64,000 bases of DNA from the IMG/VR virus record IMGVR_UViG_3300045988_121635. The stretch is one strand, 5' to 3'. Positions within the stretch are counted from its first letter, which is position 1; every line of letters begins with the position of its first letter. A program made the position numbers and the translations under genes. The DNA comes from a virus. The notes under the pieces are model-generated. The model was given only the letters and a program-made list of their open reading frames with translations. It had not been told where the DNA came from and did no database searches. Below are positions 1 through 64,000 of this stretch, piece after piece.

Positions 1-30
1 TTATAATCCCCGTATTTTCGGACATACTTA

Positions 31-216
31 TTGTATTTTTTTTATTCTATGTGGTGGTTTTTATTAGTCGCTGACTTGTATTTTCTGTCTGTTGGTATTC
101 GTTCTATGTTGGAGTACGGACCGGATCAGTATAATATTGTAATGGTCTTTTGCTTTTCTTTATTGGCTTTGATTATAGGTTTAAATATCTATCTTGATAG
201 GAGAAGTAGACGGTAG
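31..216 (+). CDS. hypothetical small membrane protein (hydrophobic); window may begin inside its upstream region
   Basis: ORF track 61 aa, hydrophobic; no homology recognised. Confidence 0.25.
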   Translation: MYFFYSMWWFLLVADLYFLSVGIRSMLEYGPDQYNIVMVFCFSLLALIIGLNIYLDRRSRR

Positions 217-352
217 GGCGTGGGCTGAAGGCTCTCTATTCTCTCTATGGAATGATATTATCTCCAAACACCCCACACTTCATGCCAGAGTATAAGCTTG
301 TAGCGCTCTCCGTATGCCGGTAGTGAGGCGGTAGGGCGTGGGTTCTATGCGG
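211..352. repeat. GC-rich direct repeat motif CGGTAGGGCGTGGG x2 (211-224, 329-342) inside a ~400-bp non-coding GC-rich region
   Basis: read directly; GC-rich island in AT-rich genome. Confidence 0.7.
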
Positions 353-418
353 AAAGTCGGAGGATCAGCCGGGGTTGGAGAGGGGGAGGGCACTGTCTTC
401 CCGCAAAATTCAACAGAT

Positions 419-564
419 CAGCGTTTTAAAACAGCATTCTGTAGGTTCTTCAAACAAAATTAAGGATTGCAGTGCTTTAAAACAGCATAATGTAGGATTT
501 TCCAACAAAATTAAGACTTACAGCGTTTTTAAAACAGTATTCTGTAGGTAAGAGTTAAGGACTG
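419..564. repeat. three tandem copies of a 51-bp repeat (419-469, 470-520, 521-564 partial), core TTAAAACAGCAT(T/A)(C/A)TGTAGG
   Basis: aligned by eye; ~85% identity between copies; non-coding. Confidence 0.85.
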
Positions 565-620
565 CATTATGTGAATATTTTTTTTCAATCGGAATGTATA
601 ACAATTAAAACATAAACAAC

Positions 621-881
621 ATGAACGTATATGACTTTGCGCCTGACTTAGATTTGAGTAAGGAGGGAGAAGGTTTTATTTTTGGGGTGAAAGGAATAGA
701 AGACGGTGATGGTATAGTATATGCTAAGGTAGTTAGCTGTGTAGAAGTTAAGGATTACAGTTGTGAGGGGTGTATTTTTAATGATTGTTATAAGAATAAA
801 TGTTTATTATCGCGTAGTGTTAGTTGTGTAGATGGAGACTGGCTTTGTAGGTACGAACAGGCTGCCATAGAGGGGGAGTAG
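621..881 (+). CDS. hypothetical Cys-rich small protein; paralog of 2707..2955
   Basis: ORF 86 aa; shares F.P..DLS.KE.G..F ... C..CIF.N ... DW pattern with 2707..2955 product. Confidence 0.5.
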   Translation: MNVYDFAPDLDLSKEGEGFIFGVKGIEDGDGIVYAKVVSCVEVKDYSCEGCIFNDCYKNKCLLSRSVSCVDGDWLCRYEQAAIEGE

Positions 882-886
882 GCGGC

Positions 887-901
887 GCCTTGGGCTAAGG
901 C
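887..901 (+). terminator. GC-rich hairpin GCCTT-GGGCT-AAGGC downstream of 621..881, within AGGCGGCGCC motif shared with 8354-8363
   Basis: 5-bp stem seen directly; no U-tract. Confidence 0.3.
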
Positions 902-1356
902 CTGCGGTTGTAGGTGGAACGGAGGTCGGAGCAGAGCCAGGACAGTTTATTGTGGAACGTAAAAAGAAAAAAGATGGAAAGAACAATACATTATATTTGG
1001 ATAAATTGGGTATCTTCTACAGGTTCGAAAAGTAGTAGACTAATAAGCAACAGGTCTATGCCGGTATCAGATGCCAAAGAGATGATATTAAGAACGAGTG
1101 CTAAAGAATTGCTTAAACACAGACCGAGTTGGTTAAAGGACTGTGTTCGTATTAGTGTAAGCGCACAGGATATTACGACCGGAGAGATCCTGTATAGAAG
1201 AACTATAAACATAAAGAAGAAGGAGGAAATAATATGAAAAAGGCATTTAAGATATTTTCTATTATGTTTGTCATAGAAATAGTGCTGATAGCTATTTTAG
1301 ATGCTATGGCGTAAGTGAGAAAAATTTCTTCATTAATTTTCTTATGCTTTAGACAG

Positions 1357-1386
1357 AATGCTCCCGTCTGCGAAGATCGGAGCATT
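1357..1386 (+). terminator. long hairpin with GNRA tetraloop (AATGCTCC-CG-TCT-GCGA-AGA-TC-GGAGCATT); loop motif GTCTGCGAAGAT shared with 7003-7030
   Basis: 8-bp outer stem + inner TCT/AGA stem + GCGA loop read directly. Confidence 0.5.
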
Positions 1387-1393
1387 TGCTTTA

Positions 1394-1438
1394 TGGGATT
1401 CATGGTGCGGTAGGCTGGTTCGATTCCGGCGATCTCAC
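1394..1438 (+). tRNA. tRNA-like element: canonical T-arm (GCTGG-TTCGATT-CCGGC) plus 7-bp acceptor-like stem (TGGGATT/GATCTCA); full cloverleaf not recoverable by eye; no encoded CCA
   Basis: GGTTCGATTCC T-loop motif; pairing checked manually; only 45 nt so could be a tRNA fragment/mini-helix or a longer tRNA I could not fold. Confidence 0.3.
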
Positions 1439-1461
1439 ACAACATTAAAATAGGGAAGAAC

Positions 1462-1866
1462 ATGTTAAAAGAAGAATTTGAAGAACTGATTAAAAGGGAG
1501 GTAAACGAAAATCAGTATAAAAACATAGAAACGGCATACGAGGCTTTGCCGGAGTATATGGATAAGATGTATTTAGCAAGTGCTATTTCAAATGATATTG
1601 GGAAAGCTATTAATGTCTTATCGTTTTTAGGATCGTATATAAGCGAGTTAATGGGTTCGATAATAATCGAAAGGCAAAAGGTGGAATCATGTGCCTATGA
1701 TTTAATAAATAAATCGCATGAGGAGGATGACTTGAAAGCAAGAGAGATTGCCGTGCGATTAATAGGAGAGAGGGAAACAGTGGCATACACAGTAAAAGAA
1801 GGGCTGCCATTGTGGGAACAAGATAAAAAGTTTATAATAGAATTAATGAAGGAGGAAAGAAAATGA
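1462..1866 (+). CDS. hypothetical protein
   Basis: ORF 134 aa; ATGA overlap with next gene. Confidence 0.55.
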   Translation: MLKEEFEELIKREVNENQYKNIETAYEALPEYMDKMYLASAISNDIGKAINVLSFLGSYISELMGSIIIERQKVESCAYDLINKSHEEDDLKAREIAVRLIGERETVAYTVKEGLPLWEQDKKFIIELMKEERK

Positions 1867-2204
1867 AAGATGGTATTACATTACATCCAGAACACGGATT
1901 GAATCCGTCTATAGAAGTCTGCATGATATGTGGCGAAGAGATGGGGATTGCTTTATTAGGGAATAACATCAAAGGGCAGGCGCCGCATCATATATGCACG
2001 GGAGAAATATGTGACAATTGCAAAAAGATAATAGATGACGGAGGTTGTTTTATTATCGAAGTCGAGGATGGATCAGATCAAAAGAATCCGTATCGTACAG
2101 GGAGATATTGCGCGATAAAGAAAGAAGCAGCAAAGAAAATACTTGGACAGGAACATAGTGTTGTGTACATGGAAAAGTCTGCATACAGTCAAATAATACC
2201 ATAA
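1863..2204 (+). CDS. hypothetical Cys-rich (Zn-binding?) protein
   Basis: ORF 113 aa; CxxC...CxxC pairs; ATGA overlap. Confidence 0.5.
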   Translation: MKDGITLHPEHGLNPSIEVCMICGEEMGIALLGNNIKGQAPHHICTGEICDNCKKIIDDGGCFIIEVEDGSDQKNPYRTGRYCAIKKEAAKKILGQEHSVVYMEKSAYSQIIP

Positions 2205-2218
2205 AAATAAAGAAGGAT

Positions 2219-2533
2219 ATGTTTACAAAAGAAGAGCGATTATTCATATGGAAAAAGGTATATGAGATGATTGATAGGTTAGAGGATGGGGAATACATAT
2301 GTGTTGCGTTAAGAAATGTAGTGTTTATGTATCTCAAAACACATAAAAATATATATGAGTTTCGTTCAGACGAAATGGTGAGAATATATTTCCCGGAATT
2401 GGAGGAGAAGATAAGTATGGCCACAGAACCAGAGGAAACAAGAACGTTTTATGGGTGGTTTGGTTGTCTTAGTCCAGAAACGAAGGAGGTGAGGCTGAAT
2501 ATTGTGAAAGATATTATAAAAGAATTAGAATAG
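2219..2533 (+). CDS. hypothetical protein
   Basis: ORF 104 aa. Confidence 0.45.
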   Translation: MFTKEERLFIWKKVYEMIDRLEDGEYICVALRNVVFMYLKTHKNIYEFRSDEMVRIYFPELEEKISMATEPEETRTFYGWFGCLSPETKEVRLNIVKDIIKELE

Positions 2534-2579
2534 TATTTTTGTTAATCTATTTTATTCATCAAATTAAGTTTTGGGTTTT

Positions 2580-2609
2580 GGCATGTCGGTTCGTGAGGAT
2601 AGACATGCC
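2580..2609 (+). terminator. hairpin GGCATGTC-(GGTTC-GTGA-GGATA)-GACATGCC with GNRA (GTGA) loop
   Basis: 8-bp stem read directly; followed by U-rich TATTTCTGTAT. Confidence 0.45.
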
Positions 2610-2625
2610 TATTTCTGTATCATAG

Positions 2626-2686
2626 AGGGATGACGCGGCGTGCCGGTGCGTATGTGCCGGTCCTGGTTCGATTCTGGGCATCTCAC
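2626..2686 (+). tRNA. tRNA-like element: T-arm (CCTGG-TTCGATT-CTGGG) + acceptor-like stem (AGGGATG/CATCTCA); D-arm not evident
   Basis: same T-loop and ATCTCACA 3' motif as 1394-1438; 6/7 acceptor pairs; internal CCGG...CCGG stem with 10-nt loop (non-canonical). Confidence 0.3.
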
Positions 2687-2706
2687 AAACAATAAAACAT
2701 AATTAT

Positions 2707-2955
2707 ATGGAAGTAATAACATTCGGTCCGAACATGGATTTGTCTTCTAAAGAAGCAGGGGATGTATTTAGATTAAAATTGTATGGCATAGAGTATGATG
2801 TCAAAGTAGTTGGTGACGACGAAGATCCTCTTATGTTCTGCAAAGATTGTATATTTTTTAACAACTCCGAACGGTGTTCACTCTCAGAATCGCAAGACTG
2901 GTGCTTAAAAAAGCAAGTTGTTTACTGTAAAATAAGACATGATGGGGGAATTTAA
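2707..2955 (+). CDS. hypothetical Cys-rich small protein; paralog of 621..881
   Basis: ORF 82 aa; shared motifs with 621..881. Confidence 0.5.
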   Translation: MEVITFGPNMDLSSKEAGDVFRLKLYGIEYDVKVVGDDEDPLMFCKDCIFFNNSERCSLSESQDWCLKKQVVYCKIRHDGGI

Positions 2956-3130
2956 TGCGAAAGACGCCAATTTCTTATGGCGTCAAATTGGTAGGATTGA
3001 TGGGGTGATAGAAACTCTGAACCGTACCGAAGGAGAGATGCCGGAAATTATAGCCGGAGTACTAAAAAGAATAAGAGACGATATAGATAAGTTTGTAGAT
3101 AATAAAACGAAAGATTATGAGAATATATAA
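2939..3130 (+). CDS. hypothetical protein
   Basis: ORF 63 aa. Confidence 0.35.
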   Translation: MMGEFNAKDANFLWRQIGRIDGVIETLNRTEGEMPEIIAGVLKRIRDDIDKFVDNKTKDYENI

Positions 3131-3347
3131 AAATGATATTATAAAGGCGTCAGCGATAAGCACCGGCGCAGACAGAGGTGTGTTACTGTGTTCAATAACA
3201 GATTCGGGATTCACGTCTATAGCGGGCGTAATATCGGCTGTTAAGGATAAGTTACCAGGCAAAGATCATAAGAAGATGATTTTTGAAATACGGAATGATG
3301 GAAGAAACGAATATGGCAGATATAATAATTGTGGAGGAAAAATATGA
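3117..3347 (+). CDS. hypothetical protein
   Basis: ORF 76 aa. Confidence 0.35.
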   Translation: MRIYKNDIIKASAISTGADRGVLLCSITDSGFTSIAGVISAVKDKLPGKDHKKMIFEIRNDGRNEYGRYNNCGGKI

Positions 3348-3556
3348 AATACAGAGGTCTGTTGCTCCCTATGATATTAGCTGCAATGTGCGGAGATGAT
3401 GCCTTTGTGCTAAATACTAAAAGGGGAAAAGGAATGCAATCTACATATAGAAGAGAAAAGATTGTCAGAACAGAAAAAGAATTTGATATTAATGGCACTA
3501 AAGTAATGGCATACTCAAGAAAGGATGCCATTAAAAGATTAAAACATAAGAAGTAG
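3329..3556 (+). CDS. hypothetical protein
   Basis: ORF 75 aa. Confidence 0.35.
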   Translation: MWRKNMKYRGLLLPMILAAMCGDDAFVLNTKRGKGMQSTYRREKIVRTEKEFDINGTKVMAYSRKDAIKRLKHKK

Positions 3557-3603
3557 AAAACGGATTTTTATGTTAATGTTAGTTTTTTCATTTTTATTGA
3601 AAG

Positions 3604-3641
3604 GAGCGCCGGCCTGTGAAGGTATGCGCTCTTTGTATTTA
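3604..3641 (+). terminator. intrinsic terminator: GAGCGC-(CGGCC-TGTGA-AGGTAT)-GCGCTC hairpin with GNRA-like GTGA loop + TTTGTATTTAT
   Basis: 6-bp GC stem + U-rich tail read directly. Confidence 0.55.
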
Positions 3642-3651
3642 TATAATGCTT

Positions 3652-3770
3652 GACATACTCCCATCGCTAAAGCAAACGGGATTCTTGGATACAAACGTAC
3701 GGAACCCCCGGTTTTACAATCGTTGGAATCACCCGCACTTTCCAACTCGGAAATGCCCTTCCGAGGTCGC
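3652..3770 (-). mobile_element. orphan copy of IS200/IS605-family right end / TnpB-omegaRNA scaffold (no tnpB); ~85-90% identical to 12182-12300 and retains a decayed TnpB C-terminal coding remnant (RKGISELES...)
   Basis: TTGACATACTCCCATCGCTAAAGCAAA(C/T)GGGATTCTTGGATACAAACG... aligned by eye with the 3' end of the tnpB element at 12182; translation of minus strand gives RKGISELESAGDSND vs TnpB RKGISELESKSNSSDSN. Confidence 0.75.
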
Positions 3771-3856
3771 AAGACAGGGCAAATATAATGTTTAATTATC
3801 ATCTGACACATAAATGGGATCAGTATTACCATTAAATAACATAAAACAATAATAAT

Positions 3857-4111
3857 ATGACAGATAATAACATAGACGTGAATATCGTACCTGTAAAGAA
3901 TGGCGCGAAACGTGTTGTGGTATCATATTACCATTATTCACGCAAGGACAAAAATCACATGAGTTCCCAAACGGATTACGTGTGGGAAACAAAGAATGAA
4001 GAAATGTTTAAATACTTTGAGGCCAGGAGGACAAAAGTATTTTATAGTCAGATTCGTGCCATGTGTAGATTCTATGGCAAGAAAAATGTACGTAAATACA
4101 AAAAGCTATGA
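3857..4111 (+). CDS. hypothetical protein
   Basis: ORF 84 aa; ATGA overlap with next. Confidence 0.45.
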   Translation: MTDNNIDVNIVPVKNGAKRVVVSYYHYSRKDKNHMSSQTDYVWETKNEEMFKYFEARRTKVFYSQIRAMCRFYGKKNVRKYKKL

Positions 4112-4917
4112 TATTAAAAACAACAACCAACGAATTTTGTTTCATTAACGTAAGTTTTTATGAAACAATAGCAGACCCGCGTCATTTCTTTTCACAGGAA
4201 TATGATGAGATGCCGGAATATGAAGAAGAATCGGATTTTGATTTTGATTCTTATTGCAATAAGTTTGTTCCTTTTGTACAGGAATGGGCGAATGAGGTGG
4301 GTGAACGCCTTTATGAATATGGCGTGAATAACATAAAGGTAATATCGGTAGGACATCCAAAAGAGTACAATTATGATACTGATTGGATGGATGTAAGGAT
4401 AGAGTTTTGTGATGAATGGAGGCAAAAGATGTTATCTAACATTGGTAAGATTGTTAATGATGATAAATGCAAGAAGTATGCGGAGGCTAATTATCGGTCG
4501 GTACCAGGATACATCTTTTTAGGGCCTGAAGATTTAAAGGAATTTGAAAAGAAAATAATAGAAAGAAAGTCGGATTCTGGATATGATGTAACAATATTAT
4601 TAAACATGTATCTAACTTTGGCTTTTGTAAAAGAATTTGGATTTAAAGCCGGAGAAGCATGGAGTGAAATAACAGAATATGCTTACGGATGTTTGTCGTA
4701 TTCTGATTTTGCAACAACAGAGATGCTTATACCAGAAGGTTCGGAGCATTTATTCAAAGACATTTACACGGCAAAGGCCGACGAATTATATCATCATGTC
4801 CTGGATAAATTCGGATGGGCGTGGCGTGATCCGAAATATAAGTCAGAAACAGAATTATGCGCAATGTTAAAATGGGCAAAAGAAAAAGGCTTGACCATTG
4901 AAGAGTTAAGTATTTAA
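4108..4917 (+). CDS. hypothetical protein (269 aa, acidic N-terminus)
   Basis: long ORF, coupled start. Confidence 0.6.
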   Translation: MILKTTTNEFCFINVSFYETIADPRHFFSQEYDEMPEYEEESDFDFDSYCNKFVPFVQEWANEVGERLYEYGVNNIKVISVGHPKEYNYDTDWMDVRIEFCDEWRQKMLSNIGKIVNDDKCKKYAEANYRSVPGYIFLGPEDLKEFEKKIIERKSDSGYDVTILLNMYLTLAFVKEFGFKAGEAWSEITEYAYGCLSYSDFATTEMLIPEGSEHLFKDIYTAKADELYHHVLDKFGWAWRDPKYKSETELCAMLKWAKEKGLTIEELSI

Positions 4918-4944
4918 TTGTTAAACATAAGGCAGTAGTGGTGC

Positions 4945-5229
4945 GTGAGTATAGGTGCTGCCGTTAAAATATTTTATAAGATGAAAAAAGAAGAGATTCA
5001 AACTATTTTATACACAATCAAAGAAGGAGACAGTATTAAGATCAAAGTACAAGACAAAAGTGAAGAGATAAGACTGCGGGATCATGTAAGAAGAGTACAG
5101 AAATACGGATACAGGTTTTGTTTGTCTCATTTACATGATGGAATTTTCTATCTGGAGAAGTTGAAAGAAGGGGACAAGGATAAATACTATAGAGTAATAA
5201 ACAGAGGAAATGGAAAGACCGGAGTATAA
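4945..5229 (+). CDS. hypothetical protein
   Basis: ORF 94 aa. Confidence 0.4.
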   Translation: MSIGAAVKIFYKMKKEEIQTILYTIKEGDSIKIKVQDKSEEIRLRDHVRRVQKYGYRFCLSHLHDGIFYLEKLKEGDKDKYYRVINRGNGKTGV

Positions 5230-5503
5230 TAAGCTACGCAAAATGGTTAAGACTACTCCAGGTCTGATAGTGGACGAGGTGCAAAACATGATGCGTGTAT
5301 CGCTATACGATAATGGGGAACTTAAGAAGGTGGTAGTAGTAATGAAATGCGATTCTTTTTTACAGTCAAAAAGTAACATAGAAAAGATAATGTTATTATC
5401 ATCTTCTATAGAAGATAGAAAAAACAAAGAAAAAAATAAAACAAAATCAGAAAATGAACAGAATAACAAAAATAAGAGAAGAAATAGGAGGAAAACAGGT
5501 TGA
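5210..5503 (+). CDS. hypothetical protein with K/N-rich C-terminus
   Basis: ORF 97 aa. Confidence 0.35.
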   Translation: MERPEYNKLRKMVKTTPGLIVDEVQNMMRVSLYDNGELKKVVVVMKCDSFLQSKSNIEKIMLLSSSIEDRKNKEKNKTKSENEQNNKNKRRNRRKTG

Positions 5504-5837
5504 TTTGACCTTTTACGGGCGCTTTTGCAGCCTTATCGAAGGTGATAGGAAGATAATACTAAGGGCGATAAAAAACGGTCGTAAAAAAGGCGTAATCGGA
5601 GCTATTCAGTCTGGGAGACATGATAGAATTTGGACCACATGGTCTATTGCTTTTGATGATCTGAAGGTAGGGGATACGGTAGAGTTCAGTACATCTGGAA
5701 AATACAATCCCGGATTTCATGCTACGGAAAAGTATGTAGGGTGTGTAGAATGGATAAAAGGATCGGAATGTGCGATAAAAACAGGTAAGGGGATGGCAGT
5801 AGTATTAATTAAACACATAGAAAGGGTAGTAAAATAA
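5454..5837 (+). CDS. hypothetical protein
   Basis: ORF 127 aa. Confidence 0.45.
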   Translation: MNRITKIREEIGGKQVDLTFYGRFCSLIEGDRKIILRAIKNGRKKGVIGAIQSGRHDRIWTTWSIAFDDLKVGDTVEFSTSGKYNPGFHATEKYVGCVEWIKGSECAIKTGKGMAVVLIKHIERVVK

Positions 5838-6118
5838 TGGATTTAAGGATGTTTATAGACCTATTTCAGGAGATTGAGGTAGAAAACTTGTTTAAAGCGT
5901 TAGATTTATGTATGGAATATGTAAGATTAGATTTACATGTGTTTAATGTAGGAGCTCATGTAACGTGTTCATACAGCAATGATCTTGAATCTCTTTCACA
6001 GGCAGAAGGTTGTAATGTGAATATGATAATAGAGGTACCCTACTTATTCGAAGCATTCATGGAATATGCTTCACCGGAAATGAAGTTGTATTATGAAAAA
6101 CTAACAGAGATAGTATAA
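5837..6118 (+). CDS. hypothetical protein
   Basis: ORF 93 aa. Confidence 0.45.
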   Translation: MDLRMFIDLFQEIEVENLFKALDLCMEYVRLDLHVFNVGAHVTCSYSNDLESLSQAEGCNVNMIIEVPYLFEAFMEYASPEMKLYYEKLTEIV

Positions 6119-6119
6119 T

Positions 6120-6593
6120 ATGAAAGAAGAAGTAGAACGGATAAAGAAGTTGGTAGGCATAGATCATAACAGATGGGAGCAACCTTGTACATGTGATAAA
6201 TGTAAAAACATGTGTAAAGTTCCTTGTATTGGTACGCCAAAAGACATAGAGGCTATCATAGATGCCGGATACGCTGACAGGTTAAAAGAAACAATGTGGA
6301 TGGTAGGGTATCTTGCAGTGAAAGAAAAACCAATAGCGATGATCCAGCCAACAGAGAAAGACGGGTGGTGCGCATTCCGCCAGCCGGGCGGTCTCTGCGA
6401 GCTGCATGACCTCGGACTAAAGCCGACTGAAGGAGTTCTGGCTTCTTGTAAGGTGGTTGAAGAAGACGATATTCCGACATACGAAACATCCGTACTTAGA
6501 GCAGTAGCTCACGAGTGGGTTAAGGTGGAGAACTTTGGAAATGTAATGAAGGTCGTTTTTAAATTTTTGCATGAAAATGAACGTAGAAAATAA
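6120..6593 (+). CDS. hypothetical Cys-rich protein (CTCDKCKNMCKVPC)
   Basis: ORF 157 aa. Confidence 0.5.
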   Translation: MKEEVERIKKLVGIDHNRWEQPCTCDKCKNMCKVPCIGTPKDIEAIIDAGYADRLKETMWMVGYLAVKEKPIAMIQPTEKDGWCAFRQPGGLCELHDLGLKPTEGVLASCKVVEEDDIPTYETSVLRAVAHEWVKVENFGNVMKVVFKFLHENERRK

Positions 6594-6981
6594 ATTAAAT
6601 AAAGTGGTTAAGATCCTAAAAGAAAAAGGATTCGTAGTATATAGAAAGGGCGGGAAGGAGCCAGGTGTATTTTATGCCAAAGAAGGTGACAGCCGGATAG
6701 GATTCGTTTATCCAAACAACGGATATATATACGACAGGATAAAAATGTGGTCTTTTTCAAGGGTGTATAAACCACATAAGAAAACCGGATCTTCGTGTTT
6801 AATGTGTGTCAGCGACGAATTTACTATAGAAAATGCGATTAAGAGCATAGAAGATAGACTGTGGGTAAATTATATAAAAGACGGTAACAGAAAACGACCA
6901 GAAGAATATAAAAATATAAGAGAATTTGTTGGTAGCTTCACTAAATTCTACAGCTCTGTAGAATTAGTTGAAGTAAAATAG
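6571..6981 (+). CDS. hypothetical protein
   Basis: ORF 136 aa. Confidence 0.5.
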   Translation: MKMNVENKLNKVVKILKEKGFVVYRKGGKEPGVFYAKEGDSRIGFVYPNNGYIYDRIKMWSFSRVYKPHKKTGSSCLMCVSDEFTIENAIKSIEDRLWVNYIKDGNRKRPEEYKNIREFVGSFTKFYSSVELVEVK

Positions 6982-7002
6982 TTTTCCATGTAAGTTAGTT
7001 AC

Positions 7003-7038
7003 CGGCACTGGTCTGCGAAGATAGGTGCCGTTTTTTTT
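7003..7038 (+). terminator. intrinsic terminator: CGGCAC-(TGGTCT-GCGA-AGATAG)-GTGCCG + T8
   Basis: GC stem, GNRA loop, 8-T run read directly; same loop motif as 1357-1386. Confidence 0.75.
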
Positions 7039-7059
7039 ATTCAAGAAAGGAGGACAAAG

Positions 7060-7311
7060 ATGGAGAAAAGAGGCAAGAAGATGCCTTACGAGGTAGTCAT
7101 ACAGGAAAGAAAAAGAGTGGATTTGTACGGTAACGTAGTGTATTATATCCATTGGTTTGATAAATATGGGTACAATATCACAAACGAATGGAAATTCTGG
7201 AGCAAGGGTCCGAAAAAGAAATACGATAGAGTTAATCGTTATCTAACGGATAGTTGGTTGAAGGAATACTGTGGGAATAACGATTTAAAGATAAGGAGAA
7301 TAAAGGAATGA
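7060..7311 (+). CDS. hypothetical basic protein
   Basis: ORF 83 aa; ATGA overlap. Confidence 0.45.
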   Translation: MEKRGKKMPYEVVIQERKRVDLYGNVVYYIHWFDKYGYNITNEWKFWSKGPKKKYDRVNRYLTDSWLKEYCGNNDLKIRRIKE

Positions 7312-7823
7312 AAAAGATAAAAGTAGACAAAGTGATATTATACTATATGGATCGGGTAGACCCTGACGGGAACCCATACCGGTTCTATGTGTATAAAGGA
7401 ATGGCATCTGAAATAGAATACTTTTGCACGGAAGAGGCAGGTAATATGACTATACCAATCGGAGAAGGAGAGTATGTCAAGATTGTACCAAAAGAAATAG
7501 AGAAAATACCGGTAAGGGGATATAGGAAGCTTACTGGAATATGGAATCGTGAAACATGTAACGGAAAGGGATGGTATAGGCTTTTTAATTATTTCAAATA
7601 CAAGCCGACCCTATGTTATTTTAAAAAAGCTGGACATGATGTAAATGGGAATACAAGATACGAAATATCATTATTTAACAACATTATAAATGTGACAAGG
7701 TATTTCAATCTGTGGAGAATGAAGCCAGGAAAGTATGCTATGGTAACAAACGAGTGTGGCGCCTTGGATGTTATAAAAGAAAAATTTGACAACATAAATA
7801 TAGTGGAATATGGATCTGAATGA
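7308..7823 (+). CDS. hypothetical protein
   Basis: ORF 171 aa. Confidence 0.5.
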   Translation: MKKIKVDKVILYYMDRVDPDGNPYRFYVYKGMASEIEYFCTEEAGNMTIPIGEGEYVKIVPKEIEKIPVRGYRKLTGIWNRETCNGKGWYRLFNYFKYKPTLCYFKKAGHDVNGNTRYEISLFNNIINVTRYFNLWRMKPGKYAMVTNECGALDVIKEKFDNINIVEYGSE

Positions 7824-8178
7824 ATTGTACAAAGAAATAGAAAAAGCGGAGGTTGATCTGAATGCAAAAAGATTAAAGTACATCAAAGAAGCATTAGCAG
7901 AAAACAATGGAATTATAAAGCTAAAATTTAAAGAGTTTAAAGAATTTAAAGAAACTAATGATGTATTTGACTTTGACGATCAGTTTCCGGTGATAATAGA
8001 AATTGATGGGATTCCTATGTATTTAACGGAAGTGTATGTCAAAAAAAACGATTTTCGTATAGTTCTGCTGGATTATGATGATATGACTTTAGGTGATTAT
8101 GATAATACAGGGGAAAATGAACAGGTTGCTTATTTTATTAACTATTGCTTAAATCAAGACAAAGATGGGAAAGAGTAG
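7810..8178 (+). CDS. hypothetical protein
   Basis: ORF 122 aa. Confidence 0.45.
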   Translation: MDLNELYKEIEKAEVDLNAKRLKYIKEALAENNGIIKLKFKEFKEFKETNDVFDFDDQFPVIIEIDGIPMYLTEVYVKKNDFRIVLLDYDDMTLGDYDNTGENEQVAYFINYCLNQDKDGKE

Positions 8179-8353
8179 AAAAGATTATGAGAAGTATCTT
8201 AACTCAATATCTCCAGATAGAGACGATGAGAGATGGATCATTGGAGGAAAGAACAGGTATTGCGGTAGAGAGAATTATGGCACTATGATCAAAAGGTATG
8301 ATCCTATTGGTTTTAATGTAGGATACAGGGAGTGGGTAGAACAGCCAGAGTAA
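8165..8353 (+). CDS. hypothetical protein
   Basis: ORF 62 aa. Confidence 0.35.
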   Translation: MGKSRKDYEKYLNSISPDRDDERWIIGGKNRYCGRENYGTMIKRYDPIGFNVGYREWVEQPE

Positions 8354-8375
8354 GGCGGCGCCTGCCCTGCCATGA

Positions 8376-8404
8376 GGTCGGCCTGGCTGTCTGTGGCCAG
8401 GACC
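8376..8404 (+). terminator. GC-rich hairpin GGT-(CGG)-CCTGGC-TGTCTGTG-GCCAGG-ACC after 8165..8353; preceded by AGGCGGCGCC motif also at 883-892
   Basis: palindrome read directly; no U-tract. Confidence 0.4.
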
Positions 8405-8446
8405 GTACATTAGTCAGATAGTGAACGACGAAAACAATACAAATGT

Positions 8447-8926
8447 TTGTTGATTATGAGAGTAGAAGATTTAACGAAGTTTGAAGGAGAATGTCCTAAC
8501 ATAGTCGTATTTGGTACATATATGGATATTAGGGTTCCATTAACGAAGAAATGGAAGAAAATTATTAACGAGAGAGGAGATAAGCCAAACACGTATCATA
8601 ACTGTTTGATTAGTTGTATCTCAGAGCAGATCGCGTTGTCCGGATTCAACATGAAAAGCATCGGGAACCTCTTAATAAAGGGAATCGTTTTTAATCAAAA
8701 CGATTACTATAAGTATAACGACGTAGGAGGATTCCCGGCAACTATCAACGATTTGGGGTATTGGGATAAAAACAGGGTAGAGCTAAATGAAGATTTTCAC
8801 ACTGTTAGGCTGTTTAATACAGTAAGTGTATATGGATTGATGTTTGGACCCATAAAACAAAATAATTTCATTACGCTGGAAAACGATATAATGCAGATTA
8901 ATGTTGGCAGCATAACTTACATCTAA
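8447..8926 (+). CDS. hypothetical protein
   Basis: ORF 159 aa. Confidence 0.5.
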   Translation: MLIMRVEDLTKFEGECPNIVVFGTYMDIRVPLTKKWKKIINERGDKPNTYHNCLISCISEQIALSGFNMKSIGNLLIKGIVFNQNDYYKYNDVGGFPATINDLGYWDKNRVELNEDFHTVRLFNTVSVYGLMFGPIKQNNFITLENDIMQINVGSITYI

Positions 8927-8937
8927 AGAGATAAATC

Positions 8938-9693
8938 ATGAAGCTATTATACTTAGTGGAGTCGGGAGAATCGAAGTTTCTTGTCTTCGACGAAATGCCT
9001 GATAAAATTAGCACAAAGTACGGAGATGATACCATTATTGGAAGGATAGGAGGTATATTCTATGATTTCTTTGCAAAGAGAAATGAGAGAAGAGAAGCTT
9101 TCGGAGGTAGAAAGTTCGATATCGTACTTGACAACGGAGAGATAGAGAAGTGTGAAGGGCAATGGTGGGATGCGGTGACAGACAGAGCAAGAGAAGAATT
9201 GGAAAAAGAGGGAAATCCATTTTCCAAAATGATGTTGATCGGTGTTTCTTCAGTAGATAGATTATCGGATTGTTATGTGTATTATGGGTTATGGGCATCC
9301 GAAAGTAAGATTGAAGAAATGATAGCTGACTACAAAGGTCATATATATGAGTATTACGAATTTAAGGAAGAGGTTATTAATAAGATAAATGAGACCCGTA
9401 GAAAATCATATATTCAATCTTGGAAAGAACAGATAATACGGTCTGGGATGAGGCAGAAAAGAAAAGACGTATTTGAATCACCGGATGGATTGTATATTGA
9501 GATGGTATATGAGAACAAAGCGTTTGTGCCATATAGACCTATAAAAGAAACCCAGGATTTACCTATAGATGCAAAGTACATACCGCTTCTTACAAGGATA
9601 TTTGGAAAGAACATACTTGCGGAGATAGGAGGGGATAAGATATTTATAACTACTGGGAAATATGCTGTGAATTTTTGGTGCTGGAAAAAGTAA
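8938..9693 (+). CDS. hypothetical protein
   Basis: ORF 251 aa. Confidence 0.55.
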   Translation: MKLLYLVESGESKFLVFDEMPDKISTKYGDDTIIGRIGGIFYDFFAKRNERREAFGGRKFDIVLDNGEIEKCEGQWWDAVTDRAREELEKEGNPFSKMMLIGVSSVDRLSDCYVYYGLWASESKIEEMIADYKGHIYEYYEFKEEVINKINETRRKSYIQSWKEQIIRSGMRQKRKDVFESPDGLYIEMVYENKAFVPYRPIKETQDLPIDAKYIPLLTRIFGKNILAEIGGDKIFITTGKYAVNFWCWKK

Positions 9694-9727
9694 GCATAAT
9701 GTAAAAAGAAGATTAAAATAATAGCTT

Positions 9728-10042
9728 ATGACATTTCGAGAATTTATGCAGGAGAACGGCTATGACCTGATAACTACCTTTTGGGAAGATTTCAGCATAG
9801 CCGACAAGTATGGTGTAGCAGGTGTCAAAGATACCTACAAACGTGCATTCAGTGAATGGGAAGATGATTATAAGTTTTTCACGGAATTAACGCTCGTATT
9901 GAATCATAAAATCTGGCAGCATTATGAAAGCAATCGTGAACTGGCCGCATTGTATGACCGGTTGTGGCGGGAAGCTGACGAGTATGCCATGAACAACTTT
10001 AAGGGAGAGGAACTTGATTATTATTATAAAATAACAGATTAA
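9728..10042 (+). CDS. hypothetical protein
   Basis: ORF 104 aa. Confidence 0.45.
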   Translation: MTFREFMQENGYDLITTFWEDFSIADKYGVAGVKDTYKRAFSEWEDDYKFFTELTLVLNHKIWQHYESNRELAALYDRLWREADEYAMNNFKGEELDYYYKITD

Positions 10043-10046
10043 TATT

Positions 10047-10331
10047 ATGACAGCAGCAGAAAAATTGCGTATGGAAATAGCGCAAGAAGCACCATTCAGT
10101 AAAGACGAATTTATTAGTAAAATCTCTCGTCTAATTAAGGCGTATGGATATGCAAGTTTTATTTGCGACAAGCATATTCGAGAAACTAATATATCATCTA
10201 ATGGTAACACAATTCGTATGGCACATGAACAGGTAGCAATTGATTTTGCTCGTTCTGAGGGTTTCTCGGTATCATATAAACATAACAGTTATGGTGTTAG
10301 ATATATATTATTCACTTTGTGTAAAATATAA
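10047..10331 (+). CDS. hypothetical protein
   Basis: ORF 94 aa. Confidence 0.45.
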   Translation: MTAAEKLRMEIAQEAPFSKDEFISKISRLIKAYGYASFICDKHIRETNISSNGNTIRMAHEQVAIDFARSEGFSVSYKHNSYGVRYILFTLCKI

Positions 10332-10335
10332 AGAC

Positions 10336-11136
10336 ATGGAAGACGGACTTATTACAACAAAAGAAGTAGGGAATTATCGTATAAAAATATACTATGATAC
10401 TGACAGTGCATGTCCTTGTGAAAGTTGGGATATGGCAGCATGTTTCTTATGGGAATGTATCTATTTACATCGACTGCAAGATGTGTGCGATTGGAGAGAA
10501 GTGTTTGGTAAATACGGAGATAGTCGGCACTCACTTATAGATGCACTACATAAACTTATTAGTGAATATGTTAAATGGAAAGACTTGCTGAATTATTTTA
10601 AGAAAGGCAAGATTGACGGTTATCGACTGAGATATGATAACCATGATAAAATGTGGTATTATAAAGAAATTTTTAGCATTTCTCCATCAGATCTTTACAC
10701 GTATGATTATACGTATGAATTTATAGAAGACTTAGGATGTGAAGAATTGATTCAGATTCTTTCAGACTTAGGCAAGGATATATTTGTCAAAGAATGGTCC
10801 ACAACAGGATACAGTCAAGAGGATTATGTTAAAGGTATAGCTTTCTGTACAAAGGAGAGGTACACAAAAATGGTTAGTAATAATACTTCCGATTGGAAAA
10901 CCCAAATTGACAAATTGATTGATGATGAAGTGAAATCCATAGGTATGTGGATGTGGGGAGATGTAAAGGGGTACGTGCTTGAAAAGAAAGTGAAATTTGT
11001 CAAGAAATACGAAGATGAATCCAGGGAGGATGAAGAGGGAGAAGAATGGGAAGAGGTTGATTCCTGTTGGGGTTATTATATGGAAACAGACGAATTGATA
11101 GAAGAAATAATGAAAGAACATAACCTGAAAGAATAA
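10336..11136 (+). CDS. hypothetical protein with acidic C-terminus (start taken at internal ATG 10336; ORF track extends to 10240)
   Basis: ORF; first ATG not overlapping upstream gene. Confidence 0.5.
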   Translation: MEDGLITTKEVGNYRIKIYYDTDSACPCESWDMAACFLWECIYLHRLQDVCDWREVFGKYGDSRHSLIDALHKLISEYVKWKDLLNYFKKGKIDGYRLRYDNHDKMWYYKEIFSISPSDLYTYDYTYEFIEDLGCEELIQILSDLGKDIFVKEWSTTGYSQEDYVKGIAFCTKERYTKMVSNNTSDWKTQIDKLIDDEVKSIGMWMWGDVKGYVLEKKVKFVKKYEDESREDEEGEEWEEVDSCWGYYMETDELIEEIMKEHNLKE

Positions 11137-11157
11137 GGAGATGGGGAGATCACGAGG

Positions 11158-11346
11158 GTGTATTATCAAAAAGAACACCAAAGAATTACAAATAATACTG
11201 ATTCAGGTCAATGGCTGATAGTGACGGACGCCATAGGAGACAGGTGGGTAAAGTGCGAAGAGCTCCGGTTCAGGGGAGACGCAAGCTGCATCACATGGCG
11301 TAAGGCTACAGTAGATGAAATTATTCAACATTTTAAAAGAAGATAA
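11158..11346 (+). CDS. hypothetical protein
   Basis: ORF 62 aa. Confidence 0.3.
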   Translation: MYYQKEHQRITNNTDSGQWLIVTDAIGDRWVKCEELRFRGDASCITWRKATVDEIIQHFKRR

Positions 11347-11348
11347 TT

Positions 11349-11762
11349 ATGGGATATATATGTACAAGATGTGGTGGAACAAAGGTTGCTTGTGAAGCCA
11401 TAGTAAATCCGAATACCAGAGAAATAATAGATTATTTTGATGAATCTTTCGCGCATGCTATTTGCGGGGATTGTGAAAACGAGGTAATAATATCTAACGT
11501 TGAAGAAGTCAAACATGAAATTGATTTAAGATTTCATGAATTTGTAGAAAGAACAGGTAAGGAGCCTGAATACGTAGAATGTCAGATTGTATGGAAGGAG
11601 ACAGGAGACGATAAAAGAGCGACAATCAAACTATCGCTGAGTATCAACGATGATGATAATGATGATGTTTTTTATTATTGTAATGGGATAGAATCATTTA
11701 AGCAACTTGCTGAATACGGGATGGGAGAATTTATCGTAACATTTTGTTGGAGTTTCTTTTAA
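11349..11762 (+). CDS. hypothetical Zn-ribbon protein (CxxC...CxxC)
   Basis: ORF 137 aa. Confidence 0.45.
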   Translation: MGYICTRCGGTKVACEAIVNPNTREIIDYFDESFAHAICGDCENEVIISNVEEVKHEIDLRFHEFVERTGKEPEYVECQIVWKETGDDKRATIKLSLSINDDDNDDVFYYCNGIESFKQLAEYGMGEFIVTFCWSFF

Positions 11763-12202
11763 GAAATACATTCAGTTATCATTTTTTAATAACATATCTT
11801 ATGAAAACACAAGAAGAATATGCCCATGAAATTGACGAAATCGTTCGCCGGGATGTAGAGAGCTGCCAGAGTGACTGGTTTATAATCGACAAGGAGATAT
11901 TTATGCAGCCAGAGAATAAGAACAAGGCATTTATTTTGGGAACAAGAAAGACCGGGTGCGATATGATCGTACTTGGAGGTACTAATTGCAGTGGATCCAA
12001 TATGGATTGGCTTTTCGGTTGCCTTGGCAATGAAAACTTCTATGTATGCCAGCCAGTATCTTTCTATAAATCACAACAAGAAATCCAGAAAGTAAATCCG
12101 CTTTATGCTTTCAAGGTGGCCACTGCTTATTTTAGAGAACAAGGGAAGGTTCCGGTATTTGAAGATAATAACTGTAGATTATTGACATACTCCCATCGCT
12201 AA
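11744..12202 (+). CDS. hypothetical protein whose last 7 codons (LLTYSHR*) are supplied by the IS right end, so its 3' end is altered by the tnpB insertion
   Basis: stop codon TAA lies inside TTGACATACTCCCATCGCTAA IS terminus. Confidence 0.45.
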   Translation: MLEFLLRNTFSYHFLITYLMKTQEEYAHEIDEIVRRDVESCQSDWFIIDKEIFMQPENKNKAFILGTRKTGCDMIVLGGTNCSGSNMDWLFGCLGNENFYVCQPVSFYKSQQEIQKVNPLYAFKVATAYFREQGKVPVFEDNNCRLLTYSHR

Positions 12203-12380
12203 AGCAAATGGGATTCTTGGATACAAACGCAAGAAACCCCGATGTTGCTATCGCTGGAATTACTCTTGCTCTCCAATTCGGAAATGCCCTTCCGAAGTAT
12301 ATTACGGGCTGCAAGAATATCACGGTCGTTAATTGCGCCGCACGCTGGGCACACCCACGTGCGGTCGCGTAACGACAGTC
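12182..12380 (-). ncRNA. predicted omegaRNA (reRNA) scaffold overlapping tnpB 3' end and IS right end; guide would continue into flank below 12182 (minus strand reads ...GGGAGUAUGUCAA|UAAUCUACAGUU...)
   Basis: established TnpB architecture; terminal hairpin TCCCAT-C-GC-TAAA-GC-AA-ATGGGA at 12190-12212 seen; extent inferred. Confidence 0.5.
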
Positions 12381-13374
12381 CTTTATTAATGCAGCCACAT
12401 TCACAAGTTTTGGAAGAAGGATACCATTTGTCAATCTTGTGTATCGTTACTCCATATTTTGAAGCAACATACGTAAGTTTATCAATAAAAGAAGAATGAC
12501 TGAGATCGGAAACTTTCTTTCCCCACAAACGTTTCATTCCTTCAATGCTTAGATCTTCAATGAAAATATAATCATATTGTTTGCATAACTGATGAGCTAA
12601 TTTCCATTGAAAATCTGATCGAAGATCGTTTATTTTACGATACGTTTGTTGAAGTTCAAACAGTTTCCTTCTTCTATTATTGGATCCTTTCTTTGCATTA
12701 GAAAGCCGTTTGTTTAGTTTTCTAATCTTGTTTTGATATTGTTTGAAGAATAGAGGAGAATCAATTTTGCTACCATCGCTTTTAGTTAAATAAGTTTTTA
12801 GTCCAAAATCCAATCCTATAGATGCACCATCATGTGTCTTTCTATAAGAGCTTATAGGATTATGATCTGTAACTACAATCAAACTAAAACGTGAACAGGT
12901 TTCTCTAACTATTCTAATTTGTTTAACATTACCTTCGTAGCCTCTACTGTATGAGAATCTAAATCGTTTGTTTCCTTTGTTAATTGTTAGACAATTCCCA
13001 TTTAGGGTAAACCCACCTTGTTTGAAAACAAAAGAGTTGAATTTCTCCGGTGATTTAAACTTAGGAGGTCGTTTAGCTAACTTCTTAAAGAAACGATTAT
13101 AAGATTCATCAAGACGTTCAAGTATTTCTTGTGTTGTTTGAGAATGAAGAAGATTTCTTTTAATTCTTTTGGCAAAATACTTCTTCATTTTGCCAACTGA
13201 GATATATTTCCCAAACAGTTTGTGATACCTACGTTGTAGAGCTAACGCATGATTCCATACAAAACAACATTCACGAAGCATCTTGTCAAGATACTTCGTT
13301 TTCCTGGAATGGTATATGTTGTATTTGTATGAAATCATTTTTTTTATCTGTAATTTTGATTCAAAATTAATCAA
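12199..13374 (-). CDS. tnpB: TnpB (OrfB) RNA-guided endonuclease of IS200/IS605 family: RuvC-like motifs (IGLDFG, IFIEDLS, NDRDILAARNI) and CxxC...CPACG zinc finger
   Basis: 391-aa ORF; motif order D...E...Zn-finger...D typical of TnpB/Cas12 ancestors. Confidence 0.9.
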   Translation of the reverse strand: MINFESKLQIKKMISYKYNIYHSRKTKYLDKMLRECCFVWNHALALQRRYHKLFGKYISVGKMKKYFAKRIKRNLLHSQTTQEILERLDESYNRFFKKLAKRPPKFKSPEKFNSFVFKQGGFTLNGNCLTINKGNKRFRFSYSRGYEGNVKQIRIVRETCSRFSLIVVTDHNPISSYRKTHDGASIGLDFGLKTYLTKSDGSKIDSPLFFKQYQNKIRKLNKRLSNAKKGSNNRRRKLFELQQTYRKINDLRSDFQWKLAHQLCKQYDYIFIEDLSIEGMKRLWGKKVSDLSHSSFIDKLTYVASKYGVTIHKIDKWYPSSKTCECGCINKGLSLRDRTWVCPACGAINDRDILAARNILRKGISELESKSNSSDSNIGVSCVCIQESHLL

Positions 13375-13432
13375 ACCAATTCATCTACCTACTAAAGTAT
13401 GGTGGTTTTGTTGGTTAAATAATCATAAAACT

Positions 13433-13840
13433 ATGAGCATAAAAGTAATAAGATACAGGTTGCCCTCTTATTGGGCTTGTCCGTTAATCAATGATGATTA
13501 CACTGGATTAACGGATGAAGAATGTGAGGAAATCCATAAAATACAAGATATGGAAAGATTGAATTTTGAAACATTGTTTCGTATCGTAAGATGGGATTAC
13601 AACCGTTGCTTTAAGGATGAATCATTGGACAAGGATTTGTTCGTAGAAAAATACGGACGGGTAATGGGTGAACATTATTATAACAAGTTTGTCCATGAAT
13701 TTGACGGAAATATTCTGAAGATGGTTGGTTACTTCAGAGGTTCCGAAAAAGAGGGGCAAGTCTTCTGCGATATGATAACCGAACGTATTGAAAAATACGA
13801 AAAGAGAATGTCATATGATAAAGGTAAGTTAAACAATTAA
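13433..13840 (+). CDS. hypothetical protein (start at ATG 13433; ORF track start 13283 lies inside tnpB)
   Basis: ORF; MSIKVIRYRL... Confidence 0.5.
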   Translation: MSIKVIRYRLPSYWACPLINDDYTGLTDEECEEIHKIQDMERLNFETLFRIVRWDYNRCFKDESLDKDLFVEKYGRVMGEHYYNKFVHEFDGNILKMVGYFRGSEKEGQVFCDMITERIEKYEKRMSYDKGKLNN

Positions 13841-13852
13841 AAAGATATTTAT

Positions 13853-14914
13853 ATGAACAATTCAATGGTCGCTCACTTGTGGGCTCATGAACAAGAAGAA
13901 TCAGCATCAGGGAGCAATTTCTTCTTTGAAGGTACAAGTATTTATTCTTATGGGCATCACTTTGAAGTCGGGAGAATAGTAAAAAACAAACAAGGGAAGA
14001 AAGCATACCTGATAAATGAAGATTATTATTCTGCTACCACGAGCAAACATCAATGCTATGTTCGTAATGCGATACCAACTTGGGCAATGGTTTTCAGTGT
14101 AGGGGATAATATATCGGATACTGGTAATATGAGGTTTGTTGCCAGCAAACTGGAATCAATTAAGAAGTCTATTGAAAAATACAAAAGAGCTAAAACAGAA
14201 TTATCTTATACAGATATTTGGGGCGCTTTTGGGAATATGATGGATTACATTCAGTTCTTTAACATGGGGACTGCTAAGAGTATCCTTAAAAAGAGTGCTA
14301 ATGATTGGCTTGGAACCAATCATGAATTATCCAAGAGCGGAGATAGTATCAAGCGTAAGCACGTACATGAATTAAAACGCATCTTTCAAATTTTATTAGA
14401 TCATCAAGGATTAAAAGTGTTAGGGACCGTAAATGTGATTGTTGATGAAGTTTGCGGGGAAGGTACATGGATTAAGTATTCAGAAAGATCTGAAAGATGG
14501 AGAAAGGGTGAGGAAGAAAGAGAAAGAATAAAATTAGAGAGATTAAGAAAGGAAGAAGAAGCCCGTTACAAGGATTTTGATGAAAAACTGGAAGAGTGGA
14601 AGTCAGGAGAAATCAATTTCTTGAATACACCTTTCTATATTCCTGGTGAAAAACCTAACGCCTGGATTCGTATAAAAGGAAATATTATTGAGACAAGTAA
14701 ACAGATAAAGATTGGAATAGCAGAAGCCAGAAAACTGTGGCGGGCTGTGTCGGCAATGCACCGGGGCGCCGAGTTTCGGCACGGTCTGGTGGAGGACATC
14801 ACCGGTCACCAGTGGAGTCTAAATCGGTACGAAAACGATTTGCTAACCGCTGGATGTCATAGGATAGCATATAACGAAATGGAGAGAATAGCAAAACAAC
14901 TGGGATGGGTGTAA
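13853..14914 (+). CDS. hypothetical protein with charged coiled-coil segment (EERERIKLERLRKEEEARYKD)
   Basis: ORF 353 aa. Confidence 0.6.
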   Translation: MNNSMVAHLWAHEQEESASGSNFFFEGTSIYSYGHHFEVGRIVKNKQGKKAYLINEDYYSATTSKHQCYVRNAIPTWAMVFSVGDNISDTGNMRFVASKLESIKKSIEKYKRAKTELSYTDIWGAFGNMMDYIQFFNMGTAKSILKKSANDWLGTNHELSKSGDSIKRKHVHELKRIFQILLDHQGLKVLGTVNVIVDEVCGEGTWIKYSERSERWRKGEEERERIKLERLRKEEEARYKDFDEKLEEWKSGEINFLNTPFYIPGEKPNAWIRIKGNIIETSKQIKIGIAEARKLWRAVSAMHRGAEFRHGLVEDITGHQWSLNRYENDLLTAGCHRIAYNEMERIAKQLGWV

Positions 14915-15699
14915 GTAGTCCATCTTATTTTATTAATCACATAATTAAAAACAAGAAAAATATGAAAAATCTAATTATTGTTCCGTTTGATTTAAATACG
15001 GCGAGAAAAATTAAAAGCGAAGAAATAGAAGGTTCGGTATTAATTGATAATATTGAGATAGAATTTGTATATGAGTCGAAAGACCGCGCCGGTCCTTATA
15101 ATTTACTTTTTGTAAGAAAAGATGGATATGGAATAAGTGCTATATATGCCAACACGGAAGGTTGTACTATTGGCGGCACCACTCTGGAATTGAAAGTAGA
15201 GGCTGGGGCGTATTTCAAGAAAGGAGATGTATTAACAAGCACTAATGGATATCAATTCATATATGATGGAATTATTACCAAAGGGATAATGGGATGTATA
15301 TGCGGAATGGCAACATTTGGAGATATTGGGTTTGATTACAAATTATGGACTCATGTGTATGACGAAGATAAAAAACGGCATGTAAGAAAGGCTATAGAAG
15401 AAGAGAAGAAATTTTTAGCAGAAAAGATTATAAAAGTCGAAGACAGTAGAAAAATAGATATAATAAAACGATATTTAAGTGAATATGAGTATCTATTAGA
15501 TGAGATGCCGAAACGTGACTTCAAACCATTTGAACGAGTGCTGGTAAGAAGAACTAACCAAGAGAGGTGGAAATTGCATCTATTTTCCAGAGAATCAGTA
15601 GGAGATAATAAATACGAATGCTTAGGAGGGGTAGGATTTAGTCAGTGTATCCCATACGAAGGGAACGAACATCTTTTAGGAACCAATAAAAACAAATAA
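14905..15699 (+). CDS. hypothetical protein; N-terminal domain paralogous to 15704..16054 N-terminus, C-terminal ~60 aa paralogous to 16150..16434 C-terminus (FKPFxxVLVR...EGNEHLLGTNKN)
   Basis: alignment by eye of translated ORFs. Confidence 0.6.
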   Translation: MGVSSPSYFINHIIKNKKNMKNLIIVPFDLNTARKIKSEEIEGSVLIDNIEIEFVYESKDRAGPYNLLFVRKDGYGISAIYANTEGCTIGGTTLELKVEAGAYFKKGDVLTSTNGYQFIYDGIITKGIMGCICGMATFGDIGFDYKLWTHVYDEDKKRHVRKAIEEEKKFLAEKIIKVEDSRKIDIIKRYLSEYEYLLDEMPKRDFKPFERVLVRRTNQERWKLHLFSRESVGDNKYECLGGVGFSQCIPYEGNEHLLGTNKNK

Positions 15700-15703
15700 G
15701 ATT

Positions 15704-16054
15704 ATGGAATATAAAATGGTAACAATCCCGTTTGATTTAGAAACGGCGAAAAAAATAAACATAGGGGAAATAGCAGGTCGTATTGTGACAGAGAAAGGAC
15801 AAAATAGAGCAGAAATCGTATATGAAGACAATTCGTCAAGTTGTCCGTTATTGGTTGTAATTCATTCGATTTCTGTATCGGCAGACTGGTTTTCTGCTAC
15901 AGGAAAAGCACTTAGCAGCGCAAATCGACTCCTTCTTGAAGTTCCAGAATATATTACATTTAAAGATGGAGAGGTGTTAAGTAATAAAGATGGTAGCTAT
16001 ATCTTTATTTTAAATACACATGGGAAATATTTAACGTCTTTTATGCCTCTTTAA
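15704..16054 (+). CDS. hypothetical protein, paralog of N-terminal domain of 14905..15699 (IVPFDLNTARKI / VTIPFDLETAKKI)
   Basis: by-eye alignment. Confidence 0.5.
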   Translation: MEYKMVTIPFDLETAKKINIGEIAGRIVTEKGQNRAEIVYEDNSSSCPLLVVIHSISVSADWFSATGKALSSANRLLLEVPEYITFKDGEVLSNKDGSYIFILNTHGKYLTSFMPL

Positions 16055-16149
16055 ATCAAAAAGGTATTCTTAAAATAGAAGATGGTTTATCTGCTTGGGA
16101 AAATCAGATAGAAAAATACAGATTTGCCACTGAGTCCGAAAGACAAAAG

Positions 16150-16434
16150 TTGGTTGACGCATTAAAGGCAAGCAAAGAACCTGAAGCTAAAGAGTATCTG
16201 AAACGCTTCTTCGGGATTGAAGAAAAACCGAAATATGAGTTTAAGCCGTTTGATAAAGTGCTGGTAAGAAAAGAAGGAAATAAAAAATGGAATATCAGTT
16301 TGTTTGCAAGGGAAATTGTGGACGATTATAATGGATTGCCTTATAAGTACGAATGTTCCAATGGAACATTATGGGATTATTGTATTCATTTTGAGGGTAA
16401 CGAACATCTTTTAGGAACTAATAAAAATGGATAA
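16150..16434 (+). CDS. hypothetical protein, paralog of C-terminal domain of 14905..15699
   Basis: shared FKPFDKVLVRK...HFEGNEHLLGTNKNG. Confidence 0.5.
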   Translation: MVDALKASKEPEAKEYLKRFFGIEEKPKYEFKPFDKVLVRKEGNKKWNISLFAREIVDDYNGLPYKYECSNGTLWDYCIHFEGNEHLLGTNKNG

Positions 16435-16439
16435 CAAAT

Positions 16440-16715
16440 ATGAAAACAATAACATACGAAGGGGTGCAGCATGGAGACTGGGTGAGATGTGTCTTATGTG
16501 GGGCGCAAATGCTTCTTCCATGTGGGGCAGATAAATGCCCGGAATGTGGAGAAAATGGCACTTTAAGATGGGTCGACGAAGAGAGGCAGGAAATAGACGC
16601 TAAGGGTCTGGATTGCTTAGGTTATGTAAGAGAGTTGAGGGTAGATGATTATTTATCTCCAACAACATTAGAAGAGATCGCGGAAGAAATAAAGAAAAAA
16701 GTAAATAGAGGATAA
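16440..16715 (+). CDS. hypothetical Zn-ribbon protein (CVLCG...CPECG)
   Basis: ORF 91 aa. Confidence 0.45.
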   Translation: MKTITYEGVQHGDWVRCVLCGAQMLLPCGADKCPECGENGTLRWVDEERQEIDAKGLDCLGYVRELRVDDYLSPTTLEEIAEEIKKKVNRG

Positions 16716-16768
16716 CTCTAATGAGAAAATTATTAAAAGTAAAATTTATTCAAAAATGTGCATGCGGG

Positions 16769-16798
16769 GCGGTCACTATCAGATTTGATAATGACCGC
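16769..16798 (+). terminator. hairpin GCGGTCA-CTATCA-GATTT-GATAAT-TGACCGC after 16440..16715
   Basis: 7-bp GC stem plus extension read directly; weak U tract. Confidence 0.4.
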
Positions 16799-16840
16799 TG
16801 AATTAAGTAACATAGCTAAGAATTGTAAAATATAGAAAAT

Positions 16841-17095
16841 ATGTATGAGAATATTTTAAGCAACATGTTAGGATGTCAGACATATTGTATATCAGACAGT
16901 CCTTCGAATAGATACTGTCTTATTGGACCTATTGAGTGCAATGAGAAGTTAATAGAAGTGTTTAAGAAGGGGATAATGGTAAAACTCAAATACGTGGAAA
17001 AACGAGTCCTGGATACATTTACGGACAACGGAACCAACCTGAGCAATTACACTCACTGTATTATTGTGAAGCGGAATTTTTATCTCGCTTGGTAA
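16841..17095 (+). CDS. hypothetical protein
   Basis: ORF 84 aa. Confidence 0.4.
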   Translation: MYENILSNMLGCQTYCISDSPSNRYCLIGPIECNEKLIEVFKKGIMVKLKYVEKRVLDTFTDNGTNLSNYTHCIIVKRNFYLAW

Positions 17096-17113
17096 CGGCA
17101 AAACATAAACAAT

Positions 17114-17776
17114 ATGAATAATTTTGTAATAGATACTCCAGATAATTTCTGGCAAATAAGATGGCTTGACAAGTATATGGAAGGCCACAAAGGATTCATA
17201 GCTGGTGGATGTTTTAAGAATATTCTTTCCGGAGAAAAAGTAAAAGACATTGATATTTTCTTTGAAAGCGAAAGCAATTTTCAGGAAGCTATTGATTTGT
17301 TCAATGATGAAAAACATCAGAAAGAAGGATGGAAATTTAAGTACAGAAATGAGAAGGTATGTGCGTTCCAGAAAGAGGGAGAAAAGGTATGGATAGAGTT
17401 CATAGAGTCAGAGTTTGGAAAGCCAGAAGAGATTCTTAGGAGCTTCGATTTTACTGTGGCAAAAATGGCCTACTACAAGGAGCCCAAATACGAAGAAAAA
17501 GAAGATGATTATTTTCCATTCTCATCTGCAAGTATAGTAGCATACGAATATAAGCTACTCTATCATGAGAAATTCTTCGAACATCTTCATATGAAGAGGC
17601 TGGTAATTGACGAAAATATTCCTTTTCCGGTAAGCACATGGGAGCGCTCATATCGGTATAAAGGATATGGTTACAATATGTGCCGGGAGACAAAGAAAAA
17701 ACTTCTACAGGCTCTTAAAGGTGTAAATGTAGAGGAGGAAGATGTATCTTTGTACACTACTGGAGGATGGGATTAA
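17114..17776 (+). CDS. putative nucleotidyltransferase of Pol-beta superfamily; motif GGCFKNILSGEKVKDIDIFF resembles the poly(A) polymerase/CCA-adding enzyme head motif GGxVRDxLLGxxxKDxDxxT
   Basis: motif recognised by eye; 220 aa is short for a full CCA enzyme. Confidence 0.45.
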   Translation: MNNFVIDTPDNFWQIRWLDKYMEGHKGFIAGGCFKNILSGEKVKDIDIFFESESNFQEAIDLFNDEKHQKEGWKFKYRNEKVCAFQKEGEKVWIEFIESEFGKPEEILRSFDFTVAKMAYYKEPKYEEKEDDYFPFSSASIVAYEYKLLYHEKFFEHLHMKRLVIDENIPFPVSTWERSYRYKGYGYNMCRETKKKLLQALKGVNVEEEDVSLYTTGGWD

Positions 17777-17794
17777 CTTATAAAACATAGATAT

Positions 17795-18457
17795 ATGAAT
17801 ACATCATTTGAGAAATCTAAAAACAGTACAGATGAATGGTACACACCTAAAGAAATTATAGACGCTTTAGGGGAATTTGATTTAGATCCATGTGCGCCTA
17901 TGCGTCCGTTATGGAGGACAGCCAGGGTTATGTATAACAAAGAGCAAGATGGATTAAAACAAAAATGGGAAGGAAGGGTATGGTTAAACCCACCTTATTC
18001 AAGACCGACTATAGAGCATTTTATTACTCGTATGGTAGAGCACAATAATGGAATAGCTCTTCTTTTTAATCGTCTTGACAATAAAATGTTTCAGAATGTT
18101 GTATTTCCGAAAGCAAAAGGTATATTGTTCATGAAAGGAAGGATAAAATTCCACAGAGAAGATGGAACAATAGGTGAAAGTCCAGGATGTGGGTCTATTC
18201 TGGTTGCATTCGGTGAAGAGAATGCGGAAACATTAAGATCTTCTAATATTGAAGGAAGATATATACAGGTCAATCAAGAACCGTGTAACACCCATGTAGA
18301 TTGGGAACAACGTAGATACGAGATGGCAAAAACCATGCTTCCGATCACATCCGTATCAGGACGTGGACCTCACGGTGAATTAATATTGGAAGCGTGTGAT
18401 AAGGCGGCTGAATTAGCTGTAATATATGCGGATGCTTTAATTAAAGAACTGAAATGA
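17795..18457 (+). CDS. phage Dam-family DNA N6-adenine methyltransferase (EWYTPKEIIDAL...DPCA...NPPYS)
   Basis: DPCA and NPPY motifs typical of phage T1/N15-type Dam MTases. Confidence 0.75.
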   Translation: MNTSFEKSKNSTDEWYTPKEIIDALGEFDLDPCAPMRPLWRTARVMYNKEQDGLKQKWEGRVWLNPPYSRPTIEHFITRMVEHNNGIALLFNRLDNKMFQNVVFPKAKGILFMKGRIKFHREDGTIGESPGCGSILVAFGEENAETLRSSNIEGRYIQVNQEPCNTHVDWEQRRYEMAKTMLPITSVSGRGPHGELILEACDKAAELAVIYADALIKELK

Positions 18458-18611
18458 AATCAACAGTATATGCTCATCTTGAGAATGATTATAGATTTTA
18501 TAGACTTCCTCTATTTAGAGCTACGGCTGTAAAATACGGATGGAATAATCCTATAGGGGAAGATAGCGGGAGAGAGAAAAAATATAATTCACAGTATTAA
18601 GTAGATATATT

Positions 18612-19451
18612 ATGAGCACAAGTAAAGAATACAAGGCAGTAAGAAATTGCATACTAAATGAACTTCACCTTACCAAAGAAGATATAATCAAAAACATAGA
18701 ACCATTATTGGAAAAGCTTGTAAAAAGGTGCATGCATAATACATACGGAGGAAACAATCAGATAGAAAATTGGATCAGATGTATGGTAAATGACGAACTT
18801 AAACAAAAAGAAGGCTATGGATTTGTAAGGAAAATATGTGGGGAGGTTATAAAAGATCATGTGTTGAATGAGTTGAACATAATTGTAAGACCCAAAAATG
18901 AAAAATGCGTATGTAAAAATAGAGTACCATCAAGAAAAGATGGTTTGTATCTAATCTACGGAAACGGACACGCTGAGCCGTTTACTGGAGAGAATTTCAA
19001 AAAGAATGTGCGTTATATCGGATTAAAACACAAAGACGTATCGTTTGCTATCTCACTGGCGGAGAATGATAGTGTACGGTTGCTTGACGATGATAGCCGT
19101 GAAAAATCCGGAAGTGAGACATATTACGAACGTAAATGTGATGCGCTGTTTGACATTGACGGACGCGGCAATACGGAACGCCTTGTGGCCAGAAATCCAA
19201 AGTTGAAAAATTTGCTGAAAGATGGCGAGTATATACCATCTCTTGGTCAATTAAATTTAATGGCCCATTATATGGACGAACTAAACGAAGCATTCGCTTA
19301 TGTTTCGGCATCTCCCCTCTCCTCGACGTGGTATAGGTCCAGTACCGAGAGCAGCCCGAGCGTCGCGTGGTACGTGGACTTCTCCATTGGTAGCGCGTAC
19401 TACAGTGACAAGTACAACAGTAGCAGGGTTCGGGCGGTAATTGATTTTTAA
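18612..19451 (+). CDS. hypothetical protein; 3' ~150 nt unusually GC-rich (Ser/Tyr/Trp-rich tail)
   Basis: ORF 279 aa. Confidence 0.5.
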   Translation: MSTSKEYKAVRNCILNELHLTKEDIIKNIEPLLEKLVKRCMHNTYGGNNQIENWIRCMVNDELKQKEGYGFVRKICGEVIKDHVLNELNIIVRPKNEKCVCKNRVPSRKDGLYLIYGNGHAEPFTGENFKKNVRYIGLKHKDVSFAISLAENDSVRLLDDDSREKSGSETYYERKCDALFDIDGRGNTERLVARNPKLKNLLKDGEYIPSLGQLNLMAHYMDELNEAFAYVSASPLSSTWYRSSTESSPSVAWYVDFSIGSAYYSDKYNSSRVRAVIDF

Positions 19452-19462
19452 AAAGGATTACA

Positions 19463-20260
19463 ATGATAACATCGGTAAAAATAAAAGACAACACAAAAAC
19501 TCCTTTTGAATATGCTTCTGACATAGAAGCATTTGAAAATGGCAGAGAATTTATTTTCAAGCCAGGAGTGAACGTAATTATAGGTAAAAACGGTAGTGGA
19601 AAATCAACCTTGCTTAACATCATATCAATGTATGCGTTATGTGAGAAATCCATGTGCTCTGAAATACCGATCGAGGCACTGGATTTTCCACCTATATTTG
19701 ATGATGATGACAAGGTTCTTGATGGGATTGACATATCATCCGATTATGCAGGGAAAGTATTCCGTTTATTGCCATCGGCGGAGATGAATCGAGATAGTGT
19801 ATTAAAAAACATCAGCAACTTAGATTTGTATGTGAATAATATTCGAAGATCTTATGGAGAGAAAGTGGTGTTATCATTGGAATCACTTTTCAATTTAATG
19901 TTCGGTCAAAAGGATTATACATTTCCAATACAAGATCTTGTAGAATACAAGAAAAAATCAAATGCGTTTTGGATTAAAAGAATTGATAACCTGTTGAAGT
20001 ATTATGAAAGAAACCGCATAACATTAACAAAAAGCAGTTTTGAATACACGGTTCTCATGGATGAGCCAGATAGGAATCTTGACATTGACAACATAATGCA
20101 AATTTATAATGTATTGTCATTCCATAAACCACAAACACAAATTATAGCCATAGTACACAATCCGGCATTGATTTACAAGTTAAGCAAATTAGATTGTGTG
20201 AATTTCATAGAGATGACAGAAGGATATCTTAGTAAAACTTGTATATTTATGTCCAATTAA
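19463..20260 (+). CDS. P-loop ATPase (Walker A GKNGSGKST, Walker B/D-loop LMDEPDRNLD), ABC/AAA_21-like
   Basis: motifs read directly; family assignment tentative. Confidence 0.6.
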   Translation: MITSVKIKDNTKTPFEYASDIEAFENGREFIFKPGVNVIIGKNGSGKSTLLNIISMYALCEKSMCSEIPIEALDFPPIFDDDDKVLDGIDISSDYAGKVFRLLPSAEMNRDSVLKNISNLDLYVNNIRRSYGEKVVLSLESLFNLMFGQKDYTFPIQDLVEYKKKSNAFWIKRIDNLLKYYERNRITLTKSSFEYTVLMDEPDRNLDIDNIMQIYNVLSFHKPQTQIIAIVHNPALIYKLSKLDCVNFIEMTEGYLSKTCIFMSN

Positions 20261-20289
20261 ATATTTTCAACAATGAGCTATTTGTATTA

Positions 20290-20655
20290 ATGGGGAGAAG
20301 AATCCCAAAGCAGGCCATAACAGGCTTCAAATTTCAAAATGAAACAGATAACATTCGCCCTTTTCTGTCAATCAGGATAAGGGGAAAGGACGAAATTATA
20401 CCTTTCAAAGATAAAAAGGAGATACAGTCTGTAAAAGCGCATCTATGTTCTGTCTTCTCCGGATTTGTAAAAATAGGCGACTGGTATCTCAAGATGTCGG
20501 AAGTTAAGGAATATAAGCCGGTGACTGCCGAAGACATGAACCCCTACATCTTGTTTAAGACATCTAAGTTCGGAAACATAAAAGTTCGTTTCCCGAAAGA
20601 TGAAGATATGGATGCCGAATTATTGGTGTTAGATCAACTTTTTGATGTAGAATGA
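20290..20655 (+). CDS. hypothetical protein (start at ATG 20290)
   Basis: ORF. Confidence 0.45.
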   Translation: MGRRIPKQAITGFKFQNETDNIRPFLSIRIRGKDEIIPFKDKKEIQSVKAHLCSVFSGFVKIGDWYLKMSEVKEYKPVTAEDMNPYILFKTSKFGNIKVRFPKDEDMDAELLVLDQLFDVE

Positions 20656-20679
20656 ATTATTGATCATATTTTAGAAATC

Positions 20680-20931
20680 ATGACCTGGAAAGAATTGAAA
20701 GACAAAATATCCCTTATGACAGAAGAAGAGCAACAGCAAGAAGTTGCAGTATGGGGAGAAAATATGAATCTAATGAAAGATTGTTCCTTGGAGAAAACAG
20801 ACGAGGATATGTACTACAACTCTGAATGGGATTATACTTGTGAAGAGAGTGAATTGGAACCGGAAGACAAGAATGACCCTGATGTACATAAGGTATATGA
20901 AGCAGGAATGCATTATATTTATTCAAATTGA
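20680..20931 (+). CDS. hypothetical acidic protein
   Basis: ORF 83 aa. Confidence 0.4.
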   Translation: MTWKELKDKISLMTEEEQQQEVAVWGENMNLMKDCSLEKTDEDMYYNSEWDYTCEESELEPEDKNDPDVHKVYEAGMHYIYSN

Positions 20932-20949
20932 TTTTAAAAAGATCTGATT

Positions 20950-21735
20950 ATGGCAGTATTAACAACACTAAATATAACGGAAAAGAATGATAACAACAGT
21001 TTATCTGTAACTGTTAAAGTGAATATCACCCAAAAAGGAGTGCTTACCACTACTTTATCAAAAGAAGATGTGGATAAGATTCGTTCTTATGGGATCAAAT
21101 TACCTACAAACAGATTAGGTAACGAAGGATATTTCAATAGCACATCATTTTCTGATCTAGTGAGTCAAATCAGGAAAGTTCTGAAGAGATGTTTGAGTTA
21201 TAAAATAGTAGAAGAAGTGCCTGTTATTAAGTATCAACTGGAAACGAATTGCCTGTTTTCATATGACAAAAACGGAAATATTGTCCCTAACCCCTCTAAG
21301 GAATGGACAGGAGGCGATGAAAATGGAGAATGGAGGGATGGAACTTCCCGTTTAGATGCCTTAAACGCCCAACCTTTCGGTTTTAGTGTTTATGCAAAAC
21401 CATTTCTAAAAAGAGTAATTGAATATGGAAATGGAGAGACAAAAGTAGAATACAGCAGGTTAAATACAGAAAAAGGAACCTATGCGCACTGGCTGAATTG
21501 TGTAACGAGCATATCATACAATAGACATAAACAGGTAATGGAAGTGGAGTGTAACGAATGTACCTCGAAATTATTCGTTGATATGATCAAGTCCATTTGT
21601 AATATAAGCGAACAAGTTAAGAGTTTTATCAATCCAGAACAAATAAAAGCAATTGCGGAGTCAAATGAAGAAACAGAGTCGTTTATCAGAAAAAAGTTTG
21701 ACATGCCTATACCGGACGAATCAAAAGAGCCGTAA
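20950..21735 (+). CDS. hypothetical protein
   Basis: ORF 261 aa. Confidence 0.55.
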   Translation: MAVLTTLNITEKNDNNSLSVTVKVNITQKGVLTTTLSKEDVDKIRSYGIKLPTNRLGNEGYFNSTSFSDLVSQIRKVLKRCLSYKIVEEVPVIKYQLETNCLFSYDKNGNIVPNPSKEWTGGDENGEWRDGTSRLDALNAQPFGFSVYAKPFLKRVIEYGNGETKVEYSRLNTEKGTYAHWLNCVTSISYNRHKQVMEVECNECTSKLFVDMIKSICNISEQVKSFINPEQIKAIAESNEETESFIRKKFDMPIPDESKEP

Positions 21736-21787
21736 TTAAGCTAAATTAAATCATTTTGAATCTTTTTTATTATCAAAAGACATATCT

Positions 21788-22063
21788 TTGTCCAAAAAAA
21801 CAAACAGAATGGAAGAAAAAGAGATAAAAGAAGCTATGATTGAAGCCCTGACGCACTTAGAGGGGTGTAAGTATTTCGTAGCCACGATAGTAAATGAAGA
21901 GGAAAGAAGATTTGATATGAGCCTAAGAATGTCACAGCATCAATTGGCGTTAATTATAAAAGGTATCTTATCCAACAATGAGATGATGATGATGGACGTT
22001 TTGCAGTGGTGTTCTGAAAGACTTAAAAATAGTATAAAGAAAGGAAAGAAATCAACTAATTAA
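21788..22063 (+). CDS. hypothetical protein
   Basis: ORF 91 aa. Confidence 0.4.
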   Translation: MSKKTNRMEEKEIKEAMIEALTHLEGCKYFVATIVNEEERRFDMSLRMSQHQLALIIKGILSNNEMMMMDVLQWCSERLKNSIKKGKKSTN

Positions 22064-22074
22064 ATATTAATACA

Positions 22075-22545
22075 ATGAATCGCTGGTTTGAAATTACGGT
22101 AAAAGCCGAGATTGATAATATCGAGAACGGCAAAAAAAAGAAAGTAACTGAAAAGTATTTGGTAGATGCCTTGTCTTACACAGAGGCAGAATCAAGATCG
22201 TTGGAGATCTTCAAGGATTTGTACAAATCTTTCGAGGTTGTAAAAATTAATCCTATTAAAGTGTCGGAAATCTTCTTCAACGGAGAAGCTGAGTACTGGT
22301 ATAAGTGTAAGGTGAATTACATTACACTGGATGAAAAGAAAGGTAAAGAAAAGAAAACTCCATGCTATATGTATATCCAGGCCGGCAATCCTAAGGATGC
22401 CGAAGCTGTGTTGACTAAAGGTATGCAGGGTACGTTAGGAGACTGGAATTGCGAGTCTATTGTGGAAACGAAAATCATTGAAGTGTTTAAATACGATCTG
22501 CAAAAAGGCGTAGAAAAATTGGGAGAAAAGAAAACTGATGAGTGA
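22075..22545 (+). CDS. hypothetical protein
   Basis: ORF 156 aa. Confidence 0.5.
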   Translation: MNRWFEITVKAEIDNIENGKKKKVTEKYLVDALSYTEAESRSLEIFKDLYKSFEVVKINPIKVSEIFFNGEAEYWYKCKVNYITLDEKKGKEKKTPCYMYIQAGNPKDAEAVLTKGMQGTLGDWNCESIVETKIIEVFKYDLQKGVEKLGEKKTDE

Positions 22546-22789
22546 TGTTGTTTCCCGTGTAGCACTTGCGACAGCAATTGTATTATTGGTAGTGGCAGGT
22601 GCTACTTTACTGATAGTGATTAAGACAGAAGAAGTGCCAAGATGGTTAATGAACTTACCATATACGCTGTCTTTAACGGCGTTATCTTTTTCAAGTATAT
22701 CGCTTATATCTAAATACATATCGCTTGTATCGAAATATAAAAAGTGGAAAAGAAATTGTACGTCTGCGAAAAATGCGGACGAAAAGTAA
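22538..22789 (+). CDS. hypothetical membrane protein (two hydrophobic helices)
   Basis: ORF 83 aa, hydrophobic. Confidence 0.4.
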   Translation: MSDVVSRVALATAIVLLVVAGATLLIVIKTEEVPRWLMNLPYTLSLTALSFSSISLISKYISLVSKYKKWKRNCTSAKNADEK

Positions 22790-23259
22790 TGATAAGAAGT
22801 CATGGCTTATGCCAGGCTTGCAGGAGCAAAGAGTTGACTCCGAAGAAAAAAGACAGAATTACATCCATTAAAAACAGCAGCAAGAAGAAAAAGTTAGAGA
22901 ACCCGGATTTATCCGGGTTTTTTCGTCTTATGTTGGAGGAGTTGAGTACTATTCGAATGTCTATGACCGGTAAGGCTATTCATTTTCCTACAGTATGTAA
23001 CGTATGTCACATACTTCCGAAAAGGATATATAAGTCGGTTGCTACTTGCAGGGATAATATAGTTTTCCTTCATGAATCGGAGCATACGGTATTCGACATG
23101 TATCTTGACCGGATGGAATTTGATAAACTTGAAACAGAATTTCCTTTTGTGTGGAAGTATGCGGTAAAGAAGGTACTGGATATGGAAAGCAGGGGAATGA
23201 TTAAAGAAAGAGGTAGATTAATTATTGAAATAATTGACAGATATGAGAAAACTTTATAA
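22744..23259 (+). CDS. hypothetical Zn-ribbon protein (CEKCG...CQAC)
   Basis: ORF 171 aa. Confidence 0.45.
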   Translation: MEKKLYVCEKCGRKVMIRSHGLCQACRSKELTPKKKDRITSIKNSSKKKKLENPDLSGFFRLMLEELSTIRMSMTGKAIHFPTVCNVCHILPKRIYKSVATCRDNIVFLHESEHTVFDMYLDRMEFDKLETEFPFVWKYAVKKVLDMESRGMIKERGRLIIEIIDRYEKTL

Positions 23260-23419
23260 AATAAGAATAGAAGCTGACGATGAAACTATCTTTTATGCTC
23301 ACATACGAAGAGAGAGTTATGGCAAGGATATAGCTATCGCAGTGAAAGATAGAGATAAAGATGAAGTGGAAACAGTGTTACATTGTATTAAAGAAGAATT
23401 GATTAGAGGAAGATCATGA
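23234..23419 (+). CDS. hypothetical protein
   Basis: ORF 61 aa; ATGA overlap. Confidence 0.35.
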   Translation: MTDMRKLYKIRIEADDETIFYAHIRRESYGKDIAIAVKDRDKDEVETVLHCIKEELIRGRS

Positions 23420-24732
23420 AAGAGAAAATAAAAATATTGACAGATTTAGGGTTTGCGCCTATGGTAGAAGGAGAAGGAAATACGTTGTTTAGAATGAACG
23501 ATGTTGTGATGTCGGTGTCAGATCCTAACCAAACACCAGAGCAGTTGAAGAAGGAGGTTATGTCTTTAATAAAGAACAGAGACATAGCGGAAAGAGGTGG
23601 ACAGGTTCCAGTAGTTGAAGAGCCGGCGCCTGAGCCAGAGCAGGCCCAGAAGGAGGAACCGGAAGCTCCGGCGGAGGAAGCCGCTCCTAACCCTGGAGAA
23701 GAGGATTCGAATCCGTTTACAGAAAATCAGGAAACGTTAGAGCCGTTTTATATCTGTGATGAGTTAAAGAAGATCGAGACTCCCAAATTCGTAAGATTGA
23801 CATTAGACGGTAATCGTTTTTATGTAAGAAAGATGGACGATGGGACAGCCAAGATATATGCTTCGGTAACAACCATGATCAGAGACGGATTCGTAGATGA
23901 CAAGACGGCTCTTCAAGAATGGAGACAGGAGATGAGGATGATTGGTCGCAATCCGGAAGAAGTATCAGAATATGATGCAGATAAAGGAACGATCATGCAC
24001 TACCTATACGGATTGTACTTGACGGGTAGAGATATGGTCTTAAATCGAAGTTTTATAGTTAAGACAGTGCAAGAAGGCAAGCTTAAAATATCAAAAAAGA
24101 ATCTTGACAAATTCTTTGGTAGCATAGATGATCTTGACGATATGATTGTCAGAGTTATGAAGTTTGCTAAATTTTGTTCAGAGTATAAGGTTAAGCCGAT
24201 GATGATTGAAAGAATATTGTCATTAGAAGATTATTTGGTAGCTACGCCGATAGATGCGATGGTTAAAATGACATTCAAATACAAAGAAGAAGGTTATTTT
24301 GGAGCCGTGTATCAAAGGGCTACGGGGCAGTTCAAAAAAGGAGATCCGAAGAAGGAAGTGAGAGAAGTGGAGAAAGAAGAGATTGTTATCTTAGATTTTA
24401 AATCAGGTGACATACGAAATGAACATGCTTTTCAATTGGAGGCTGAAAGGAGAATGGTTAAAAACTGGTACGGAATTGATGCACGTATTATGAATTTTTC
24501 TCCAAAAAGCACGAACAGTAAAGGTTATACGCTAAAGGAATGGTCTGATAAAAATGCTGCTATGGAGAAGGCAGACTGTGTATTCCAACAAGGGATGTTG
24601 AATCATATCAGAAAAGATAAGAGGTTTAAAGTGAGAAAAGGAGTGCTGAATATCAATAAGCCGTACAATGAAGAGGATCATATTGTCGTATATGATATTG
24701 CTGAGGAAATGTCTAAAAGATTCGTAATATGA
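23416..24732 (+). CDS. hypothetical protein with Pro/Glu/Ala-rich linker and a possible PD-(D/E)xK-like nuclease core (EIVILDFKSGD)
   Basis: ORF 438 aa; nuclease assignment weak. Confidence 0.5.
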   Translation: MKEKIKILTDLGFAPMVEGEGNTLFRMNDVVMSVSDPNQTPEQLKKEVMSLIKNRDIAERGGQVPVVEEPAPEPEQAQKEEPEAPAEEAAPNPGEEDSNPFTENQETLEPFYICDELKKIETPKFVRLTLDGNRFYVRKMDDGTAKIYASVTTMIRDGFVDDKTALQEWRQEMRMIGRNPEEVSEYDADKGTIMHYLYGLYLTGRDMVLNRSFIVKTVQEGKLKISKKNLDKFFGSIDDLDDMIVRVMKFAKFCSEYKVKPMMIERILSLEDYLVATPIDAMVKMTFKYKEEGYFGAVYQRATGQFKKGDPKKEVREVEKEEIVILDFKSGDIRNEHAFQLEAERRMVKNWYGIDARIMNFSPKSTNSKGYTLKEWSDKNAAMEKADCVFQQGMLNHIRKDKRFKVRKGVLNINKPYNEEDHIVVYDIAEEMSKRFVI

Positions 24733-24962
24733 GTGATATTGTTATTCCTAAAGGAGATTATGTGGAAATCGTAAAACCGATATGTATCAATCCTTTTGGT
24801 GATTATTTTATTAACATCAAAAGGGGTTCAAGATTAAGATTATCGAAAGATTTGAAAATAGGGGATAAGTATGCAATATGCATACTCACATCTTACGAGA
24901 AATATGGCAAGACTGTTAATGTGACAATGCCTATACTGGTTAGAAACACAAGAAGAGTATGA
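24729..24962 (+). CDS. hypothetical protein
   Basis: ORF 77 aa, ATGA overlaps both sides. Confidence 0.45.
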   Translation: MSDIVIPKGDYVEIVKPICINPFGDYFINIKRGSRLRLSKDLKIGDKYAICILTSYEKYGKTVNVTMPILVRNTRRV

Positions 24963-25309
24963 AAAGAAAAATTAGAAGAACCGGGGAGATAATAGACGTA
25001 ATCACCTTCAGTGGTTCAACTATAAGAAGCGACTATGACCAAATACAATTCTATGACAGCAACGGAAGTGTGATAAATGAGAGTTTAAATTATTATCTCG
25101 ATACCCTTCCTGTGGATGATAAAAACAAAGACGTAGATTGGGAACAACGTAGATTCGATCTTGTTAAGGCTTATTCTATTGAGTTCATTAAAATGCAAGA
25201 TAGAAAAGGAGAAATAGATTGCGGAGTATATATACCAGATGTGGTGTCATGGTCTATAACTATAGCAGATAGAATCATAGAGGCGATGAGAGGAGTTAAA
25301 AATGCTTGA
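24959..25309 (+). CDS. hypothetical protein
   Basis: ORF 116 aa. Confidence 0.45.
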   Translation: MKRKIRRTGEIIDVITFSGSTIRSDYDQIQFYDSNGSVINESLNYYLDTLPVDDKNKDVDWEQRRFDLVKAYSIEFIKMQDRKGEIDCGVYIPDVVSWSITIADRIIEAMRGVKNA

Positions 25310-26315
25310 TTTTAGAAAATACGAAAACGTACCTCGGTTTCAACTTGACCGCAGGCCGGGCAGGAGCCGACTGAAGCTAACCTGCCCAGCTTGCGGGAAA
25401 AGCCGGTGTCTCACCCCTTATATTGATGTGGCAACAGGCCAGGTTGTCGGCAACGAGTTCGGAAGATGCGATCATGAACGGACTTGCGGTTACGATAAAC
25501 GACCTACTGGTAAGGATGTAGGTGACAAAGATCTTTGGATCTCGGGAAACAAGTGCATAAGAGCTTATCGTCCTCCTGTAAATCCTGACGTTGTAAATTA
25601 CATACCTTTTAGCGAGTTTGAGAGGACTGTGGTTCCAGACGATAGAAACACCGTATTTAGATTTTTATCGTCTCTATGGGGAAAAGAAAGGGTATCTGAT
25701 GTGTTCAGAAGGTATCATGTCGGAACAATGGACTTATGGGGATGGAAAGGGTGTTGTATATTCTGGCAGATAGACAAAGATTTTGTATGTAGAACCGGCA
25801 AGATCATGGACTTTTATATAAAGACCGACAGCCAGGGGAATGAGATTGATGTAAAAAGAGTGAAAGAAAAAGACGGTGACAATGAGCGGCCTCATGTTAT
25901 GTTTTATCACTCGTTGCATGCAAGAGACTTCTTGTTTAGACAATGCCTGTTCGGAGAACATCTTCTAAGCCAATATCCGGATAAGGTGGTTAATTTGGTG
26001 GAATCAGAAAAGACGGCTATTATATGCGCTGTGAATAAACCGGATGAGTTATTTGTAGCTACCGGTGGGTTGCAGAATCTAAGACCGGAAGTGATAGATG
26101 TTTTAAAAGATAGAAAGACCGTAGCTTTTCCGGACAAAGGACAAGCATTTGAGACATGGAGTAAAAAGATAGATGGGATGATGATGAAGTCAAGGATAAA
26201 AGTATCGGACTATCTTCAAAATGTTGAAAATGTAGGAGACGGAGATGATGTGGCAGATTTGATAATCAATAACAAGGTAAAAGAAAAATATCATGAGCCT
26301 GGATGTTTATATTAA
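25302..26315 (+). CDS. putative DNA primase-like protein: N-terminal Zn finger (CPACG...CDHERTCGY) + TOPRIM-like region (VESEKTAII...FPDKG)
   Basis: motifs by eye; sits upstream of DnaB-like helicase. Confidence 0.45.
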   Translation: MLDFRKYENVPRFQLDRRPGRSRLKLTCPACGKSRCLTPYIDVATGQVVGNEFGRCDHERTCGYDKRPTGKDVGDKDLWISGNKCIRAYRPPVNPDVVNYIPFSEFERTVVPDDRNTVFRFLSSLWGKERVSDVFRRYHVGTMDLWGWKGCCIFWQIDKDFVCRTGKIMDFYIKTDSQGNEIDVKRVKEKDGDNERPHVMFYHSLHARDFLFRQCLFGEHLLSQYPDKVVNLVESEKTAIICAVNKPDELFVATGGLQNLRPEVIDVLKDRKTVAFPDKGQAFETWSKKIDGMMMKSRIKVSDYLQNVENVGDGDDVADLIINNKVKEKYHEPGCLY

Positions 26316-26643
26316 GAACAAGAAGAAAGAAGATCGTGAATGGGTTGCGAACATCACCCACAACATGAACAAGATGGCACAAAGAATATTCGTATCAGAA
26401 AATAAAGAAACGCTGTACGATTATGTTTGGAGACCAGAAGAATTGGGTAGGGAAATAGATACCGATGAGATGAAGAATGTACTTACAAAAGGCATATGTA
26501 TTATGATCTCTAAGAGAAAAAGTCTTTTGAGATACGAGCCGGAAAACGGATGGGGGTCTTATGATTCATTTCTTAAGTTTCTTATCGAATATAAAGAGGC
26601 GTGTGAAGATCATCCGGGTTATATAATTGAAGCAAGTAGATAA
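26293..26643 (+). CDS. hypothetical protein
   Basis: ORF 116 aa. Confidence 0.45.
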   Translation: MSLDVYIKNKKKEDREWVANITHNMNKMAQRIFVSENKETLYDYVWRPEELGREIDTDEMKNVLTKGICIMISKRKSLLRYEPENGWGSYDSFLKFLIEYKEACEDHPGYIIEASR

Positions 26644-26902
26644 TATGGAAAATTACAAAAACACTTTAAACGAGGTAGTGGTGATTGAATCGTCGCCAGA
26701 AACGTATTTTGTTTACGCTATTCGTAATGCTATTCGTATCTCTAAATGTGCGTATCCGACAGCCAAGAAAGTAATTTTCAAAAGAGAGGACGTAGAGGTA
26801 GAGATCTCAGAAATGGAAACTGAAAGCAGTTTGTATGAAAAGTTTAAAGAAAAACAAAAGAATAGGGTATGGAACTTAATGAGCGCCAACAACGGGTTTT
26901 AA
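26627..26902 (+). CDS. hypothetical protein
   Basis: ORF 91 aa. Confidence 0.4.
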   Translation: MKQVDNMENYKNTLNEVVVIESSPETYFVYAIRNAIRISKCAYPTAKKVIFKREDVEVEISEMETESSLYEKFKEKQKNRVWNLMSANNGF

Positions 26903-27435
26903 GAGGCGAAATTTGTCCTTATTGCGGAAGAGAAACTGAGCTGGTAAATGCCGATAAAATATATAGCAGAAAAGGCTTAGGGATGGTTATGATGTGCAAA
27001 CCATGCAACGCTTATGTCGGTGTTCATGAATCAGGGCCGAATAAGGGAAAAGCTAAAGGCCGGCTTGCGGGGCCATCACTGAGGTCTCTTAAGATAAGAG
27101 TCCATGCCGAACTTGACAGATTATGGTCTACGCCGGAGGAACGGGAAAGGATGTATAAAGATTTATCTGAATTTCTATCTATACCGGAAGAGTACACACA
27201 TATAGGTATGTTTGGCGAGAAGACGATGGGAAAAGTCTTTCAATTCTGTCATGTAAACAAAGAGCGATCAGGTTCGAGAATAGAATGGCATAAACCTGGA
27301 GATAAGTGCCCTAATAAAAACAATCAAATAGTGTCAGGAAGTAGCGCATGTAGAGGATGTCCTGAGTATCTCCATGATGAGAAAGATGGGTATGTCTGGT
27401 GTGATCCTGATATGAGCTACGGCAGGTTGAAATAG
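26869..27435 (+). CDS. hypothetical Zn-finger protein (CPYCG...CKPC...CRGC)
   Basis: ORF 188 aa. Confidence 0.5.
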   Translation: MELNERQQRVLRGEICPYCGRETELVNADKIYSRKGLGMVMMCKPCNAYVGVHESGPNKGKAKGRLAGPSLRSLKIRVHAELDRLWSTPEERERMYKDLSEFLSIPEEYTHIGMFGEKTMGKVFQFCHVNKERSGSRIEWHKPGDKCPNKNNQIVSGSSACRGCPEYLHDEKDGYVWCDPDMSYGRLK

Positions 27436-27487
27436 GGCGCGAATTGCCTATCTTTGTGCTATTATTAATCAAAAAAAATATAAGCAC

Positions 27488-27766
27488 ATGGGCAGATCAA
27501 CAGAGTACTACAGGACTCATCCAGAAGCCAGGAAGAAAAAGGCTAAAAAGGACAAGGAGATAAATGCCAGACCGGAACAGAAAGCCAAACGCCGGGAGCT
27601 TGGTCGTAAAAACTACGAAACGGACAAGAAGAAGGGCAAGGGCTGGAGGAAAGGCAAGGATTGTTCTCATACCAAGAACGGTCTTAGGTATAAATCAGTA
27701 AAAGCTAATAGGGGATCCAAGTCGGATACGAAAGGTGACAAAAATGCAAGAGGAGATAGCAAATAG
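27488..27766 (+). CDS. highly basic Lys/Arg-rich small protein (possible DNA-binding)
   Basis: ORF 92 aa; composition. Confidence 0.4.
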   Translation: MGRSTEYYRTHPEARKKKAKKDKEINARPEQKAKRRELGRKNYETDKKKGKGWRKGKDCSHTKNGLRYKSVKANRGSKSDTKGDKNARGDSK

Positions 27767-28862
27767 GATAGATATAAGAAGGATATTCAAGACCTCTAAA
27801 CAGGTTATGGAAGAGGCGTATGAGAATATCTTGAAATACAGGCGGGGAGAGCTTATCCCCGCTAAAACCGGATACGATTATATTGATGAGGCTTTGCTTG
27901 GAGGTATTTTTCCTCAGCACGCTATTGCCATAGGAGCCCGGCCATCTGTAGGTAAATCGTATGTGGCCCAAAAGATATTGGAAAATGTGATGAATCCGAT
28001 GATCAACCCGCAAGCAGAAGATTATTTTCTTGTTAATTGCGAGTTCGAAATGAATCCTCAAGATCTTCTTCTTCGTAGAATGAGCCAGGATATGAAAAAG
28101 CGAGCTCCTGAAATATTAAGAAGGCAAGATTCTAATACAGTAGAAGAGATGAGGATGTTTGAAATCCTTCAAGGTGAAATCAGGAATAATATAATATACA
28201 TCGATGCTCCGTGTACGGTAAAAGAGTTTGAGGCGGCTGTGTATCATATAGCTACCAAACACAAAGACAAACGTCTTATAATATTTAAAGTCGATCATAT
28301 TGCTTTGATAAAAAGAATGGGGTTAGATCCTAAGTCGGCTATAGATGATTTGGTGGCGGTTATGAACGAAGCTAAATTAGTATATAAAAACATATTTTTC
28401 CTCATCATATCCCAATTCAACAGAGAGATAGAAGGAAGGATAAAAAGCCCACAAGAGCAACCTCCGCGTCTTTCTGATTTTTACCAATCTGATACGCTGG
28501 GTCAGTTATGTACGTTAATGATAGGTTTGCACAATCCTCGTAGGTACGGGCTGGATAAGTATATGATATTTGGGAAAGATTGGTATCAGACTCTTGATAG
28601 GTTTAAAACTGAAAACAAAACATCATTCAGGACAGCCGGACTTGTGTTTCATCATATACTGAAGGTAAGGCAAGTTAGTATGGAAGAGCTTACTAATACA
28701 ATCCACCCAGAGATACTGCCGGGACATGGATGGATGTACGGGGAGGGCGGGACGAAGTTCGTGAACCCCAACCAGCCGCCGACGCCGCCTAAGCTCTATA
28801 CTGTGGAAGACGTTACGGACAATCAGGAACAAGAGACAAAAGAAGAACAGTCATTGTATTAA
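27735..28862 (+). CDS. DnaB-family replicative helicase-like protein (RecA-like C-terminal domain; GYDYIDEALLGG...GARPSVGKS Walker A)
   Basis: DnaB signature upstream of Walker A. Confidence 0.7.
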   Translation: MTKMQEEIANRIDIRRIFKTSKQVMEEAYENILKYRRGELIPAKTGYDYIDEALLGGIFPQHAIAIGARPSVGKSYVAQKILENVMNPMINPQAEDYFLVNCEFEMNPQDLLLRRMSQDMKKRAPEILRRQDSNTVEEMRMFEILQGEIRNNIIYIDAPCTVKEFEAAVYHIATKHKDKRLIIFKVDHIALIKRMGLDPKSAIDDLVAVMNEAKLVYKNIFFLIISQFNREIEGRIKSPQEQPPRLSDFYQSDTLGQLCTLMIGLHNPRRYGLDKYMIFGKDWYQTLDRFKTENKTSFRTAGLVFHHILKVRQVSMEELTNTIHPEILPGHGWMYGEGGTKFVNPNQPPTPPKLYTVEDVTDNQEQETKEEQSLY

Positions 28863-28876
28863 AAAAAATAAGAACC

Positions 28877-29479
28877 ATGAGACTAACAGTAGAAGAAAAC
28901 GAATACCTGATAAGTAAGTTCCTTTTGGTTCTTACTGAGTTTGCAGGGGATGAAAGAGAGATGTTTTTAATCAACTCCATACATGATAAGGCGGTGGCGG
29001 ATATGAATTATCGTCTTCCGTCTTTAATAAGCAGAGAACGTAAAAGACGAGTTATTGAGCTCCTTAAAGAAGGAACCAGAATAATCAAGGACTTTTCTGG
29101 CTATGCTGGTGATATGGGTATGATTAACGAATACGATCGTCTAAAGAAAGAAATAGGAACCGTCCAAGACCAGCTTGGTGACGTAGAAGGTCAACTTCGG
29201 GCAGCAGGAGAAGTTATTAAAAAAGAACTTGATATGATTGCTGACCGAATCAAAGAAGATCTTCTTGATCGAGAACTGGCTAAAAGTAATGCCGAGGCTG
29301 AAAGAAAAGCCAAAGTAGATCCGAGATACGAAGTAGCTTTAGGTGATTACAAGGAGATGCTGGAAGTGATTTTTACAACCAGAAACAAGTATTCTACGGT
29401 AGATTCTGTACATGACGATCTTCGACAGTCGGTATCTACCGGTAGAAATTCGATTATTAAAGAAGGGTACAACAGTTAA
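28877..29479 (+). CDS. hypothetical coiled-coil protein
   Basis: ORF 200 aa. Confidence 0.5.
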   Translation: MRLTVEENEYLISKFLLVLTEFAGDEREMFLINSIHDKAVADMNYRLPSLISRERKRRVIELLKEGTRIIKDFSGYAGDMGMINEYDRLKKEIGTVQDQLGDVEGQLRAAGEVIKKELDMIADRIKEDLLDRELAKSNAEAERKAKVDPRYEVALGDYKEMLEVIFTTRNKYSTVDSVHDDLRQSVSTGRNSIIKEGYNS

Positions 29480-29494
29480 AAACAAGGAGGGAAT

Positions 29495-29692
29495 ATGGAA
29501 AAGAAGGAATTTAAAGTAGGAGAAGTGTTTACTGCCGGACTTGTAAGATTAAAATGTGTGGAAGGTGATACATGCGATAGGTGTATATTTGAAAAATACA
29601 ATTATTGTTCATGTACAGACATGATTATTGGTCCATGTGAACATATTGATAGACAAGATAACAAGAATGTTATTTTCATTAAAGCTGATTAG
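29495..29692 (+). CDS. hypothetical Cys-rich small protein
   Basis: ORF 65 aa. Confidence 0.35.
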   Translation: MEKKEFKVGEVFTAGLVRLKCVEGDTCDRCIFEKYNYCSCTDMIIGPCEHIDRQDNKNVIFIKAD

Positions 29693-29694
29693 GT

Positions 29695-30408
29695 ATGTAC
29701 ATCAATTTCAGACAACTTGCAGCATCAGACATGACTCCTAATGATCTTGCTAATCTTCTTGCCATAAGACAGAAGGATACGGTTATGATCGAAGCCATGC
29801 CGGAAGAAGATGCTGGGAGGTATATAGAGCTTGGCCTGGTTGAGAAATTAAAATCAGGCGTGATGAGATTGACCAACAAAGGAACGTCTTTTGTGAATTA
29901 TATAGAGACACCGGAGATGACAGACGAGGTTCTGGAAACGTTGAAGATTATGATAGGAATGTACGAATCATATTCAAAAGACATAGGTGTCAGCAGAAAA
30001 GAAGCGGAATCCAGATTGTGTTGGTTTATGGGTAACACCTCATTCAAGAAAGAGGTCATACTTCAGGTAACGGAATCTTATATAGCAGAGTCAGGAGATT
30101 ATACAATGAGCTTATGCAACTTCATATGGAAACCGCCTTCTCAGGCTTTTTCAGTTCATATGAACCTTAAAAATTCAAAGCTCTTTGACTTAATAGCTGA
30201 AAAATTTAAGATCGCTACCGAGCCTTATTTGGAGTCTAAGAAGAATAAGGAAATGGATTGGTTGTTTGCCGTATCTAAATTGCCTACGCCGCCAGCTAAA
30301 GGCAATCCGGATTATTTGTTTACCGGAAGTTCTGAAACAGACAAAGAGCGATTGAAAAACATAAAAACGTATTTATTTAACAAAATTAGAAAGCAATGGA
30401 AAAAGTAA
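29695..30408 (+). CDS. hypothetical protein
   Basis: ORF 237 aa. Confidence 0.55.
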   Translation: MYINFRQLAASDMTPNDLANLLAIRQKDTVMIEAMPEEDAGRYIELGLVEKLKSGVMRLTNKGTSFVNYIETPEMTDEVLETLKIMIGMYESYSKDIGVSRKEAESRLCWFMGNTSFKKEVILQVTESYIAESGDYTMSLCNFIWKPPSQAFSVHMNLKNSKLFDLIAEKFKIATEPYLESKKNKEMDWLFAVSKLPTPPAKGNPDYLFTGSSETDKERLKNIKTYLFNKIRKQWKK

Positions 30409-30647
30409 GAATCAGAAAGATAATAGAGGATATAATTATTACTCAGTTTCTTAATTCGGAAATAGATATAGTTCATGAAGAAGATGTGACGTTTAAAGAA
30501 CTTGGATTAGATTCTGTTGATCAAATTGAACTGGAAGTGATGGTGGAACAAAAATTCAATATTGTTATTATTGATTATGATATGGAGACCATCAAAGATA
30601 TGACTGATCTTGTTTACAAAATAATAACAGAAGGGTATGGGAAGTGA
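30396..30647 (+). CDS. acyl carrier protein-like (PP-binding): LGLDSVDQIELEVMVEQKF matches ACP phosphopantetheine-attachment motif LGxDSLDxVEL
   Basis: aligns along full length with E. coli AcpP pattern incl. conserved Ser. Confidence 0.75.
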   Translation: MEKVRIRKIIEDIIITQFLNSEIDIVHEEDVTFKELGLDSVDQIELEVMVEQKFNIVIIDYDMETIKDMTDLVYKIITEGYGK

Positions 30648-31125
30648 TATAATTTTATGCATGGCTTTAATAGCATCATTTGCTTTTGTTATACAGTTTT
30701 TGTTGTCGATATTAGGATCTGATCTGGATACGGATATTGACAATGCTTCTGATTTAAGCATGTCTTTATCAGACATCATATCATTTAAGGGTATAACACA
30801 TTTTATTCTTGGATATAGCTGGACTACCTACTTTTCGGGTTCTCATTTAGTAGGGGTTGTGATAGGGTCGTTTTTCTTTATCGTTTTGTTTTACGTATAT
30901 AAGTTACTTCTTAAGTTAAAGCAAGAAATGGTGTACGAATGTCCGGAAGATTTAAACGGAAGAGAAGTGGAGATAGTATTTAGATCAGGGAAGAATCATT
31001 ATATGGTAAATATTTCGAAAAATGGAAGACAAGAGCAAATGAGAGTAAGATGCTTGTCTGGAAAAACCTACAAAAACGGCGACAAGGCGAATATAAAATA
31101 TGAAGAAGGAGAATTAAGTATCTAA
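30637..31125 (+). CDS. NfeD-like (YqiJ/YuaF-type) membrane protein: N-terminal TM helices + C-terminal OB-fold-like beta domain; start overlaps ACP stop
   Basis: architecture and position immediately upstream of flotillin gene. Confidence 0.65.
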   Translation: MGSDIILCMALIASFAFVIQFLLSILGSDLDTDIDNASDLSMSLSDIISFKGITHFILGYSWTTYFSGSHLVGVVIGSFFFIVLFYVYKLLLKLKQEMVYECPEDLNGREVEIVFRSGKNHYMVNISKNGRQEQMRVRCLSGKTYKNGDKANIKYEEGELSI

Positions 31126-31157
31126 TTTTTTTTATCAACAATTAAATTTTAAAAGTT

Positions 31158-32858
31158 ATGACAACAATCATGTACGTGTCAGCTATCTTAGCTGTAGTGA
31201 TTATTTTGACAATCATCGGAGTCTTATCAAGGTATCGTAGATGTAAGCCTAATCAGGTCTTGGTCGTTTATGGTAAGACAGGTGGGGAAAAGAAATCGGC
31301 GAAATTATATCATGGTGGAGCGGCATTTGTCTTGCCTATTATTCAAAGCTATGATGTTTTGTCAATGGAGCCTATGCAAATAGATTGCAAGCTTACCGGT
31401 GCTTTGTCATCTCAGAATATTAGAGTAGATGTACCTACGACCATTACAGTAGCTATCAGTACAAATCCCGAAATCATGCAAAATGCGGCAGAAAGACTTT
31501 TGGGGATGGATACCGAATCTACTGAAAATCTTATTACGGACATCGTTTACGGTCAGATGCGTTTGATTATTGCTGAAATGACAATCGAAAAACTTAATTC
31601 TGACAGGGATGAGTTTTTGGATAAGGCAAGAAAGAACATTGATAACGAGCTTAATAAGTTAGGTCTTTACCTCCTGAACATCAACATCAGTGACATCAGA
31701 GACGAAGCCGGTTATATTATGAACCTTGGTAAGGAGGCTGAAAGTAGGGCTCTGAACGAAGCACAGGCTAATATCGAAGAGCAGGAGAAGCTGGGTGCTA
31801 TTAAGATTGCTGTACAGCAGAAGGAGAAAGAAACGGCTGTGGCTAATACCAAAAAAGAACAAGAGATTCAAATTGCTTGTACTGAAAAAGAAAAGGAAAC
31901 GATAGTAGCTGAAACGAAGAAAGAAAAAGAAATAGCCTTGGCTTTAACCGATAAAGAGAAACAGATCGGTGTAGCTCAAGCAGATAGAGACAGGGCTGCG
32001 GTTATCGCAAAAACTTTAACCGACAAGGAATCGGCGATCGTAAGATCTAAGGCAGAACTTGAAGTAAATAAAGCCGAGGCTGAAAGGATGGAAGAAGTCG
32101 GAAAGAATAAGGCTGAAGCTGACAAGGAAGCGGCTATAGCAATACAAGACTCTGAAGCTCAGATTAAGAAGGCTGAGGCTGAGAAAAATGCGTCTATAGG
32201 ATACAACAATGCCCAGAAGGAGGTTGCTGTGTCAGTATCAGAACTACAGATCATCAAAGCTCAATCAGAAAAGAAGGCCGGAGAAGAAAAAGTTAAATCG
32301 GAAGCGGCTGTAAAAACAGCAAAAGAGCTTGCCGACAAAGAAGTGGAAGAAGCTAAGGCTAAGAAAGTTCAGGCTGCGCTTAAGGCTGAAAAGATTGTGC
32401 CGGCTGAAACCCAGAAGGAAGAGGCTATCTTGCAAGCTGATGCCGAGGCCGAGAAGATCAAACGCCGGGCTGAGGCTGAGGCATCAGCACATTTGGCAAA
32501 AGCTGAGGCAGAGGCAAAAGCTATTCAGATGAAACTGGAGGCAGAAGCCGAAGGTAAGAAAAAGTCGTTAATGGCAGAAGCCGACGGATTTAAGGCTATG
32601 GTGGAAGCAGCAGAATCCAATCCTCAGATCGCCATCCAGTACAAGATGGTTAATCAGTGGAAAGAAATTGCTGGAGAACAGGTTAAAGCATTTGAGCACA
32701 TTAACCTCGGAAATATCACGGTATTTGACGGCGGTCAGAACAGCACCGGTAATTTCCTTAATAATGTTGTCAAGACCGTCGCTCCGGCATTGGGAGTCAT
32801 TGATCAGCTTCCGATTGCAGATACTTTAAAGAAGTTAAAAGGAGATGACAAAAAATAA
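31158..32858 (+). CDS. flotillin-like SPFH/Band-7 protein (FloT/YqiK-type): N-terminal TM, SPFH domain, long Ala/Glu/Lys-rich coiled-coil
   Basis: 566 aa; SPFH-like region QVLVVYGKTGG...; EA-repeat coiled coil. Confidence 0.8.
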   Translation: MTTIMYVSAILAVVIILTIIGVLSRYRRCKPNQVLVVYGKTGGEKKSAKLYHGGAAFVLPIIQSYDVLSMEPMQIDCKLTGALSSQNIRVDVPTTITVAISTNPEIMQNAAERLLGMDTESTENLITDIVYGQMRLIIAEMTIEKLNSDRDEFLDKARKNIDNELNKLGLYLLNINISDIRDEAGYIMNLGKEAESRALNEAQANIEEQEKLGAIKIAVQQKEKETAVANTKKEQEIQIACTEKEKETIVAETKKEKEIALALTDKEKQIGVAQADRDRAAVIAKTLTDKESAIVRSKAELEVNKAEAERMEEVGKNKAEADKEAAIAIQDSEAQIKKAEAEKNASIGYNNAQKEVAVSVSELQIIKAQSEKKAGEEKVKSEAAVKTAKELADKEVEEAKAKKVQAALKAEKIVPAETQKEEAILQADAEAEKIKRRAEAEASAHLAKAEAEAKAIQMKLEAEAEGKKKSLMAEADGFKAMVEAAESNPQIAIQYKMVNQWKEIAGEQVKAFEHINLGNITVFDGGQNSTGNFLNNVVKTVAPALGVIDQLPIADTLKKLKGDDKK

Positions 32859-32865
32859 ATACAAT

Positions 32866-32887
32866 GGCCCAAGGTTACACTTGGGCC
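32866..32887 (+). terminator. hairpin GGCCCAAG-GTTACA-CTTGGGCC immediately after flotillin stop
   Basis: 8-bp perfect stem read directly. Confidence 0.5.
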
Positions 32888-33021
32888 TAATTGAAGAAGC
32901 AAAAGCAGCATTCATAGATTTCATGCCGGCAGGGACAGTGATTTTAAGTGCTTTACTAATTACGATATTTTTAACATGGATTTTGGACAAGATTTAGAAC
33001 CAGAAGAACTGACCAAGCATT

Positions 33022-33381
33022 ATGATCAGTGTTATGGAATTGATTTTGAAACAGAAGAAGAGGAGGATGAAGAGTATGACTGACGAGGAATTTGTATTGG
33101 ATAATAAGAAAAAGGTTGTTGTAAGAAAAAGAATATCTTATTTAAACAAAGGAGATAAAGTATGGATTGTGTCTTCCGACGGGTATCTGCTGCACACGGA
33201 CGTAGTTAGAGCCGAACGCGGACGGTCTTATGTGGATATAGACGGGATTCTGTATTGGAAGCGAGGATTAGATGGTAAGCATCGTAATCGTAATAACTAC
33301 ATGCAGTTTGCCATGACACCAGAAGACGGTAAGAAGTATGTCGTATATTACCCGGAAGGATTTAAAGACAATGACTTATGA
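33022..33381 (+). CDS. hypothetical protein
   Basis: ORF 119 aa; ATGA overlap. Confidence 0.45.
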   Translation: MISVMELILKQKKRRMKSMTDEEFVLDNKKKVVVRKRISYLNKGDKVWIVSSDGYLLHTDVVRAERGRSYVDIDGILYWKRGLDGKHRNRNNYMQFAMTPEDGKKYVVYYPEGFKDNDL

Positions 33382-34397
33382 TGGTCCCGGAAACACATTT
33401 GCTATATAAGGAGTTTAATGGTGTGAAACGTCTTGCCATATCTTATTCCCAGATAGATACGTTTCTTACTTGTCCAATGAAATGGTATAAGACTTACGTA
33501 GAGGGTAAAAGGTCTACAGAAAAACAAGAAGCTACATCTTATGGTACGGTTATCCATAAAACACTGGAATACTTCTTTAAGAACGGAAGACAGCCTTCTG
33601 GTAAAGACCTTGGAGAAGCGATAAGTTACTATTCCTATCAAGAAGACATACCTTGGCAATCACCAGAAAATATGATGATAGCCATGAAACAATCTGGGGA
33701 GCTTCTTGCTTGGATTGTGGATCTGTTCAAAAAAGACGGCAATAGGTTTATGATAGCTGATAGTGATCTTAATCCCTGTGAGAAACTTATCAGACACGGT
33801 GCTATAGTTGGAGTAGAAGAAGATTTTGTGCTGCCGTATCGTCTTCCTAAGCCTGTTGATATAAATGGTGACGTTCATACACATGTGTACATAGTAGGAT
33901 CAGTAGACCTTCATCTGGCTATAAAAAGCAAGAACGTAGTTCACCATTATGTCATAGATTGGAAATCAGGGAATAAGGTTTTTGATTCTAAGAAGTTGGA
34001 AACGAATTTACAGCATCCTATATATTCATTTTACATCTATAGAAAATATGGTGGGGTTCTGCCGGATATGAACATCTATTTCTTTACCAGGACCAGACAA
34101 TACCAAAAGGTTAAAGTTGATGAGGAACGTAAAACAAAATCTATAGAAATGCTAAATGACACTTTATCCAAAATGTATGATTTTGAAGATAATAGTGTAA
34201 AAACATTTCAAGCGTACATCCAGGGAGCAGAAGGAGCCAGGTATAGCAAGCGGCGCGCCACCCTAAGTCAGCCTGTTCCGCAAAACAAGCTGCCCTGCCC
34301 GTCAGCACTGTGTTATTATTGTGACTTTGGATTACATAACAAAAACGAATGCCCTTTCTCTTCGGATTGGGATCCGTCTAAAAAGATAAAACGATGA
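33378..34397 (+). CDS. Cas4/RecB-like PD-(D/E)xK exonuclease with C-terminal 4-Cys cluster (SYSQIDTFLTCPMKWYKTYV...VIDWKSG...CPSALCYYCDFGLHNKNECP)
   Basis: classic N-terminal motif, D-x-K core and Cys cluster. Confidence 0.8.
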   Translation: MMVPETHLLYKEFNGVKRLAISYSQIDTFLTCPMKWYKTYVEGKRSTEKQEATSYGTVIHKTLEYFFKNGRQPSGKDLGEAISYYSYQEDIPWQSPENMMIAMKQSGELLAWIVDLFKKDGNRFMIADSDLNPCEKLIRHGAIVGVEEDFVLPYRLPKPVDINGDVHTHVYIVGSVDLHLAIKSKNVVHHYVIDWKSGNKVFDSKKLETNLQHPIYSFYIYRKYGGVLPDMNIYFFTRTRQYQKVKVDEERKTKSIEMLNDTLSKMYDFEDNSVKTFQAYIQGAEGARYSKRRATLSQPVPQNKLPCPSALCYYCDFGLHNKNECPFSSDWDPSKKIKR

Positions 34398-34536
34398 AAT
34401 ATGAGGATGTTCAAAAGTTAAGAACAAAATACCGGCAAGATCCGGAAGTTATAAACTTGACATACATGAGAGACGTTGCTGTACGATGCGGGAATTTCAA
34501 GAAAGCGTTTGAGCTTCAGGAGAAGCTGGAGGATAT

Positions 34537-34893
34537 ATGGTTCAACTATTTAAAAGGAGTGTAATGAAAGAAGATCTAATATGTGGAGTAGCGATCCTTT
34601 TGTATTTAGTTTTATTATACTTACTCACGACAGCTTTCATAAAAACAGGTAGAGCAATAGATCGTTATAAGATGAAGAAGAAAACTGACAAAATAAAAGT
34701 CGGTCAAAGATACGAACATAAGAGCTACTTTGAGGATCCATTTGAAAGAGGCAAGCATGTGATTAAGATATTAGACATAAAAGAAGGGTACGCTCTATAT
34801 GAGTACGAAGAAAAACTATATATACGTTCTTCTGTGAGTCTTGAAGATATTGTTAAAAGATATGTTTTAATTACTGATGTTAAACACAAGTAA
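34537..34893 (+). CDS. hypothetical protein with N-terminal TM helix
   Basis: ORF 118 aa. Confidence 0.45.
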   Translation: MVQLFKRSVMKEDLICGVAILLYLVLLYLLTTAFIKTGRAIDRYKMKKKTDKIKVGQRYEHKSYFEDPFERGKHVIKILDIKEGYALYEYEEKLYIRSSVSLEDIVKRYVLITDVKHK

Positions 34894-34896
34894 GTC

Positions 34897-35274
34897 ATGA
34901 AAAAAGAAGTTACAATCAAGGAAGATATGGCTGCGTTTTATAAAAATGCAGGAAAGGAACTATGGATTTATAACGGACTTTTCAGAAACAAGGTATTGTC
35001 TATAAAAAAAGATAAAGCCATTATCATGTGTGAAACCAATGCTGAATATGCTGTACTGATAGAAGATAATCAGTTTATTACCGTAGCAAAAAACATGGAT
35101 TATGATTACTGCTGCGCATTCACATTAGGTAATGCCGAGGCTTATGGAGATCGTATGGGCATATCGTGCAGTGTATGCTTGCTTGAAGATAACGAAGATA
35201 AAGCAAGGGAGATGTTGAAAGAGGCGATAATAGAACTTTCAAAAAATAATATAATAGATTGTGATGGGCTTTGA
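34897..35274 (+). CDS. hypothetical protein
   Basis: ORF 125 aa. Confidence 0.45.
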   Translation: MKKEVTIKEDMAAFYKNAGKELWIYNGLFRNKVLSIKKDKAIIMCETNAEYAVLIEDNQFITVAKNMDYDYCCAFTLGNAEAYGDRMGISCSVCLLEDNEDKAREMLKEAIIELSKNNIIDCDGL

Positions 35275-36685
35275 ACTTAGACCTTACCAAAAAGAGGCAG
35301 TAGATGCCGGGCTTAAGTTTCTTACAGGAAGATCTAAGAAGCCTGGCATAATCGTAGCCCCATGCGGATGTGGAAAGAGCCTTCTGATATCCAAGATAGC
35401 ACATGAAATAAATAGACCGACATTAGTATTACAGCCCTCAAAAGAGATTCTGGAGCAGAATTATGCGAAGGCCGTATCATTCGGTTCTGAACCTACTATA
35501 TATTCTGCTTCATGTGGTATAAAGGAGCTGTCGGCTATGACTTATGCAACATTAAAGAGCATAAAGAAAGATGTAGCGAGGTTGAAGGATATAGGGATAG
35601 ATACCTTATTGATAGACGAATGTCATTCAGGATATTCTCCTGAAGAAGGTTCTGAATTTATGGAGTTTATGAACGGGTTTCCAGAGGCGAAGGTGCTGGG
35701 CTTCACCGCCACTCCCTGCCGCCTCCGAACCTACAGTTCCATGCTGGAAGGAAACTACAGCAAGCTCAATATGTTGACGAAAGACGAGCATAACTTCTTC
35801 AAGAAAATAGTTCATGTGACTCAAATACAAGAACTAACTTCTCAAGGGTTTTGGTGTCCACTTAAGTACGAACGATGGTCTTTTGATGAATCGGCTCTGA
35901 TGTTAAACAGTACCGGAGCTGAATACACCAACGAATCTATTAAAGAAAGTATTGTACGAAACGGCTTAAACAACTCTATCTACAAGCGCCTTCTTCAACT
36001 TATGAACGAGCGTAAAGCCATTTTGGTTTGCATGGATTCTATCGAATCATGTAATAGAATATCAGAGTTCATGAATGCCAGGATGGGAGCCATAACCGGT
36101 GTCGTAACATCGCTAACAACCAAAAAGAAAAGAGAACAAATTATATCCGATTTCAAAGAAGGTAAGTTGAAGGTGGTTTTTAATTATTCAACGCTTGCTA
36201 CCGGATTTGATTTTCCTGAACTTGATTGTGTGATATTTGGTCGCCCAACTTTCTCATATTCAACTTATTACCAAATATTAGGCCGCGCCGTACGCATCCA
36301 TCCTGACAAGAAAGAGGCGCTGATAGTTGATTGCTGCGACAACATGAGACGCTTTGGTCGGATAGAAGACCTGACAATCGAACAATTCCCTTCTAAGGGC
36401 TGGTGTATGTTTGCCGGCGATCAACTTCTGTCCAATATAAGGATGGGTGATATTATTACCAAAGACGAGATCCTTCGCCGGGCAGCCTCGCTTAAATCTG
36501 TGAATGGAGATGGTAGGAGAGAAGACGATCTTGACAGTATAATAATGTGGTTTGGAAAATATGAAGGAATTAGATTCAAGGACATACCGGTGTCTTATTT
36601 TAGGTTCTTGGCTGAGAATATGGCAGTAAAACCAGGAGATAGAAAAGAAAAGATTATCGAATATTATAATAGGATAAAGGCATGA
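35261..36685 (+). CDS. superfamily-2 DEAD/DEAH-box helicase (PYQ Q-motif, GCGKS Walker A, DECH Walker B, TATP motif III)
   Basis: helicase motifs I, II, III in order. Confidence 0.8.
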   Translation: MMGFELRPYQKEAVDAGLKFLTGRSKKPGIIVAPCGCGKSLLISKIAHEINRPTLVLQPSKEILEQNYAKAVSFGSEPTIYSASCGIKELSAMTYATLKSIKKDVARLKDIGIDTLLIDECHSGYSPEEGSEFMEFMNGFPEAKVLGFTATPCRLRTYSSMLEGNYSKLNMLTKDEHNFFKKIVHVTQIQELTSQGFWCPLKYERWSFDESALMLNSTGAEYTNESIKESIVRNGLNNSIYKRLLQLMNERKAILVCMDSIESCNRISEFMNARMGAITGVVTSLTTKKKREQIISDFKEGKLKVVFNYSTLATGFDFPELDCVIFGRPTFSYSTYYQILGRAVRIHPDKKEALIVDCCDNMRRFGRIEDLTIEQFPSKGWCMFAGDQLLSNIRMGDIITKDEILRRAASLKSVNGDGRREDDLDSIIMWFGKYEGIRFKDIPVSYFRFLAENMAVKPGDRKEKIIEYYNRIKA

Positions 36686-37038
36686 ACAACAAGAGAAGAA
36701 AAAAAATATTGGATGTTATTAACAACGTAAATAAGTATAAAACGGATTTTGAATACATCAAATCAAAGTTGTCGGAGTTGAAGTGCAACATAAATTCAGC
36801 CAAAGATGATGTTGATATGATTTTAGACGAAGAGACTGAGGCGAGAGATAATATACCGGAATCGTTACAAGACTCAGAAAGATATTGGGAGTCAGATCAG
36901 GCTGTAACTGATATGGAGGAGGTGGTTGATGACATGGAAAGTATTATAAATGATATAGATGATGTGATTTCGACCATAGATGGGAGCATTAAAACCATAA
37001 ATGGTTCTATTAAAGTAAATTTGGAAGGAATAATATAA
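36682..37038 (+). CDS. hypothetical acidic protein
   Basis: ORF 118 aa. Confidence 0.45.
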   Translation: MNNKRRKKILDVINNVNKYKTDFEYIKSKLSELKCNINSAKDDVDMILDEETEARDNIPESLQDSERYWESDQAVTDMEEVVDDMESIINDIDDVISTIDGSIKTINGSIKVNLEGII

Positions 37039-37326
37039 ATGGAAACAAATCAATTAAGGGAAATACTTAAATTGTATGGTCTTCAACATGATGTTGTTAT
37101 CAACAAAAGTTCAAGAAGGTATTCTATTATCTTAGACAATAACATAATAGGAACCAATCACGACAAAGAGAGGGTGGTTGTGTTCCGTCCTATACCGGAA
37201 GGAAAAAACACATTCTGCATGGAGCGAGATAGGTTCTACACGGAGTTTGAAGAAGCTTTTGATGATGATAAAGCCATAGAAGCCGTAAGACAATATTTTG
37301 AAAACAACAAAAACAGAAAGTCATGA
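37039..37326 (+). CDS. hypothetical protein
   Basis: ORF 95 aa. Confidence 0.45.
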   Translation: METNQLREILKLYGLQHDVVINKSSRRYSIILDNNIIGTNHDKERVVVFRPIPEGKNTFCMERDRFYTEFEEAFDDDKAIEAVRQYFENNKNRKS

Positions 37327-37661
37327 ACGAAAATGAAGTATTTAGATTAAAGGGCAGTATAGCCATATCCAACCTATCACGTGAGGACAAGGATATGATA
37401 AATAGCATCCTTGATGATATCAATAAAAAGGATGAAGATGAAAAAGGGTATGTCTATACCGTGAGAGTAAAACTAAACAATGGAAAGGTTGTATATGCTA
37501 CTTTATTTTTCAAAGACAAGAAAGGTCCCACATTTGAAGACTTAAAGAAGGAGCTTGATGATATGGGAGTTAAAAGTGATAATTATAGCAATAACGGCAT
37601 AATTATCATTAACCGCATTGTCATGAGCGGAGAAGAATTTGACCGCTTTACAGGAGAATGA
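37323..37661 (+). CDS. hypothetical protein
   Basis: ORF 112 aa. Confidence 0.45.
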   Translation: MNENEVFRLKGSIAISNLSREDKDMINSILDDINKKDEDEKGYVYTVRVKLNNGKVVYATLFFKDKKGPTFEDLKKELDDMGVKSDNYSNNGIIIINRIVMSGEEFDRFTGE

Positions 37662-37705
37662 TGGATTATATTATTATATCAAGCGATTAAAACAACGATA
37701 AAACA

Positions 37706-38263
37706 ATGGAAAAGATGGACAATAATACTAAAAACATCCTTTATCCAAAAGGATCTATTTTTCGCATGTTGGAAAGTGATGTAATCAGTTCCGAATTAGA
37801 AATAGCCAGAGGAGCTATAGTGGAGGCAGTATCAGACATAGAGGTAGATGATGAATATGCTGAGGTTTGTTGCAATGGAGAGACGTTTATCATAGGAACG
37901 GACATTATGGGTATTATTCCTGTCAAAGTATCCAGAGAAAACAAATCGGTGAAAAATGACATCATTGACGATAAACTACGATGGGATTTGCTTCCGATGG
38001 AAGAAATTGAGGACATTGTAAAAGTCTATCATGCTGGAGCCAAGAAATATGGGCCTAATAATTGGCAGAATCTTGACAACGGCTTTGAACGGTATCGCGC
38101 GGCAATGTTTAGACACCTGATAGAATACATGAAAGGAGAAAGAGTGGATTCTGATACAGGATGTTTTCATCTTGCACAATGTGCATGGAATTGTATAGCT
38201 ATGCTGTGGTATGATAAGCACGGGAAAGGATTAATACCATTAAATAAGGAGGAAAAGAAATGA
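37706..38263 (+). CDS. hypothetical protein
   Basis: ORF 185 aa. Confidence 0.5.
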   Translation: MEKMDNNTKNILYPKGSIFRMLESDVISSELEIARGAIVEAVSDIEVDDEYAEVCCNGETFIIGTDIMGIIPVKVSRENKSVKNDIIDDKLRWDLLPMEEIEDIVKVYHAGAKKYGPNNWQNLDNGFERYRAAMFRHLIEYMKGERVDSDTGCFHLAQCAWNCIAMLWYDKHGKGLIPLNKEEKK

Positions 38264-38568
38264 CAATAGAACAACTAAATTATTTATTAAGAAAAGAGCT
38301 TTATGCTATAAAAAAACATAAAGACAATATTGATAGAATCAAAAAAGAATACTTTGATTCCAATTATGGGTTAAAAGAAGGAGATAAGATCCGTATTTTA
38401 CACGAAACAGGAGATGAAATGATGGGCTTCTTGAAAAAAGTTGAAGTATGTGAAGACGGAGATCTGTACTTGACAATCCAAAAACAAAACGAAAAAGGTG
38501 ATAGAGGCAGAGGAAAATGGAATATGTATCTATCATCAAAATTAATTAAAATTGAAAAATGTGTATAA
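38260..38568 (+). CDS. hypothetical protein
   Basis: ORF 102 aa. Confidence 0.45.
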   Translation: MTIEQLNYLLRKELYAIKKHKDNIDRIKKEYFDSNYGLKEGDKIRILHETGDEMMGFLKKVEVCEDGDLYLTIQKQNEKGDRGRGKWNMYLSSKLIKIEKCV

Positions 38569-39751
38569 TGCCATGAGAGTGTTAAGTTTATTTGACGGAA
38601 TGTCATGTGGTCAAATAGCGTTAAAAGAAGTAGGGATCACACCTGAAGTATATTATGCATCAGAAATAGATAAGTTTGCTATTAAACAAACGCAATTAAA
38701 TTTCCCTAATACGATACAAGTAGGAGATGTAAGGGATTTGAATGTAGAAGATCTTGGACACATAGATCTTATTTTAGCCGGCAGCCCATGTACAGATATG
38801 TCCTTTTCTGGAAAAAGAAAAGGGTTGTCTACCGTAGAAGGAATAGAAATCAAATCACTTGATGAGTATCTTGAATTAAAAAAACAAGGATTTGAATTTG
38901 CCGGTCAGTCTTACTTATTCTGGGAGTTTATTCGTATTTTGAATGATGTAAGAAAAACTAATCCTGATGTGTTGTTTCTTCTTGAGAACGTTAAGATGGG
39001 AAAGAAATGGGAGCCGGTATTCGATGATGCTATAGGGTGTAAAGGCAATCATATTAATTCAGCACTTGTTTCCGCTCAAACCAGGAAACGTATTTATTGG
39101 ACTAATATTCAAGGCGGCATTATCCCTCAGCCTAAAGACGAGGGTTTGACCATAAGTGATATAGAGGAATATGAAGTAGATGAAAAATATTACTTATCTG
39201 AAAAAGTTTTAAACAATTTAGCTTTTCACTTGAAAAGAAATCACGACAAGGGGAATTATTATGGAGCTAATATTAAAACAAAAGATGAAAAATCCAATAC
39301 TGTTACCGTAAAGGGTAAATACACGTACGATCTTATTTGTGTAGCAATGAGAGGTAGGAATCCAGAAAAACCTACATGTAGAGAATCTGGTCTTAAAACA
39401 GTTCAGATGATTGAATTTAAAAACGATGGAAAATCCAATTGTCTCACAACAGTTCAGAAAGATAATCTTATTTTCCAAATACCAAGAGGATTTAACAAAG
39501 GTGGATTTCATGAAGATAAGACTCCAACATTATCTTGTAATTCATATGATAGAAACAATTTTATCATACAGAGAACATTACATGGCGATTTCAGAATAAG
39601 AAGATTAACCCCTACAGAGTGCTCCAGGTTACAGACTGTACCAGATTGGTATAAATGGGAATGCAGCGAAACCCAACAGTACAAGATGTTGGGAAACGGG
39701 TGGACTATTAAAGTTATTGAACATATACTTAAAAGAATAAAAGAATCATGA
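38552..39751 (+). CDS. DNA (cytosine-5)-methyltransferase (motif I LFDGMSCG, motif IV GSPCTDMS, motif VI ENV, C-terminal QTVPDWY...GNGWT)
   Basis: ordered C5-MTase motifs. Confidence 0.85.
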   Translation: MKNVYNAMRVLSLFDGMSCGQIALKEVGITPEVYYASEIDKFAIKQTQLNFPNTIQVGDVRDLNVEDLGHIDLILAGSPCTDMSFSGKRKGLSTVEGIEIKSLDEYLELKKQGFEFAGQSYLFWEFIRILNDVRKTNPDVLFLLENVKMGKKWEPVFDDAIGCKGNHINSALVSAQTRKRIYWTNIQGGIIPQPKDEGLTISDIEEYEVDEKYYLSEKVLNNLAFHLKRNHDKGNYYGANIKTKDEKSNTVTVKGKYTYDLICVAMRGRNPEKPTCRESGLKTVQMIEFKNDGKSNCLTTVQKDNLIFQIPRGFNKGGFHEDKTPTLSCNSYDRNNFIIQRTLHGDFRIRRLTPTECSRLQTVPDWYKWECSETQQYKMLGNGWTIKVIEHILKRIKES

Positions 39752-40290
39752 TTAGAGCAAGATTTTACATTAAAAAATCCGACTGCGACAACGACTACCG
39801 TCCAGTCAAATGGCCTATAAAATATCCATATTGGTGTAGTGCAGAATCCGATAATTCATTTGTATTGGTGGCGTATGCTGAAGATGAAGACAGCATAAAA
39901 GAACTGTGGCCGGAGGCGTATGATATTAATGTCTTAGAGAAAGATACCGAAATTAAATTCACATTAAGATTTCCTAAGCCTAAATGGTATGAATTGCAAG
40001 AAGAGAGATTAGAAGAGTATGATAAATTATATGGTAAATTCGTATGGGTTACGGACATGTGTCTAAAAGATGGGAAAATAAGAAAGGTAAAAGCCAGAAT
40101 AGAAGATTGTGGTGGTCTTTTATTAGCCGACACTCCTGGTCGTTACACCCCTTATCAGATAGGGGATTGTGCTTTTGAAAGCAAGGAAGAGGCTTTAAAA
40201 CATGCAGAGGAGCAGAGAACGGATTTAATTAAGTCTCTTAAGTTACAAATACACGAACTTGAAAATCTAAAATTTGAATGCGATGATTAA
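39748..40290 (+). CDS. hypothetical protein
   Basis: ORF 180 aa. Confidence 0.5.
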   Translation: MIRARFYIKKSDCDNDYRPVKWPIKYPYWCSAESDNSFVLVAYAEDEDSIKELWPEAYDINVLEKDTEIKFTLRFPKPKWYELQEERLEEYDKLYGKFVWVTDMCLKDGKIRKVKARIEDCGGLLLADTPGRYTPYQIGDCAFESKEEALKHAEEQRTDLIKSLKLQIHELENLKFECDD

Positions 40291-40996
40291 CTATGCAGCA
40301 AAAGCCAGAAAAGCTTATTTGATAAACAATTTCGATAAGATTCTTAACAGTCTCAACACGCTTCATTCTACGGTTGAGACCATGACGTTGTTCGTAAACG
40401 ACCAGGCTTATAATTACATTCTTAAGCTAAAGGAAGTAATTAAAACCAGTCCTATGTATAAGCACAATATCAAGCGTCTTTTAAATGATATGGACAAAGA
40501 GATAAAGAGGTACAATGCTTCTATCTACTACATAAATAAAGAGCGTAGTGAGGTTATAGCTGATATAACACAAGCGATGGAAGATTGCCTCATGCCATAC
40601 ATAGACAACCTGGCCGGCGCTATAAGGGCAGCCGTGTGGTCGAGGGGCGCGTCCGAGGAGCGGACGGAAGCGGCGGTACTGTCCCTAATCGTATCCTCCT
40701 TGGCCATGACATCAGGCAGACTTATTTCAGGTGGATATCAGATCATGAAAGAAATGGGTGGTGGCTGGGGTGGTAATCCATTTACGTTTATGAGCATTGA
40801 TAAGATAAGACACTTATCTACATCATTATCTGATGCTATTACCGGTGGAGAAATAGCTCTTGAAGAAAAAGAAGCCAATGACATAACTAAGGCAATGGAT
40901 GTTTTTATTGAGAAAATATCCGATTCAGATATTGTTGATAAGGTGATCAGCATACTCGAAGAGGCAGAATCTAAAAACAAGGAGGAGAGATCGTGA
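40274..40996 (+). CDS. hypothetical protein (Gly-rich internal segment)
   Basis: ORF 240 aa. Confidence 0.5.
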   Translation: MNAMINYAAKARKAYLINNFDKILNSLNTLHSTVETMTLFVNDQAYNYILKLKEVIKTSPMYKHNIKRLLNDMDKEIKRYNASIYYINKERSEVIADITQAMEDCLMPYIDNLAGAIRAAVWSRGASEERTEAAVLSLIVSSLAMTSGRLISGGYQIMKEMGGGWGGNPFTFMSIDKIRHLSTSLSDAITGGEIALEEKEANDITKAMDVFIEKISDSDIVDKVISILEEAESKNKEERS

Positions 40997-41184
40997 ATTA
41001 TTTAGATGGGTATGTAGAAGAGATTCTTTCCGAGCCGTACTATGATGATTACGGTTCTGGTATTTTTAGGTGGTGGGTGAAAGTGTCTTACATTTGCGAA
41101 GGCATAGGAGCTGTCACTACCTTAATGTTTGATACGAGAGAAGAAGCGGAAGCTGTAAAACCAGGTTACAAATTTTTATGTTGA
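40993..41184 (+). CDS. hypothetical protein
   Basis: ORF 63 aa. Confidence 0.35.
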   Translation: MNYLDGYVEEILSEPYYDDYGSGIFRWWVKVSYICEGIGAVTTLMFDTREEAEAVKPGYKFLC

Positions 41185-41191
41185 AAATAAT

Positions 41192-41425
41192 ATGAAGTAT
41201 TTTATTTTATTGATGACATTAGTATTATCATCATGTTCAAATAATCATCAGGTTAATGACGGATGGGTTATATATGATCTACGTCCTTTACAGGGTGGAC
41301 GTGTGATGTATTATGCTGAAGACGAAAGAATTTCAATATTTAAACATAATAGAATCATAAAATTCGTTGGATACCAAGGAGAATACAATATCGGAGATTC
41401 TATTAAAATCGTAAAAGTGAAATAA
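41192..41425 (+). CDS. putative small lipoprotein (signal peptide + lipobox LSSC)
   Basis: MKYFILLMTLVLSSCSNN. Confidence 0.45.
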   Translation: MKYFILLMTLVLSSCSNNHQVNDGWVIYDLRPLQGGRVMYYAEDERISIFKHNRIIKFVGYQGEYNIGDSIKIVKVK

Positions 41426-41426
41426 T

Positions 41427-41915
41427 ATGAAAAATAATTTAAAACTCGTATGTCCAAAATGTGGCACCCCTCACCAGCCTCATTCTCCGCACACGATGGA
41501 TGCAGATGGATTTGAAAGGAGTGAGATAAGAACTGTCATGGAAGACAGGGGATGGTGCTACGAATGCTCTTTTTGGCAAAACTTGTACGACAAGCACAAA
41601 GACGATCCTGGATGGGTTAGGATAGACGGTGTAAGCTGGGTGCTTAAGCCTATGGTGGAAAACGTACCGAGCGGATGGAACAGCCTTGGATGTGGTGGAA
41701 GAAAAATGTATATCAATATCGAAGGGAAAGGCGTTGTTACATCAAATAACTGCTGGTGTCAAGGTGATGTTTCGGACGCATTCAAGGATCTGATGCCTGA
41801 TAATGCTACTTGGGCTACGAAGGAGGAATTTGACAAAGCTCCTGTAGTAGGACATATCATAGAAGGTATTGGTTTAGTTTTCACAGATAGGGAAGGTCAT
41901 GAAGTTAATGCTTAG
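41427..41915 (+). CDS. hypothetical Cys/His-rich protein
   Basis: ORF 162 aa. Confidence 0.5.
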   Translation: MKNNLKLVCPKCGTPHQPHSPHTMDADGFERSEIRTVMEDRGWCYECSFWQNLYDKHKDDPGWVRIDGVSWVLKPMVENVPSGWNSLGCGGRKMYINIEGKGVVTSNNCWCQGDVSDAFKDLMPDNATWATKEEFDKAPVVGHIIEGIGLVFTDREGHEVNA

Positions 41916-41962
41916 AAACTTATTTCATGTTCTGCTTATATAAGAAAAGATGGTAACTACAA

Positions 41963-42001
41963 CAATCCCCAACCATACAATAGGCGTACGGTTGGGGATT
42001 G
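41963..42001. terminator. bidirectional terminator at convergence of + and - gene blocks: CAATCCCCAACC-(15 nt)-GGTTGGGGATTG, 12-bp stem
   Basis: perfect 12-bp inverted repeat between convergent genes. Confidence 0.7.
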
Positions 42002-42004
42002 TTG

Positions 42005-42685
42005 TCATATCGTAAAATTAAGTGTTTTTTCTAATATCAGATATTCAGTATGAACTTTACTTCCGCCATCATCTATCAAGTCCAAATTAATATAAGCTGT
42101 ATATGATACATGATGATCACCAGGAGCAAGACGTTTCATTTCTGATAAGAACATAGAATTTAAACCTTGGCCAGACCATGATTCTGGATATGGCAAAGGT
42201 GTAAAGTCGGCGTCTGTACATCTTACAACCCAAGTAAGATTAGGATCTGCCCTAACTATTCTATCATGAGGTCCATCAATTACAAGATCTGGCATCTCAT
42301 ATTGGTAACTATCATAATTAAGGACAATAGGATCACCAAAGTTTACACCGTATATAGCAGCAGGTGGAGTAAAGCTTGTTATTAAAAAGGTTCTATTAAT
42401 CCTATTGGTTGTTCTTAGCGTAAACTCATCAGGTGCTATCACACTTACTCTAAATCCATAATAAGGAGAGGTTGTTAAAGCAATAGCAAGAACCACCGAA
42501 TCCTGTTCAAGCAATTCCTCTGTCGTATCAACCTGACTATCGATCTCTCGCCTATCTTCCATTGGAACACCGCCTTGGACACTTATGGAATCCAGCCGTT
42601 CTTTTTTAGACAGAAAGATAAATTGCCCGCCCTGTGGAATGGTGCCTACTTTCTTTCCTTCTACGATTACCCCCCCCCTATACAA
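42005..42685 (-). CDS. hypothetical protein, possibly tail fiber/receptor-binding by position; as sequenced starts with TTG followed by G9 tract
   Basis: ORF 226 aa; in-frame ATG only at codon ~41; ATG at 42705 in +1 frame. Confidence 0.45.
   Translation of the reverse strand: MYRGGVIVEGKKVGTIPQGGQFIFLSKKERLDSISVQGGVPMEDRREIDSQVDTTEELLEQDSVVLAIALTTSPYYGFRVSVIAPDEFTLRTTNRINRTFLITSFTPPAAIYGVNFGDPIVLNYDSYQYEMPDLVIDGPHDRIVRADPNLTWVVRCTDADFTPLPYPESWSGQGLNSMFLSEMKRLAPGDHHVSYTAYINLDLIDDGGSKVHTEYLILEKTLNFTI
42670..42678. repeat. C9/G9 homopolymeric tract at 5' end of 42005..42685 gene
   Basis: nine consecutive C on + strand; unique in the window. Confidence 0.95.
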
Positions 42686-42745
42686 TCGCTAACTATCTTA
42701 TACTCATATAGTTTAGCATTATTTTCAAATCTTCTTCTCATAATT

Positions 42746-43363
42746 TCATAAAATTAATTCGGTAAAGGGGCGGACATAACGTGGATTACTCCTTGTACTT
42801 GTATCCAAATGATCTCCTTGGATGTTTATATCATAATACCACGAATAGGTAAATTGTGTAGATTGAGTGGATGTCCACATTTTATTACTCATTATCGTAC
42901 CTCCTACCATTAAAAGACATTCGTTTATTTCATTAGCATACAATGATATCAAAAAAAACTCTCCGGCGCCACCTACATATCCATTTTGACCATTTTTAAA
43001 TAAATAGCTATTAGCTTTATTAAAAGCGTAATCTGTATTACTGGTATCATATTCAAGATACGCATTCTGATTTTCACGCCCCCAATAATCCTTTTTAATA
43101 GTTCCAATATGAGAACTATCTTGTGCAAATATATTGTCTATTTCTCCATCCTTACCCCAACGAAATGTGCCAATATATTCGGTGGCTATAACAAAACACA
43201 CTTTATCTACAAGAGCTATTCCATTGCATAGATCATTGGAATATCCTTTATTAGACCAATTTTCTTTTGTATATAATCCTCCATCTACATGTTGGATGTA
43301 TATGCCTTTATTGATTATAAGCGAGGGATTTACCCCCATCCCTATTTGAAATCTTCGTCTCAT
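42746..43363 (-). CDS. hypothetical protein, possibly fiber/receptor-binding by position (start chosen at ATG 43363; ORF open to 43504)
   Basis: ORF. Confidence 0.45.
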   Translation of the reverse strand: MRRRFQIGMGVNPSLIINKGIYIQHVDGGLYTKENWSNKGYSNDLCNGIALVDKVCFVIATEYIGTFRWGKDGEIDNIFAQDSSHIGTIKKDYWGRENQNAYLEYDTSNTDYAFNKANSYLFKNGQNGYVGGAGEFFLISLYANEINECLLMVGGTIMSNKMWTSTQSTQFTYSWYYDINIQGDHLDTSTRSNPRYVRPFTELIL

Positions 43364-43575
43364 GATTTTTGTTTGCAAGATAGCAATAATTGACAACATA
43401 AAAGAAACCGGTTCCCTATCATCTCTGACTGAGAACCGGTAAGAAAACAATTTCAGAAAAAATAAACCTACATAACCTTTCAAGTAAGAACAAAAAACGT
43501 ACAATCTACTCTTTGACGATGCTAATATAGCATATTGGAATCATACAAAAACAATGCAAGTCTGATATTTTTCGT

Positions 43576-46500
43576 CTATTTGTAGCTTGTATCCTCATCA
43601 CCTTCCGAATCAGGAGTGGCGCCGATGAAGAACATCATTGACTTGTTGTTCGTCTGCTGCCACCAATTATAAGCGCGCGCTACGTCTTCCGGCGTCTTGA
43701 TATTATACCATTGTTTGATAAACGTCTGTTTGGCGAGTTGCCTAAATAACTTAAACTCTCCTTTGTATGTGCCGGATGTTACTTTATCAAGTGAATAATT
43801 CCTAAGATCGGTAAGATCCTTCAGTTTCCGCCCCATAACAAACGGATCGTTAATGATATCTACCACGTTAAGCTCCATAATAAACGGCATCTGTGAAGCT
43901 ATTTCGTTTATGGTTCTGAATCCGACATAGGATCCGAATTGAGTAAGCCAACTTTCTTCGTTTTCATCATCATCACGCCATCCGGCAAGAAGCATAGATA
44001 CGGCCTGCATGATAAGGAACGTGCCGGCATAGACACTGAGACGTTTGAGATTGGTTTTTTCTACCTCATTCATATTGTCTTTATTTTCATTCCAGGCATC
44101 TATGATGTTTTTCATACCAGACTCGGAAGCCAGGCTAAATGTTTTGGCTATCATATTCTTTAACGTAATTGACAACCCTTCCTCTTCTTGCATTGTCTGG
44201 AAATTGAAGCCACGTCTTTTCCACAGACGTTGAGCCGCCAGCACCAACCATCCTCGGTGGGCGGTCATGAACCTGGCTATCCAGTTGCGCGATGCAGCAG
44301 TTCGGTTTTCTTCATTCAAAGATCCGTTACATATCTGCGACAAGCTACGGACTTGATTCCTGGTTATAGCCATCTGGGTTTCAACTTCCTCAACAGTAAC
44401 ACCTGATCCGGGCTTTACAACCACCTTCCCATCCACGACGTCTACCATACTCCATAAAGTACGATCTTTTAATGCGTTCCATTCTCTTTTTATGGTACTC
44501 TGTTCTTTATTGCGTTCTTTTTCCATCTTGAAATCTTGGAGCGTGTAGAACCGGCCTTTGTAATAACGAACATTGTCCATAGTAGCAATCATAACCTGCG
44601 GATCAAGAGGGTAGTTCAGGATTTCCATAAAAGCATACATAGGCGAACGCATTAAGGTCCTGGCCGCTCTATTGTATCCGGCACCATACATACGATTTCG
44701 GATATTGAATATCCCCATTCTCTCACCTATGACATATAATTTACTTTTCCTATCTATGTCTCCGGTTTCTGCTATACAAGATGGAGCAAGGCGTGAAAAT
44801 TCAGCCGATGCGTATTTAAGGGAGTCTTTGCTTATATACTGTCCTACGGCAGATTCCATGATGAGGTTGATATGACCTGTTAAGGCGCCGGTAGCTGCCA
44901 CAAACGGAGACAGTGCCAAGTTCATGACCGACATAAATCTTTCAACAGCCATCATAATTCTTGTAAGGTCTACCGTATATCCTCCGATGTTCACCGTAAG
45001 TCTTTTGGTGTTCATCCTAATGCCATAATAATGATCGTTGAAGAAGTCTCTGAACATCTGATATGCTTGGGTTGCTTCAGCCTTCTTACCGCCTTCAAAT
45101 TGCTTGTTCAGTAACATCTGTTCCAGTCCTTGAGCGAGCTCTATAGACTTCTGCTTTTCGTTGTATAACGATGACTGCATCATAAGCATCGAATAAGAGT
45201 AGCCAAAATCGTGAGATACATCATCTTGGTTCTCCAACTCATATATGTAGTATTTAGGTATAGACCTAAGTCTGTCTTCCGGGTCATACACTTCTCCTTG
45301 CCTGGTCTTACCATATAGAGAATCGTCTACTCTGTCCAGGCACAGATCTGATACAAAATTACGAACCGTATTTTTGAAGTTAATACCCAATCCTTCTATA
45401 CGTTCTATGTCTTGTTTTGATATCTGTGGAATAGCATACAGGTTCGGGCTCTGCTCTTTGTATAGATCAAGGGATTGTCTTTTTATTTCCTTGAGTTTTT
45501 GAATCATATTCCACTGCTCTACATTTTTAGTAGCAACCTCATTACCGTCAACATCATACTTGATGCCAAAGTCATTGAAATACGATTCATCACGATACAG
45601 GCTTTTCTTAGGCATTCGATGACCATACCCATGATCTTTTACATAATCAGGATTACGGCCGCTATTTTCGGCTTCAGATTCAGCCACCCATGCCCTTGCA
45701 GGATCGAAAGAAAGGTACGATATATCCATGCCATAATCTTGGGTGGATGTACCGTTTTGTACGTCCTTAACCATCTGCGCCACATCTATCTCACCTCGAC
45801 CGATTTTGTCGATCATAGCCGCATATCCAGTAGGCGCCATGCGTTTATAGTACGAAAAGACCTGGCTCCTGGCAAATTCATTAACAATAGCATTGGCCTC
45901 TTCTATGCCCGCTTTTATGTCAGCTTCTATACCCTCTTCTCTTGTATTATTTAAAAACAAGCTGGCCATCTTAGCATTAACAGCATTCCTAAAATCTCTA
46001 CCGTCTAATTCTTTGCTTATACCAAGCTTTTCTGACAGGTAGTTGGTTTCAGATACGGTAAACAGATATCGGTTATCAGCAGCCTTAAACAGCTTATCCC
46101 TTAAAGCCTGAATCCTTTTTGCTTTCTTCGCCGTAGTATGACGTTGTACGAACTTCCATTCCACTTCCTTGGAGTCAGCAAGAGCATTTAAATAAGACTG
46201 ATTTACTTCGTTTTCAGCCTTATTGCTTTTAGTAAGGTACTTATCAATATCTTCAAGACCCACCATCTTAGCATAATCTATCAAAATAGCGTAATCGGCT
46301 TCAATAGCTTCAGATGCGGCCCTAAAAGCATCTCTTTCGGATGAGGTAAATGTTGCTTCGTTAATTTCTCCGATATCAGCCACATCGCGATTGTTTCCGA
46401 TTATTTCCTTGATAATAGCCTTATTTTTTTCTATATCTTTCACAATAGAATCCACGTCAGTCGCATCTCTATCGCTTGTCGTAGAACTAATGATATCATG

Positions 46501-49500
46501 CGCCATTTTGAGATACGAAGCCTTGTTATTTGATTCGGTGCGCGCTGACTGTTCCGATTCTATATCATTCCAAAACCGATCGTTGAATGACAGGTGACCA
46601 CCCAACATAAGCGTTCTCAATGCAGCTTCCCCTCCTGATTCGCTCTGAATCGCTCTCAATTTTTGCAAAAACGATTCTGATACGGCATTAGTAACATTAT
46701 TTGATTCCTTTCTCCAAACTTCATTTATAGCTTGTATTTCTTTGGCCATCTTAAGTTGGTCGCCGGTTTTTTCCACTCTCCTGGTTCCTACATATATGTA
46801 TTCTGAAGCTGCTTCTTTACGTTGTTTACGAAGCAGTCCTTCTTCTTCGTAATTGCTGCTTTTAAAATAGGCAACTTCATCAAAATTACCACCGCTATCA
46901 ATAAAAGGCTGCCTCAGTATCCGTTTTTGCCTGGATAGAGCATTAAGGTATTCTTTGGTTGTTTGAGAAACTGGATGCCCTAATTCTTCTTCAGCCTTTT
47001 TGTATATGGATTCCATTCTTGTGGCATAACTTTCACTAAATTCCAGTTCCGAATTTTCAGCATCCCACTTTTCCATCTGTTCCGTATAGATCTTTTCCTG
47101 CTCGATGGTAAAAATATCGGTATTAACCCTATCAGACGATGGTTTGAATTTAGCGTTTTCAGTAACCGTATTTCCATCCTTGTCAACTACTTCTCTTTTA
47201 AATACGTAATTACGGTTATTGTCAACCACATCACCAATTTCTTCTTCTGATATCTCTATGTTCATGGCAGTCGCAAACGCTCGCATCTGCGCCAGCTTCT
47301 TATTACGATCGTATTTAGCCATATCAAGAGCACTACGAAGGTAATTAGAAGTTTTGCCGTCTACTTTCTGAAGCAGTTTTTCAAATTCAGATTTGTTAAA
47401 ACCATGCTTTTTCGCATATGCCAGGAAATCGGATATGGCGGGCTGGGCATTCACCATCGCATTGTAATTGTCTTTGGCAATCATAGCTCCAAGAGCGTTA
47501 TTGAACGGACTGGAAGAATGCTCTAATATACCAAACCACCTACTTATCCAAGAAACATCGTGTTGAACCTTGTCGAAAAATTCTTTTACTCTCTTTACCT
47601 TATCTGCCGGCACATGAAGTTCGTTCATTAACTTATCAAGCAACGTACTTTCATCAAGGTCTTGTACTGATTTAATATCAGACTGAATACCATTGATGTC
47701 GGCAATGACGGTGTTGATCCTATTTGTATAATCCTGCTTTTCACGTTCATCAAATTCGGTACTTCTGTTACGGATATATCCTCGAAGATCGTTCATGATC
47801 GGAAGAACCTGATTGTTGATAATATCTACGTTCTTTCGATCATTGGTGTTGAAGTGAAGCTTGCCGTCTTTGGTATCACCATGAAGGATGGTGTTCACCA
47901 CATTGCTTAAGTATCTGACCTGAGCTTCGGCTGTGGAGATCATGCTGTTCATGGCAGCCGCCATCTCATTCTTGTCTATTTCGGTCTCTACCTTATTTAT
48001 CTTATCTTCTATGGTCTTAAGCTGCGCAAGGGTCATAGACGTAGTTACAGCCCTATCAGAGCTTATCTGACGTAAGTCTCTTAATGTTTTTCTTAGTGAT
48101 CTGATCTTAGACTCAAGAAACTTGTTCTTGTTCATAGAAGAAAGGGAGTATAATGTAAAGTCATTATCCTTTAACAGAGAGGTGTCAAATCCTTTATCTA
48201 TGTCAGTAATGGCAAGATCACGAATGTTTTTAATAACGTTATTCAAATCTTGTCTTTGGGTTGATAAAGCTGATTTAAGCCAGCTTACGATTCCAGAGAA
48301 AAGCTGCCGGACGCGCCCCAGGAAGGAGGTGGGCTCTACCGGCGCCTGTGCTGTGCCGGCCTGCATCTCCCTGGCGAGGATCTTTCCAAGAATTTCTCTC
48401 CTAACAGCATTATCAAGCTCAGCTCCTTCATACGCTTTACCGTATGTATTATAATACTGACCTGCATACTGGTTCCACTCTTCCGTACCTTCTACATCTT
48501 GCAGAACAGCCTCAACAGCATTCTGATCTCTGTATGCCTCTACAAGAAAGTGGGCTGTTTCTTCTACTAAATCAGATAAAGTAGCATCTTCACCAACTGC
48601 TATTACGTTATTAGCAATATCCGCCAATGCCTTAGCAGAAGGTTCGTGCCCGTATTTGGTTTGGTACTTCTCTATATAGTCGGTCATACCTATGACACTA
48701 ACGCCAAGCGTTTTCAGTATCTCGACAATAGAATTTCGTTGGTCACGTTCCTGCCTGCTATAATCTGATACGATCTTAGCTTTAGTATCAGCATAAAGAT
48801 CGTTATCTTCTAATATGAATGAAACTACAAGCGCATCAAAATGATCGTACTTGGCGTCCAATTCATTGTATCTTCCTGACTTAAGATCGTTCTTTATCTG
48901 TTCCCTACTAATCCTTTCCGTTCCTCCGGTGGCGAGTCTCATAGTTACCTTACTGTTATCCAACGAGCTTATGGTTATCATACCTTGGTCGTTCATGGAA
49001 ACATCGGAACCAAAATGATTACGGAGCTCGGTGTATGATAAGGCTGAATTGAAAAGTCTAATTTGTCCTGTATGACCTTCTCCTGTAAGATAATAGCTTC
49101 TTGTTTCAGGATCGAATATCTTAGATCCGGACAAAAGACCTTTCTTTATAAGGTAGTTAATTATACCACCTTTTGTTGATAAAGAAGTAGAAGCAGAAGC
49201 GGTCATGACCGGTATAAAAGATTTGGGATTATTAAGAACATACTTTCCAGCTTTGTAAGTAATGTCTGCCACGCCATCCACGGTAGATTCTTGAACGGTG
49301 CCTGATAAGAACCCTATTCTGATATCATTCCCGCCAGAGCGAAGAGCTTCTCCGTAATCTTCAAATAATTGACTACGATCGTTCATGAAAAACAAACGAG
49401 GCTCTCCAGTCTGATACGTTACACCCACAGGATTAGAATCTGTTTCTGGTAGCTCTTCTGGGCTAAATATCTTAAGACCGTCTTTTATAACCATATAATT

Positions 49501-50022
49501 AACACCCTTATCCTGTACCACAGATACGGGAGTGAAGTCCGAAAATATAGCATCTTGTAAATACTGCCCGGCGTCTATTCCTGGTTCTTCCGGTACGGAA
49601 ATACTTGATGGGATCATAGCATCCACCAACATAATATTATCACCCAGATCTTGGCTATAGAATCCGAAGCCTGATTCTTGAATCCCATAAGTTGCATCTG
49701 ATTTTGATACAAGAACAGGATTACTCATCTTAGAAGCCTTATCCAGCACCCTTTCTCTATAGGCTTCTGGGATAAGATCGATGTTGGATTTTACCTTATT
49801 ATAAGCCTGTTTGTTGATAGGCACTCTCTTTCTCCAGTCGCCAAAAGCCTTTAAGAACTTGTTGGAAAATACGGTTTTAAAAACAGTAGTAGCCCGCTCC
49901 CTGTTCTCCATAAGAGGAACAGATGCTATTTTATCAAACAACATAGACCTGTCCCCTGATCTGGTAGAGACAGAAACAACTTTCTTTTTATTATCTCTTT
50001 TAATAATACACGTTGATACCAT
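43576..50022 (-). CDS. giant 2148-aa protein of unknown function, largely alpha-helical/coiled-coil with hydrophobic segments near C-terminus; candidate virion/ejection-associated protein
   Basis: single uninterrupted 6.4-kb ORF; no enzymatic motif recognised by eye. Confidence 0.7.
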   Translation of the reverse strand: MVSTCIIKRDNKKKVVSVSTRSGDRSMLFDKIASVPLMENRERATTVFKTVFSNKFLKAFGDWRKRVPINKQAYNKVKSNIDLIPEAYRERVLDKASKMSNPVLVSKSDATYGIQESGFGFYSQDLGDNIMLVDAMIPSSISVPEEPGIDAGQYLQDAIFSDFTPVSVVQDKGVNYMVIKDGLKIFSPEELPETDSNPVGVTYQTGEPRLFFMNDRSQLFEDYGEALRSGGNDIRIGFLSGTVQESTVDGVADITYKAGKYVLNNPKSFIPVMTASASTSLSTKGGIINYLIKKGLLSGSKIFDPETRSYYLTGEGHTGQIRLFNSALSYTELRNHFGSDVSMNDQGMITISSLDNSKVTMRLATGGTERISREQIKNDLKSGRYNELDAKYDHFDALVVSFILEDNDLYADTKAKIVSDYSRQERDQRNSIVEILKTLGVSVIGMTDYIEKYQTKYGHEPSAKALADIANNVIAVGEDATLSDLVEETAHFLVEAYRDQNAVEAVLQDVEGTEEWNQYAGQYYNTYGKAYEGAELDNAVRREILGKILAREMQAGTAQAPVEPTSFLGRVRQLFSGIVSWLKSALSTQRQDLNNVIKNIRDLAITDIDKGFDTSLLKDNDFTLYSLSSMNKNKFLESKIRSLRKTLRDLRQISSDRAVTTSMTLAQLKTIEDKINKVETEIDKNEMAAAMNSMISTAEAQVRYLSNVVNTILHGDTKDGKLHFNTNDRKNVDIINNQVLPIMNDLRGYIRNRSTEFDEREKQDYTNRINTVIADINGIQSDIKSVQDLDESTLLDKLMNELHVPADKVKRVKEFFDKVQHDVSWISRWFGILEHSSSPFNNALGAMIAKDNYNAMVNAQPAISDFLAYAKKHGFNKSEFEKLLQKVDGKTSNYLRSALDMAKYDRNKKLAQMRAFATAMNIEISEEEIGDVVDNNRNYVFKREVVDKDGNTVTENAKFKPSSDRVNTDIFTIEQEKIYTEQMEKWDAENSELEFSESYATRMESIYKKAEEELGHPVSQTTKEYLNALSRQKRILRQPFIDSGGNFDEVAYFKSSNYEEEGLLRKQRKEAASEYIYVGTRRVEKTGDQLKMAKEIQAINEVWRKESNNVTNAVSESFLQKLRAIQSESGGEAALRTLMLGGHLSFNDRFWNDIESEQSARTESNNKASYLKMAHDIISSTTSDRDATDVDSIVKDIEKNKAIIKEIIGNNRDVADIGEINEATFTSSERDAFRAASEAIEADYAILIDYAKMVGLEDIDKYLTKSNKAENEVNQSYLNALADSKEVEWKFVQRHTTAKKAKRIQALRDKLFKAADNRYLFTVSETNYLSEKLGISKELDGRDFRNAVNAKMASLFLNNTREEGIEADIKAGIEEANAIVNEFARSQVFSYYKRMAPTGYAAMIDKIGRGEIDVAQMVKDVQNGTSTQDYGMDISYLSFDPARAWVAESEAENSGRNPDYVKDHGYGHRMPKKSLYRDESYFNDFGIKYDVDGNEVATKNVEQWNMIQKLKEIKRQSLDLYKEQSPNLYAIPQISKQDIERIEGLGINFKNTVRNFVSDLCLDRVDDSLYGKTRQGEVYDPEDRLRSIPKYYIYELENQDDVSHDFGYSYSMLMMQSSLYNEKQKSIELAQGLEQMLLNKQFEGGKKAEATQAYQMFRDFFNDHYYGIRMNTKRLTVNIGGYTVDLTRIMMAVERFMSVMNLALSPFVAATGALTGHINLIMESAVGQYISKDSLKYASAEFSRLAPSCIAETGDIDRKSKLYVIGERMGIFNIRNRMYGAGYNRAARTLMRSPMYAFMEILNYPLDPQVMIATMDNVRYYKGRFYTLQDFKMEKERNKEQSTIKREWNALKDRTLWSMVDVVDGKVVVKPGSGVTVEEVETQMAITRNQVRSLSQICNGSLNEENRTAASRNWIARFMTAHRGWLVLAAQRLWKRRGFNFQTMQEEEGLSITLKNMIAKTFSLASESGMKNIIDAWNENKDNMNEVEKTNLKRLSVYAGTFLIMQAVSMLLAGWRDDDENEESWLTQFGSYVGFRTINEIASQMPFIMELNVVDIINDPFVMGRKLKDLTDLRNYSLDKVTSGTYKGEFKLFRQLAKQTFIKQWYNIKTPEDVARAYNWWQQTNNKSMMFFIGATPDSEGDEDTSYK

Positions 50023-50164
50023 GATAAAACATTTTTGTTATGAGACAAAGGTAGTTAAAAATCAAGCATATCATAAAAAATAAAGCCATCTAACTTCTCA
50101 GTCTGATGGCTTAAAAATGATATGAAAAAAAATTATAATCTGACGAAAAATCGTCAAGTTCAGC

Positions 50165-50557
50165 TTATATGTAATGCATGTACCCATCTCGGTGTATAAA
50201 CCTTCCCGATTCAAAGCGCTCAATATCTTCAGGGCAAATAGGGCCCGAATCCTCTCTCCTGGCTTCAAACCAAAGCCCCGGCTTACGAAGTCGGCAAGTT
50301 ATGATATAATTGAAGCAATTGTGCGTAAAATGGAAAACAGATCCTACAGGGAAATACCTATCAGCTTGAAATACGATTCTTTTTCGTTTAGTATCAAACG
50401 TGATATCCCCTACTATCTTAGCCACGTAATAGCTTCTGCCATTTAACGTTTCATCTGTCTGCGGTATCCAATAATAACCTCTTGCCATGCCACAAATATA
50501 TAAAAAAAGTCGGACAAGACACATGCCCGACTTTATATTACTTTGATTCATTTTCAA
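50165..50557 (-). CDS. hypothetical protein
   Basis: ORF 130 aa. Confidence 0.45.
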   Translation of the reverse strand: MKMNQSNIKSGMCLVRLFLYICGMARGYYWIPQTDETLNGRSYYVAKIVGDITFDTKRKRIVFQADRYFPVGSVFHFTHNCFNYIITCRLRKPGLWFEARREDSGPICPEDIERFESGRFIHRDGYMHYI

Positions 50558-50697
50558 ACCGCTTTATAAGAGAAGCAATATCATCACCACAAATAAACAT
50601 CATTCGACGTTCTTCTTTTGGTTTATGAGACACTGGAATGGTTTTGTTTATCTTAATCTGATTCGCCAGACCTCTACCTAAACGAATATCAACTTTT

Positions 50698-51015
50698 TTA
50701 CCTTTCATGAATTATTTGTTTAAACAGATCAATTCCATCTATTATAATATGACCGCTTTGCATACGACCATTATTAGGATTGTAAAGAAAGTTGAAACCA
50801 CTTTCTTTTTCCTGTCTTTCAAAAAAACTGATATCCTTTCCTCTACGGGCTCTTTCAAAAGCTTTCTTGAACAACTTGCCTCTAAAGGTCTTGACGAGGT
50901 TCTTGGTAGCGTTATTGCCGGCTCTTACCATTGCTTTCCTTGCCTGGTCCTCCGAGACAAAACTGCTTCGGAAAATATACGATGTTGCTGCTTGTATATC
51001 TTGCTTGGTGATCAT
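50698..51015 (-). CDS. hypothetical protein
   Basis: ORF 105 aa. Confidence 0.4.
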   Translation of the reverse strand: MITKQDIQAATSYIFRSSFVSEDQARKAMVRAGNNATKNLVKTFRGKLFKKAFERARRGKDISFFERQEKESGFNFLYNPNNGRMQSGHIIIDGIDLFKQIIHER

Positions 51016-51362
51016 ATGACAAACATTTCTTTCAAGATACTGATATTTATTGCGTATATCATTTTCATTTCATCTTTATCATATACGTCAAAAAAGGATT
51101 TACTTAAGTCCTTTGAATCTTCGCTCAATTGAATTATGCAATTACCAGTATAAACCTTAAGCTTGTAATTATCGGAATATATATCATGCATGGTTTCAAA
51201 TGTCTCAATTAAATTTTCAACAAGTGCTCTGTTAAATGAAAAAGATTCTTTACCATCACCTTTAAATGTGATATGATCTAAATCCCTGTTGTCAAATTCA
51301 TACTTTAATTGATTGCCGTCCATCATATCATAAAATATTGACTTTCTGATTATAAATCCCAT
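51012..51362 (-). CDS. hypothetical protein
   Basis: ORF 116 aa. Confidence 0.45.
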   Translation of the reverse strand: MGFIIRKSIFYDMMDGNQLKYEFDNRDLDHITFKGDGKESFSFNRALVENLIETFETMHDIYSDNYKLKVYTGNCIIQLSEDSKDLSKSFFDVYDKDEMKMIYAINISILKEMFVI

Positions 51363-51379
51363 ATTGTTTTATTTTTTAG

Positions 51380-51685
51380 TTAATACAAATCTTCTGAATA
51401 CAACTGTTCTCTAATGGCATTTCTATCTACCACCATCTCCTGATTATTGTTTCTAACAAGTTCAGACGCTTCCTCTCTTGTTAAAAACCGATTCTTGCTT
51501 GTCAAAAATCCTTGAACACTGCGGTTTTTATGAGCTATTCCGTATGCCGCAAGTTGCGATATTATGGAACAGTGTCTCAATCCACAAAATACGGTTCCAG
51601 ATGGTATATTTACTGGACCGTGAGGCTTGTTCTTGTGATCTTGAACCCATATAGCTGCACATACAACAATTTCCTTATCACACAT
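51380..51685 (-). CDS. hypothetical Cys-containing protein
   Basis: ORF 101 aa. Confidence 0.45.
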   Translation of the reverse strand: MCDKEIVVCAAIWVQDHKNKPHGPVNIPSGTVFCGLRHCSIISQLAAYGIAHKNRSVQGFLTSKNRFLTREEASELVRNNNQEMVVDRNAIREQLYSEDLY

Positions 51686-51688
51686 AAA

Positions 51689-51964
51689 TCAATAATTTAA
51701 AATACCGTTTTTACCAATATGCTTCTTTTCTTCTTCAGTAGGCCATTCTTTCTTGAACTTACCGTGCCACGTTCCAGGAACTACCACCACTTCGCCTCCC
51801 TTACTATATTCAATAGCGGCACATTCAGAACAAAGAGGCTTGCCTTCATATCCCTTTAGCGACTTATCGTAAATACGATTCTTACAAGGTCTTATAAGAG
51901 CCCAGTAATATGATGTGGCTGTATTATCTATACAGCCACATTTTGAACATACAAACAAACTCAT
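51689..51964 (-). CDS. hypothetical Zn-ribbon protein (CSKCG...CSEC)
   Basis: ORF 91 aa. Confidence 0.45.
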   Translation of the reverse strand: MSLFVCSKCGCIDNTATSYYWALIRPCKNRIYDKSLKGYEGKPLCSECAAIEYSKGGEVVVVPGTWHGKFKKEWPTEEEKKHIGKNGILNY

Positions 51965-52824
51965 CCCGCAATCTCCCAGTCATTAGACATAATATCATGT
52001 TCGGTTGGATTCCAATTTGATGCTACTTTTTGACCTGTATCTACCATCAATATATTTACGTCAAATATACAGATATACTTTTTACCCCAATCGATTCTTT
52101 TTATCTTACTACCTAATTTAAGCCGTTCTAAAGCCTGTTCGAATGTCATGCCACGACGAGGCAGTTTGAGATACTTTTTAAGTCTGTCGGCAGCTTCATT
52201 TGGTGTATGGCCATCGTATTCGAAAGCGGTCTCTCTTTCAGGAACATCAAACAAATCCCAGTATTTGCTTTCATAGTGATTAGATACCTGACCGGTAGGT
52301 AGGATCGCCATCACAATAAACCAATCATCAGAACCGAAGCATTTTTCTCCGTCGCTGTGTCTCCTTGATTTGCAAACTTCAACCTGTCCGCTTCTGGCTA
52401 ATAGATTAAAGAAGGCAGCGTTATACAACATGCGATACCGATACAATTCATTGAAAGTGTGGTATCCGTCAGAGACTTCTCCCACGTCTACAGGCTTCTT
52501 GTTTTGAATACTACCCAAAATCTTCTCTACATAGAGCTGTATTTTATACAGACCCATTTCGGTGTGGCCGTATTTGTTCAAGATCTTATTGACATCGTAT
52601 TGTATATTAAAATCTTTTTCAAATTCTACTTCAGGATGATTAGGATAGAAGTAATCTACTGATGCTTCTAACACTGACTTTACGTGTTCTATTATCCTCG
52701 CAACATCATCATGTTTAAAAAAATGCTTAAATCTTTCAACGAATTTAATATCTTCGTTGATTGCTGATTCGAACTCTTCTTTTGTCATCACTCTAATTAC
52801 ATCTTTAAAATCCTTTAATTCCAT
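51961..52824 (-). CDS. hypothetical protein
   Basis: ORF 287 aa. Confidence 0.55.
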   Translation of the reverse strand: MELKDFKDVIRVMTKEEFESAINEDIKFVERFKHFFKHDDVARIIEHVKSVLEASVDYFYPNHPEVEFEKDFNIQYDVNKILNKYGHTEMGLYKIQLYVEKILGSIQNKKPVDVGEVSDGYHTFNELYRYRMLYNAAFFNLLARSGQVEVCKSRRHSDGEKCFGSDDWFIVMAILPTGQVSNHYESKYWDLFDVPERETAFEYDGHTPNEAADRLKKYLKLPRRGMTFEQALERLKLGSKIKRIDWGKKYICIFDVNILMVDTGQKVASNWNPTEHDIMSNDWEIAG

Positions 52825-52847
52825 GATTTATTTTAAATTAGTTGTTA

Positions 52848-53480
52848 TTATACTTTCTTTATCTTACAATACAAACCCCACAAAAACTCAGCGGAGAAAC
52901 TATCCCATACATTATTCTTCTGCCAAAGTTCTACTTTGTTAACAAACCAAGACCATATGGGACCCTCATATGAAGAATCAGATGATGATCCCAATCCGAT
53001 TTTCTCCATTTCATTCGCCACATCAGAATAAGGATCTAAATCGACTCCCCTAATCATGTTAATAATATCATCCTTGTCTAACGCAAATTGAAACTGTTCC
53101 TTATTAGGCGGATCTTGATTCAATTTACCAGTAGCAAACCATTCTCCATCATGATACAATTCGGCAAGTTTCTTTACATTATTTTTAAGAAAAGAATACT
53201 CTTGTATGACTTCCATAAAATCAGCTTCGTTAGCTTTACCCTCTATGAAGATAACGGTTTTGCTTCCAGGTCTATGATCGTCTAAGCTTGCCGGGATTCC
53301 CAATATCGTCCATCCTTTAAACTCAGCTATCTTAAAACGCATGACGTCAAACACCTTATAGAAATCATCACAATCTACAGATTCTATTACCTTAATATCC
53401 TCTTCTGTGAATCTACCTCGTATTGGAATAACGTGATGACCGGGGCAGCCATCGGTTCCGAAATATGCGATTCTAACCAT
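52848..53480 (-). CDS. hypothetical protein
   Basis: ORF 210 aa. Confidence 0.5.
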   Translation of the reverse strand: MVRIAYFGTDGCPGHHVIPIRGRFTEEDIKVIESVDCDDFYKVFDVMRFKIAEFKGWTILGIPASLDDHRPGSKTVIFIEGKANEADFMEVIQEYSFLKNNVKKLAELYHDGEWFATGKLNQDPPNKEQFQFALDKDDIINMIRGVDLDPYSDVANEMEKIGLGSSSDSSYEGPIWSWFVNKVELWQKNNVWDSFSAEFLWGLYCKIKKV

Positions 53481-53481
53481 A

Positions 53482-53685
53482 TTATATATAATATTTTAGT
53501 TGTTCTGAAATCCTATATTTACTTATATCATCGCACAGGTTACACCCTCCCGTACATCCACAAACCGAACAATACGAATCTCTTTCTGCCTTCGATCTGG
53601 ATTGAAAATATCTTACGGCCTTAATCCAGGTAGGAGAAACTATCTTACCAGAGAAAGAAGGTATGTTAAAAAGTAGTGTTTTCAT
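53482..53685 (-). CDS. hypothetical Cys-rich small protein
   Basis: ORF 67 aa. Confidence 0.35.
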   Translation of the reverse strand: MKTLLFNIPSFSGKIVSPTWIKAVRYFQSRSKAERDSYCSVCGCTGGCNLCDDISKYRISEQLKYYI

Positions 53686-53900
53686 GATTTCGTTGAAACA
53701 TTCATATAATACGGTACATCCACCACATCTCTTCTACGGATGCGCTTATCAAAATAGGAAGCCATATAAGTATTTTTACCTTCGTGATCAGGTCTGGGAT
53801 CGAAACATTCAAAAACGAATCTTGTTACACCTTCCAAATGACCAAGCATGAAAACAAATTCGCCACCGTATCTTTTATTAGCTAATTCTTCTACAGTCAT
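53682..53900 (-). CDS. hypothetical protein
   Basis: ORF 72 aa. Confidence 0.35.
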   Translation of the reverse strand: MTVEELANKRYGGEFVFMLGHLEGVTRFVFECFDPRPDHEGKNTYMASYFDKRIRRRDVVDVPYYMNVSTKS

Positions 53901-54160
53901 AACCTATCCCCTCCCAATCCTGAATTGATGCTAACGTACTTGACACGAACTTCATTTCCACGTCCAAGCTGACCCCAGCCGGGCGATGGCGTTCCCTTAG
54001 CCGGAGCAGGGGCAGCCCTAAGCCGAGACCAGTCCTGCTTTTGCCTCATGGCTTCAGCCTCTTTGTAATACCGGTTACACAGTTCTTGATCTTCGTAACC
54101 AACGTAATCTTCCTTATTTTCCATAAAAAAATACTTTTTCAACAAAAGTACGACATTCAT
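53897..54160 (-). CDS. hypothetical protein
   Basis: ORF 87 aa. Confidence 0.4.
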   Translation of the reverse strand: MNVVLLLKKYFFMENKEDYVGYEDQELCNRYYKEAEAMRQKQDWSRLRAAPAPAKGTPSPGWGQLGRGNEVRVKYVSINSGLGGDRL

Positions 54161-54187
54161 AAATTAATTAGATTTAAAATAAAACAA

Positions 54188-54230
54188 TATGAATTAAAAT
54201 AAAAACCCGATACGTTAAAATCGCATCGGG
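54188..54230 (-). terminator. minus-strand intrinsic terminator: hairpin CCCGAT-(13 nt)-ATCGGG at 54206-54230 followed on minus strand by U-run (A-run 54188-54205 on + strand)
   Basis: stem and A/T tract read directly. Confidence 0.55.
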
Positions 54231-54574
54231 CCTGGTATTGGGAAAAATAGGTTCAGATCTTGGGTAAAGATTCGAGCCAATTTTTAACATCTTTATATTT
54301 AGGGTCTTTGTCTATTCTATCTTTCAGTTCATGCAATGCTGAGTCCATAACCGTATTCGGTACGCCAATCAACTCTCCTATTAAATACAATGGGGTTTTA
54401 TTCGATTTAGATTCGTGTGCTATATTCATGTCAAAAAAAAGTTATGTGAAACAAACCGGCCACGGGTATTCTATTGCCCGCCGACCGGTATAATATTTTT
54501 ATTCCTTTTTTTTCCAAACGGGAAAAACGGGAATGCGGGAATCATATTTTTTTTACTATGGCTCCCGCACCACC

Positions 54575-54612
54575 GGAAGGACCTGGGTCTGGATCTCAGG
54601 TCAGATCCTTCC
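54575..54612. terminator. long hairpin GGAAGGACCTG...CAGATCCTTCC overlapping stop of 54596..54889; followed on + strand by TTTATTTTTT
   Basis: 10/11-bp stem read directly. Confidence 0.45.
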
Positions 54613-54889
54613 AGTTTATTTTTTCGCCGAGGTAATCTTGCACGGCAAGCCATCTTATAAAGGCTACTCCTTCGGGAGCATCCGGATCATCCAAATACAT
54701 TAACGTAGCTTTCACCAACTCGTTCTCACATTTGAAGACCTTCGGAAAACCATCCGAATAGTACATTGCAAAGACATATTGGACATCGCCCCATGTCGCT
54801 TTATCCGGCTTCTTCGCTCCGCACTTTTCAAAAATATCTTTTATTTCCGGCTGCTTCCAGATCCTCTTGGATCCATCGACGTTGACCAT
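54596..54889 (-). CDS. hypothetical protein
   Basis: ORF 97 aa. Confidence 0.45.
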   Translation of the reverse strand: MVNVDGSKRIWKQPEIKDIFEKCGAKKPDKATWGDVQYVFAMYYSDGFPKVFKCENELVKATLMYLDDPDAPEGVAFIRWLAVQDYLGEKINWKDLT

Positions 54890-54982
54890 CTTCTTTACCG
54901 CCTCATCAGCGAGAGCATTAGAAAAATGGTAGCCGTAAGTATCTACATATTTCTGATAAGCTGGATCCTCTGCGTCTGCTCC

Positions 54983-55351
54983 TCAATAAGAACGACCTCT
55001 GCCACGTCCGCGACCTCTACGCATCTGAGGTCCGTCACCGTAGTATCTGTCGTCTCCATAGTAATCGGTCGGGTAGGATTCGTAACCCATCCTCCGGTAT
55101 TCCCGGTCCTCCATTTCATGACGACGTTCGCGCTCTTCAAGCCTTCTTTCCCTTTCTTCCAGCTCGTTTTCGCGTTCTTCCATTTCCTTCATCTTCTCAT
55201 GCATACCGTAATGGTCGTAAATACCACCACCGTACCCCATGTACGTCCCATCAGAACGCCGGCTTCTGCCTCTGCCTCCACCTCGTCTGTCTTCTATCTC
55301 GTCATATCCAGGATATTCTCTGTGTCCTGAATTTAAATCATATACTATCAT
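54983..55351 (-). CDS. low-complexity Arg/Gly/Glu/Tyr-rich protein (RGRGRGRGR C-terminus, ER-repeat coiled segment); probably disordered nucleic-acid-binding
   Basis: composition; ORF 122 aa. Confidence 0.45.
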   Translation of the reverse strand: MIVYDLNSGHREYPGYDEIEDRRGGGRGRSRRSDGTYMGYGGGIYDHYGMHEKMKEMEERENELEERERRLEERERRHEMEDREYRRMGYESYPTDYYGDDRYYGDGPQMRRGRGRGRGRSY

Positions 55352-55358
55352 ATTATAC

Positions 55359-55853
55359 TTATTTCAAACGTTCTACAATTAACTTCTTTAAATCTTCGAA
55401 TGAATCAGTAAGGTCATTCACCTTATTTTCTATACCAGCTATTTTACGATCCTGCTCTCTCGTTTGTTTGAATGCCGGATTGATGTCTTCTAATATAGAT
55501 TCACAAGCCTCTATCTTGGCACGATGGGCATCTACGCTGTTTATTATGTCTTGACTGGTGTTTTTTATAGCATTCAGTTCGTTCATAATCGGATCTATGC
55601 TGGTAGATAATGTTATGCCCATAGCCTTAGCCACATTCTGGGATTCCGGGACCGTATAGGTCTTGGTTTCGCCAGTGAGCTCTACCGTCAGATCCACCAC
55701 GCGGGTCTGCATCGCCTGATACTGACCTGGCTGAGGAGGAAGATACCTGGGTTCGGATACGGCTACTACCTTTCCCAATTCGTATTTAGGTACTGTATTA
55801 GTATCAAGGGTATGTACCTGAAACCCTTTCTTCAAATCTGAAAACATGATCAA
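55359..55853 (-). CDS. hypothetical protein
   Basis: ORF 164 aa. Confidence 0.5.
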   Translation of the reverse strand: MIMFSDLKKGFQVHTLDTNTVPKYELGKVVAVSEPRYLPPQPGQYQAMQTRVVDLTVELTGETKTYTVPESQNVAKAMGITLSTSIDPIMNELNAIKNTSQDIINSVDAHRAKIEACESILEDINPAFKQTREQDRKIAGIENKVNDLTDSFEDLKKLIVERLK

Positions 55854-55903
55854 AATATTAGTTAGGTGAAAATAGGGTGATGATCTTCATCACCCTACTG
55901 AAA

Positions 55904-56317
55904 TCATTTACCTGCTTTAACTTCAGACGCCTGGGCTGTTGTTGTCGGAACACAACAATCCATTAATCTTAACACGCCACGAACTTTATTGAAGTACAGA
56001 AGGCGTTCTGTGCCATTTACCATAGCAGCACCCGTGACAGCTACGTTAATAGGGTTCACGACATTCACTCCCGTAACCGGGCAACAGGTGTCGGCTCCTA
56101 CTGTTGAAACTGTGCTGTTTGCCGGGACCGCAATCTGTACCGGTAGAGCACTTCCGGCTGTGGGGACTACTTGCCTTATCTTAAGAAGGATAAGACCCTC
56201 ACACGGAAGGGCGATCCAAGCCCGTGGGTTAATACCGAAGACTGTATTTGTCGTACTGACAATAACATTCTTCGTAACCATCTCATACAACGATCCTATT
56301 TTAGAAACACAAGCCAT
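55904..56317 (-). CDS. hypothetical Val/Thr-rich protein
   Basis: ORF 137 aa. Confidence 0.45.
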   Translation of the reverse strand: MACVSKIGSLYEMVTKNVIVSTTNTVFGINPRAWIALPCEGLILLKIRQVVPTAGSALPVQIAVPANSTVSTVGADTCCPVTGVNVVNPINVAVTGAAMVNGTERLLYFNKVRGVLRLMDCCVPTTTAQASEVKAGK

Positions 56318-56340
56318 ATTAGCCTCCTCTCTTAATAAAA

Positions 56341-57348
56341 TCAGACAGCAGCGTTGTTATTGTAACATCCGTTGTTACATCCACATCCGTTATTGCAGCA
56401 ACCTCCTCCGAATACCTGTCCCCAAGTATAAGCCTGGTAAGGAGAACAAGAGGGGTAGGCCGGGACGGCCGTCGGGCGTAATTGACCAACGATATTCTGG
56501 GTTTGTTGCTGAGATAATGCCGAAGCTGTCAAAGCCGCTTTTTCTTCACGAAGTTGAGCAATAGTGTTCTGCATCTCCCTCATTTCCAACTGACAGAATT
56601 TGTCGTTGATCATAACGGTTTGGGCGTCAAGTTTCGCAGACAAGATATTGAATTGGCTTGTAGCTTGCTCACGATTGTTAGCCAGACCTTGGTTGAGACC
56701 GTTCTGCAAGATATTGGTTTGTTCCAACGTGCGAAGCTGGTTATCAAAACCTTGCTGAGTAATCATTCCCTGAGTCTGGCAAGTGCTTTGATTGATCAAC
56801 GAACTCAGATTGCAGCAGCAAGAGCTGATTTGATTTCCTATTTCACAACCTTGTTGTTGAACTGCGTTGATAACAGCCTGAGAAGTCATACCTACCTGAC
56901 CAGCTACTTTATCAATAGCACCCTGTACGTTGCAGATAGCGTTCTGAAGTTGAGTAGTAGAACAGTTCAAAGCAGAAGCAATCTGATCTATGGCGCTACG
57001 ATTACCTTGAATTGCCTGCATCAAAAGTTCACGACCGTAATCGTTATTCAACTGAGCCGGCAAACCATTGGCACAACAATCACCGCCATTTCCAAAACCG
57101 TTACCGAAGCCGCGTCCACCCCACAGCCAGAACAAAACAATTATCCAGAGCCACCAACCGTTAGCCCCACCGAAACCGTCCTGGTTGTTACGACCGTTCA
57201 TCAAAGCCGCCACCAGATTCGGATCCATTTTATTACCACCTATCAAATTAGCAAACATGCCGGGAATCATTGAAAGAAGACCGTTAGTGGCTGCACCACC
57301 ACCGTTAGCCCCGGCTCCATCTAAAAGGACGATTTTATCACCACCCAT
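56341..57348 (-). CDS. unusual Gly/Asn/Gln/Cys-rich protein with one TM helix (GWWLWIIVLFWLWGG), Q/N-rich coiled-coil and C-terminal Cys/Gly/Asn repeats (GGGCCNNGCGCNNGC); start at ATG 57348
   Basis: composition read from translation. Confidence 0.5.
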   Translation of the reverse strand: MGGDKIVLLDGAGANGGGAATNGLLSMIPGMFANLIGGNKMDPNLVAALMNGRNNQDGFGGANGWWLWIIVLFWLWGGRGFGNGFGNGGDCCANGLPAQLNNDYGRELLMQAIQGNRSAIDQIASALNCSTTQLQNAICNVQGAIDKVAGQVGMTSQAVINAVQQQGCEIGNQISSCCCNLSSLINQSTCQTQGMITQQGFDNQLRTLEQTNILQNGLNQGLANNREQATSQFNILSAKLDAQTVMINDKFCQLEMREMQNTIAQLREEKAALTASALSQQQTQNIVGQLRPTAVPAYPSCSPYQAYTWGQVFGGGCCNNGCGCNNGCYNNNAAV

Positions 57349-57525
57349 AATTTTATAGTATTTAATTGTTAAACATACGTGCATGAAGCACGTAACAAAG
57401 TTCATGATTGTAAGGTGGAATATAGGTGTGTTTATTTCTTATAGAAGAGAAATATTTTCAGCAAAAACAGAAACAAAAAAAAGGTAGTGTTTTTTATTCT
57501 TTCAAAACACCACCTGTAAATAAAC

Positions 57526-58410
57526 TTAAGCAAACTTGCCATATTTTAGAAACACATTTTTGAGTTTTCCTTTTATACCATTTAAGGTCACTTCATATCC
57601 GGAGCCTGTCATGTATATGGTTTGTTGATTGATTCTATCACCAGAATACTTGTCTATGAAATAAGACCTATACACTCCATACCCTTTAACTACAACATTA
57701 CTATATAGCTCCCATTTGCCAAGACCGTTCCTAAACATGAATTTAGCTTCTTCAAGGAATGAGCGAAGATTCTTTTCAGCAATAATAACACCATTTTGCT
57801 CTAACTTCTTTGCAATATCACGAATCAGCCACATATTGTTATGGTCTACTTTCCTAAAAGACTCGGCAAATTCTACATCGGGCTTGTGTTCTTCTATTGT
57901 TTTCAAAGCTTGTTGCTTCTCTGCCTCTGCCTGCGACTTTTCGGCTATAGCTCTCTGAGCAGCTTCATACTGATCAGCCCAGGCTCTTGCTGCATCTGCC
58001 GGATTAGAAAAGTCAGGGACCAAAATTCCCTTTCCACCGGAACTTGTTTTATATTCTCCTGTTTTACGAATAGAAGGAAGAACCTCAGATGTTACCCATT
58101 TCTTAAATCTCTTAGCAGACTCTAATTTTGAAGATAATATAAGAGAATATAAACCAGATTCATTAATTATTCTTATACTATCTATATATCTGGTTTTCAA
58201 TATAGATCGTTTTACGCCCCATTGATTATCAGATACTTGCAAAAGCATAGAATCATCATCATCTACATGTCTTTTTACCGCATCTTTAGCATTTATATAT
58301 CCAAGAGATTTAGCCACATCTGACGCCACAAACCAAACATCTCCTTTTGGATCTACAATAATTCTAAGCTCTCCAAAATCCGAACTTTCAAAAACAGAAA
58401 CTTTATCCAT
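57526..58410 (-). CDS. Bro-N domain antirepressor-like protein (FESSDFGELRIIVDPKGDVWFVASDVAKSLGY)
   Basis: Bro-N N-terminal signature. Confidence 0.7.
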   Translation of the reverse strand: MDKVSVFESSDFGELRIIVDPKGDVWFVASDVAKSLGYINAKDAVKRHVDDDDSMLLQVSDNQWGVKRSILKTRYIDSIRIINESGLYSLILSSKLESAKRFKKWVTSEVLPSIRKTGEYKTSSGGKGILVPDFSNPADAARAWADQYEAAQRAIAEKSQAEAEKQQALKTIEEHKPDVEFAESFRKVDHNNMWLIRDIAKKLEQNGVIIAEKNLRSFLEEAKFMFRNGLGKWELYSNVVVKGYGVYRSYFIDKYSGDRINQQTIYMTGSGYEVTLNGIKGKLKNVFLKYGKFA

Positions 58411-59119
58411 GATAAAAAAAATAGGCCCAAAAGAGAATGTCAGATCCCACTATGACAAACCCTAATGAGCCAAAAATATCTTTCAACATCAAACAACCAG
58501 AGGTGGGATCTCGTTGTTCATTGTTTCTGGAGCAAAGATAGGAACAGGATTTTAAATAGCAAATATTTTAATACTTTTTAAATCAAACCAGGGCCCGCAT
58601 CACTGCGAACCCTGATCTACACTAATCTAAACTAATACCATGAAAAACTTAAATCTAAAAACTAAAGAACACACAAATATATGAAAATGTATGCCTTTCA
58701 CAAAGAATCTGTATCCTGTTCTTTTGTATGATTCAAGACATGGGATATAGTTCTGATACTTAATCCGGTTTGATTTTGTATCAGATTATAAATATAGGAT
58801 TTTGAAACTACAGTTCTTAATTGACCTAAATCATTCATAATGTTTTTTATACATAAGATGAATGCTGTTATTACGTTTGATGGTACTGATTCTCATTTCC
58901 TACTGTTATTAGTTACGTCCGGTTCTTACTTTTTCCTATTTCTATAATCCCTTCCTGAAACTAATATTGCAAACTTAATAAAAATAATTCATAAACAATG
59001 AAAATCTAACTTTTCTTGTATGTTATTGATATACGTGCATATATGAGAAAAGTGAGACTTTCACAAGCCTCACTTCCCAAATTATAACTATGAAAAAACT
59101 ATATATATGTACACAAAAA

Positions 59120-61378
59120 TTACCTACATTCCAATTTATTAAGATCATCCAATTCAGGCTTGCTTACGGTCATGTCTTGCGTCAAGCCAGATCTGTTTTG
59201 GTATGGAGCGTAATCGGTTTCTACCGTCTTAGCCTTCTGAGTAGAATCGTATTTCACCTCTGATTCGGTTCCTGTCAGATTTTGGTAGATAGAGCCGGAA
59301 CTACTCTCGCTTACTTTAGACCATATCTTATTACCTACTCTTATAAAATTATCATAAATACCTTCGGCTGTTATAACACCATCTTGCTCTACGATATTAG
59401 GGCCCGATTTTTCTTTTAACAAATACGGGTGCCTGGTGTAAAAATAGTGTTCAAAATCATTCCCGGCATACGAAGGGTCATACTTCTCCAAATAAAACAA
59501 TTCTGATAAAGAAGGGTCGGTACTGGTCATGCTATAATCAAACAACATCAACCTGTCTTTTCCAGATAAAGATAATTCTATTGATTTCAAAATATCAGGA
59601 TCATCAGAAATAAGGCCCAAAGATGGACCAGGTTTGAAGTCAAGATACTTATAGGCATTATCATATAATTTTGTTTTATGGAGTTTGTTGTCAAGGTAAG
59701 ATTGGTATAAATCGAATAAGGATAATGGGTTTTCGCTATCTTGTTTTTTGTTCATGTATCGACTATACTCCCGATCCACATCCACGTAAGGAACGTCAAG
59801 TACCGCCGGGTGACCAAACGCCATCCTGGTCATTATCATGTCCTCCGTGTTCTGAGAATCCATGAACGATCTGACGTATTTTTTAATGGAATCCATGAGC
59901 GTATTATTATCTACGTTCCGTACTTTCTCTTTATCCAAAACGCCGTTCTTAAAACAAGATTCAGGATATATTTTAGTAGAAAAATGAGTTAGGTTGTGCT
60001 TGGCTAACACTGTTGATATTTGATACATCTCGTTAATATCATCTTTGCTGATCCTTTGATATAGATTATCTCCTACCTTAAGCAATGAATGTTTCTCAAA
60101 TGCCTCTACTGGGTCTATATCGGATTCAGAATAAACGATATTCAAATTATCCATATACTCCGGCAATAATTCAGAATAATAATCTGTGCTATCACCAAGA
60201 ACATCATCTATAGAAGATACCAGCGTTGGAGCATAATTTACATCATTATGCCTGGCCACATAAATATCAAGATCCAGCATCAAATTATCTATCTTATTCA
60301 AAGATTCTTCTGTGCCATCATAAGTTTCCGATGTCCCTATTATATCTATGCCAAACCACGTACAAGCCTCTTCTATATCCCATATCATGCTTCTTAAATC
60401 GGATTCGGTGTCGGCATTAGCCCTATGTAAATAAGCCGATATACGAGCTCTTAGGAACTCTATTTTGCCAGGATTGTAATAAGACAGATCTTGTAGCTTA
60501 GACAAGGATCTTCTCTTGCCTTCTACCACATCATCCCCTTCTATGTTTATTACCGGAATCTTATTCGTAGATGAGAACTCATCAAACATAGATTCGGCAA
60601 ATTCTTTATCAGAAACGAATTTCTCAACCAGTTCAGGATATGAATTTCTCAACGATTCAAAAGCAGATGAAAATTCAGAAAAGTTTTTTATGCCGGCTAC
60701 TGTTTTGCCCATAGCCCAATAAAGCTCAGAAGGATTATATGGTACTTTTTTACCAAATTGGTTAAACACTCCCTCCTTGTAAACAATAGGACCATACTGA
60801 TAGTCAACAGACATAAAATAATTATCCTTTTCCCTATCATGTTCGTTAATAGAAGAATCTATTAACTTTCTCATGGAAGTCGAAACCTCGTTTAAAACAG
60901 AAGGATCGGATAAAATACGACTTATTTCTGTTTCATCATACAAACCGGATCTCCTTAATTTCTGCTCATTCAGTATCAAACTGCCATCTACATAAAAATC
61001 GAAGAGAATAGCATTAGACAATGAAGACGCATTGAAAAAATAATGAGTAGACAAAAGGAAATCCCTTACATCCTTAACATCCTGAGCCGTTAAAGGATCA
61101 GCAAAATAAGTCTGACGCTTCATATACGACAGCACATCTTCTAAAAGAGGTTCGTCATTGGGATCGGTGTTAAACATCTCCCCTGGAGCCGGGTTATTCC
61201 AATGACCGTAATACGACAAAAAACCAGGAGTGTAAGCCTTAGCCCATACCTGAAGAGCCCGCTCGCTGTTTCCTAATACTTTTAAAGCACTTTCGTAAAG
61301 GACGGAAGGCTCCCCGTTAGGAGCCTTAACCCGTTTTATTTCATTTTCCTTTTTTTCTATCTGACATTTGACACCCAT
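59120..61378 (-). CDS. large hypothetical protein (752 aa from ATG 61378; ORF track starts at TTG 61399)
   Basis: long ORF; start region duplicated at 62033-62060. Confidence 0.65.
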   Translation of the reverse strand: MGVKCQIEKKENEIKRVKAPNGEPSVLYESALKVLGNSERALQVWAKAYTPGFLSYYGHWNNPAPGEMFNTDPNDEPLLEDVLSYMKRQTYFADPLTAQDVKDVRDFLLSTHYFFNASSLSNAILFDFYVDGSLILNEQKLRRSGLYDETEISRILSDPSVLNEVSTSMRKLIDSSINEHDREKDNYFMSVDYQYGPIVYKEGVFNQFGKKVPYNPSELYWAMGKTVAGIKNFSEFSSAFESLRNSYPELVEKFVSDKEFAESMFDEFSSTNKIPVINIEGDDVVEGKRRSLSKLQDLSYYNPGKIEFLRARISAYLHRANADTESDLRSMIWDIEEACTWFGIDIIGTSETYDGTEESLNKIDNLMLDLDIYVARHNDVNYAPTLVSSIDDVLGDSTDYYSELLPEYMDNLNIVYSESDIDPVEAFEKHSLLKVGDNLYQRISKDDINEMYQISTVLAKHNLTHFSTKIYPESCFKNGVLDKEKVRNVDNNTLMDSIKKYVRSFMDSQNTEDMIMTRMAFGHPAVLDVPYVDVDREYSRYMNKKQDSENPLSLFDLYQSYLDNKLHKTKLYDNAYKYLDFKPGPSLGLISDDPDILKSIELSLSGKDRLMLFDYSMTSTDPSLSELFYLEKYDPSYAGNDFEHYFYTRHPYLLKEKSGPNIVEQDGVITAEGIYDNFIRVGNKIWSKVSESSSGSIYQNLTGTESEVKYDSTQKAKTVETDYAPYQNRSGLTQDMTVSKPELDDLNKLECR

Positions 61379-61379
61379 A
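61352..61379. repeat. 28-bp exact direct repeat TTTTTCTATCTGACATTTGACACCCATA (second copy 62033-62060); on minus strand encodes ATG-GGT-GTC-AAA-TGT-CAG-ATA-GAA-AAA
   Basis: read directly. Confidence 0.9.
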
Positions 61380-61419
61380 GTGATAAATATTTTAGACAAA
61401 GATAGTATAAAAATAGAAA

Positions 61420-61999
61420 TTATGAAACTTCTATTTCATAATGCGAAGCCTCTGTCTCAACTATCAATCTTCCCTCTCCTTCGAACTCAACGCTATCATT
61501 TCCTGGACCAGTAACAAAAGGGAAATCAGATACGGATGTTACATAATCTCCAGAACCACCGGAGAAAGACTGACTTTTACTTTGTTTGTAATTGATAGTC
61601 AATTGTGTTTTACCTATCTGAAGAGTTCCAGATAAATTTTTAGTATAAGTAGTGGTAGTTGTAATATCCCCATTTTTATAACAATACATTATAAAGGTGG
61701 TAACCGGACTCTTTTTTATATTACTATCCGGACCTGCATGATAAGATTCATTCCCTCCAAATATGCTATAAATGTGACAATAAGGACCGACTCTTTTACT
61801 TGAAGTTTTAGCCTTATCCTCGACTCCTTTCAAAGATATAGTAACCTTACTCTTGTATTCAATATCCTTCCAATTACAGACTCCTTCACTTACGTTTCCA
61901 ACAAACCTGTCATCAACATAAACCTCTATATTCCCCCTGCTGATTGGTCTTCAACTGATACTGAACAAGACTTGAAACATCTTCGTATCTCCTTCTCAT
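61420..61999 (-). pseudogene. frameshifted paralog of 62085..62615 gene: ATG 61999 (MRRRYEDV...) runs 28 codons to a stop; downstream frame (opens 61950, TTG 61833, through 61420) joins if one G is removed from the G5 run (C5 at 61933-61937)
   Basis: manual translation of both frames; paralogy KR-PY-C...I-I-GP...D with 62085 gene. Confidence 0.45.
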
Positions 62000-62033
62000 A
62001 CTTAACACTCCTTATTTAACTCATTTATCGAAT
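61987..62033. repeat. 47-bp direct repeat (2 mismatches) of 62603-62649: C-terminal codons + RBS (AAGGAG) + ATG AGA AGG AGA start of downstream gene
   Basis: aligned by eye. Confidence 0.85.
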
Positions 62034-62084
62034 TTTTCTATCTGACATTTGACACCCATAATAATTAACTTTTTTCAAAATTAA

Positions 62085-62615
62085 CTATAAAATCGACTTA
62101 TACAATGACGGATCCCAAACTCCTTCTATATAAATCTCTGGAAAACTCAAACTGCCATCACGAAGAGTGGTAACCTTCAAACTGGGAATGTTAAAAACAG
62201 TGCTAACATCACTAAACTCACCATTCAACTTAATAGCATTTCCACTATTATCAGCTTCATAATAATAATAACAATAATTTTCATTAATGTTTGGATCATA
62301 TTCGTACCAATATGTTAGATCCTGTATATGATTTTCTATATTACCAATTTTATTTTCGCCTAATATAAAAATACCATTATTGCTATGATTATAAACCATA
62401 GAATCATAACCACCATAATTCCAATTACTATTAAACATTATGTAACTAACATCAGAATCATGATCTTTTAATACAGGTCCTATATGTATATGAATTTTAT
62501 TAAACTGACATACATAAGGTCTTTTCCTTCCAAGCCTTTTTATATCTTCATTGGATAACTTATTATAACATCCTCCCACGAAATTATCCGCAGCATTAAA
62601 AAATCTCCTTCTCAT
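62085..62615 (-). CDS. hypothetical protein (MRRRFFNAADN..., Tyr/Asn-rich), start at ATG 62615
   Basis: ORF; AAGGAG upstream. Confidence 0.55.
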   Translation of the reverse strand: MRRRFFNAADNFVGGCYNKLSNEDIKRLGRKRPYVCQFNKIHIHIGPVLKDHDSDVSYIMFNSNWNYGGYDSMVYNHSNNGIFILGENKIGNIENHIQDLTYWYEYDPNINENYCYYYYEADNSGNAIKLNGEFSDVSTVFNIPSLKVTTLRDGSLSFPEIYIEGVWDPSLYKSIL

Positions 62616-62617
62616 AC

Positions 62618-63988
62618 TCAACACTCCTTGTTTAACTCATTTATCGAATCCGAATTATCAGAACCTTCTACAAGATTCTTATTCCTATCTATCTCTTCCT
62701 GGCTCATGTTACTCATCATATTTTGTATTTTTCTACCAGATTGAGATAAAGAACGGATGAATGCACTGGAACTTATCTTAACTCCAAGATCCGGTTTTGC
62801 CCTAAACGCTTCACCGGTACTGATATTATACAAATCATACACACCTGAGTTCATATAGAATTTATATATCCAGTTTCCACCAGCTTTTTTGTACCCTAAT
62901 TTGGTTAGCTCGACTACACTCATACCAAATTTAATACCATTACGACCCATTATCTTCTCCGGTATAGGTTCTACCTTAGCCGGAACAGATGTATATGCTT
63001 CGTCACCACCATACAGGAAATAAGGGGTTGTCACCCTTGATATGTGAGTAAGCGGTTCTTCGGATATACGAGGCTCGTCTTTTGCGGCCTTAGATTCTTT
63101 CCTTGGATTGGATATTCTAATAAAAGGATCGTATGTCAAAAAGGTTAAGCCGTATTCTACTTTATAACCTGACACGCCGTCAAGATCCCTTATAGCCTTA
63201 GTCGTATGTGAGTGGTTGATGGTGTCTATCCCGTACCTTGATTCCATATCGGTCATAATACTATTAACCTCATCTCCCTCTACATAAACCTCTTCTCCTT
63301 CCGGGATAGAAGTTGTGCCGGCAGCCCTTCTAAGTAGCCATAAAGTAACTTCGGAAATATCAGAGAACTTATCTCCGTTCTTTCTATAGTTATCTACTTT
63401 TCCTTCTTGAGATCCAGGTAATTCGACATTTCCTTCAACTTCGACATTTGTTCTGGATTGTCCTTTGCCTTCTCCATCTCCCTTTTTATCGCCATCTTCC
63501 TCAGCGCGTACTGCACCGCCTTCTTCATTAGCCTGTGCTGTACCACCTCCTGTGCTTCCTTCTTTCTCATTATTTAAAATATTATCTGATTCTGACTCTA
63601 TAGATTCCACAACAACATCATACTCTGGAATGCCGCTAAGGAAATCTGCTACATTATTCAAAAACTCTATTTTTTCCTCGTTTGTCATATCAAGGCTTTC
63701 CACTGGCTCCCATATGGCAGGCAAGTTGTTTGTTTCTATTGCAGTAGAAACATCTTCTACAGTTTGGTTGTCCACCGTAGGCAAAACTTTAGAAACCAAA
63801 CTATTGATATCAGATTCCATTTTTTCTACTTCCTCTTTTGTGCCATATTCTTTTAGGGTATCCATGCCATTGACTCTAAGAGAATAATTCAAAGCCTTGC
63901 TCGGAACAAAATTAATATATTTCAAAAAGTTTTTCAACTCTGATATAATTTGTTCATCAGATCTTGGCCCAACATAATCAACCACCAC
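62618..63988 (-). CDS. hypothetical protein with acidic/Gly-rich middle region; start falls 12 bp before the window end, so the N-terminus may be incomplete
   Basis: ORF 456 aa. Confidence 0.55.
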   Translation of the reverse strand: MVVDYVGPRSDEQIISELKNFLKYINFVPSKALNYSLRVNGMDTLKEYGTKEEVEKMESDINSLVSKVLPTVDNQTVEDVSTAIETNNLPAIWEPVESLDMTNEEKIEFLNNVADFLSGIPEYDVVVESIESESDNILNNEKEGSTGGGTAQANEEGGAVRAEEDGDKKGDGEGKGQSRTNVEVEGNVELPGSQEGKVDNYRKNGDKFSDISEVTLWLLRRAAGTTSIPEGEEVYVEGDEVNSIMTDMESRYGIDTINHSHTTKAIRDLDGVSGYKVEYGLTFLTYDPFIRISNPRKESKAAKDEPRISEEPLTHISRVTTPYFLYGGDEAYTSVPAKVEPIPEKIMGRNGIKFGMSVVELTKLGYKKAGGNWIYKFYMNSGVYDLYNISTGEAFRAKPDLGVKISSSAFIRSLSQSGRKIQNMMSNMSQEEIDRNKNLVEGSDNSDSINELNKEC

Positions 63989-64000
63989 CTGATCTGTTTG

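What the first reader, a model, noticed from the sequence alone, without database searches (positions are those of the whole stretch)
200..620. Non-coding region with 3 tandem 51-bp iteron-like repeats and repeated GC-rich motifs: candidate origin or genome terminus
Positions 419-564 hold three head-to-tail 51-bp repeats (core TTAAAACAGCAT..TGTAGG). They are preceded at 200-420 by a GC-rich island containing CGGTAGGGCGTGGG twice and a G-rich stretch (GGGGTTGGAGAGGGGGAGGG). This is the only extended non-coding, repeat-rich block in the early arm, and it sits upstream of the first gene. Iteron arrays next to GC/AT skews are typical of phage replication origins or packaging (pac/cos) regions.
Basis: seen in the sequence. 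Interest (0 to 1): 0.5.

Follow-up and report, generated by a model that had tools for sequence, protein, structure and literature searches.

The report
Copy-number-variable repeat array in phage leader
The three 51-bp repeats are real and sit in a conserved non-coding stretch of a common human-gut (epsilon crAss-like) phage, but their number varies from 2 to about 9 between near-identical strains. They are not the genome end, and nothing here shows they are a replication origin.

Summary
Three ~51-bp tandem units lie at 396-549(-566), the 14-mer CGGTAGGGCGTGGG occurs twice (211, 329), and a G-rich tract lies at 371-390. All of it is non-coding and matches no Rfam family.

The window is an epsilon crAss-like phage, 95.7% identical to crAssE-Sib. 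In 79 related genomes that span the site, the array is always present but hypervariable. There are 54 distinct alleles, and the hairpin-to-ATG distance runs from 124 to 545 nt. The array is built from short conserved motifs found nowhere else in the genome.

About 27 of 39 truncated metagenomic contigs stop inside the array. Contigs also stop at a second tandem repeat 2.4 kb upstream, so these are assembly breaks, not termini. The published PhageTerm start of crAssE-Sib lies 0.66 kb upstream of the array. Whole-genome GC skew turns only at the two gene-strand switches, not here. The gene arm also runs 17 kb further upstream, so "first gene" is a window-edge artefact. No initiator, DnaA boxes, partition genes or CRISPR-like counterpart were found.

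Best reading: a phased array of protein-binding DNA sites in an end-proximal control region. Origin-type use is possible but unproven. A neutral minisatellite is the main rival. Interest is modest.

The parts
1..7 (+). -10 box (TATAAT) of a sigma-70-like promoter, TTGATT-17-TATAAT. The -35 box lies just outside the window.
   Evidence: Best promoter-like site in the scan of L006 3513-3541, 10 of 12 matches. Aligned to the window start. Conserved in L084 and L086, and CTGATT in L085 and L287. Consensus match only.
31..216 (+). Small ORF (61 aa, hydrophobic). Its TAG stop (214-216) lies inside the first CGGTAGGGCGTGGG.
   Evidence: Annotated as a hypothetical protein in crAssE-Sib. No Pfam or PHROG match.
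197..403 (+). Conserved GC-rich non-coding block. Its length is held at 217-220 nt in most relatives.
   Evidence: Stops in all frames. 95.6% mean identity over 212-311 in 40 loci. Most of the 69 distinct variants are 217-220 nt long (outliers run from 211 to 274), including alleles with a replaced centre. Fold z-score 0.01. RNAalifold covariation term only -1.15.
211..224 (+). First CGGTAGGGCGTGGG, recognisable in nearly all relatives examined.
329..342 (+). Second CGGTAGGGCGTGGG, present only in a subset of relatives.
   Evidence: Replaced by CCGAGAGCGCAGG in most.
371..403 (+). G-rich tract plus hairpin (GGGGAG / GGCACTGT / CTTCCC). It expands by (GGGAGA)n in relatives. The 3' half of the hairpin is the start of the repeat unit.
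   Evidence: Helix at columns 222-226/231-235 is kept in 18 of 18 sequences. A canonical G4 motif is present in only 33 of 69 variants and is absent in the window.
396..446 (+). Repeat unit 1.
447..497 (+). Repeat unit 2.
499..566 (+). Repeat unit 3, with a diverged tail (GTAAGAGTTAAGGACTGCA).
567..620 (+). AT-rich leader of the downstream gene (T8 run, AACAATTAAAACATAAACAAC).
   Evidence: Conserved in relatives.
621..881 (+). Downstream 86-aa protein with a conserved N-terminus, a hypervariable Cys-rich centre and a conserved C-terminus. It is context for the finding, not shown to be functionally linked.
   Evidence: 509 clusters at 90% identity; the 120 listed are 74-94% identical to the query. 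Alignment. No family match. AF2 mean pLDDT 60.7, an all-beta model with residues 44-71 unmodelled.

Best explanation
The array is a lineage-specific minisatellite at the DNA level whose units are protein-binding modules. Each ~51-bp unit carries three conserved motifs: AACAAAATT(C/A)A, the 10-bp palindrome G(T/C)TTTAAAAC, and CAG(C/T)AT..TGTAGG. Units repeat every 50-52 bp, about five helical turns. Their A-tracts alternate at about 20 and 31 bp, so sites lie on one face of an intrinsically bent DNA.

The proposed mechanism is this. A dimeric phage or host DNA-binding protein occupies at least two units cooperatively. This builds a nucleoprotein complex in the roughly 0.9-kb non-coding region that begins at the PhageTerm-predicted genome end. 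That region contains a terminator, a promoter-like site, a small ORF, a length-conserved GC block, a G-rich hairpin, the array and an AT-rich leader. The leading sub-reading (about 0.25-0.3) is an iteron-like, transcription-activated replication or maintenance element. An operator or enhancer array for the downstream early-type cassette genes is nearly as likely (about 0.2). Copy number drifts by slipped-strand mispairing or unequal recombination, often in two-unit steps.

Shown: the repeats, the motif conservation, the phasing, uniqueness in the genome, the copy-number variation, the position relative to the published genome start, and the non-coding nature. Inferred: protein binding, bending, cooperativity and the biological process served.
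For: The repeats are real and unique in 64 kb. Their motifs are essentially absent elsewhere in the 151-kb Sib genome, and multi-copy occurrences are confined to this phage group in IMG/VR. All 79 spanning loci keep the element, and all have at least 2 copies of the AACAAAATTNA block. There are 54 distinct alleles and no genome has collapsed to one or zero units. The motif blocks are conserved while the 10 nt between them vary (the core block is partly ascertained by the search pattern). The motifs persist in diverged alleles L287, L085, L068 and L288. Spacings of 50, 51 and 52 nt rule out coding. The unit hairpin shows no compensatory changes: the closing pair is paired in 61% of 150 units, with 48 G-A mismatches. 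This argues for sequence-level recognition rather than RNA structure. A-tracts sit at 405, 424, 456, 476-479, 507 and 526, alternating about 2 and 3 helical turns. The flanking non-coding DNA is as conserved as, or more conserved than, neighbouring genes at 90-96%.
Against: No binding protein is identified, and neighbouring proteins have no DNA-binding or Rep domains. The adjacent 86-aa protein gives a low-confidence all-beta model. There are no DnaA boxes nearby, no skew inflection and no promoter consensus inside the units. Copy number varies freely from about 2 to 9, as a neutral minisatellite would. Concerted evolution of tandem units can mimic motif conservation. A more AT-rich, origin-like non-coding block exists 2.4 kb upstream.
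Confidence: 0.45

Rival explanations
1. Neutral minisatellite. The repeats have no function of their own. They arose by slippage next to a G-rich hairpin in a tolerant non-coding spacer, and they expand and contract without consequence. Their apparent motif conservation reflects recent duplication and homogenisation.
For: There are 54 alleles in 79 genomes and sizes of 124-545 nt. Sub-repeats of 21, 69-71 and 81 nt and two-unit duplications occur. The G-tract itself expands. A second, unrelated tandem repeat lies in the next non-coding block. The array's aligned identity is only 73-79%.
Against: No spanning genome has lost the array or collapsed to a single unit. Conserved blocks alternate with variable positions across 91-150 distinct units. 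The motifs are retained in alleles whose flanks and downstream gene have diverged.
Confidence: 0.25
2. RNA-level element. The region is transcribed from the upstream promoter-like site. The GC block plus the repeats would then act in the transcript, for example as a highly expressed early non-coding RNA, a processing or stability element, or a decoy for an RNA-binding factor.
For: The block lies between two same-strand ORFs, downstream of a promoter-like site. The GC block has conserved length and a conserved terminal hairpin. Neighbouring intergenic GC-rich elements are real structured tRNA-like RNAs with compensatory changes. In crAss-like phage phi14:2, long early intergenic RNAs are very abundant (bioRxiv 10.1101/2020.03.07.982082). 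The phage encodes a Ro60-like protein, a CCA-adding/poly(A) polymerase-like enzyme and a polynucleotide kinase.
Against: There is no Rfam match. Fold z-scores are 0.01 for the GC block and -1.35 for the array. Covariation is weak. The unit hairpin is not maintained. No significant similarity to the tRNA-like elements was found.
Confidence: 0.12
3. Packaging signal or physical terminus. The array would be the site where terminase binds or cuts (pac/cos), or it would lie at a terminal-repeat boundary.
For: The PhageTerm-derived start of crAssE-Sib is only 0.66 kb away. Many contigs end in the array. Tandem repeats occur near phage ends in T7-like phages (general knowledge).
Against: The mapped start is not at the array. 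A different repeat pair, ATTGGTCTAAAACGAAACT x2, sits 24 and 97 nt from that start and is the better candidate. Contig ends equally pile up at the other tandem repeat, and one contig starts and ends inside the array, meaning a circular assembly broke at the repeat. The terminase genes are about 21 kb away.
Confidence: 0.08
4. Mimic of a host CRISPR repeat (RNA anti-CRISPR-like mini-array), or a coding repeat.
For: The unit can be read as a ~36-nt GTTTTA...CAAAAT element plus a ~15-nt spacer, which superficially resembles a type II repeat (sequence inspection). 51 is a multiple of 3.
Against: The 'spacers' are themselves repeated. Spacings of 50 and 52 nt, and stops in all frames, exclude coding.
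Confidence: 0.02

Closest known systems
Iteron arrays of theta-type origins (lambda ori, P1 oriR/incA, pSC101, R6K, F)
   Same: Several direct repeats of a protein-binding-type motif, in helical phase, in non-coding DNA beside an A/T-rich stretch. The number of repeats can differ between relatives.
   Different: Units are 51 bp rather than 17-22 bp. No adjacent or recognisable Rep/initiator gene, no DnaA boxes and no skew signal. Copy number varies from about 2 to 9 among near-identical genomes. Replication function is untested.
Tandem-repeat centromere and maintenance elements (F sopC 12 x 43 bp; EBV oriP family of repeats 30 bp x ~20)
   Same: Long units (30-50 bp), each carrying a short palindrome, arranged head to tail. 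Copy number is variable and partly dispensable. This would be relevant if the phage persists as a plasmid, as the crAssE-Sib authors speculate (PMC11054128).
   Different: No ParA/ParB/SopB-like genes were found among the proteins scanned. A plasmid state has not been shown for this phage.
Rearranging non-coding control regions of small DNA viruses (SV40 21-bp GC repeats plus 72-bp enhancer repeats; BK/JC NCCR)
   Same: GC-rich repeated motifs next to longer tandem repeats, upstream of early genes. Strain-to-strain duplication and deletion of blocks.
   Different: Eukaryotic viruses with no homology. This is an analogy of architecture only.
T7 left-end region (terminal-repeat short repeats; tandem early promoters A1-A3 at about 0.5-0.75 kb from the end, followed by the anti-restriction gene 0.3)
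   Same: Three tandem elements 0.66-0.81 kb from the predicted genome end, followed by a small, fast-evolving early-type gene.
   Different: No sigma-70 or Bacteroidetes promoter consensus in the units. The temporal class of the genes is unknown.
Abundant early intergenic non-coding RNAs of crAss-like phage phi14:2
   Same: Long non-coding intervals between small early genes in a related phage order, transcribed in the gene direction.
   Different: No sequence similarity was tested or is known, their function is unknown, and transcription of this region has not been measured.

Membership tests
Iteron-type replication origin | Three or more direct repeats of a binding site in helical register | tested here: met
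   Three units at 51/52-nt spacing. 50-52 nt accounts for 110 of 117 spacings in relatives. A-tract phasing.
Iteron-type replication origin | Cognate initiator (Rep/O-like) gene adjacent to or containing the repeats | tested here: not met
   Pfam and PHROGs on the flanking ORFs gave no Rep, HTH or winged-helix hits. The nearest annotated 'DNA replication factor' is about 23 kb away. Many neighbours are unknown, so absence is not proven.
Iteron-type replication origin | Adjacent DNA-unwinding element and/or DnaA boxes | tested here: not met
   The nearest DnaA-like 9-mer (1 mismatch) is at 996. The array is 28-32% GC, only slightly below the genome. A 400-nt block at 21-25% GC lies 2.4 kb upstream instead.
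Iteron-type replication origin | Strand-compositional (GC-skew) switch at the site | tested here: not met
   The Sib cumulative skew has its minimum at about 17 kb and maximum at about 110 kb, and the array at about 150.5 kb sits on a monotonic slope. Skew follows gene orientation here, so this is weak evidence.
Iteron-type replication origin | Supports initiation of replication | not testable with these tools
   Needs marker-frequency analysis, 2D gels or plasmid assays.
Phage packaging site / physical genome end | Physical DNA ends map to the element | tested here: not met
   The published PhageTerm start of crAssE-Sib maps 241 nt before window position 1, which is 0.66 kb from the array. 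Raw reads could not be re-analysed here.
Phage packaging site / physical genome end | Contig ends cluster there for reasons other than repeats | tested here: not met
   About 27 of 39 truncated loci begin inside repeat units. A similar pile-up occurs at the other tandem repeat. L086 has an N-gap in the array.
CRISPR array / RNA anti-CRISPR repeat mimic | Repeat matches a host CRISPR repeat; spacers are unique | tested here: not met
   The genome-contig scan gave only single matches per stretch (listing capped at 120 stretches). The inter-repeat segments are themselves repeated.
Tandem-repeat partition centromere (sopC/parC-like) | Linked ParA/ParB-type genes | tested here: not met
   No ParA/ParB domains in the mid-size proteins scanned. 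Only part of the proteome was scanned.
Known structured RNA family | Match to an Rfam covariance model or significant fold/covariation | tested here: not met
   No Rfam hits at gathering or E<=10 in 200-620. z-scores 0.01 and -1.35. Covariation term -1.15.
Protein-coding tandem repeat | Open frame through the units, with unit length a multiple of 3 in all copies | tested here: not met
   Stops in all frames. Spacings of 50, 51 and 52 nt are mixed within single arrays.

The most novel reading that the evidence does not exclude
The promoter, conserved GC block, polymorphic G-run, phased A/T-rich repeats and AT-rich leader together form a transcription-primed (R-loop, ColE1- or mitochondrial-CSBII-like) origin or plasmid-maintenance element. 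It would belong to a crAss-like phage lineage that encodes no DNA polymerase of its own, with the 51-bp units serving as iterons for a still-unrecognised initiator. That would give the first mapped cis-acting replication element for epsilon crAss-like phages, and a handle on their proposed plasmid-like persistence.
Probability: 0.15. Interest if true: 0.6.

Novelty: new member of a known kind. Interest (0 to 1): 0.3.

Why it matters
Epsilon crAss-like phages are abundant in the human gut and uncultured, and their origin, genome ends and early regulation are unknown. This array is a unique, genus-wide cis-element in a highly conserved non-coding region next to the predicted genome start, so it is a concrete place to look for a replication or control site.

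It also has practical consequences. The array and a second tandem repeat 2.4 kb upstream systematically break short-read assemblies of these phages. They can fake terminal overlaps: one contig starts and ends inside the array. With 54 alleles in 79 genomes, the array would also serve as a high-resolution strain marker. None of this is surprising in kind, because tandem repeats in phage non-coding regions are common.

Tried and rejected
- **Known RNAs.** Rfam (gathering and E<=10) and ARAGORN found nothing in 1-4000.
- **RNA structure.** Single-sequence folds are not better than shuffles. RNAalifold on 18 diverse GC-block variants gave only weak covariation. The unit hairpin ACAG/CUGU is not maintained.
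- **Coding.** Rejected by stops in all frames and mixed 50/51/52 spacing.
- **Promoters in the units.** No sigma-70-like site. On the gene strand there is no Bacteroidetes TTTG/TAnnTTTG pair. TAATTTTG occurs on the opposite strand in some units but without a -33 element.
- **G-quadruplex.** A canonical motif is present in only 33 of 69 variants and absent from the window and from Sib at this site.
- **CRISPR-repeat mimic.** No arrays found in 185,579 species genomes among the stretches listed. Repeated hits in one Bacteroidaceae MAG are an unrelated multicopy element.
- **IHF and DnaA sites.** The IHF-like match (by eye) falls in the variable part of the unit. No DnaA boxes nearby.
- **DGR involvement in the variable neighbour gene.** No TR/VR similarity.
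- **The 86-aa neighbour as the binding protein.** No family match. The AF2 model has mean pLDDT 60.7, too poor for a fold search.
- **Virion RNA polymerase.** The 2148-aa virion protein in the window has no DxDxD motif, so the idea of an N4-like virion-polymerase promoter array could not be anchored.
- **Homology of the GC block to the tRNA-like elements.** Not supported by BLAST.
- **More distant relatives.** Epsilonduovirus-level relatives could not be reached with the capped searches. All loci obtained appear to belong to the same roughly 150-kb phage group.

Full report
**What the window is**

The first 3 kb match one GenBank phage, crAssE-Sib (OR575929, 151,256 bp, human gut), at 95.7% identity. 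That phage is an epsilon crAss-like phage described in PMC11054128.

Window genes include a DnaB-like helicase, an SNF2-type helicase, a PD-(D/E)XK nuclease, a C5 methylase, a flotillin-like protein and a 2148-aa virion protein. Genes run on the + strand to about 42 kb and then on the - strand, and GC skew follows them.

**Check of the observation**

- TRF reports a period-51 array at 404-549 and 419-548.
- Ungapped repeat search gives units at 396-446, 447-497 and 499-549.
- The 21-nt core occurs three times and nowhere else in the window, where 0.01 is expected by chance.
- CGGTAGGGCGTGGG is exact at 211 and 329.
- The G-rich tract is at 371-390.
- GC reaches 0.49-0.65 across about 212-411.

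So the description is accurate. The context claims are not. A 61-aa ORF (31-216) precedes the block, and its TAG stop lies inside the first 14-mer. In crAssE-Sib and other complete relatives the same-strand arm continues about 17 kb further upstream, through genes for a phosphodiesterase, a polynucleotide kinase, tRNAs, dUTPase, SSB, a sliding clamp, RuvC and thymidylate synthase. "First gene" is therefore an effect of where the window starts.

**Not coding and not a known RNA**

- All six frames across 1-660 are broken by stops outside the small ORF.
- In relatives, units are spaced 50, 51 or 52 nt within single arrays.
- Rfam and ARAGORN find nothing.
- Folding energies match shuffled controls, with z = 0.01 for 195-405 and -1.35 for 396-620.

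**Comparative picture**

Using the neighbouring 134-aa protein and the upstream polynucleotide kinase as anchors, I collected more than 160 related loci from IMG/VR, ENA and Logan.

The array is at the same place in every locus that spans the site, but it is hypervariable.
- The core motif is present in 1-9 copies, most often 2.
- Some genomes add up to about 7 copies of a 21-nt sub-repeat, ACTCCCTACCAACAAAATTCA.
- Others have 69-71-nt or 81-nt units, or expand in two-unit steps.
- Among 79 spanning loci there are 54 distinct alleles.
- The distance from the G-rich hairpin to the ATG of the next gene ranges from 124 to 545 nt.
- Every allele keeps at least 2 copies of the AACAAAATTNA block.

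The element persists in lineages where the 134-aa neighbour is only 69% identical (L287, five units). It survives in degenerate form in a diverged allele, L068/L288. Multi-copy matches to the two-block motif in IMG/VR are confined to this phage group.

**Anatomy of the unit**

Across 91-150 distinct units, two conserved blocks are separated by about 10 variable positions. The blocks are AACAAAATT(C/A)A and G(T/C)TTTAAAACAG(C/T)AT..TGTAG(G). The second block is partly ascertained by my search pattern, and the first is not.
- The second block contains the 10-bp palindrome GTTTTAAAAC.
- The potential hairpin ACAG/CUGU is not preserved by compensatory change. This argues against an RNA stem and for recognition of the sequence itself.
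- A-tracts at 405, 424, 456, 476-479, 507 and 526 alternate at about 20 and 31 nt. They are therefore in phase with the helix, which implies a bend (inference).
- The motifs do not occur elsewhere in the 151-kb Sib genome beyond single chance 10-mers.

**The GC block**

Positions 212-311 are the most conserved 100 nt in the neighbourhood, at 95.6% mean identity over 40 loci. The polynucleotide kinase gene is 74-90% and the array 73-79%.

The length of the block is 217-220 nt in most of the 69 distinct variants, with outliers from 211 to 274. This holds even in alleles whose centre is replaced by unalignable sequence.

The first 14-mer is recognisable in nearly all relatives examined. The second exists only in a subset, and most relatives carry CCGAGAGCGCAGG instead. 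The "twice" is therefore not a conserved feature.

The terminal hairpin (GGGAG/CUCCC type) is kept in all 18 sequences tested. Overall covariation support for an RNA fold is weak. A canonical G-quadruplex motif is present in only 33 of 69 variants and is absent from the window itself.

**Terminus question**

The crAssE-Sib authors set the genome start with PhageTerm, p = 1.5e-22. Aligning the record end to the window puts that point 241 nt before window position 1. This is about 0.44 kb before the GC block and about 0.66 kb before the array.

In L006, the order of features around that point is as follows:
1. the intrinsic-terminator-like hairpin of the upstream gene;
2. the mapped start;
3. 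two copies of ATTGGTCTAAAACGAAACT, 73 nt apart;
4. a promoter-like TTGATT-17-TATAAT whose -10 box is window 1-7;
5. the small ORF, the GC block, the array and the leader.

The array is therefore near the end but is not the end.

The striking pile-up of contig ends has a simple cause. About 27 of 39 truncated loci begin inside repeat units. It is explained by the repeats, for four reasons:
- a similar number of contigs stop at an unrelated 27-30-nt tandem repeat 2.4 kb upstream;
- one scaffold has an N-gap inside the array;
- contig 129625 both starts and ends in the array;
- the Sib record itself has no terminal repeat.

**Origin question**

- The cumulative GC skew of the whole Sib genome has its minimum at about 17 kb and maximum at about 110 kb. 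These are exactly the divergent and convergent gene-strand switches. The array, at about 150.5 kb, lies on a straight slope.
- There are no DnaA-box-like 9-mers within about 400 nt.
- The flanking small proteins have no recognisable domains.
- The non-coding block 2.4 kb upstream has a G-rich tandem repeat, two AAACGCGTTT palindromes and about 400 nt at 21-25% GC. On paper it is at least as origin-like.

None of this excludes an iteron role. Skew here tracks transcription, and most proteins are unknown. There is simply no positive evidence.

For context, epsilon crAss-like phages encode no DNA polymerase and only a minimal replication set (PMC7886860). For the prototypic crAssphage, origins were predicted at the start of the forward-strand arm (PMC10983915).

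**Other ideas tested**

- A CRISPR-repeat mimic is not supported.
- Promoter consensus in the units is not supported.
- DGR targeting of the neighbouring variable gene is not supported.
- The adjacent 86-aa protein has a conserved N-terminus, a hypervariable Cys-rich centre with indels and a conserved C-terminus. It falls into 509 clusters at 90% identity. Its AF2 model is poor and all-beta, which gives no hint of a DNA-binding fold.

**Synthesis**

What is shown is a unique, genus-wide, non-coding cis-element. It is made of short conserved motifs in helical phase. It is always present in at least two copies, varies freely above that, and is embedded in an unusually conserved end-proximal non-coding region.

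The most economical mechanism is an array of binding sites for a sequence-specific, probably dimeric, DNA-binding protein on bent DNA. Copy number would change by slippage or unequal recombination (confidence about 0.45). Within that reading I lean slightly to a replication or maintenance element activated by transcription from the upstream promoter (about 0.25-0.3) over an operator/enhancer array for the downstream cassette genes (about 0.2).

The rivals are a functionless minisatellite (about 0.25), an RNA-level role (about 0.12) and packaging (about 0.08).

**Comparison and novelty**

The array works most like plasmid and phage iterons, or like sopC- or oriP-FR-type tandem binding arrays. 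In layout it resembles the rearranging control regions of small DNA viruses.

It fails the testable membership criteria for an iteron origin: adjacent initiator, DnaA boxes or unwinding element, and skew. It should not be filed as one. The crAssE-Sib paper does not mention these repeats.

It is a new example of a familiar kind of feature. Its interest is modest unless experiments show it to be the origin.

Noticed in passing
window 1340-1445 and 2575-2690; also L006 2865-2986 (upstream of the window): Three paralogous GC-rich intergenic elements, each ending in a tRNA-like T-arm (GGTTCGATTCC) and an acceptor-like stem just before the next ORF. ARAGORN and Rfam do not call them. Across relatives the hairpin and T-stem show several compensatory changes (for example AAUGC/GCAUU to AGUGC/GCACU, AACGC/GCGUU and AAUAC/GUAUU; GCUGG/CCGGC to GUCAG/CUGGC). 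They therefore look like real structured tRNA-like RNAs punctuating the operon. The phage also encodes a Ro60-like protein, a CCA-adding/poly(A) polymerase-like enzyme, a polynucleotide kinase and an NrnA-like phosphodiesterase.
   Followed up: partly
L083 7601-7705 (crAssE-Sib 72,601-72,705; outside the window): Sub-threshold Rfam YrlA (bacterial Y RNA) match, 28.5 bits and E = 0.037. It lies directly upstream of tRNA-Tyr, tRNA-Lys and the Ro60-like gene, which makes it a plausible phage Y RNA.
   Followed up: partly
window 621-881 and 2707-2955: The 86-aa protein after the array is a diversity hot spot. It has 509 clusters at 90% identity, and variation and indels are concentrated in a Cys-rich centre. 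Some variants are frameshifted at a G5-6 run into the downstream GC-rich element. A 36%-identical paralogue at 2707-2955 lies in a stretch (about 2712-3100) that only about 28% of relatives cover.
   Followed up: partly
window 878-950 and 8315-8424: Two GC-rich elements directly after stop codons share GGCGGCGCC...GCCAGGAC in different reading frames. This suggests a nucleotide-level element rather than coding sequence.
   Followed up: no
L006 1243-1910 (about 2.4 kb upstream of window position 1): A second ~670-nt non-coding block. It holds a terminator, a G-rich stretch, a 27-30-nt tandem repeat (AAAGATGTTTATGTGATGAGAGAGATATG), two AAACGCGTTT palindromes in a C-rich segment, and about 400 nt at 21-25% GC. 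It breaks many assemblies and is at least as origin-like as the flagged region.
   Followed up: partly
L001 24-43 and 97-116; L006 3296-3460 (just upstream of window position 1): Two copies of ATTGGTCTAAAACGAAACT lie 73 nt apart, right next to the PhageTerm-derived genome start of crAssE-Sib. They are followed by a hairpin plus T-run (AGGCGG...CCGCCTTTTT). This could be a terminase-recognition site or a small transcription unit, and it is conserved in diverged relatives.
   Followed up: no
window about 1012-1211, 1512-1811 and 2712-3100: Segments covered by only about 20%, 55% and 28% of 40 related loci. The first about 5 kb of the window is a mosaic of small gene cassettes of unknown function.
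   Followed up: no
window 12199-13374 (- strand): A TnpB/IS605 OrfB-type gene on the opposite strand inside the + strand arm, coinciding with the local dip in GC skew at 12-14 kb. No TnpB is annotated in the syntenic part of crAssE-Sib, which carries its TnpB copies at other positions.
   Followed up: no
L191, L199, L210, L228, L230, L231, L234, L239, L240 (Bacteroidaceae MAG STF2_127): At least nine short contigs of one low-coverage MAG carry a ~200-nt multicopy element that happens to contain the 20-mer TTTAAAACAGCATTTTATAG. The flanks are unrelated to the phage array, so this is judged a chance match amplified by copy number.
   Followed up: partly
window 43576-50022 (- strand): The 2148-aa protein matches a PHROG 'virion structural protein' but has no DxDxD motif, so it is not evidently the catalytic virion RNA polymerase reported for this phage group.
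   Followed up: no

Follow-up and report, generated by a model that had tools for sequence, protein, structure and literature searches.

For RNase P, RNase Z, the CCA-adding enzyme and AlaRS, the minimal unit is an acceptor stem set on a T stem-loop, 11–12 bp in length. Mini-helix substrates of this kind were reportedly the work of McClain, Guerrier-Takada and Altman in 1987 and of Francklyn and Schimmel in 1989. With MALAT1 mascRNA and the tRNA-like element of MEN-beta, from vertebrate nuclear long non-coding RNAs, an RNase P cut makes the mature 3′ end, and RNase Z and CCA addition finish the small RNA. The PeSL cassettes of T4-type phages are said, after Arbiol et al. in 2010, to combine a promoter with terminator-like stem-loops. 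Plant mitochondrial t-elements have a non-canonical cloverleaf fold with the motif GGTTCRANYCC; at mRNA ends they are substrates of RNase P and RNase Z, and a non-templated C or CA is added (Forner et al. 2007, PMC1920247). A further tRNA mimic is YrlA, a Y RNA that is encoded by some phages (Chen et al. 2014, PMC4201824; Rfam RF02553).

The window analysed here is a 64,000-nt stretch of an epsilon crAss-like phage from the human gut, with 94.6% identity to crAssE-Sib over its first 8 kb. It contains two plus-strand elements that mimic the top half of a tRNA: E1 at 1394–1438 (covariance model match 59.3 bits) and E2, which carries an inserted hairpin, at 2626–2686 (74.1 bits). The best match of the model outside these two, over the window, is 12.9 bits. 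E1 is made up of the acceptor 5′ strand TGGGATT (1394–1400), a variable 13-nt linker (1401–1413) with an invariant GG at 1404–1405, the T arm GCTGG/TTCGATT/CCGGC (1414–1430) and the acceptor 3′ strand GATCTCA (1431–1437), with a conserved C at 1438. E2 has the same order of parts, with the acceptor 5′ strand AGGGATG (2626–2632), a 9-nt linker (2633–2641) with GG at 2637–2638, the inserted 8-bp hairpin with a GTAT (GUAU) loop (2642–2661), the T arm CCTGG/TTCGATT/CTGGG (2662–2678), the acceptor 3′ strand CATCTCA (2679–2685) and a conserved C at 2686. In both, a canonical T arm is stacked on an acceptor-like stem of 6–7 bp, and the D arm and anticodon arm are absent. The 5-bp T stem with its GTTCRANYC loop is contiguous with the acceptor 3′ strand, and the t-element motif GGTTCRANYCC is matched at 11/11 positions in E1 (GGTTCGATTCC) and 10/11 in E2 (GGTTCGATTCT). 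The 10-mer GGTTCGATTC has two exact copies in the window where 0.11 would be expected, a number reached by one shuffle in 100.

A third paralogue, E0, was found outside the window, immediately ahead of its start. The ORF before E0 has its stop codon 5 nt past the E0 acceptor 5′ strand, so the last codons of that ORF overlap the strand. All three elements have the same orientation and stand between same-strand ORFs, with the conserved C 20–23 nt before an ATG, and CCA follows none of them. E2 and the majority of E0 copies have a mismatch at pair 1-72.

Much of this had been recognised in an initial annotation of the region. The T arms with acceptor-like 3′ strands that it reported are present in E1 and E2, as are the two 5′ acceptor partners, and we likewise obtained no full cloverleaf, D arm or 7-nt anticodon loop. 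Its remark that CCA is not encoded also holds; six real tRNA genes of a related phage lack CCA as well. The ~35-nt motif described as common to both elements is a true similarity, but only at 80% in an ungapped alignment, and the degenerate consensus drawn from it matches E1 within three mismatches but has no match at E2, owing to a 1-nt indel between the two tails (CACAACATTAAAA versus CAAACAATAAAA). The end of this motif had been put at 20–25 nt before the ATG; the actual distance is 9–11 nt, and it is the acceptor end that lies 21–24 nt away. On the plus strand, E1 is followed by the nearly invariant, A/C-rich tail ACAACATTAAAA (1439–1450) within a leader of 1439–1461 that runs to the ATG at 1462, and E2 by the A-rich tail AAACAATAAAA (2687–2697) within a leader of 2687–2706 that runs to the ATG at 2707.

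Searches with tRNA finders and RNA families were negative. ARAGORN called 0 tRNA and 0 tmRNA genes in the whole window, Rfam gave nothing at gathering thresholds, and RF00005 had no match even at E values up to 10. In E-value mode over 1200–2800, Rfam returned just a 17-nt T-arm match to a tmRNA model (9.8 bits) and one chance match. As neither tool calls anything, E1 and E2 are not tRNA genes.

The GNRA hairpins that had been noted ahead of the elements are there, both on the plus strand. The E1 hairpin at 1356–1387 has 9 bp, a 1×1 internal loop, 4 bp and a GCGA tetraloop, followed by UUUGCUUUAU; the E2 hairpin at 2580–2609 has 8 bp, a 1×1 internal loop, 4 bp and a GTGA tetraloop, followed by UAUUUCUGUAU. 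In related genomes, three pairs of the E1 hairpin are exchanged for others (A1358-U1385 for G-C, U1359-A1384 for C-G and G1366·U1377 for A-U), and variable positions 2598, 2603 and 2608 of the E2 hairpin stay paired via G·U wobbles, on the plus strand only. Hairpins of like build were seen at 4931–4962 and 7003–7030, with eight Ts after the latter. The E1 hairpin is putatively terminator-like, protective of the 3′ end of the upstream RNA, or both; a terminator scan called neither the E1 nor the E2 hairpin, and the U tracts behind them are interrupted. Each hairpin is preceded by an AT-rich plus-strand spacer. That of E1 (1315–1355) has 0–6% mismatch per position in ~109 contigs, which is lower than in the adjacent coding sequence, and it aligns with the matching spacer of E2 (2534–2579; 0–2% mismatch per position in 100 contigs).

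Pairing within E1 and E2 was counted over 57 distinct sequences, using register-controlled alignments padded with N. Stem cells were paired in 95% of cases, as opposed to 31–51% with the partners slid; with E0 added, the figures were 91.9% and 31–59% (31 distinct acceptor plus T-arm sequences). Two-sided changes occur at 7/12 pairs across E0, E1 and E2, and the covariation score of the three is 0.561 versus 0.266 in shuffles, with 0/500 shuffles reaching the observed value. Most of these two-sided changes are differences among the three paralogues, and independent substitutions are few because all copies belong to one closely related phage lineage. Double changes also occur among copies of a single element: G-C to A-U at pair 52-62 of E1, where an A·C intermediate was seen too; C-G to U-A in the E0 T stem in five copies; and G-C to A-U at pair 4-69 of E2 in a single contig. 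The T stem is paired in 98.7–99.3% of cells (99.3% for E2 alone) and the E2 insert hairpin in 98.5%, and many of the G·U pairs of the elements are possible on the gene strand only. From 12 distinct E1 sequences RNAalifold returned exactly the acceptor stem plus the T arm. Covariation in E2 by itself was not significant against shuffles, and the variation is nearly as compatible with an alternative fold in which the E2 linker pairs with the T-stem 3′ strand. Single-sequence folding energy was no better than that of shuffles for the E1 core (z −0.2) and E2 core (z −0.1), with z of −0.6 for E0 and of −1.9 (E1) and −1.2 (E2) when the upstream hairpins were included. As judged from the alignments, E0, E1 and E2 are a plus-strand RNA structure, and the pairing pattern speaks against a promoter or att site.

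Coding readings of the same stretches were dropped. About half of the relatives have lost the ATG of an ORF at 1358 (+), the start of an ORF at 1203–1463 (−) falls within sequence missing from more than half of the genomes, and E2 contains indels of 1 and 14 nt. The longer of these takes 14 nt of the E2 insert hairpin from two contigs (L039 and L071) and leaves an E1-like form. The GenBank record of the closest relative has a hypothetical protein annotated over E2.

We counted 215 copies of the elements in ~110 related gut-phage contigs, and they are conserved in at least 120 IMG/VR stretches. Both E1 and E2 are present at 90 of the loci retrieved, and the other five with enough downstream sequence retain an E1-type element, which in one of them (L046) is an E1/E2 recombinant. 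Upstream of E1, a small plus-strand ORF (1234–1314) for a hydrophobic peptide of 26 aa, MKKAFKIFSIMFVIEIVLIAILDAMA, identical in 68 of ~80 equal-length homologues, moves with the E1 hairpin and E1 as a block; the block, 1240–1450, is common to ~106–110 related contigs and the flanks on both sides are not. Alignment coverage falls from ~109 to 47 contigs at 1450, and relatives mostly diverge right after this point, because the other contigs carry a different downstream gene. Upstream of E2, a plus-strand ORF of 104 aa with no family match (2219–2533) travels with the E2 hairpin and E2, and coverage is 97–106 contigs from 2480, over the end of this ORF and the E2 block, to ~2699. It then falls from ~100 to 35 contigs at 2700, most relatives diverging right after ~2699, and the alternative gene after E2 is a homologue of the window's ORF 3117. 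Pfam and PHROG scans of the neighbouring small proteins gave no function, and ORF 2219–2533 had no match in either. By these coverage profiles, gene cassettes are exchanged immediately 3′ of each element, which makes the elements exact markers of early-gene cassette exchange junctions and bears on the diversification of these phages.

We propose, with a probability of about one half, that the elements are tRNA-like punctuation signals for RNase P and RNase Z in multi-gene transcripts. The initial annotation had offered tRNA-derived elements as one of its readings, and of this the T-arm mini-helix or processing-signal version fits best, while its attP-core version is not supported. E0, E1 and E2 are plus-strand RNA elements modelled on the upper half of a tRNA, set between the cistrons of an early same-strand gene array, in which a single-stranded linker with a GG, or a dispensable hairpin, takes the place of the D and anticodon arms and the T loop reads UUCGAUU. 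Host RNase P would cut at the 5′ edge of the mimic, and the upstream message would then end in the GNRA-capped hairpin; the base ahead of the predicted RNase P site is A or G, not the preferred U. RNase Z acts where CCA is not encoded, which is the situation at E0, E1 and E2, and would cut past the conserved C, giving the downstream message an unstructured A-rich leader of ~20–23 nt. A tRNA-like RNA of ~45–64 nt would be released, with CCA addition possible. On this proposal gene cassettes could be swapped directly after the mimic because the mimic and its tail would form a portable unit.

The structure, strand, conservation, intergenic position and mosaic junctions of the elements are read directly from the sequences compared here; cleavage by RNase P and RNase Z and the product fates described are inferred. 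From the position of the elements in the DNA we infer that they are co-transcribed with the flanking genes, and a scan detected no promoter or terminator of their own. Against a processing role, the downstream message might be made less stable, not helped, by a cut so close to its start codon. In the crAss-like phage phi14:2, early promoters have no common motif and two early intergenic regions yield abundant stable non-coding RNAs of unexplained function (bioRxiv 10.1101/2020.03.07.982082). The early genes of the sole crAss-like phage studied rely on a virion RNA polymerase and have no recognisable promoters.

Instead of the message ends, the released small RNAs could be the point: alanine-type top-half mimics, akin to the tRNA-like domain of tmRNA, that once CCA is added would be bound or charged by AlaRS and act as decoys towards EF-Tu, SmpB or a tRNA-targeting host defence, with processing no more than the route to them. 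We regard this alternative as unlikely. E2 shares its acceptor stem, GGGGAUG/CAUCUC, with natural alanine acceptors, and metagenomic genes ending in GGTTCGATTC-NNNN-CATCTCCA (n = 75) are 59 tmRNA and 16 tRNA-Ala genes, 74 of which start with GGGGATG or GGGGGTG. The G3·U70 pair is kept in 53/57 distinct E1/E2 sequences, where other wobbles flip freely; rare variants, however, have A-U or G-C at this position, the base after the stem is C as opposed to A73 in alanine acceptors, and E0 has G3-C70 with a different stem. Because of this last difference alanine identity is not a property of the family and was dropped as its defining trait; across the alignment, what E0, E1 and E2 have in common is shape, not identity. 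Resemblance to tmRNA goes further, in that E1 and E2 lack a D stem, have an invariant GG at nt 11–12 (E1) and 12–13 (E2), as do 56/59 tmRNAs, and the inserted hairpin of E2 is located where tmRNA helix P2 emerges, but the tmRNA D-loop motif UUCGAC, present in 59/59 tmRNAs compared, is absent in both. Free RNAs would also sit poorly with the lack of a visible promoter or terminator, and we noticed no SmpB-like or AlaRS-like gene nearby. A more specific form, in which free CCA-tailed alanine-type tRNA top halves are in effect tmRNA tRNA-like domains without the message part, charged by AlaRS, engaging EF-Tu and SmpB or an immune nuclease that targets tRNA, and acting as decoys against ribosome rescue or tRNA-attacking immunity early in infection, seems decidedly improbable.

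The same alternative gains from other tRNA-related genes of the lineage. One is a CCA-enzyme-like nucleotidyltransferase; crAssE-Sib further encodes Rsr, a YrlA-like candidate and a polynucleotide kinase/phosphatase. In crAssE-Sib the YrlA-like candidate adjoins rsr, at a locus elsewhere in the genome than the elements, and RF02553 has no match in 1200–2800 of the window at E values up to 10. The nucleotidyltransferase had been called in the initial annotation at ORF 17114–17776, and a structure search bears this out, with a head like that of class II tRNA nucleotidyltransferases. Sequence searches with this ORF (PDB, Pfam, NCBIfam) gave nothing useful, and the AlphaFold model, which had a pLDDT of 38.8 from the single sequence, was remodelled with an alignment. 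A link between this enzyme and E1/E2 is plausible but weak; the same family is found in 34–40 kb Streptococcus thermophilus phage records and in other unrelated phages.

It is also conceivable, if rather unlikely, that the elements are not cleavage signals but stay on the downstream message as a structured 5′ domain, giving protection from 5′ decay or translational control by a tRNA-binding protein. Spacing to the start codon is constant at 20–29 nt across the three paralogues and alternative cassettes, and the tail is conserved. Linkage, however, is to the upstream gene and hairpin, the downstream gene differs in more than half of the genomes, and nothing in these data points to a binding protein.

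That the elements are what remains of tRNA or tmRNA genes in decay and have no RNA role today, being visible only through a young lineage and repeat-promoted recombination, is distinctly unlikely in our view. The distribution is narrow, as this would predict: four further IMG/VR scans that excluded the common variants found nothing outside the lineage and only two more copies (mildly divergent E2) plus one chance match, and a tblastn search of GenBank phages with two neighbouring proteins as queries gave crAssE-Sib and virtually nothing else. In the same direction, the linker of E1 is hypervariable, E2 can do without its insert hairpin, and copies of E2 differ in the length of the G-run at the 5′ edge. 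On the other hand, the three paralogues differ at most stem positions and all still pair, and the T loop is invariant in nearly all 215 copies, as is nearly the case for the tail, against variation of up to 84% at neighbouring linker positions. Of the loci with enough flank, 95/95 keep at least one copy, although they were retrieved with the element's own sequence.

A signal at the DNA level is very improbable, whether it served the host or phage RNA polymerase as promoter or operator or was an attP-like site derived from the 3′ end of a host tRNA or tmRNA gene. Cassettes do switch exactly at the 3′ edge of the motif, an E1/E2 recombinant exists, and there is one sigma-70-like match (9/12) at 2675–2703, but E1 has no corresponding promoter-like site, and compensatory and strand-specific wobble changes are unexpected for a DNA site. 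A scan for sigma-70-type promoters showed no enrichment over shuffles and no site common to the copies, and no Bacteroides-type −33/−7 pair (TTTG...TAnnTTTG) was found in or next to the elements. The suggestion that a promoter motif simply mimics a T arm is not supported, with stems kept by compensatory and wobble changes and promoter scans that yielded nothing consistent. As for an att site, a search of 185,579 bacterial species genomes found the 23-mer at the 3′ end of the elements in none of their tRNA or tmRNA genes. The pattern GGTTCGATTCNNNNNATCTCACA had 10 matches in these genomes, nine of which were chance matches not called as tRNA or tmRNA, and the only homologous match was a phage-like 3.9-kb contig. 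An att core would need no 5′ acceptor strand, and the attP core that had been suggested is unsupported because no bacterial tRNA or tmRNA 3′ end matches and both acceptor strands are kept. The crAssE-Sib paper reports no evidence of integration (PMC11054128).

That these are functional, highly atypical decoding tRNAs, as had also been suggested, is barely credible, and the anatomy all but rules it out: the T arm and acceptor stem are canonical and the E2 insert could be the remnant of an anticodon arm, but neither ARAGORN nor Rfam calls a tRNA, a D arm and a 7-nt anticodon loop are missing, E1 has just its 13-nt variable linker between the arms, and the loop of the E2 hairpin has 4 nt, with part of this hairpin deleted in two contigs.

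The human gut commonly harbours epsilon crAss-like phages, whose early gene expression is a black box. If the punctuation reading is true, these phages borrow host tRNA-processing enzymes to set message ends, a concrete and testable mechanism for which the other known examples are in organelles and in a small number of eukaryotic long non-coding RNAs. For annotation, such elements are overlooked by tRNA finders and Rfam.

Compared with the systems described above, the elements resemble plant mitochondrial t-elements in their T-arm motif, incomplete cloverleaf, predicted position at mRNA ends within a longer transcript and lack of CCA. The t-elements belong to an organelle, whereas E1 and E2 are from a dsDNA phage, are cut down to the acceptor stem and T arm, and come with a GNRA hairpin on the upstream side and an A-rich tail that is conserved; cleavage at E1 and E2 is predicted. 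MALAT1 mascRNA and MEN-beta have a similar layout, with a stabilising 3′ structure followed directly by a tRNA-like element, but these are eukaryotic, full cloverleaf-like RNAs with a triple-helix stabiliser and no downstream cistron. The tRNA-like domain of tmRNA likewise keeps only the upper half of a tRNA, with no D stem and a GG 11–13 nt from the 5′ end; like E2 it has a helix between the D-loop analogue and the T arm, and like E1 and E2, though not E0, an alanine-type acceptor stem with G3·U70. tmRNA differs in its mRNA-like domain, pseudoknots and tag reading frame, none of which is found in E1 and E2 (45–61 nt), and in having UUCGAC, A73 and CCA, where E1 and E2 have a C after the stem and no encoded CCA. 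YrlA is circularly permuted, closed by a Ro-binding stem and located beside rsr, in contrast to the normal strand order of E1 and E2, which have no such stem. PeSLs share with E1 and E2 the repeated short motifs with stem-loops between small early genes, at cassette-shuffling junctions, but have no tRNA-like fold. The mini-helix substrates are laboratory constructs; E1 is in essence the same mini-helix plus a bulged linker, and a natural, conserved, intercistronic mini-helix in a phage would be new.

Both elements lie on the plus strand between early genes. E1 (1394-1438) runs from the 5′ strand UGGGAUU through a 13-nt linker and GCUGG-UUCGAUU-CCGGC to GAUCUCA and a C, and E2 (2626-2686) from AGGGAUG through a 9-nt linker, an 8-bp hairpin with a GUAU loop and CCUGG-UUCGAUU-CUGGG to CAUCUCA and a C. 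In each, a canonical T stem-loop runs straight into a 3′ strand that pairs with the upstream 5′ strand, and the fold reproduces the stacked acceptor stem and T arm found in a tRNA, minus the D arm and anticodon arm. A hairpin of 8-9 bp, a 1×1 internal loop, 4 bp and a GNRA loop stands 5′ of each element (plus strand, 1356-1387 for E1 and 2580-2609 for E2), and a conserved A/C-rich tail follows, then a start codon (1462 and 2707, respectively). A conserved 26-aa hydrophobic mini-ORF, MKKAFKIFSIMFVIEIVLIAILDAMA (1234-1314, plus strand), belongs to one block with E1 and its hairpin. Exact matches to the 10-mer GGTTCGATTC number two in the window vs 0.11 expected, and a covariance model of the element scored 74.1 and 59.3 bits at the E1 and E2 sites, the only two in the window, with the next best at 12.9 bits. 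The T-arm and acceptor-like elements after hairpins described in the initial annotation are therefore borne out. Ordinary tRNA genes, also considered there, are excluded by the anatomy together with the gene searches: ARAGORN found no tRNA or tmRNA gene in the window, and Rfam returned nothing at gathering thresholds and a 17-nt T-arm match only in permissive mode. Intergenic hairpins of the same build (7 bp, internal loop, 4 bp, GTGA/GCGA loop; folding z about −3) are also found on the plus strand at 4931-4962 and 7003-7030, the latter with eight Ts directly 3′ of it, and neither has a tRNA-like element on its 3′ side.

Over its first 8 kb, the window is 94.6% identical to phage crAssE-Sib (OR575929, 151 kb, human gut), an epsilon crAss-like phage (PMC11054128) whose record holds, elsewhere, six real tRNA genes (Cys, Arg, Gln, Met, Tyr and Lys), all six without an encoded CCA. 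The pattern GGTTCGATTCNGGNNATCTCACA matched at least 120 stretches in IMG/VR, and among the matches listed, blastn and parsing gave 215 copies (112 E1-type and 103 E2-type) in ~110 contigs. Among these listed matches, E1 was followed by E2 500-2200 nt away at 90 loci, and an E1-type element stood alone at five loci with sufficient downstream sequence, one of which (L046) is an E1/E2 recombinant. Divergent family members outside the lineage were not found in IMG/VR scans built to exclude common variants. The covariance model did find a third paralogue, E0, in crAssE-Sib (record 506-569; L132 569-506, minus strand; 20 bits, E = 5e-4 over 3 kb), oriented like E1 and E2 and lying ~2 kb upstream of E1, roughly 0.7 kb before window position 1. 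We counted 45 E0 copies (44 loci and the crAssE-Sib record), with 49 blastn matches. E0 reads UGGUUGU, ~32 nt, UCCGG-UUCGAUU-CCGGA, GCAACCU and C, with 23 nt before an AUG, and its acceptor stem differs from those of E1 and E2 (GGUUGU/GCAACC, with G3-C70). The upstream ORF's stop codon is 5 nt past the E0 acceptor 5′ strand, so its last codons overlap that strand, and no GNRA hairpin is found upstream of E0. Strong Shine-Dalgarno-like AAGGAGG sites occur at several early genes (1848-1865, 7045-7062), which would be unusual for a Bacteroidota host, and the sole match to the element in the genome collection was a 3.9-kb contig assigned to a Veillonella MAG, a binning that could simply be wrong; it may be worth re-examining which host this lineage infects.

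Variation among the copies argues for an RNA fold. In the register-controlled alignment of E1 and E2 (A3; 57 distinct sequences from the 215 copies), standard pairs filled 95.0% of stem cells vs 31-51% when the 3′ partners were slid by 1-3 columns, with 99.3% paired in the T stem, 98.5% in the E2 insert hairpin and 89.7% in the acceptor stem. With E0 added (A7; 31 distinct acceptor and T-arm sequences, linkers masked), 91.9% of cells were paired vs 31-59% when slid, and the covariation score was 0.561 vs 0.266 after shuffling, a value attained in 0 of 500 shuffles. Two-sided change was seen at 7 of 12 pairs in A7, though the genomes compared are close relatives, the events few and the two-sided changes mostly differences among paralogues. 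Within single paralogues, E1 pair 52-62 changes from G-C to A-U with an A·C intermediate also present, the E0 T stem changes from C-G to U-A in five copies, and E2 pair 4-69 changes from G-C to A-U in one contig (L016); in the hairpins 5′ of E1 and E2, A-U is replaced by G-C and U-A by C-G. Many G·U pairs are possible on the gene strand only, and RNAalifold on E1 alone gave exactly the acceptor stem and T arm. Covariation in E2 alone was not significant against shuffles, the E2 linker can pair with the T-stem 3′ strand in an alternative almost equally compatible with the variation, and single-sequence folding energies of the elements are unremarkable. Pair 1-72 is unpaired in E2 and most E0 copies, so that their stack counts 6+5 bp, compared with 7+5 bp in E1. 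Taking these together, we put the probability of a selected plus-strand tRNA-top-half structure at about 0.9.

The compensatory changes also disfavour a DNA site such as a promoter, one of the readings offered in the initial annotation; promoter-like sites are not enriched, none is common to the copies, and the elements hold no Bacteroides-type −33/−7 pair. An att-site origin, likewise suggested in the initial annotation, failed against 185,579 species genomes, where a 23-mer of the element was in no tRNA or tmRNA gene and the lone homologous match was the 3.9-kb Veillonella-binned contig, which is phage-like. Coding can be dismissed, as overlapping ORFs lose their starts or take frameshifting indels in relatives. 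One such ORF is annotated in OR575929 as a 52-aa hypothetical protein (WOZ57404.1, L001:2541-2699) over the E2 hairpin and E2; since frameshifting 1-nt and 14-nt indels occur there in relatives, this CDS is very probably spurious.

In sequence, the E2 acceptor stem is that of alanine acceptors. Among 75 metagenomic genes ending in GGTTCGATTC-NNNN-CATCTCCA, 59 were tmRNA and 16 tRNA-Ala, and 74 of the 75 started with GGGGATG or GGGGGTG. With G3·U70 kept in 53 of 57 distinct E1/E2 sequences, no D stem, and GG at nt 11-13 as in tmRNAs, E1 and E2 resemble the tRNA-like domain of tmRNA; however, they have no UUCGAC motif, A73, CCA or any message domain. The alanine-type G3·U70 is not found in E0, which has G3-C70 instead, and what the three paralogues have in common is shape, not alanine identity.

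The T loop and tail are almost invariant, as nearly are the AT-rich spacers 5′ of the hairpins (1315-1355 and 2534-2579). The E1 linker varies in up to 84% of genomes per position except for an invariant GG, and two contigs lack 14 nt of the E2 insert hairpin. Coverage by related genomes is ~100-110 contigs across each element and drops to 47 at 1450 and 35 at 2700. In the remaining genomes, a homologue of window ORF 1863 is joined directly after the E1 tail and one of window ORF 3117 after the E2 tail; the upstream partners are the hydrophobic mini-ORF and hairpin for E1 and a 104-aa ORF and hairpin for E2.

Other repeats were seen in the window. Three tandem non-coding 51-nt repeats (396-549; 63-73% identity to the first copy) lie near its start, just 3′ of two copies of the G+C-rich 14-mer CGGTAGGGCGTGGG (211-224, 329-342), and this region could be an origin, packaging signal or early-promoter region. 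A TnpB/Cas12f-like gene (12199-13374, minus strand; OrfB_IS605 and TNB domains) has 118 nt across its 3′ end (12182-12298) repeated at 3650-3767 with 79-93% identity, inside a 97-aa minus-strand ORF whose similarity to the TnpB C terminus is limited to 21 aa; the repeat is probably what is left of a second IS end or of its guide-RNA region. Paired 51-54-nt repeats at 14905-16434 (families D5, D9 and D10; 75-80% identity, 720-745 nt apart) seem to indicate tandem paralogous genes, and 42-47-nt direct repeats, 88-96% identical, in a minus-strand gene region (61352-61393/62033-62074 and 61987-62033/62603-62649) may be repeated regulatory sequences.

The window also encodes a 220-aa nucleotidyltransferase-like protein (17114-17776, plus strand) with motifs like the class II A and B motifs and no match in our local Pfam copy. 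Its AlphaFold model, built with a homologue alignment (pLDDT 75), retrieved class II tRNA nucleotidyltransferases or poly(A) polymerase as every one of its top 37 Foldseek matches in the PDB (best 1vfg, E = 8e-5), and the model matches the head domain only of the class II enzymes (A-adding, CCA-adding and poly(A) polymerase). Homologues occur widely among unrelated phages, for example in 34-40 kb records of Streptococcus thermophilus phages, and also in Bacteroides phages; the gene therefore does not point specifically to a connection with E1 and E2. Outside the window, a crAssE-Sib locus (record 72601-74725; L133:22601-22705 and 23091-24725) encodes a Ro60/Rsr protein, with tRNA-Tyr, tRNA-Lys and a YrlA-like Y RNA candidate (RF02553, 28.5 bits, E = 0.006, under the gathering score of 69) just upstream, so the lineage may carry tRNA mimics of another kind as well.

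RNase P, RNase Z and the CCA-adding enzyme all recognise the stack of acceptor stem and T arm as a unit. E0, E1 and E2 could thereby punctuate an early polycistronic transcript: RNase P cleavage would leave an upstream message ending in its own hairpin, and RNase Z cleavage after the conserved C, with no CCA next, would leave a ~20-23-nt leader on the next message. Processing is about an even bet as the main role; less probably, the RNA set free may act as a decoy or in some other way, or the elements may serve as the 5′ domain of the downstream message. By analogy, data from the crAss-like phage phi14:2 are compatible with processing, as its early promoters have no common motif and abundant stable RNAs of unknown function arise from two early intergenic regions (bioRxiv 10.1101/2020.03.07.982082). 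A full-text literature search gave no report of such an intercistronic element, and the crAssE-Sib paper (PMC11054128) does not mention them.

Among known systems, the closest natural analogues are the t-elements of plant mitochondria, with MALAT1 mascRNA as a second. The defining motif of t-elements is GGTTCRANYCC; they lie at mRNA ends, where RNase P and RNase Z cut them, and receive C/CA tails (PMC1920247). Phage tRNA mimics and tRNA-like processing elements are already known kinds; what appears undescribed is a minimal intercistronic form, present in three copies in a crAss-like phage, that also marks cassette junctions.

Follow-up and report, generated by a model that had tools for sequence, protein, structure and literature searches.

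An IS200/IS605-derived insertion between two genes

The DNA analyzed here (the window) is a stretch of 64,000 nucleotides of a viral genome, IMG/VR record IMGVR_UViG_3300045988_121635. Between two plus-strand genes it carries a 191-bp insertion, whose extent was determined by comparison with related phages in which the site is empty. Phage csAssE-Sib (L001; OR575929, human gut, 151 kb), the nearest phage in GenBank, for which no mention was found in a literature search, runs from window position 3649 directly to 3841 (...TATAATGC/ATAAAACAATAAT..., the slash marking the junction). This phage and 102 IMG/VR loci read ...TATAATGC/ATAAAAC... without any insert. The insertion therefore occupies 3650–3840 and not 3539–3832 or 3652–3770, the extents given in a first-pass annotation of the sequence; the register 3649–3839 fits equally well, as both junctions share a C. 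The features of the insertion site are:

3650–3840, minus strand: whole 191-bp insertion, read as an IS605-family relic (comparison with empty alleles of relatives)
3650–3770, minus strand: right-end (RE) remnant of 121 nt, omegaRNA-like scaffold (85% identity to the resident RE; family model R1)
3771–3840, minus strand: left part of the insertion, with the left-end tip G-TTATTTAA at 3831–3840; no parent was found for the remaining 60 nt
3841–3844, minus strand: TTAT target motif, putative TAM, adjoining the left end (TTAT at about 18 independent family sites and at the resident element)
3632–3649, minus strand: predicted guide segment GCAUUAUAUAAAUACAAA, the flank 3' of the RE (placed by analogy with TnpB omegaRNAs)
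3601–3634, no strand assigned: strong hairpin, formed on either strand (folding energy)

On the strand of the element (minus), the filled site reads GTTTTAT / G-TTATTTAATGG ... GGGAGTATGTCAA / GCATTATATAAATAC. Its edges are exact IS boundaries (TTAT / G-TTATTTAA ... GTCAA /), and when filled alleles are compared with empty ones, the order is TTAT, element, flank, with no target-site duplication, as in IS200/IS605 elements, which insert 3' of a conserved tetra- or pentanucleotide and have no terminal inverted repeats. The RE accounts for 121 nt, and 70 nt lie on the left-end side, about 10 nt of which represent the left-end tip.

The RE part is related to the 3' end of a tnpB element located 8.5 kb away (the resident element). 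In blastn, 3650–3767 and 12182–12298 are identical at 100 of 118 positions (85%, one gap, E 1.3e-32) in the same orientation, and this is the sole non-self match of 3650–3839 in the whole 64-kb window. The junction TTGACATACTCCC is exact at both 3650–3662 and 12182–12194. The earlier observations of 85–90% same-orientation identity and of a left junction common to both copies were thus reproduced. In the left part of the insertion, the match to the family left end GATTATTTAA is confined to the initial ~10 nt; the remaining 60 nt showed no significant similarity to it (p = 0.40) and no blast match, and homology of the left 70 nt as a whole to the family left end was rejected. The left-end subterminal hairpin, which does fold in full elements and in one further group of relics (group C, see below), is not formed by this part (−2.3 kcal/mol, z +0.47). 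The subterminal hairpin on the RE side is present (helix 5, 3681–3659, followed by AGTATGTCAA).

Three loci (L294–L296) contain the 70-nt part without the RE. An origin of the 70 nt as native phage sequence, considered on this basis, was discarded, as the alignment shows secondary deletions of the filled allele. The deletion in L296 truncates the conserved gene at 3117–3347 and breaks exactly between 3770 and 3771.

Coding capacity is nearly absent from the insertion. A tblastn search with the resident TnpB recovered just residues 349–369 and 367–379, in two different frames. The minus-strand ORF at 3539–3832 (97 amino acids) contains RKGISELESAGDSND, to be compared with ...RKGISELESKSNSSDSN in TnpB, and its product has no Pfam match. 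Since the TnpB matches are distributed over two frames, the TnpB stretch is a frameshifted pseudo-remnant and the ORF is spurious. The proposed match to the TnpB C-terminus accordingly holds for residues 349–379, which are recognizable, and not for the 97-aa ORF, which should not be annotated as a gene.

The insertion at 3650–3840 is very probably the relic of one IS200/IS605-family insertion at an intergenic TTAT site in a human-gut phage lineage. Judged by its coding content, it is to be regarded as an IS derivative and not as an IS in its own right, encoding neither TnpA nor TnpB, because only TnpB residues ~349–379 remain, in two frames and without a Pfam match. The relic has lost tnpB and nearly the entire left end and keeps the last 121 nt of the RE, which comprise a complete structured omegaRNA core. 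Its first description as a decayed solo right end was correct insofar as it is a TnpB-less IS200/IS605 RE remnant; it is, in addition, a complete indel with IS boundaries and 70 nt of left side. Since tnpB is lost and the structured guide-RNA core is kept, we class the relic as a putative standalone omegaRNA locus, with a TnpB of the same family and intact-looking catalytic residues 8.5 kb away.

The resident tnpB element and its family

The resident element comprises the following features:

12182–13424, minus strand: tnpB-only IS, 1243 bp (predicted empty site found in relatives; Pfam; match to ISDra2 TnpB)
12182–12301, minus strand: resident RE and omegaRNA region (tnpB 3' end plus the sequence just beyond)
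12199–13338, minus strand: tnpB, 379 amino acids from ATG (upstream TTG at 13374)
13339–13424, minus strand: resident left end (TTAT at 13428–13425)

On its own strand, the element reads GTTTTAT / GATTATTTAACC ... GGGAGTATGTCAA / TAATCTACAG. The empty site predicted from these boundaries, CTGTAGATTA/ATAAAACTATGAG, was found exactly in 46 IMG/VR loci, which fixes the bounds at 12182–13424. The encoded protein, the only TnpB in the window, matches the Pfam families OrfB_IS605 (4e-18) and Cas12f1-like_TNB (9e-20) as well as ISDra2 TnpB (8bf8/8exa; E 3.4e-29). The RuvC D-E-D triad is aligned and conserved (LDFG, IEDL, DRDILAARN), in agreement with the earlier description of an intact-looking TnpB at this distance from the relic. 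No tnpA is present in the 64-kb window.

An 18-mer from the common region of the family occurs in at least 120 IMG/VR loci, nearly all of them human-gut viral contigs of 80–160 kb. Most of the listed family loci encode a full TnpB (57–95% identical to the window protein), and in ten related loci a Y1 transposase (Pfam Y1_Tnp 1.3e-39) is encoded as well, in divergent orientation. The presence of this transposase identifies the family as a genuine IS200/IS605 family, which includes IS605-like (tnpA and tnpB) and tnpB-only (IS1341-like) forms. A scan of representative bacterial genomes with the 18-mer gave 24 matches, all confined to the 18-mer and without TnpB or RE similarity, as expected by chance. 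The family RE always stops at GTCAA and may be followed by any base. Since the left end directly follows TTAT at about 18 independent insertion sites of the family, this tetranucleotide is the target motif of the family, and presumably also serves as the TAM.

The guide-RNA scaffold

The fold of the scaffold was derived from an alignment (A2) of 55 distinct family right ends using RNAalifold and pair counts. In the relic, all on the minus strand, the helices are located as follows:

3765–3746: helix 1
3745–3741 with 3689–3685: helix 2
3738–3732 with 3703–3697: helix 3
3726–3718 with 3713–3705: helix 4
3681–3672 with 3667–3659: helix 5

The 3' tail ends with ...GUAUGUCAA at 3650. Across the 55 sequences, the five helices comprise 35 pairs, and 98.3% of the pair cells are paired. 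Compensatory changes were found in 15 of the 35 pairs (five of eight in helix 5), compared to 2–5 in controls with partners slid by 1–3 columns, and the observed covariation score was reached by none of 500 shuffles. The relic alone folds into the same five helices with one A/C mismatch, located in helix 4; the structured RNA scaffold postulated in the first-pass annotation is therefore retained. At the foot of helix 1, the relic has a C-G pair that is unique to it, whereas all TnpB-bearing copies have U-A. This change probably came after the loss of tnpB, because the change on the 5' side would convert a conserved Leu of TnpB to Pro; as a single pair, it is merely suggestive.

A covariance model built from the 55 right ends (R1) found 12182–12301 at 145.7 bits and 3650–3770 at 128.1 bits in the 64-kb window, both copies being part of its training set. 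It found no third copy, the next-best match in the window scoring 14 bits. Against Rfam 15, which may hold no model of such an omegaRNA, the scaffold matched no family at gathering thresholds; a match to HgcC (12 bits, E 1.5) was dismissed as chance, and the remaining hits were likewise at chance level (E > 1).

Full elements possess an additional hairpin 30–80 nt farther upstream, within the zinc-finger coding region (97% paired; compensatory changes in four pairs, compared to 0–2 in controls), which the relic does not have. The tnpB stop codon (TAG) falls within the resident omegaRNA region, in the loop of helix 5, and GTCAA forms the 3' end of this region. Candidates for a pseudoknot that would join the 3' tail to the 5' part of the scaffold, as it does in ISDra2, comprise 3 bp only (GAC:GUC in the relic, GAU:GUC in full elements), with no covariation in either. 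For a compact TnpB of 379 amino acids, sequence alone thus yields a TAM candidate (TTAT), exact element boundaries, and a covariation-backed RNA fold of about 115 nt.

Guide segment, promoter-like motifs, and the flanking hairpin

The putative guide, 3649–3632, reads GCATTATATAAATACAAA and is followed by the strong hairpin. Empty alleles of related phages read TTAT + GCATTATA[T/C]AAATACAAAG, that is, the TAM plus the target; besides the variant at position 9, the candidate target has the form TTAT+GCATTATATAAATACA. Among 102 sampled empty alleles, the guide matches at 18 of 18 positions in 20 and at 17 of 18 in 82, the mismatch being at position 9; TTAT and guide positions 1–12 (with A or G allowed at position 9) were prescribed by the scan pattern, which by itself is blind to escape alleles. 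The idea that the flank could be found as a TAM-adjacent target is therefore supported by the relatives themselves. The window contains just one other match to the guide, with three mismatches. The filled allele would be protected from cleavage, as the RE rather than TTAT precedes the guide sequence and the TAM is absent.

Promoter-like motifs directed into the scaffold are TATATTTG at 3787–3780 and GTGTCA-16-TATATT at 3809–3782, both of them consensus matches only. With 64 occurrences in the window, compared to 68 expected, the Bacteroidota-type promoter motif TAnnTTTG shows no enrichment; it was dropped as a sign of transcription and is kept as a positional observation. The hairpin at 3601–3634 has a folding energy of −19.4 kcal/mol on the plus strand (z −3.6), where a U-rich stretch follows, and of −14.5 kcal/mol on the minus strand (z −3.25). 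It is likely the terminator of the plus-strand genes, and a transcript of the minus strand would be stopped by it as well, 18 nt beyond the RE. A plus-strand terminator adjoining the relic had been noted before; the strong hairpin and the U-rich stretch agree with this, but a simple terminator scan did not flag the site.

Filled and empty alleles in related phages

The relic was found in 21 contigs other than the window, always at the same site, and at least 102 loci are empty; among related phage genomes, it is present in no more than roughly one of six. The segment is thus absent from most relatives, and the objection that it might simply belong to a conserved intergenic region of related phages fails. 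On a flank tree (600 nt), 15 Fitch changes are needed to account for the filled state, compared to a mean of 18 (minimum 15) with random labels, and one filled allele has 600-nt flanks identical to those of two empty alleles. Nucleotide diversity (pi) among filled alleles was distributed as follows:

Relic, left part: 0.0%
Relic, RE part: 0.55%
100-nt flank on the RE side: 7.2%
100-nt flank on the left-end side: 4.4%

The diversity of the relic is thus about 10-fold below that of its flanks, though it occurs on many flank haplotypes. The control was an indel of comparable size that is not IS-derived and lies at a distance of 100 nt (3357–3545, present in 35 of 116 alleles). Its pi was 2.3%, compared to 1.3–6.9% in its own flanks, and the diversity of the relic is about fourfold below that of the control. 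All four combinations of relic and control indel were seen. The region recombines freely, and the scatter of the relic over haplotypes needs no homing and by itself proves nothing. Despite its wide distribution, the relic is distinctly younger, or more uniform, than the sequence around it.

At guide position 9, both A and G occur among the filled alleles. This would be unexpected if homing always co-converted the first 15–20 nt of the flank and does not fit simple homing.

Origin and recurrence of TnpB-less relics

A duplication of the resident copy, as first assumed, does not account for the relic. Its RE is 85% identical to the resident RE and at most 89% identical to that of any sampled TnpB-bearing element, and an origin as an in-situ duplicate was rejected. 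The central stems of the relic resemble those of a different subfamily (L018, L011, L080). TnpB-less RE relics have at least four independent origins at different sites in related phages, and the scaffold unit is kept in each:

Group A: the relic at 3650–3840
Group B: L014, L019, L026 (single site in the sample)
Group C: L038, L045, L050, L081, L087, L090, L098, L099 (left-end promoter region fused directly to the RE; single site in the sample)
Group D: L114

All four groups begin 0–8 nt 5' of helix 1. This clustering of junctions could reflect selection for an intact RNA. It could also mark a deletion hotspot at the hairpin, the break in L296 being at the same point, and it is in part due to ascertainment, the pattern used for the search being located within helix 1. 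The arrangement is less unusual than the first-pass annotation suggested: 21 other contigs share the relic, at least three other TnpB-less relics arose independently, and there is precedent in the literature. Such relics recur in this phage lineage, standalone guide RNAs used in trans have already been published, and the locus is a further case.

A proposed role of the relic RNA and alternative explanations

The best explanation of these data, to which we assign a probability of roughly 0.6 as a whole, combines the identity of the relic as a standalone omegaRNA locus with a proposed mechanism in which its RNA would guide TnpB in trans to empty alleles, which would then be converted by homing. 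A minus-strand transcript would start near 3775 at the promoter-like motif, extend across the scaffold and into the flank for about 18 nt, and stop at the hairpin (3631–3604). TnpB from the resident element or from another family copy would bind this RNA in trans, the relic scaffold being assumed to be compatible with the resident TnpB at only 85% identity, as most of the differences fall in stems where they are compensated. That the relic does not have the upstream hairpin of full elements counts against this explanation. The guide would direct the complex to the empty allele, which most related phages possess, and an empty-site genome would be cut when the relic has been lost from it or when it belongs to a relative that co-infects the cell. 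Recombinational repair from a filled copy would then restore or spread the relic, which corresponds to transposon homing, while filled alleles would be spared. From the sequence, we infer transcription, termination, trans loading, cleavage, and copying by repair as the steps of this process; that the relic RNA is made and used in just this manner is a tentative proposition, which we consider less probable than not. The low diversity on many haplotypes fits RNA-guided homing, but it could likewise have come about through a recent origin and ordinary recombination thereafter. In an extended reading, which appears rather unlikely, the relic would be a minimal gene drive that is guided by RNA and operates between gut phages during co-infection; consisting of a guide RNA only, it would borrow its TnpB and be copied into the break, which would explain the near-invariant 191-bp unit on many divergent flank haplotypes.

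A relic that is dead, neither transcribed nor used, and passively distributed by recombination, with its low diversity reflecting a recent single origin, is a serious possibility, although it falls short of being probable. Such an inert remnant would be in line with the missing left-end hairpin and the frameshifted tnpB remnant, with the location of all 22 copies at one site, and with the recombination mosaic of the region, in which all four indel combinations occur. The deletions in L294–L296, which remove the RE of the relic, and the A/C mismatch in helix 4 point in the same direction. What an inert sequence leaves unexplained is the integrity of all five helices despite 11–15% difference from every sampled TnpB-bearing RE, together with a compensatory pair specific to the relic and the retention of the scaffold unit by four independent relics. 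A diversity about 10-fold below that of both flanks and about fourfold below that of the control indel, on many haplotypes, also argues against it, as does the intact TAM and target in all sampled empty alleles, with the reservation that the scan pattern fixed TTAT and 12 positions.

Two further explanations were considered. A mobile mini-IS similar to PATEs or MITEs, with both ends and moved in trans by a Y1 TnpA, would account for a discrete indel with exact IS boundaries beside TTAT; a Y1 TnpA is encoded by related elements in the same phage collection (Y1_Tnp 1.3e-39), and PATEs carrying omegaRNAs have been described (10.1101/2023.03.14.532601). However, about 10 nt of the left end are left and the hairpin required by TnpA is missing, scans specific for the junction and for the left part found the relic at one site only (21 contigs), and the window contains no tnpA, so that this explanation is largely refuted and very improbable. 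The relic RNA might also act as a decoy that titrates TnpB from the resident guide, or as an antisense RNA or insulator between the plus-strand genes, without cleavage. The intact scaffold and the position between two plus-strand genes, beside a hairpin that folds on both strands, are compatible with such a function. Nothing specific speaks in its favor, a decoy would have no need of the perfect, TAM-adjacent natural target that the guide has in the relatives, and the catalytic triad of the resident TnpB is intact; we regard it as very improbable.

Relation to known TnpB-associated systems

Standalone omegaRNAs used in trans have already been described (PMC10691335; 10.1101/2023.03.14.532601), and their biological role is stated as unknown in PMC10691335. 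PATE elements encode omegaRNAs (Meers et al. 2023, 10.1101/2023.03.14.532601). As far as these accounts go, standalone omegaRNAs (Altae-Tran et al. 2021, via PMC10691335) and PATEs share with the relic an RE-derived scaffold without an adjoining effector or transposase gene and an effector-bearing copy of the family in the same genome, and their use in trans was proposed and, for some systems, shown. They are described there as mobilized copies at several sites, PATEs having both palindromic ends, whereas the relic occupies a single site and is devoid of the left-end hairpin. Unlike the standalone omegaRNAs and PATEs described there, the relic is located in a phage genome and is polymorphic for presence and absence in a phage population. 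The added value of the locus is this segregating polymorphism with a ready natural target.

The omegaRNA of ISDra2 (Karvelis 2021, PMC8612924; Nakagawa 2023, PMC10097598) overlaps the 3' end of tnpB, ends at the element boundary, and uses the flank as guide, as proposed here. The functional ISDra2 scaffold of 116 nt is sufficient for cleavage, and its 5' region from −231 to −117 is dispensable (PMC10097598). In size and position, the relic core of ~115–121 nt is similar to this scaffold, and the extra upstream hairpin of full elements sits in the region corresponding to the 5' extension that is dispensable in ISDra2. The TAM of ISDra2 is TTGAT, compared to the putative TTAT here, both being a tetra- or pentanucleotide beside the left end. 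No sequence similarity exists between the ISDra2 omegaRNA and the putative relic RNA.

Homing of TnpB elements into co-infecting phages has been raised as a possibility only, in a 2026 review (PMC13565253). In homing TnpB elements as in the relic, the guide matches a scarless empty site joined to a TAM, with the filled site being protected; the population pattern of the relic, with nearly identical copies on diverse flanks, is the one that homing would give. Homing TnpB elements, however, encode a nuclease themselves and are open to excision by TnpA, whereas the relic would need a nuclease from elsewhere and is unlikely to be excised by TnpA, and its putative homing is deduced from sequence data only. 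The locus offers a natural test case, in which a guide-only relic and the nuclease reside at different places in the same genome and TAM and target are intact in more than 100 sampled relatives; as both alleles segregate in one phage population, biased inheritance would be directly measurable. A comparable situation is found in T4-like phages with free-standing homing endonucleases and trans-homing (mobE, I-TevIII, PMC2790892). There, as may be the case for the relic, a defective element could spread by means of a nuclease encoded elsewhere in the genome; recognition by mobE and I-TevIII is mediated by protein, whereas for the relic it would be mediated by an RNA guide derived from the flank.

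Deletions and recombination around the relic

The TnpB-less relic (window 3650-3840, minus strand) is located 100 nt from a 189-nt segment (window 3357-3545), which contains a small ORF (about 3345-3556, approximately 70 aa). This segment is missing in csAssE-Sib, the closest GenBank phage, and in 81 of 116 related alleles. Because the segment and the relic occur among the related alleles in all four combinations of presence and absence, recombination in this region is very frequent. Four IMG/VR loci are deletion variants that originated from the filled allele, i.e., the allele with the relic, and their breakpoints are concentrated on or close to the relic:

L294 and L295: window 2531-3787 deleted
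L296: window 2703-3100 and 3246-3770 deleted
L058: window 2440-3639 deleted, breakpoint 10 nt inside the guide flank (predicted guide segment, 3632-3649)

The deletion in L296 truncates the gene at 3117-3347. Directly left of the homologue of this gene, L296 contains a sequence that resembles a tRNA T-arm (about 9330-9395 in the + orientation of the window, GGTTCGATTCTGGGCA). A further IS of the same family is present in L058 (contig IMGVR_UViG_3300045988_113417), inserted at a TTAT, the family's target motif, approximately 265 nt right of the relic. Its orientation is opposite, and its flank matches window positions of about 4027-4105.

Allelic states of the resident IS site

Insertion of the resident IS (12182-13424, minus strand) gave the + strand gene at 11744-12202 a new C-terminus. 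In empty-site genomes, the encoded protein ends with NCRLIKL and the gene shares an ATGA overlap with the next gene. The window's product ends with NCRLLTYSHR, its stop codon being supplied from within the IS right end. At the position corresponding to window 12186-13438, csAssE-Sib (L002, 2108-2436) carries a gene for a hypothetical protein of 101 aa in place of the IS, and neither of the two is present at the empty-site junction in the 46 loci that match this junction exactly. The site therefore exists in three allelic states.

Related elements and a hairpin within tnpB

In related elements of L011, L024, L062, L064, L065, L071, L080, L084, L104, and L118, a divergently transcribed Y1 tnpA was found (132 aa, HUH motif HVHLF). 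Upstream of tnpB in L064, promoter motifs are spaced in the canonical Bacteroidota-type manner (TTTG-N20-TATATTTG). Within the stretch of tnpB that encodes the zinc finger (window 12302-12405 and the homologous parts of 56 loci), there is a 52-nt hairpin, in which GTCGTT...AACGAC pairs around CGCAC...GTGCG. Since compensatory changes are present among these loci, an RNA structure is superimposed on this protein-coding stretch of tnpB, which lies upstream of the core scaffold.

Several family copies were detected in single phage genomes (contigs 3300045988_105165 with L066, L083, and L101, and 3300045988_101995 with L014 and L251). One of these multi-copy IMG/VR contigs harbors three TnpB copies, another two different TnpB-less relics (group A, the site of the window relic, and group B).

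Wider gene content

Among the Pfam matches in the window are Tad2-like (Thoeris anti-defence), Bro-N/ANT, Dam and C5 methylases, DnaB, a PD-(D/E)XK nuclease, and the N-terminal domain of dATP/dGTP diphosphohydrolase, in addition to a long reading frame:

43579-50022: ORF of 2147 aa
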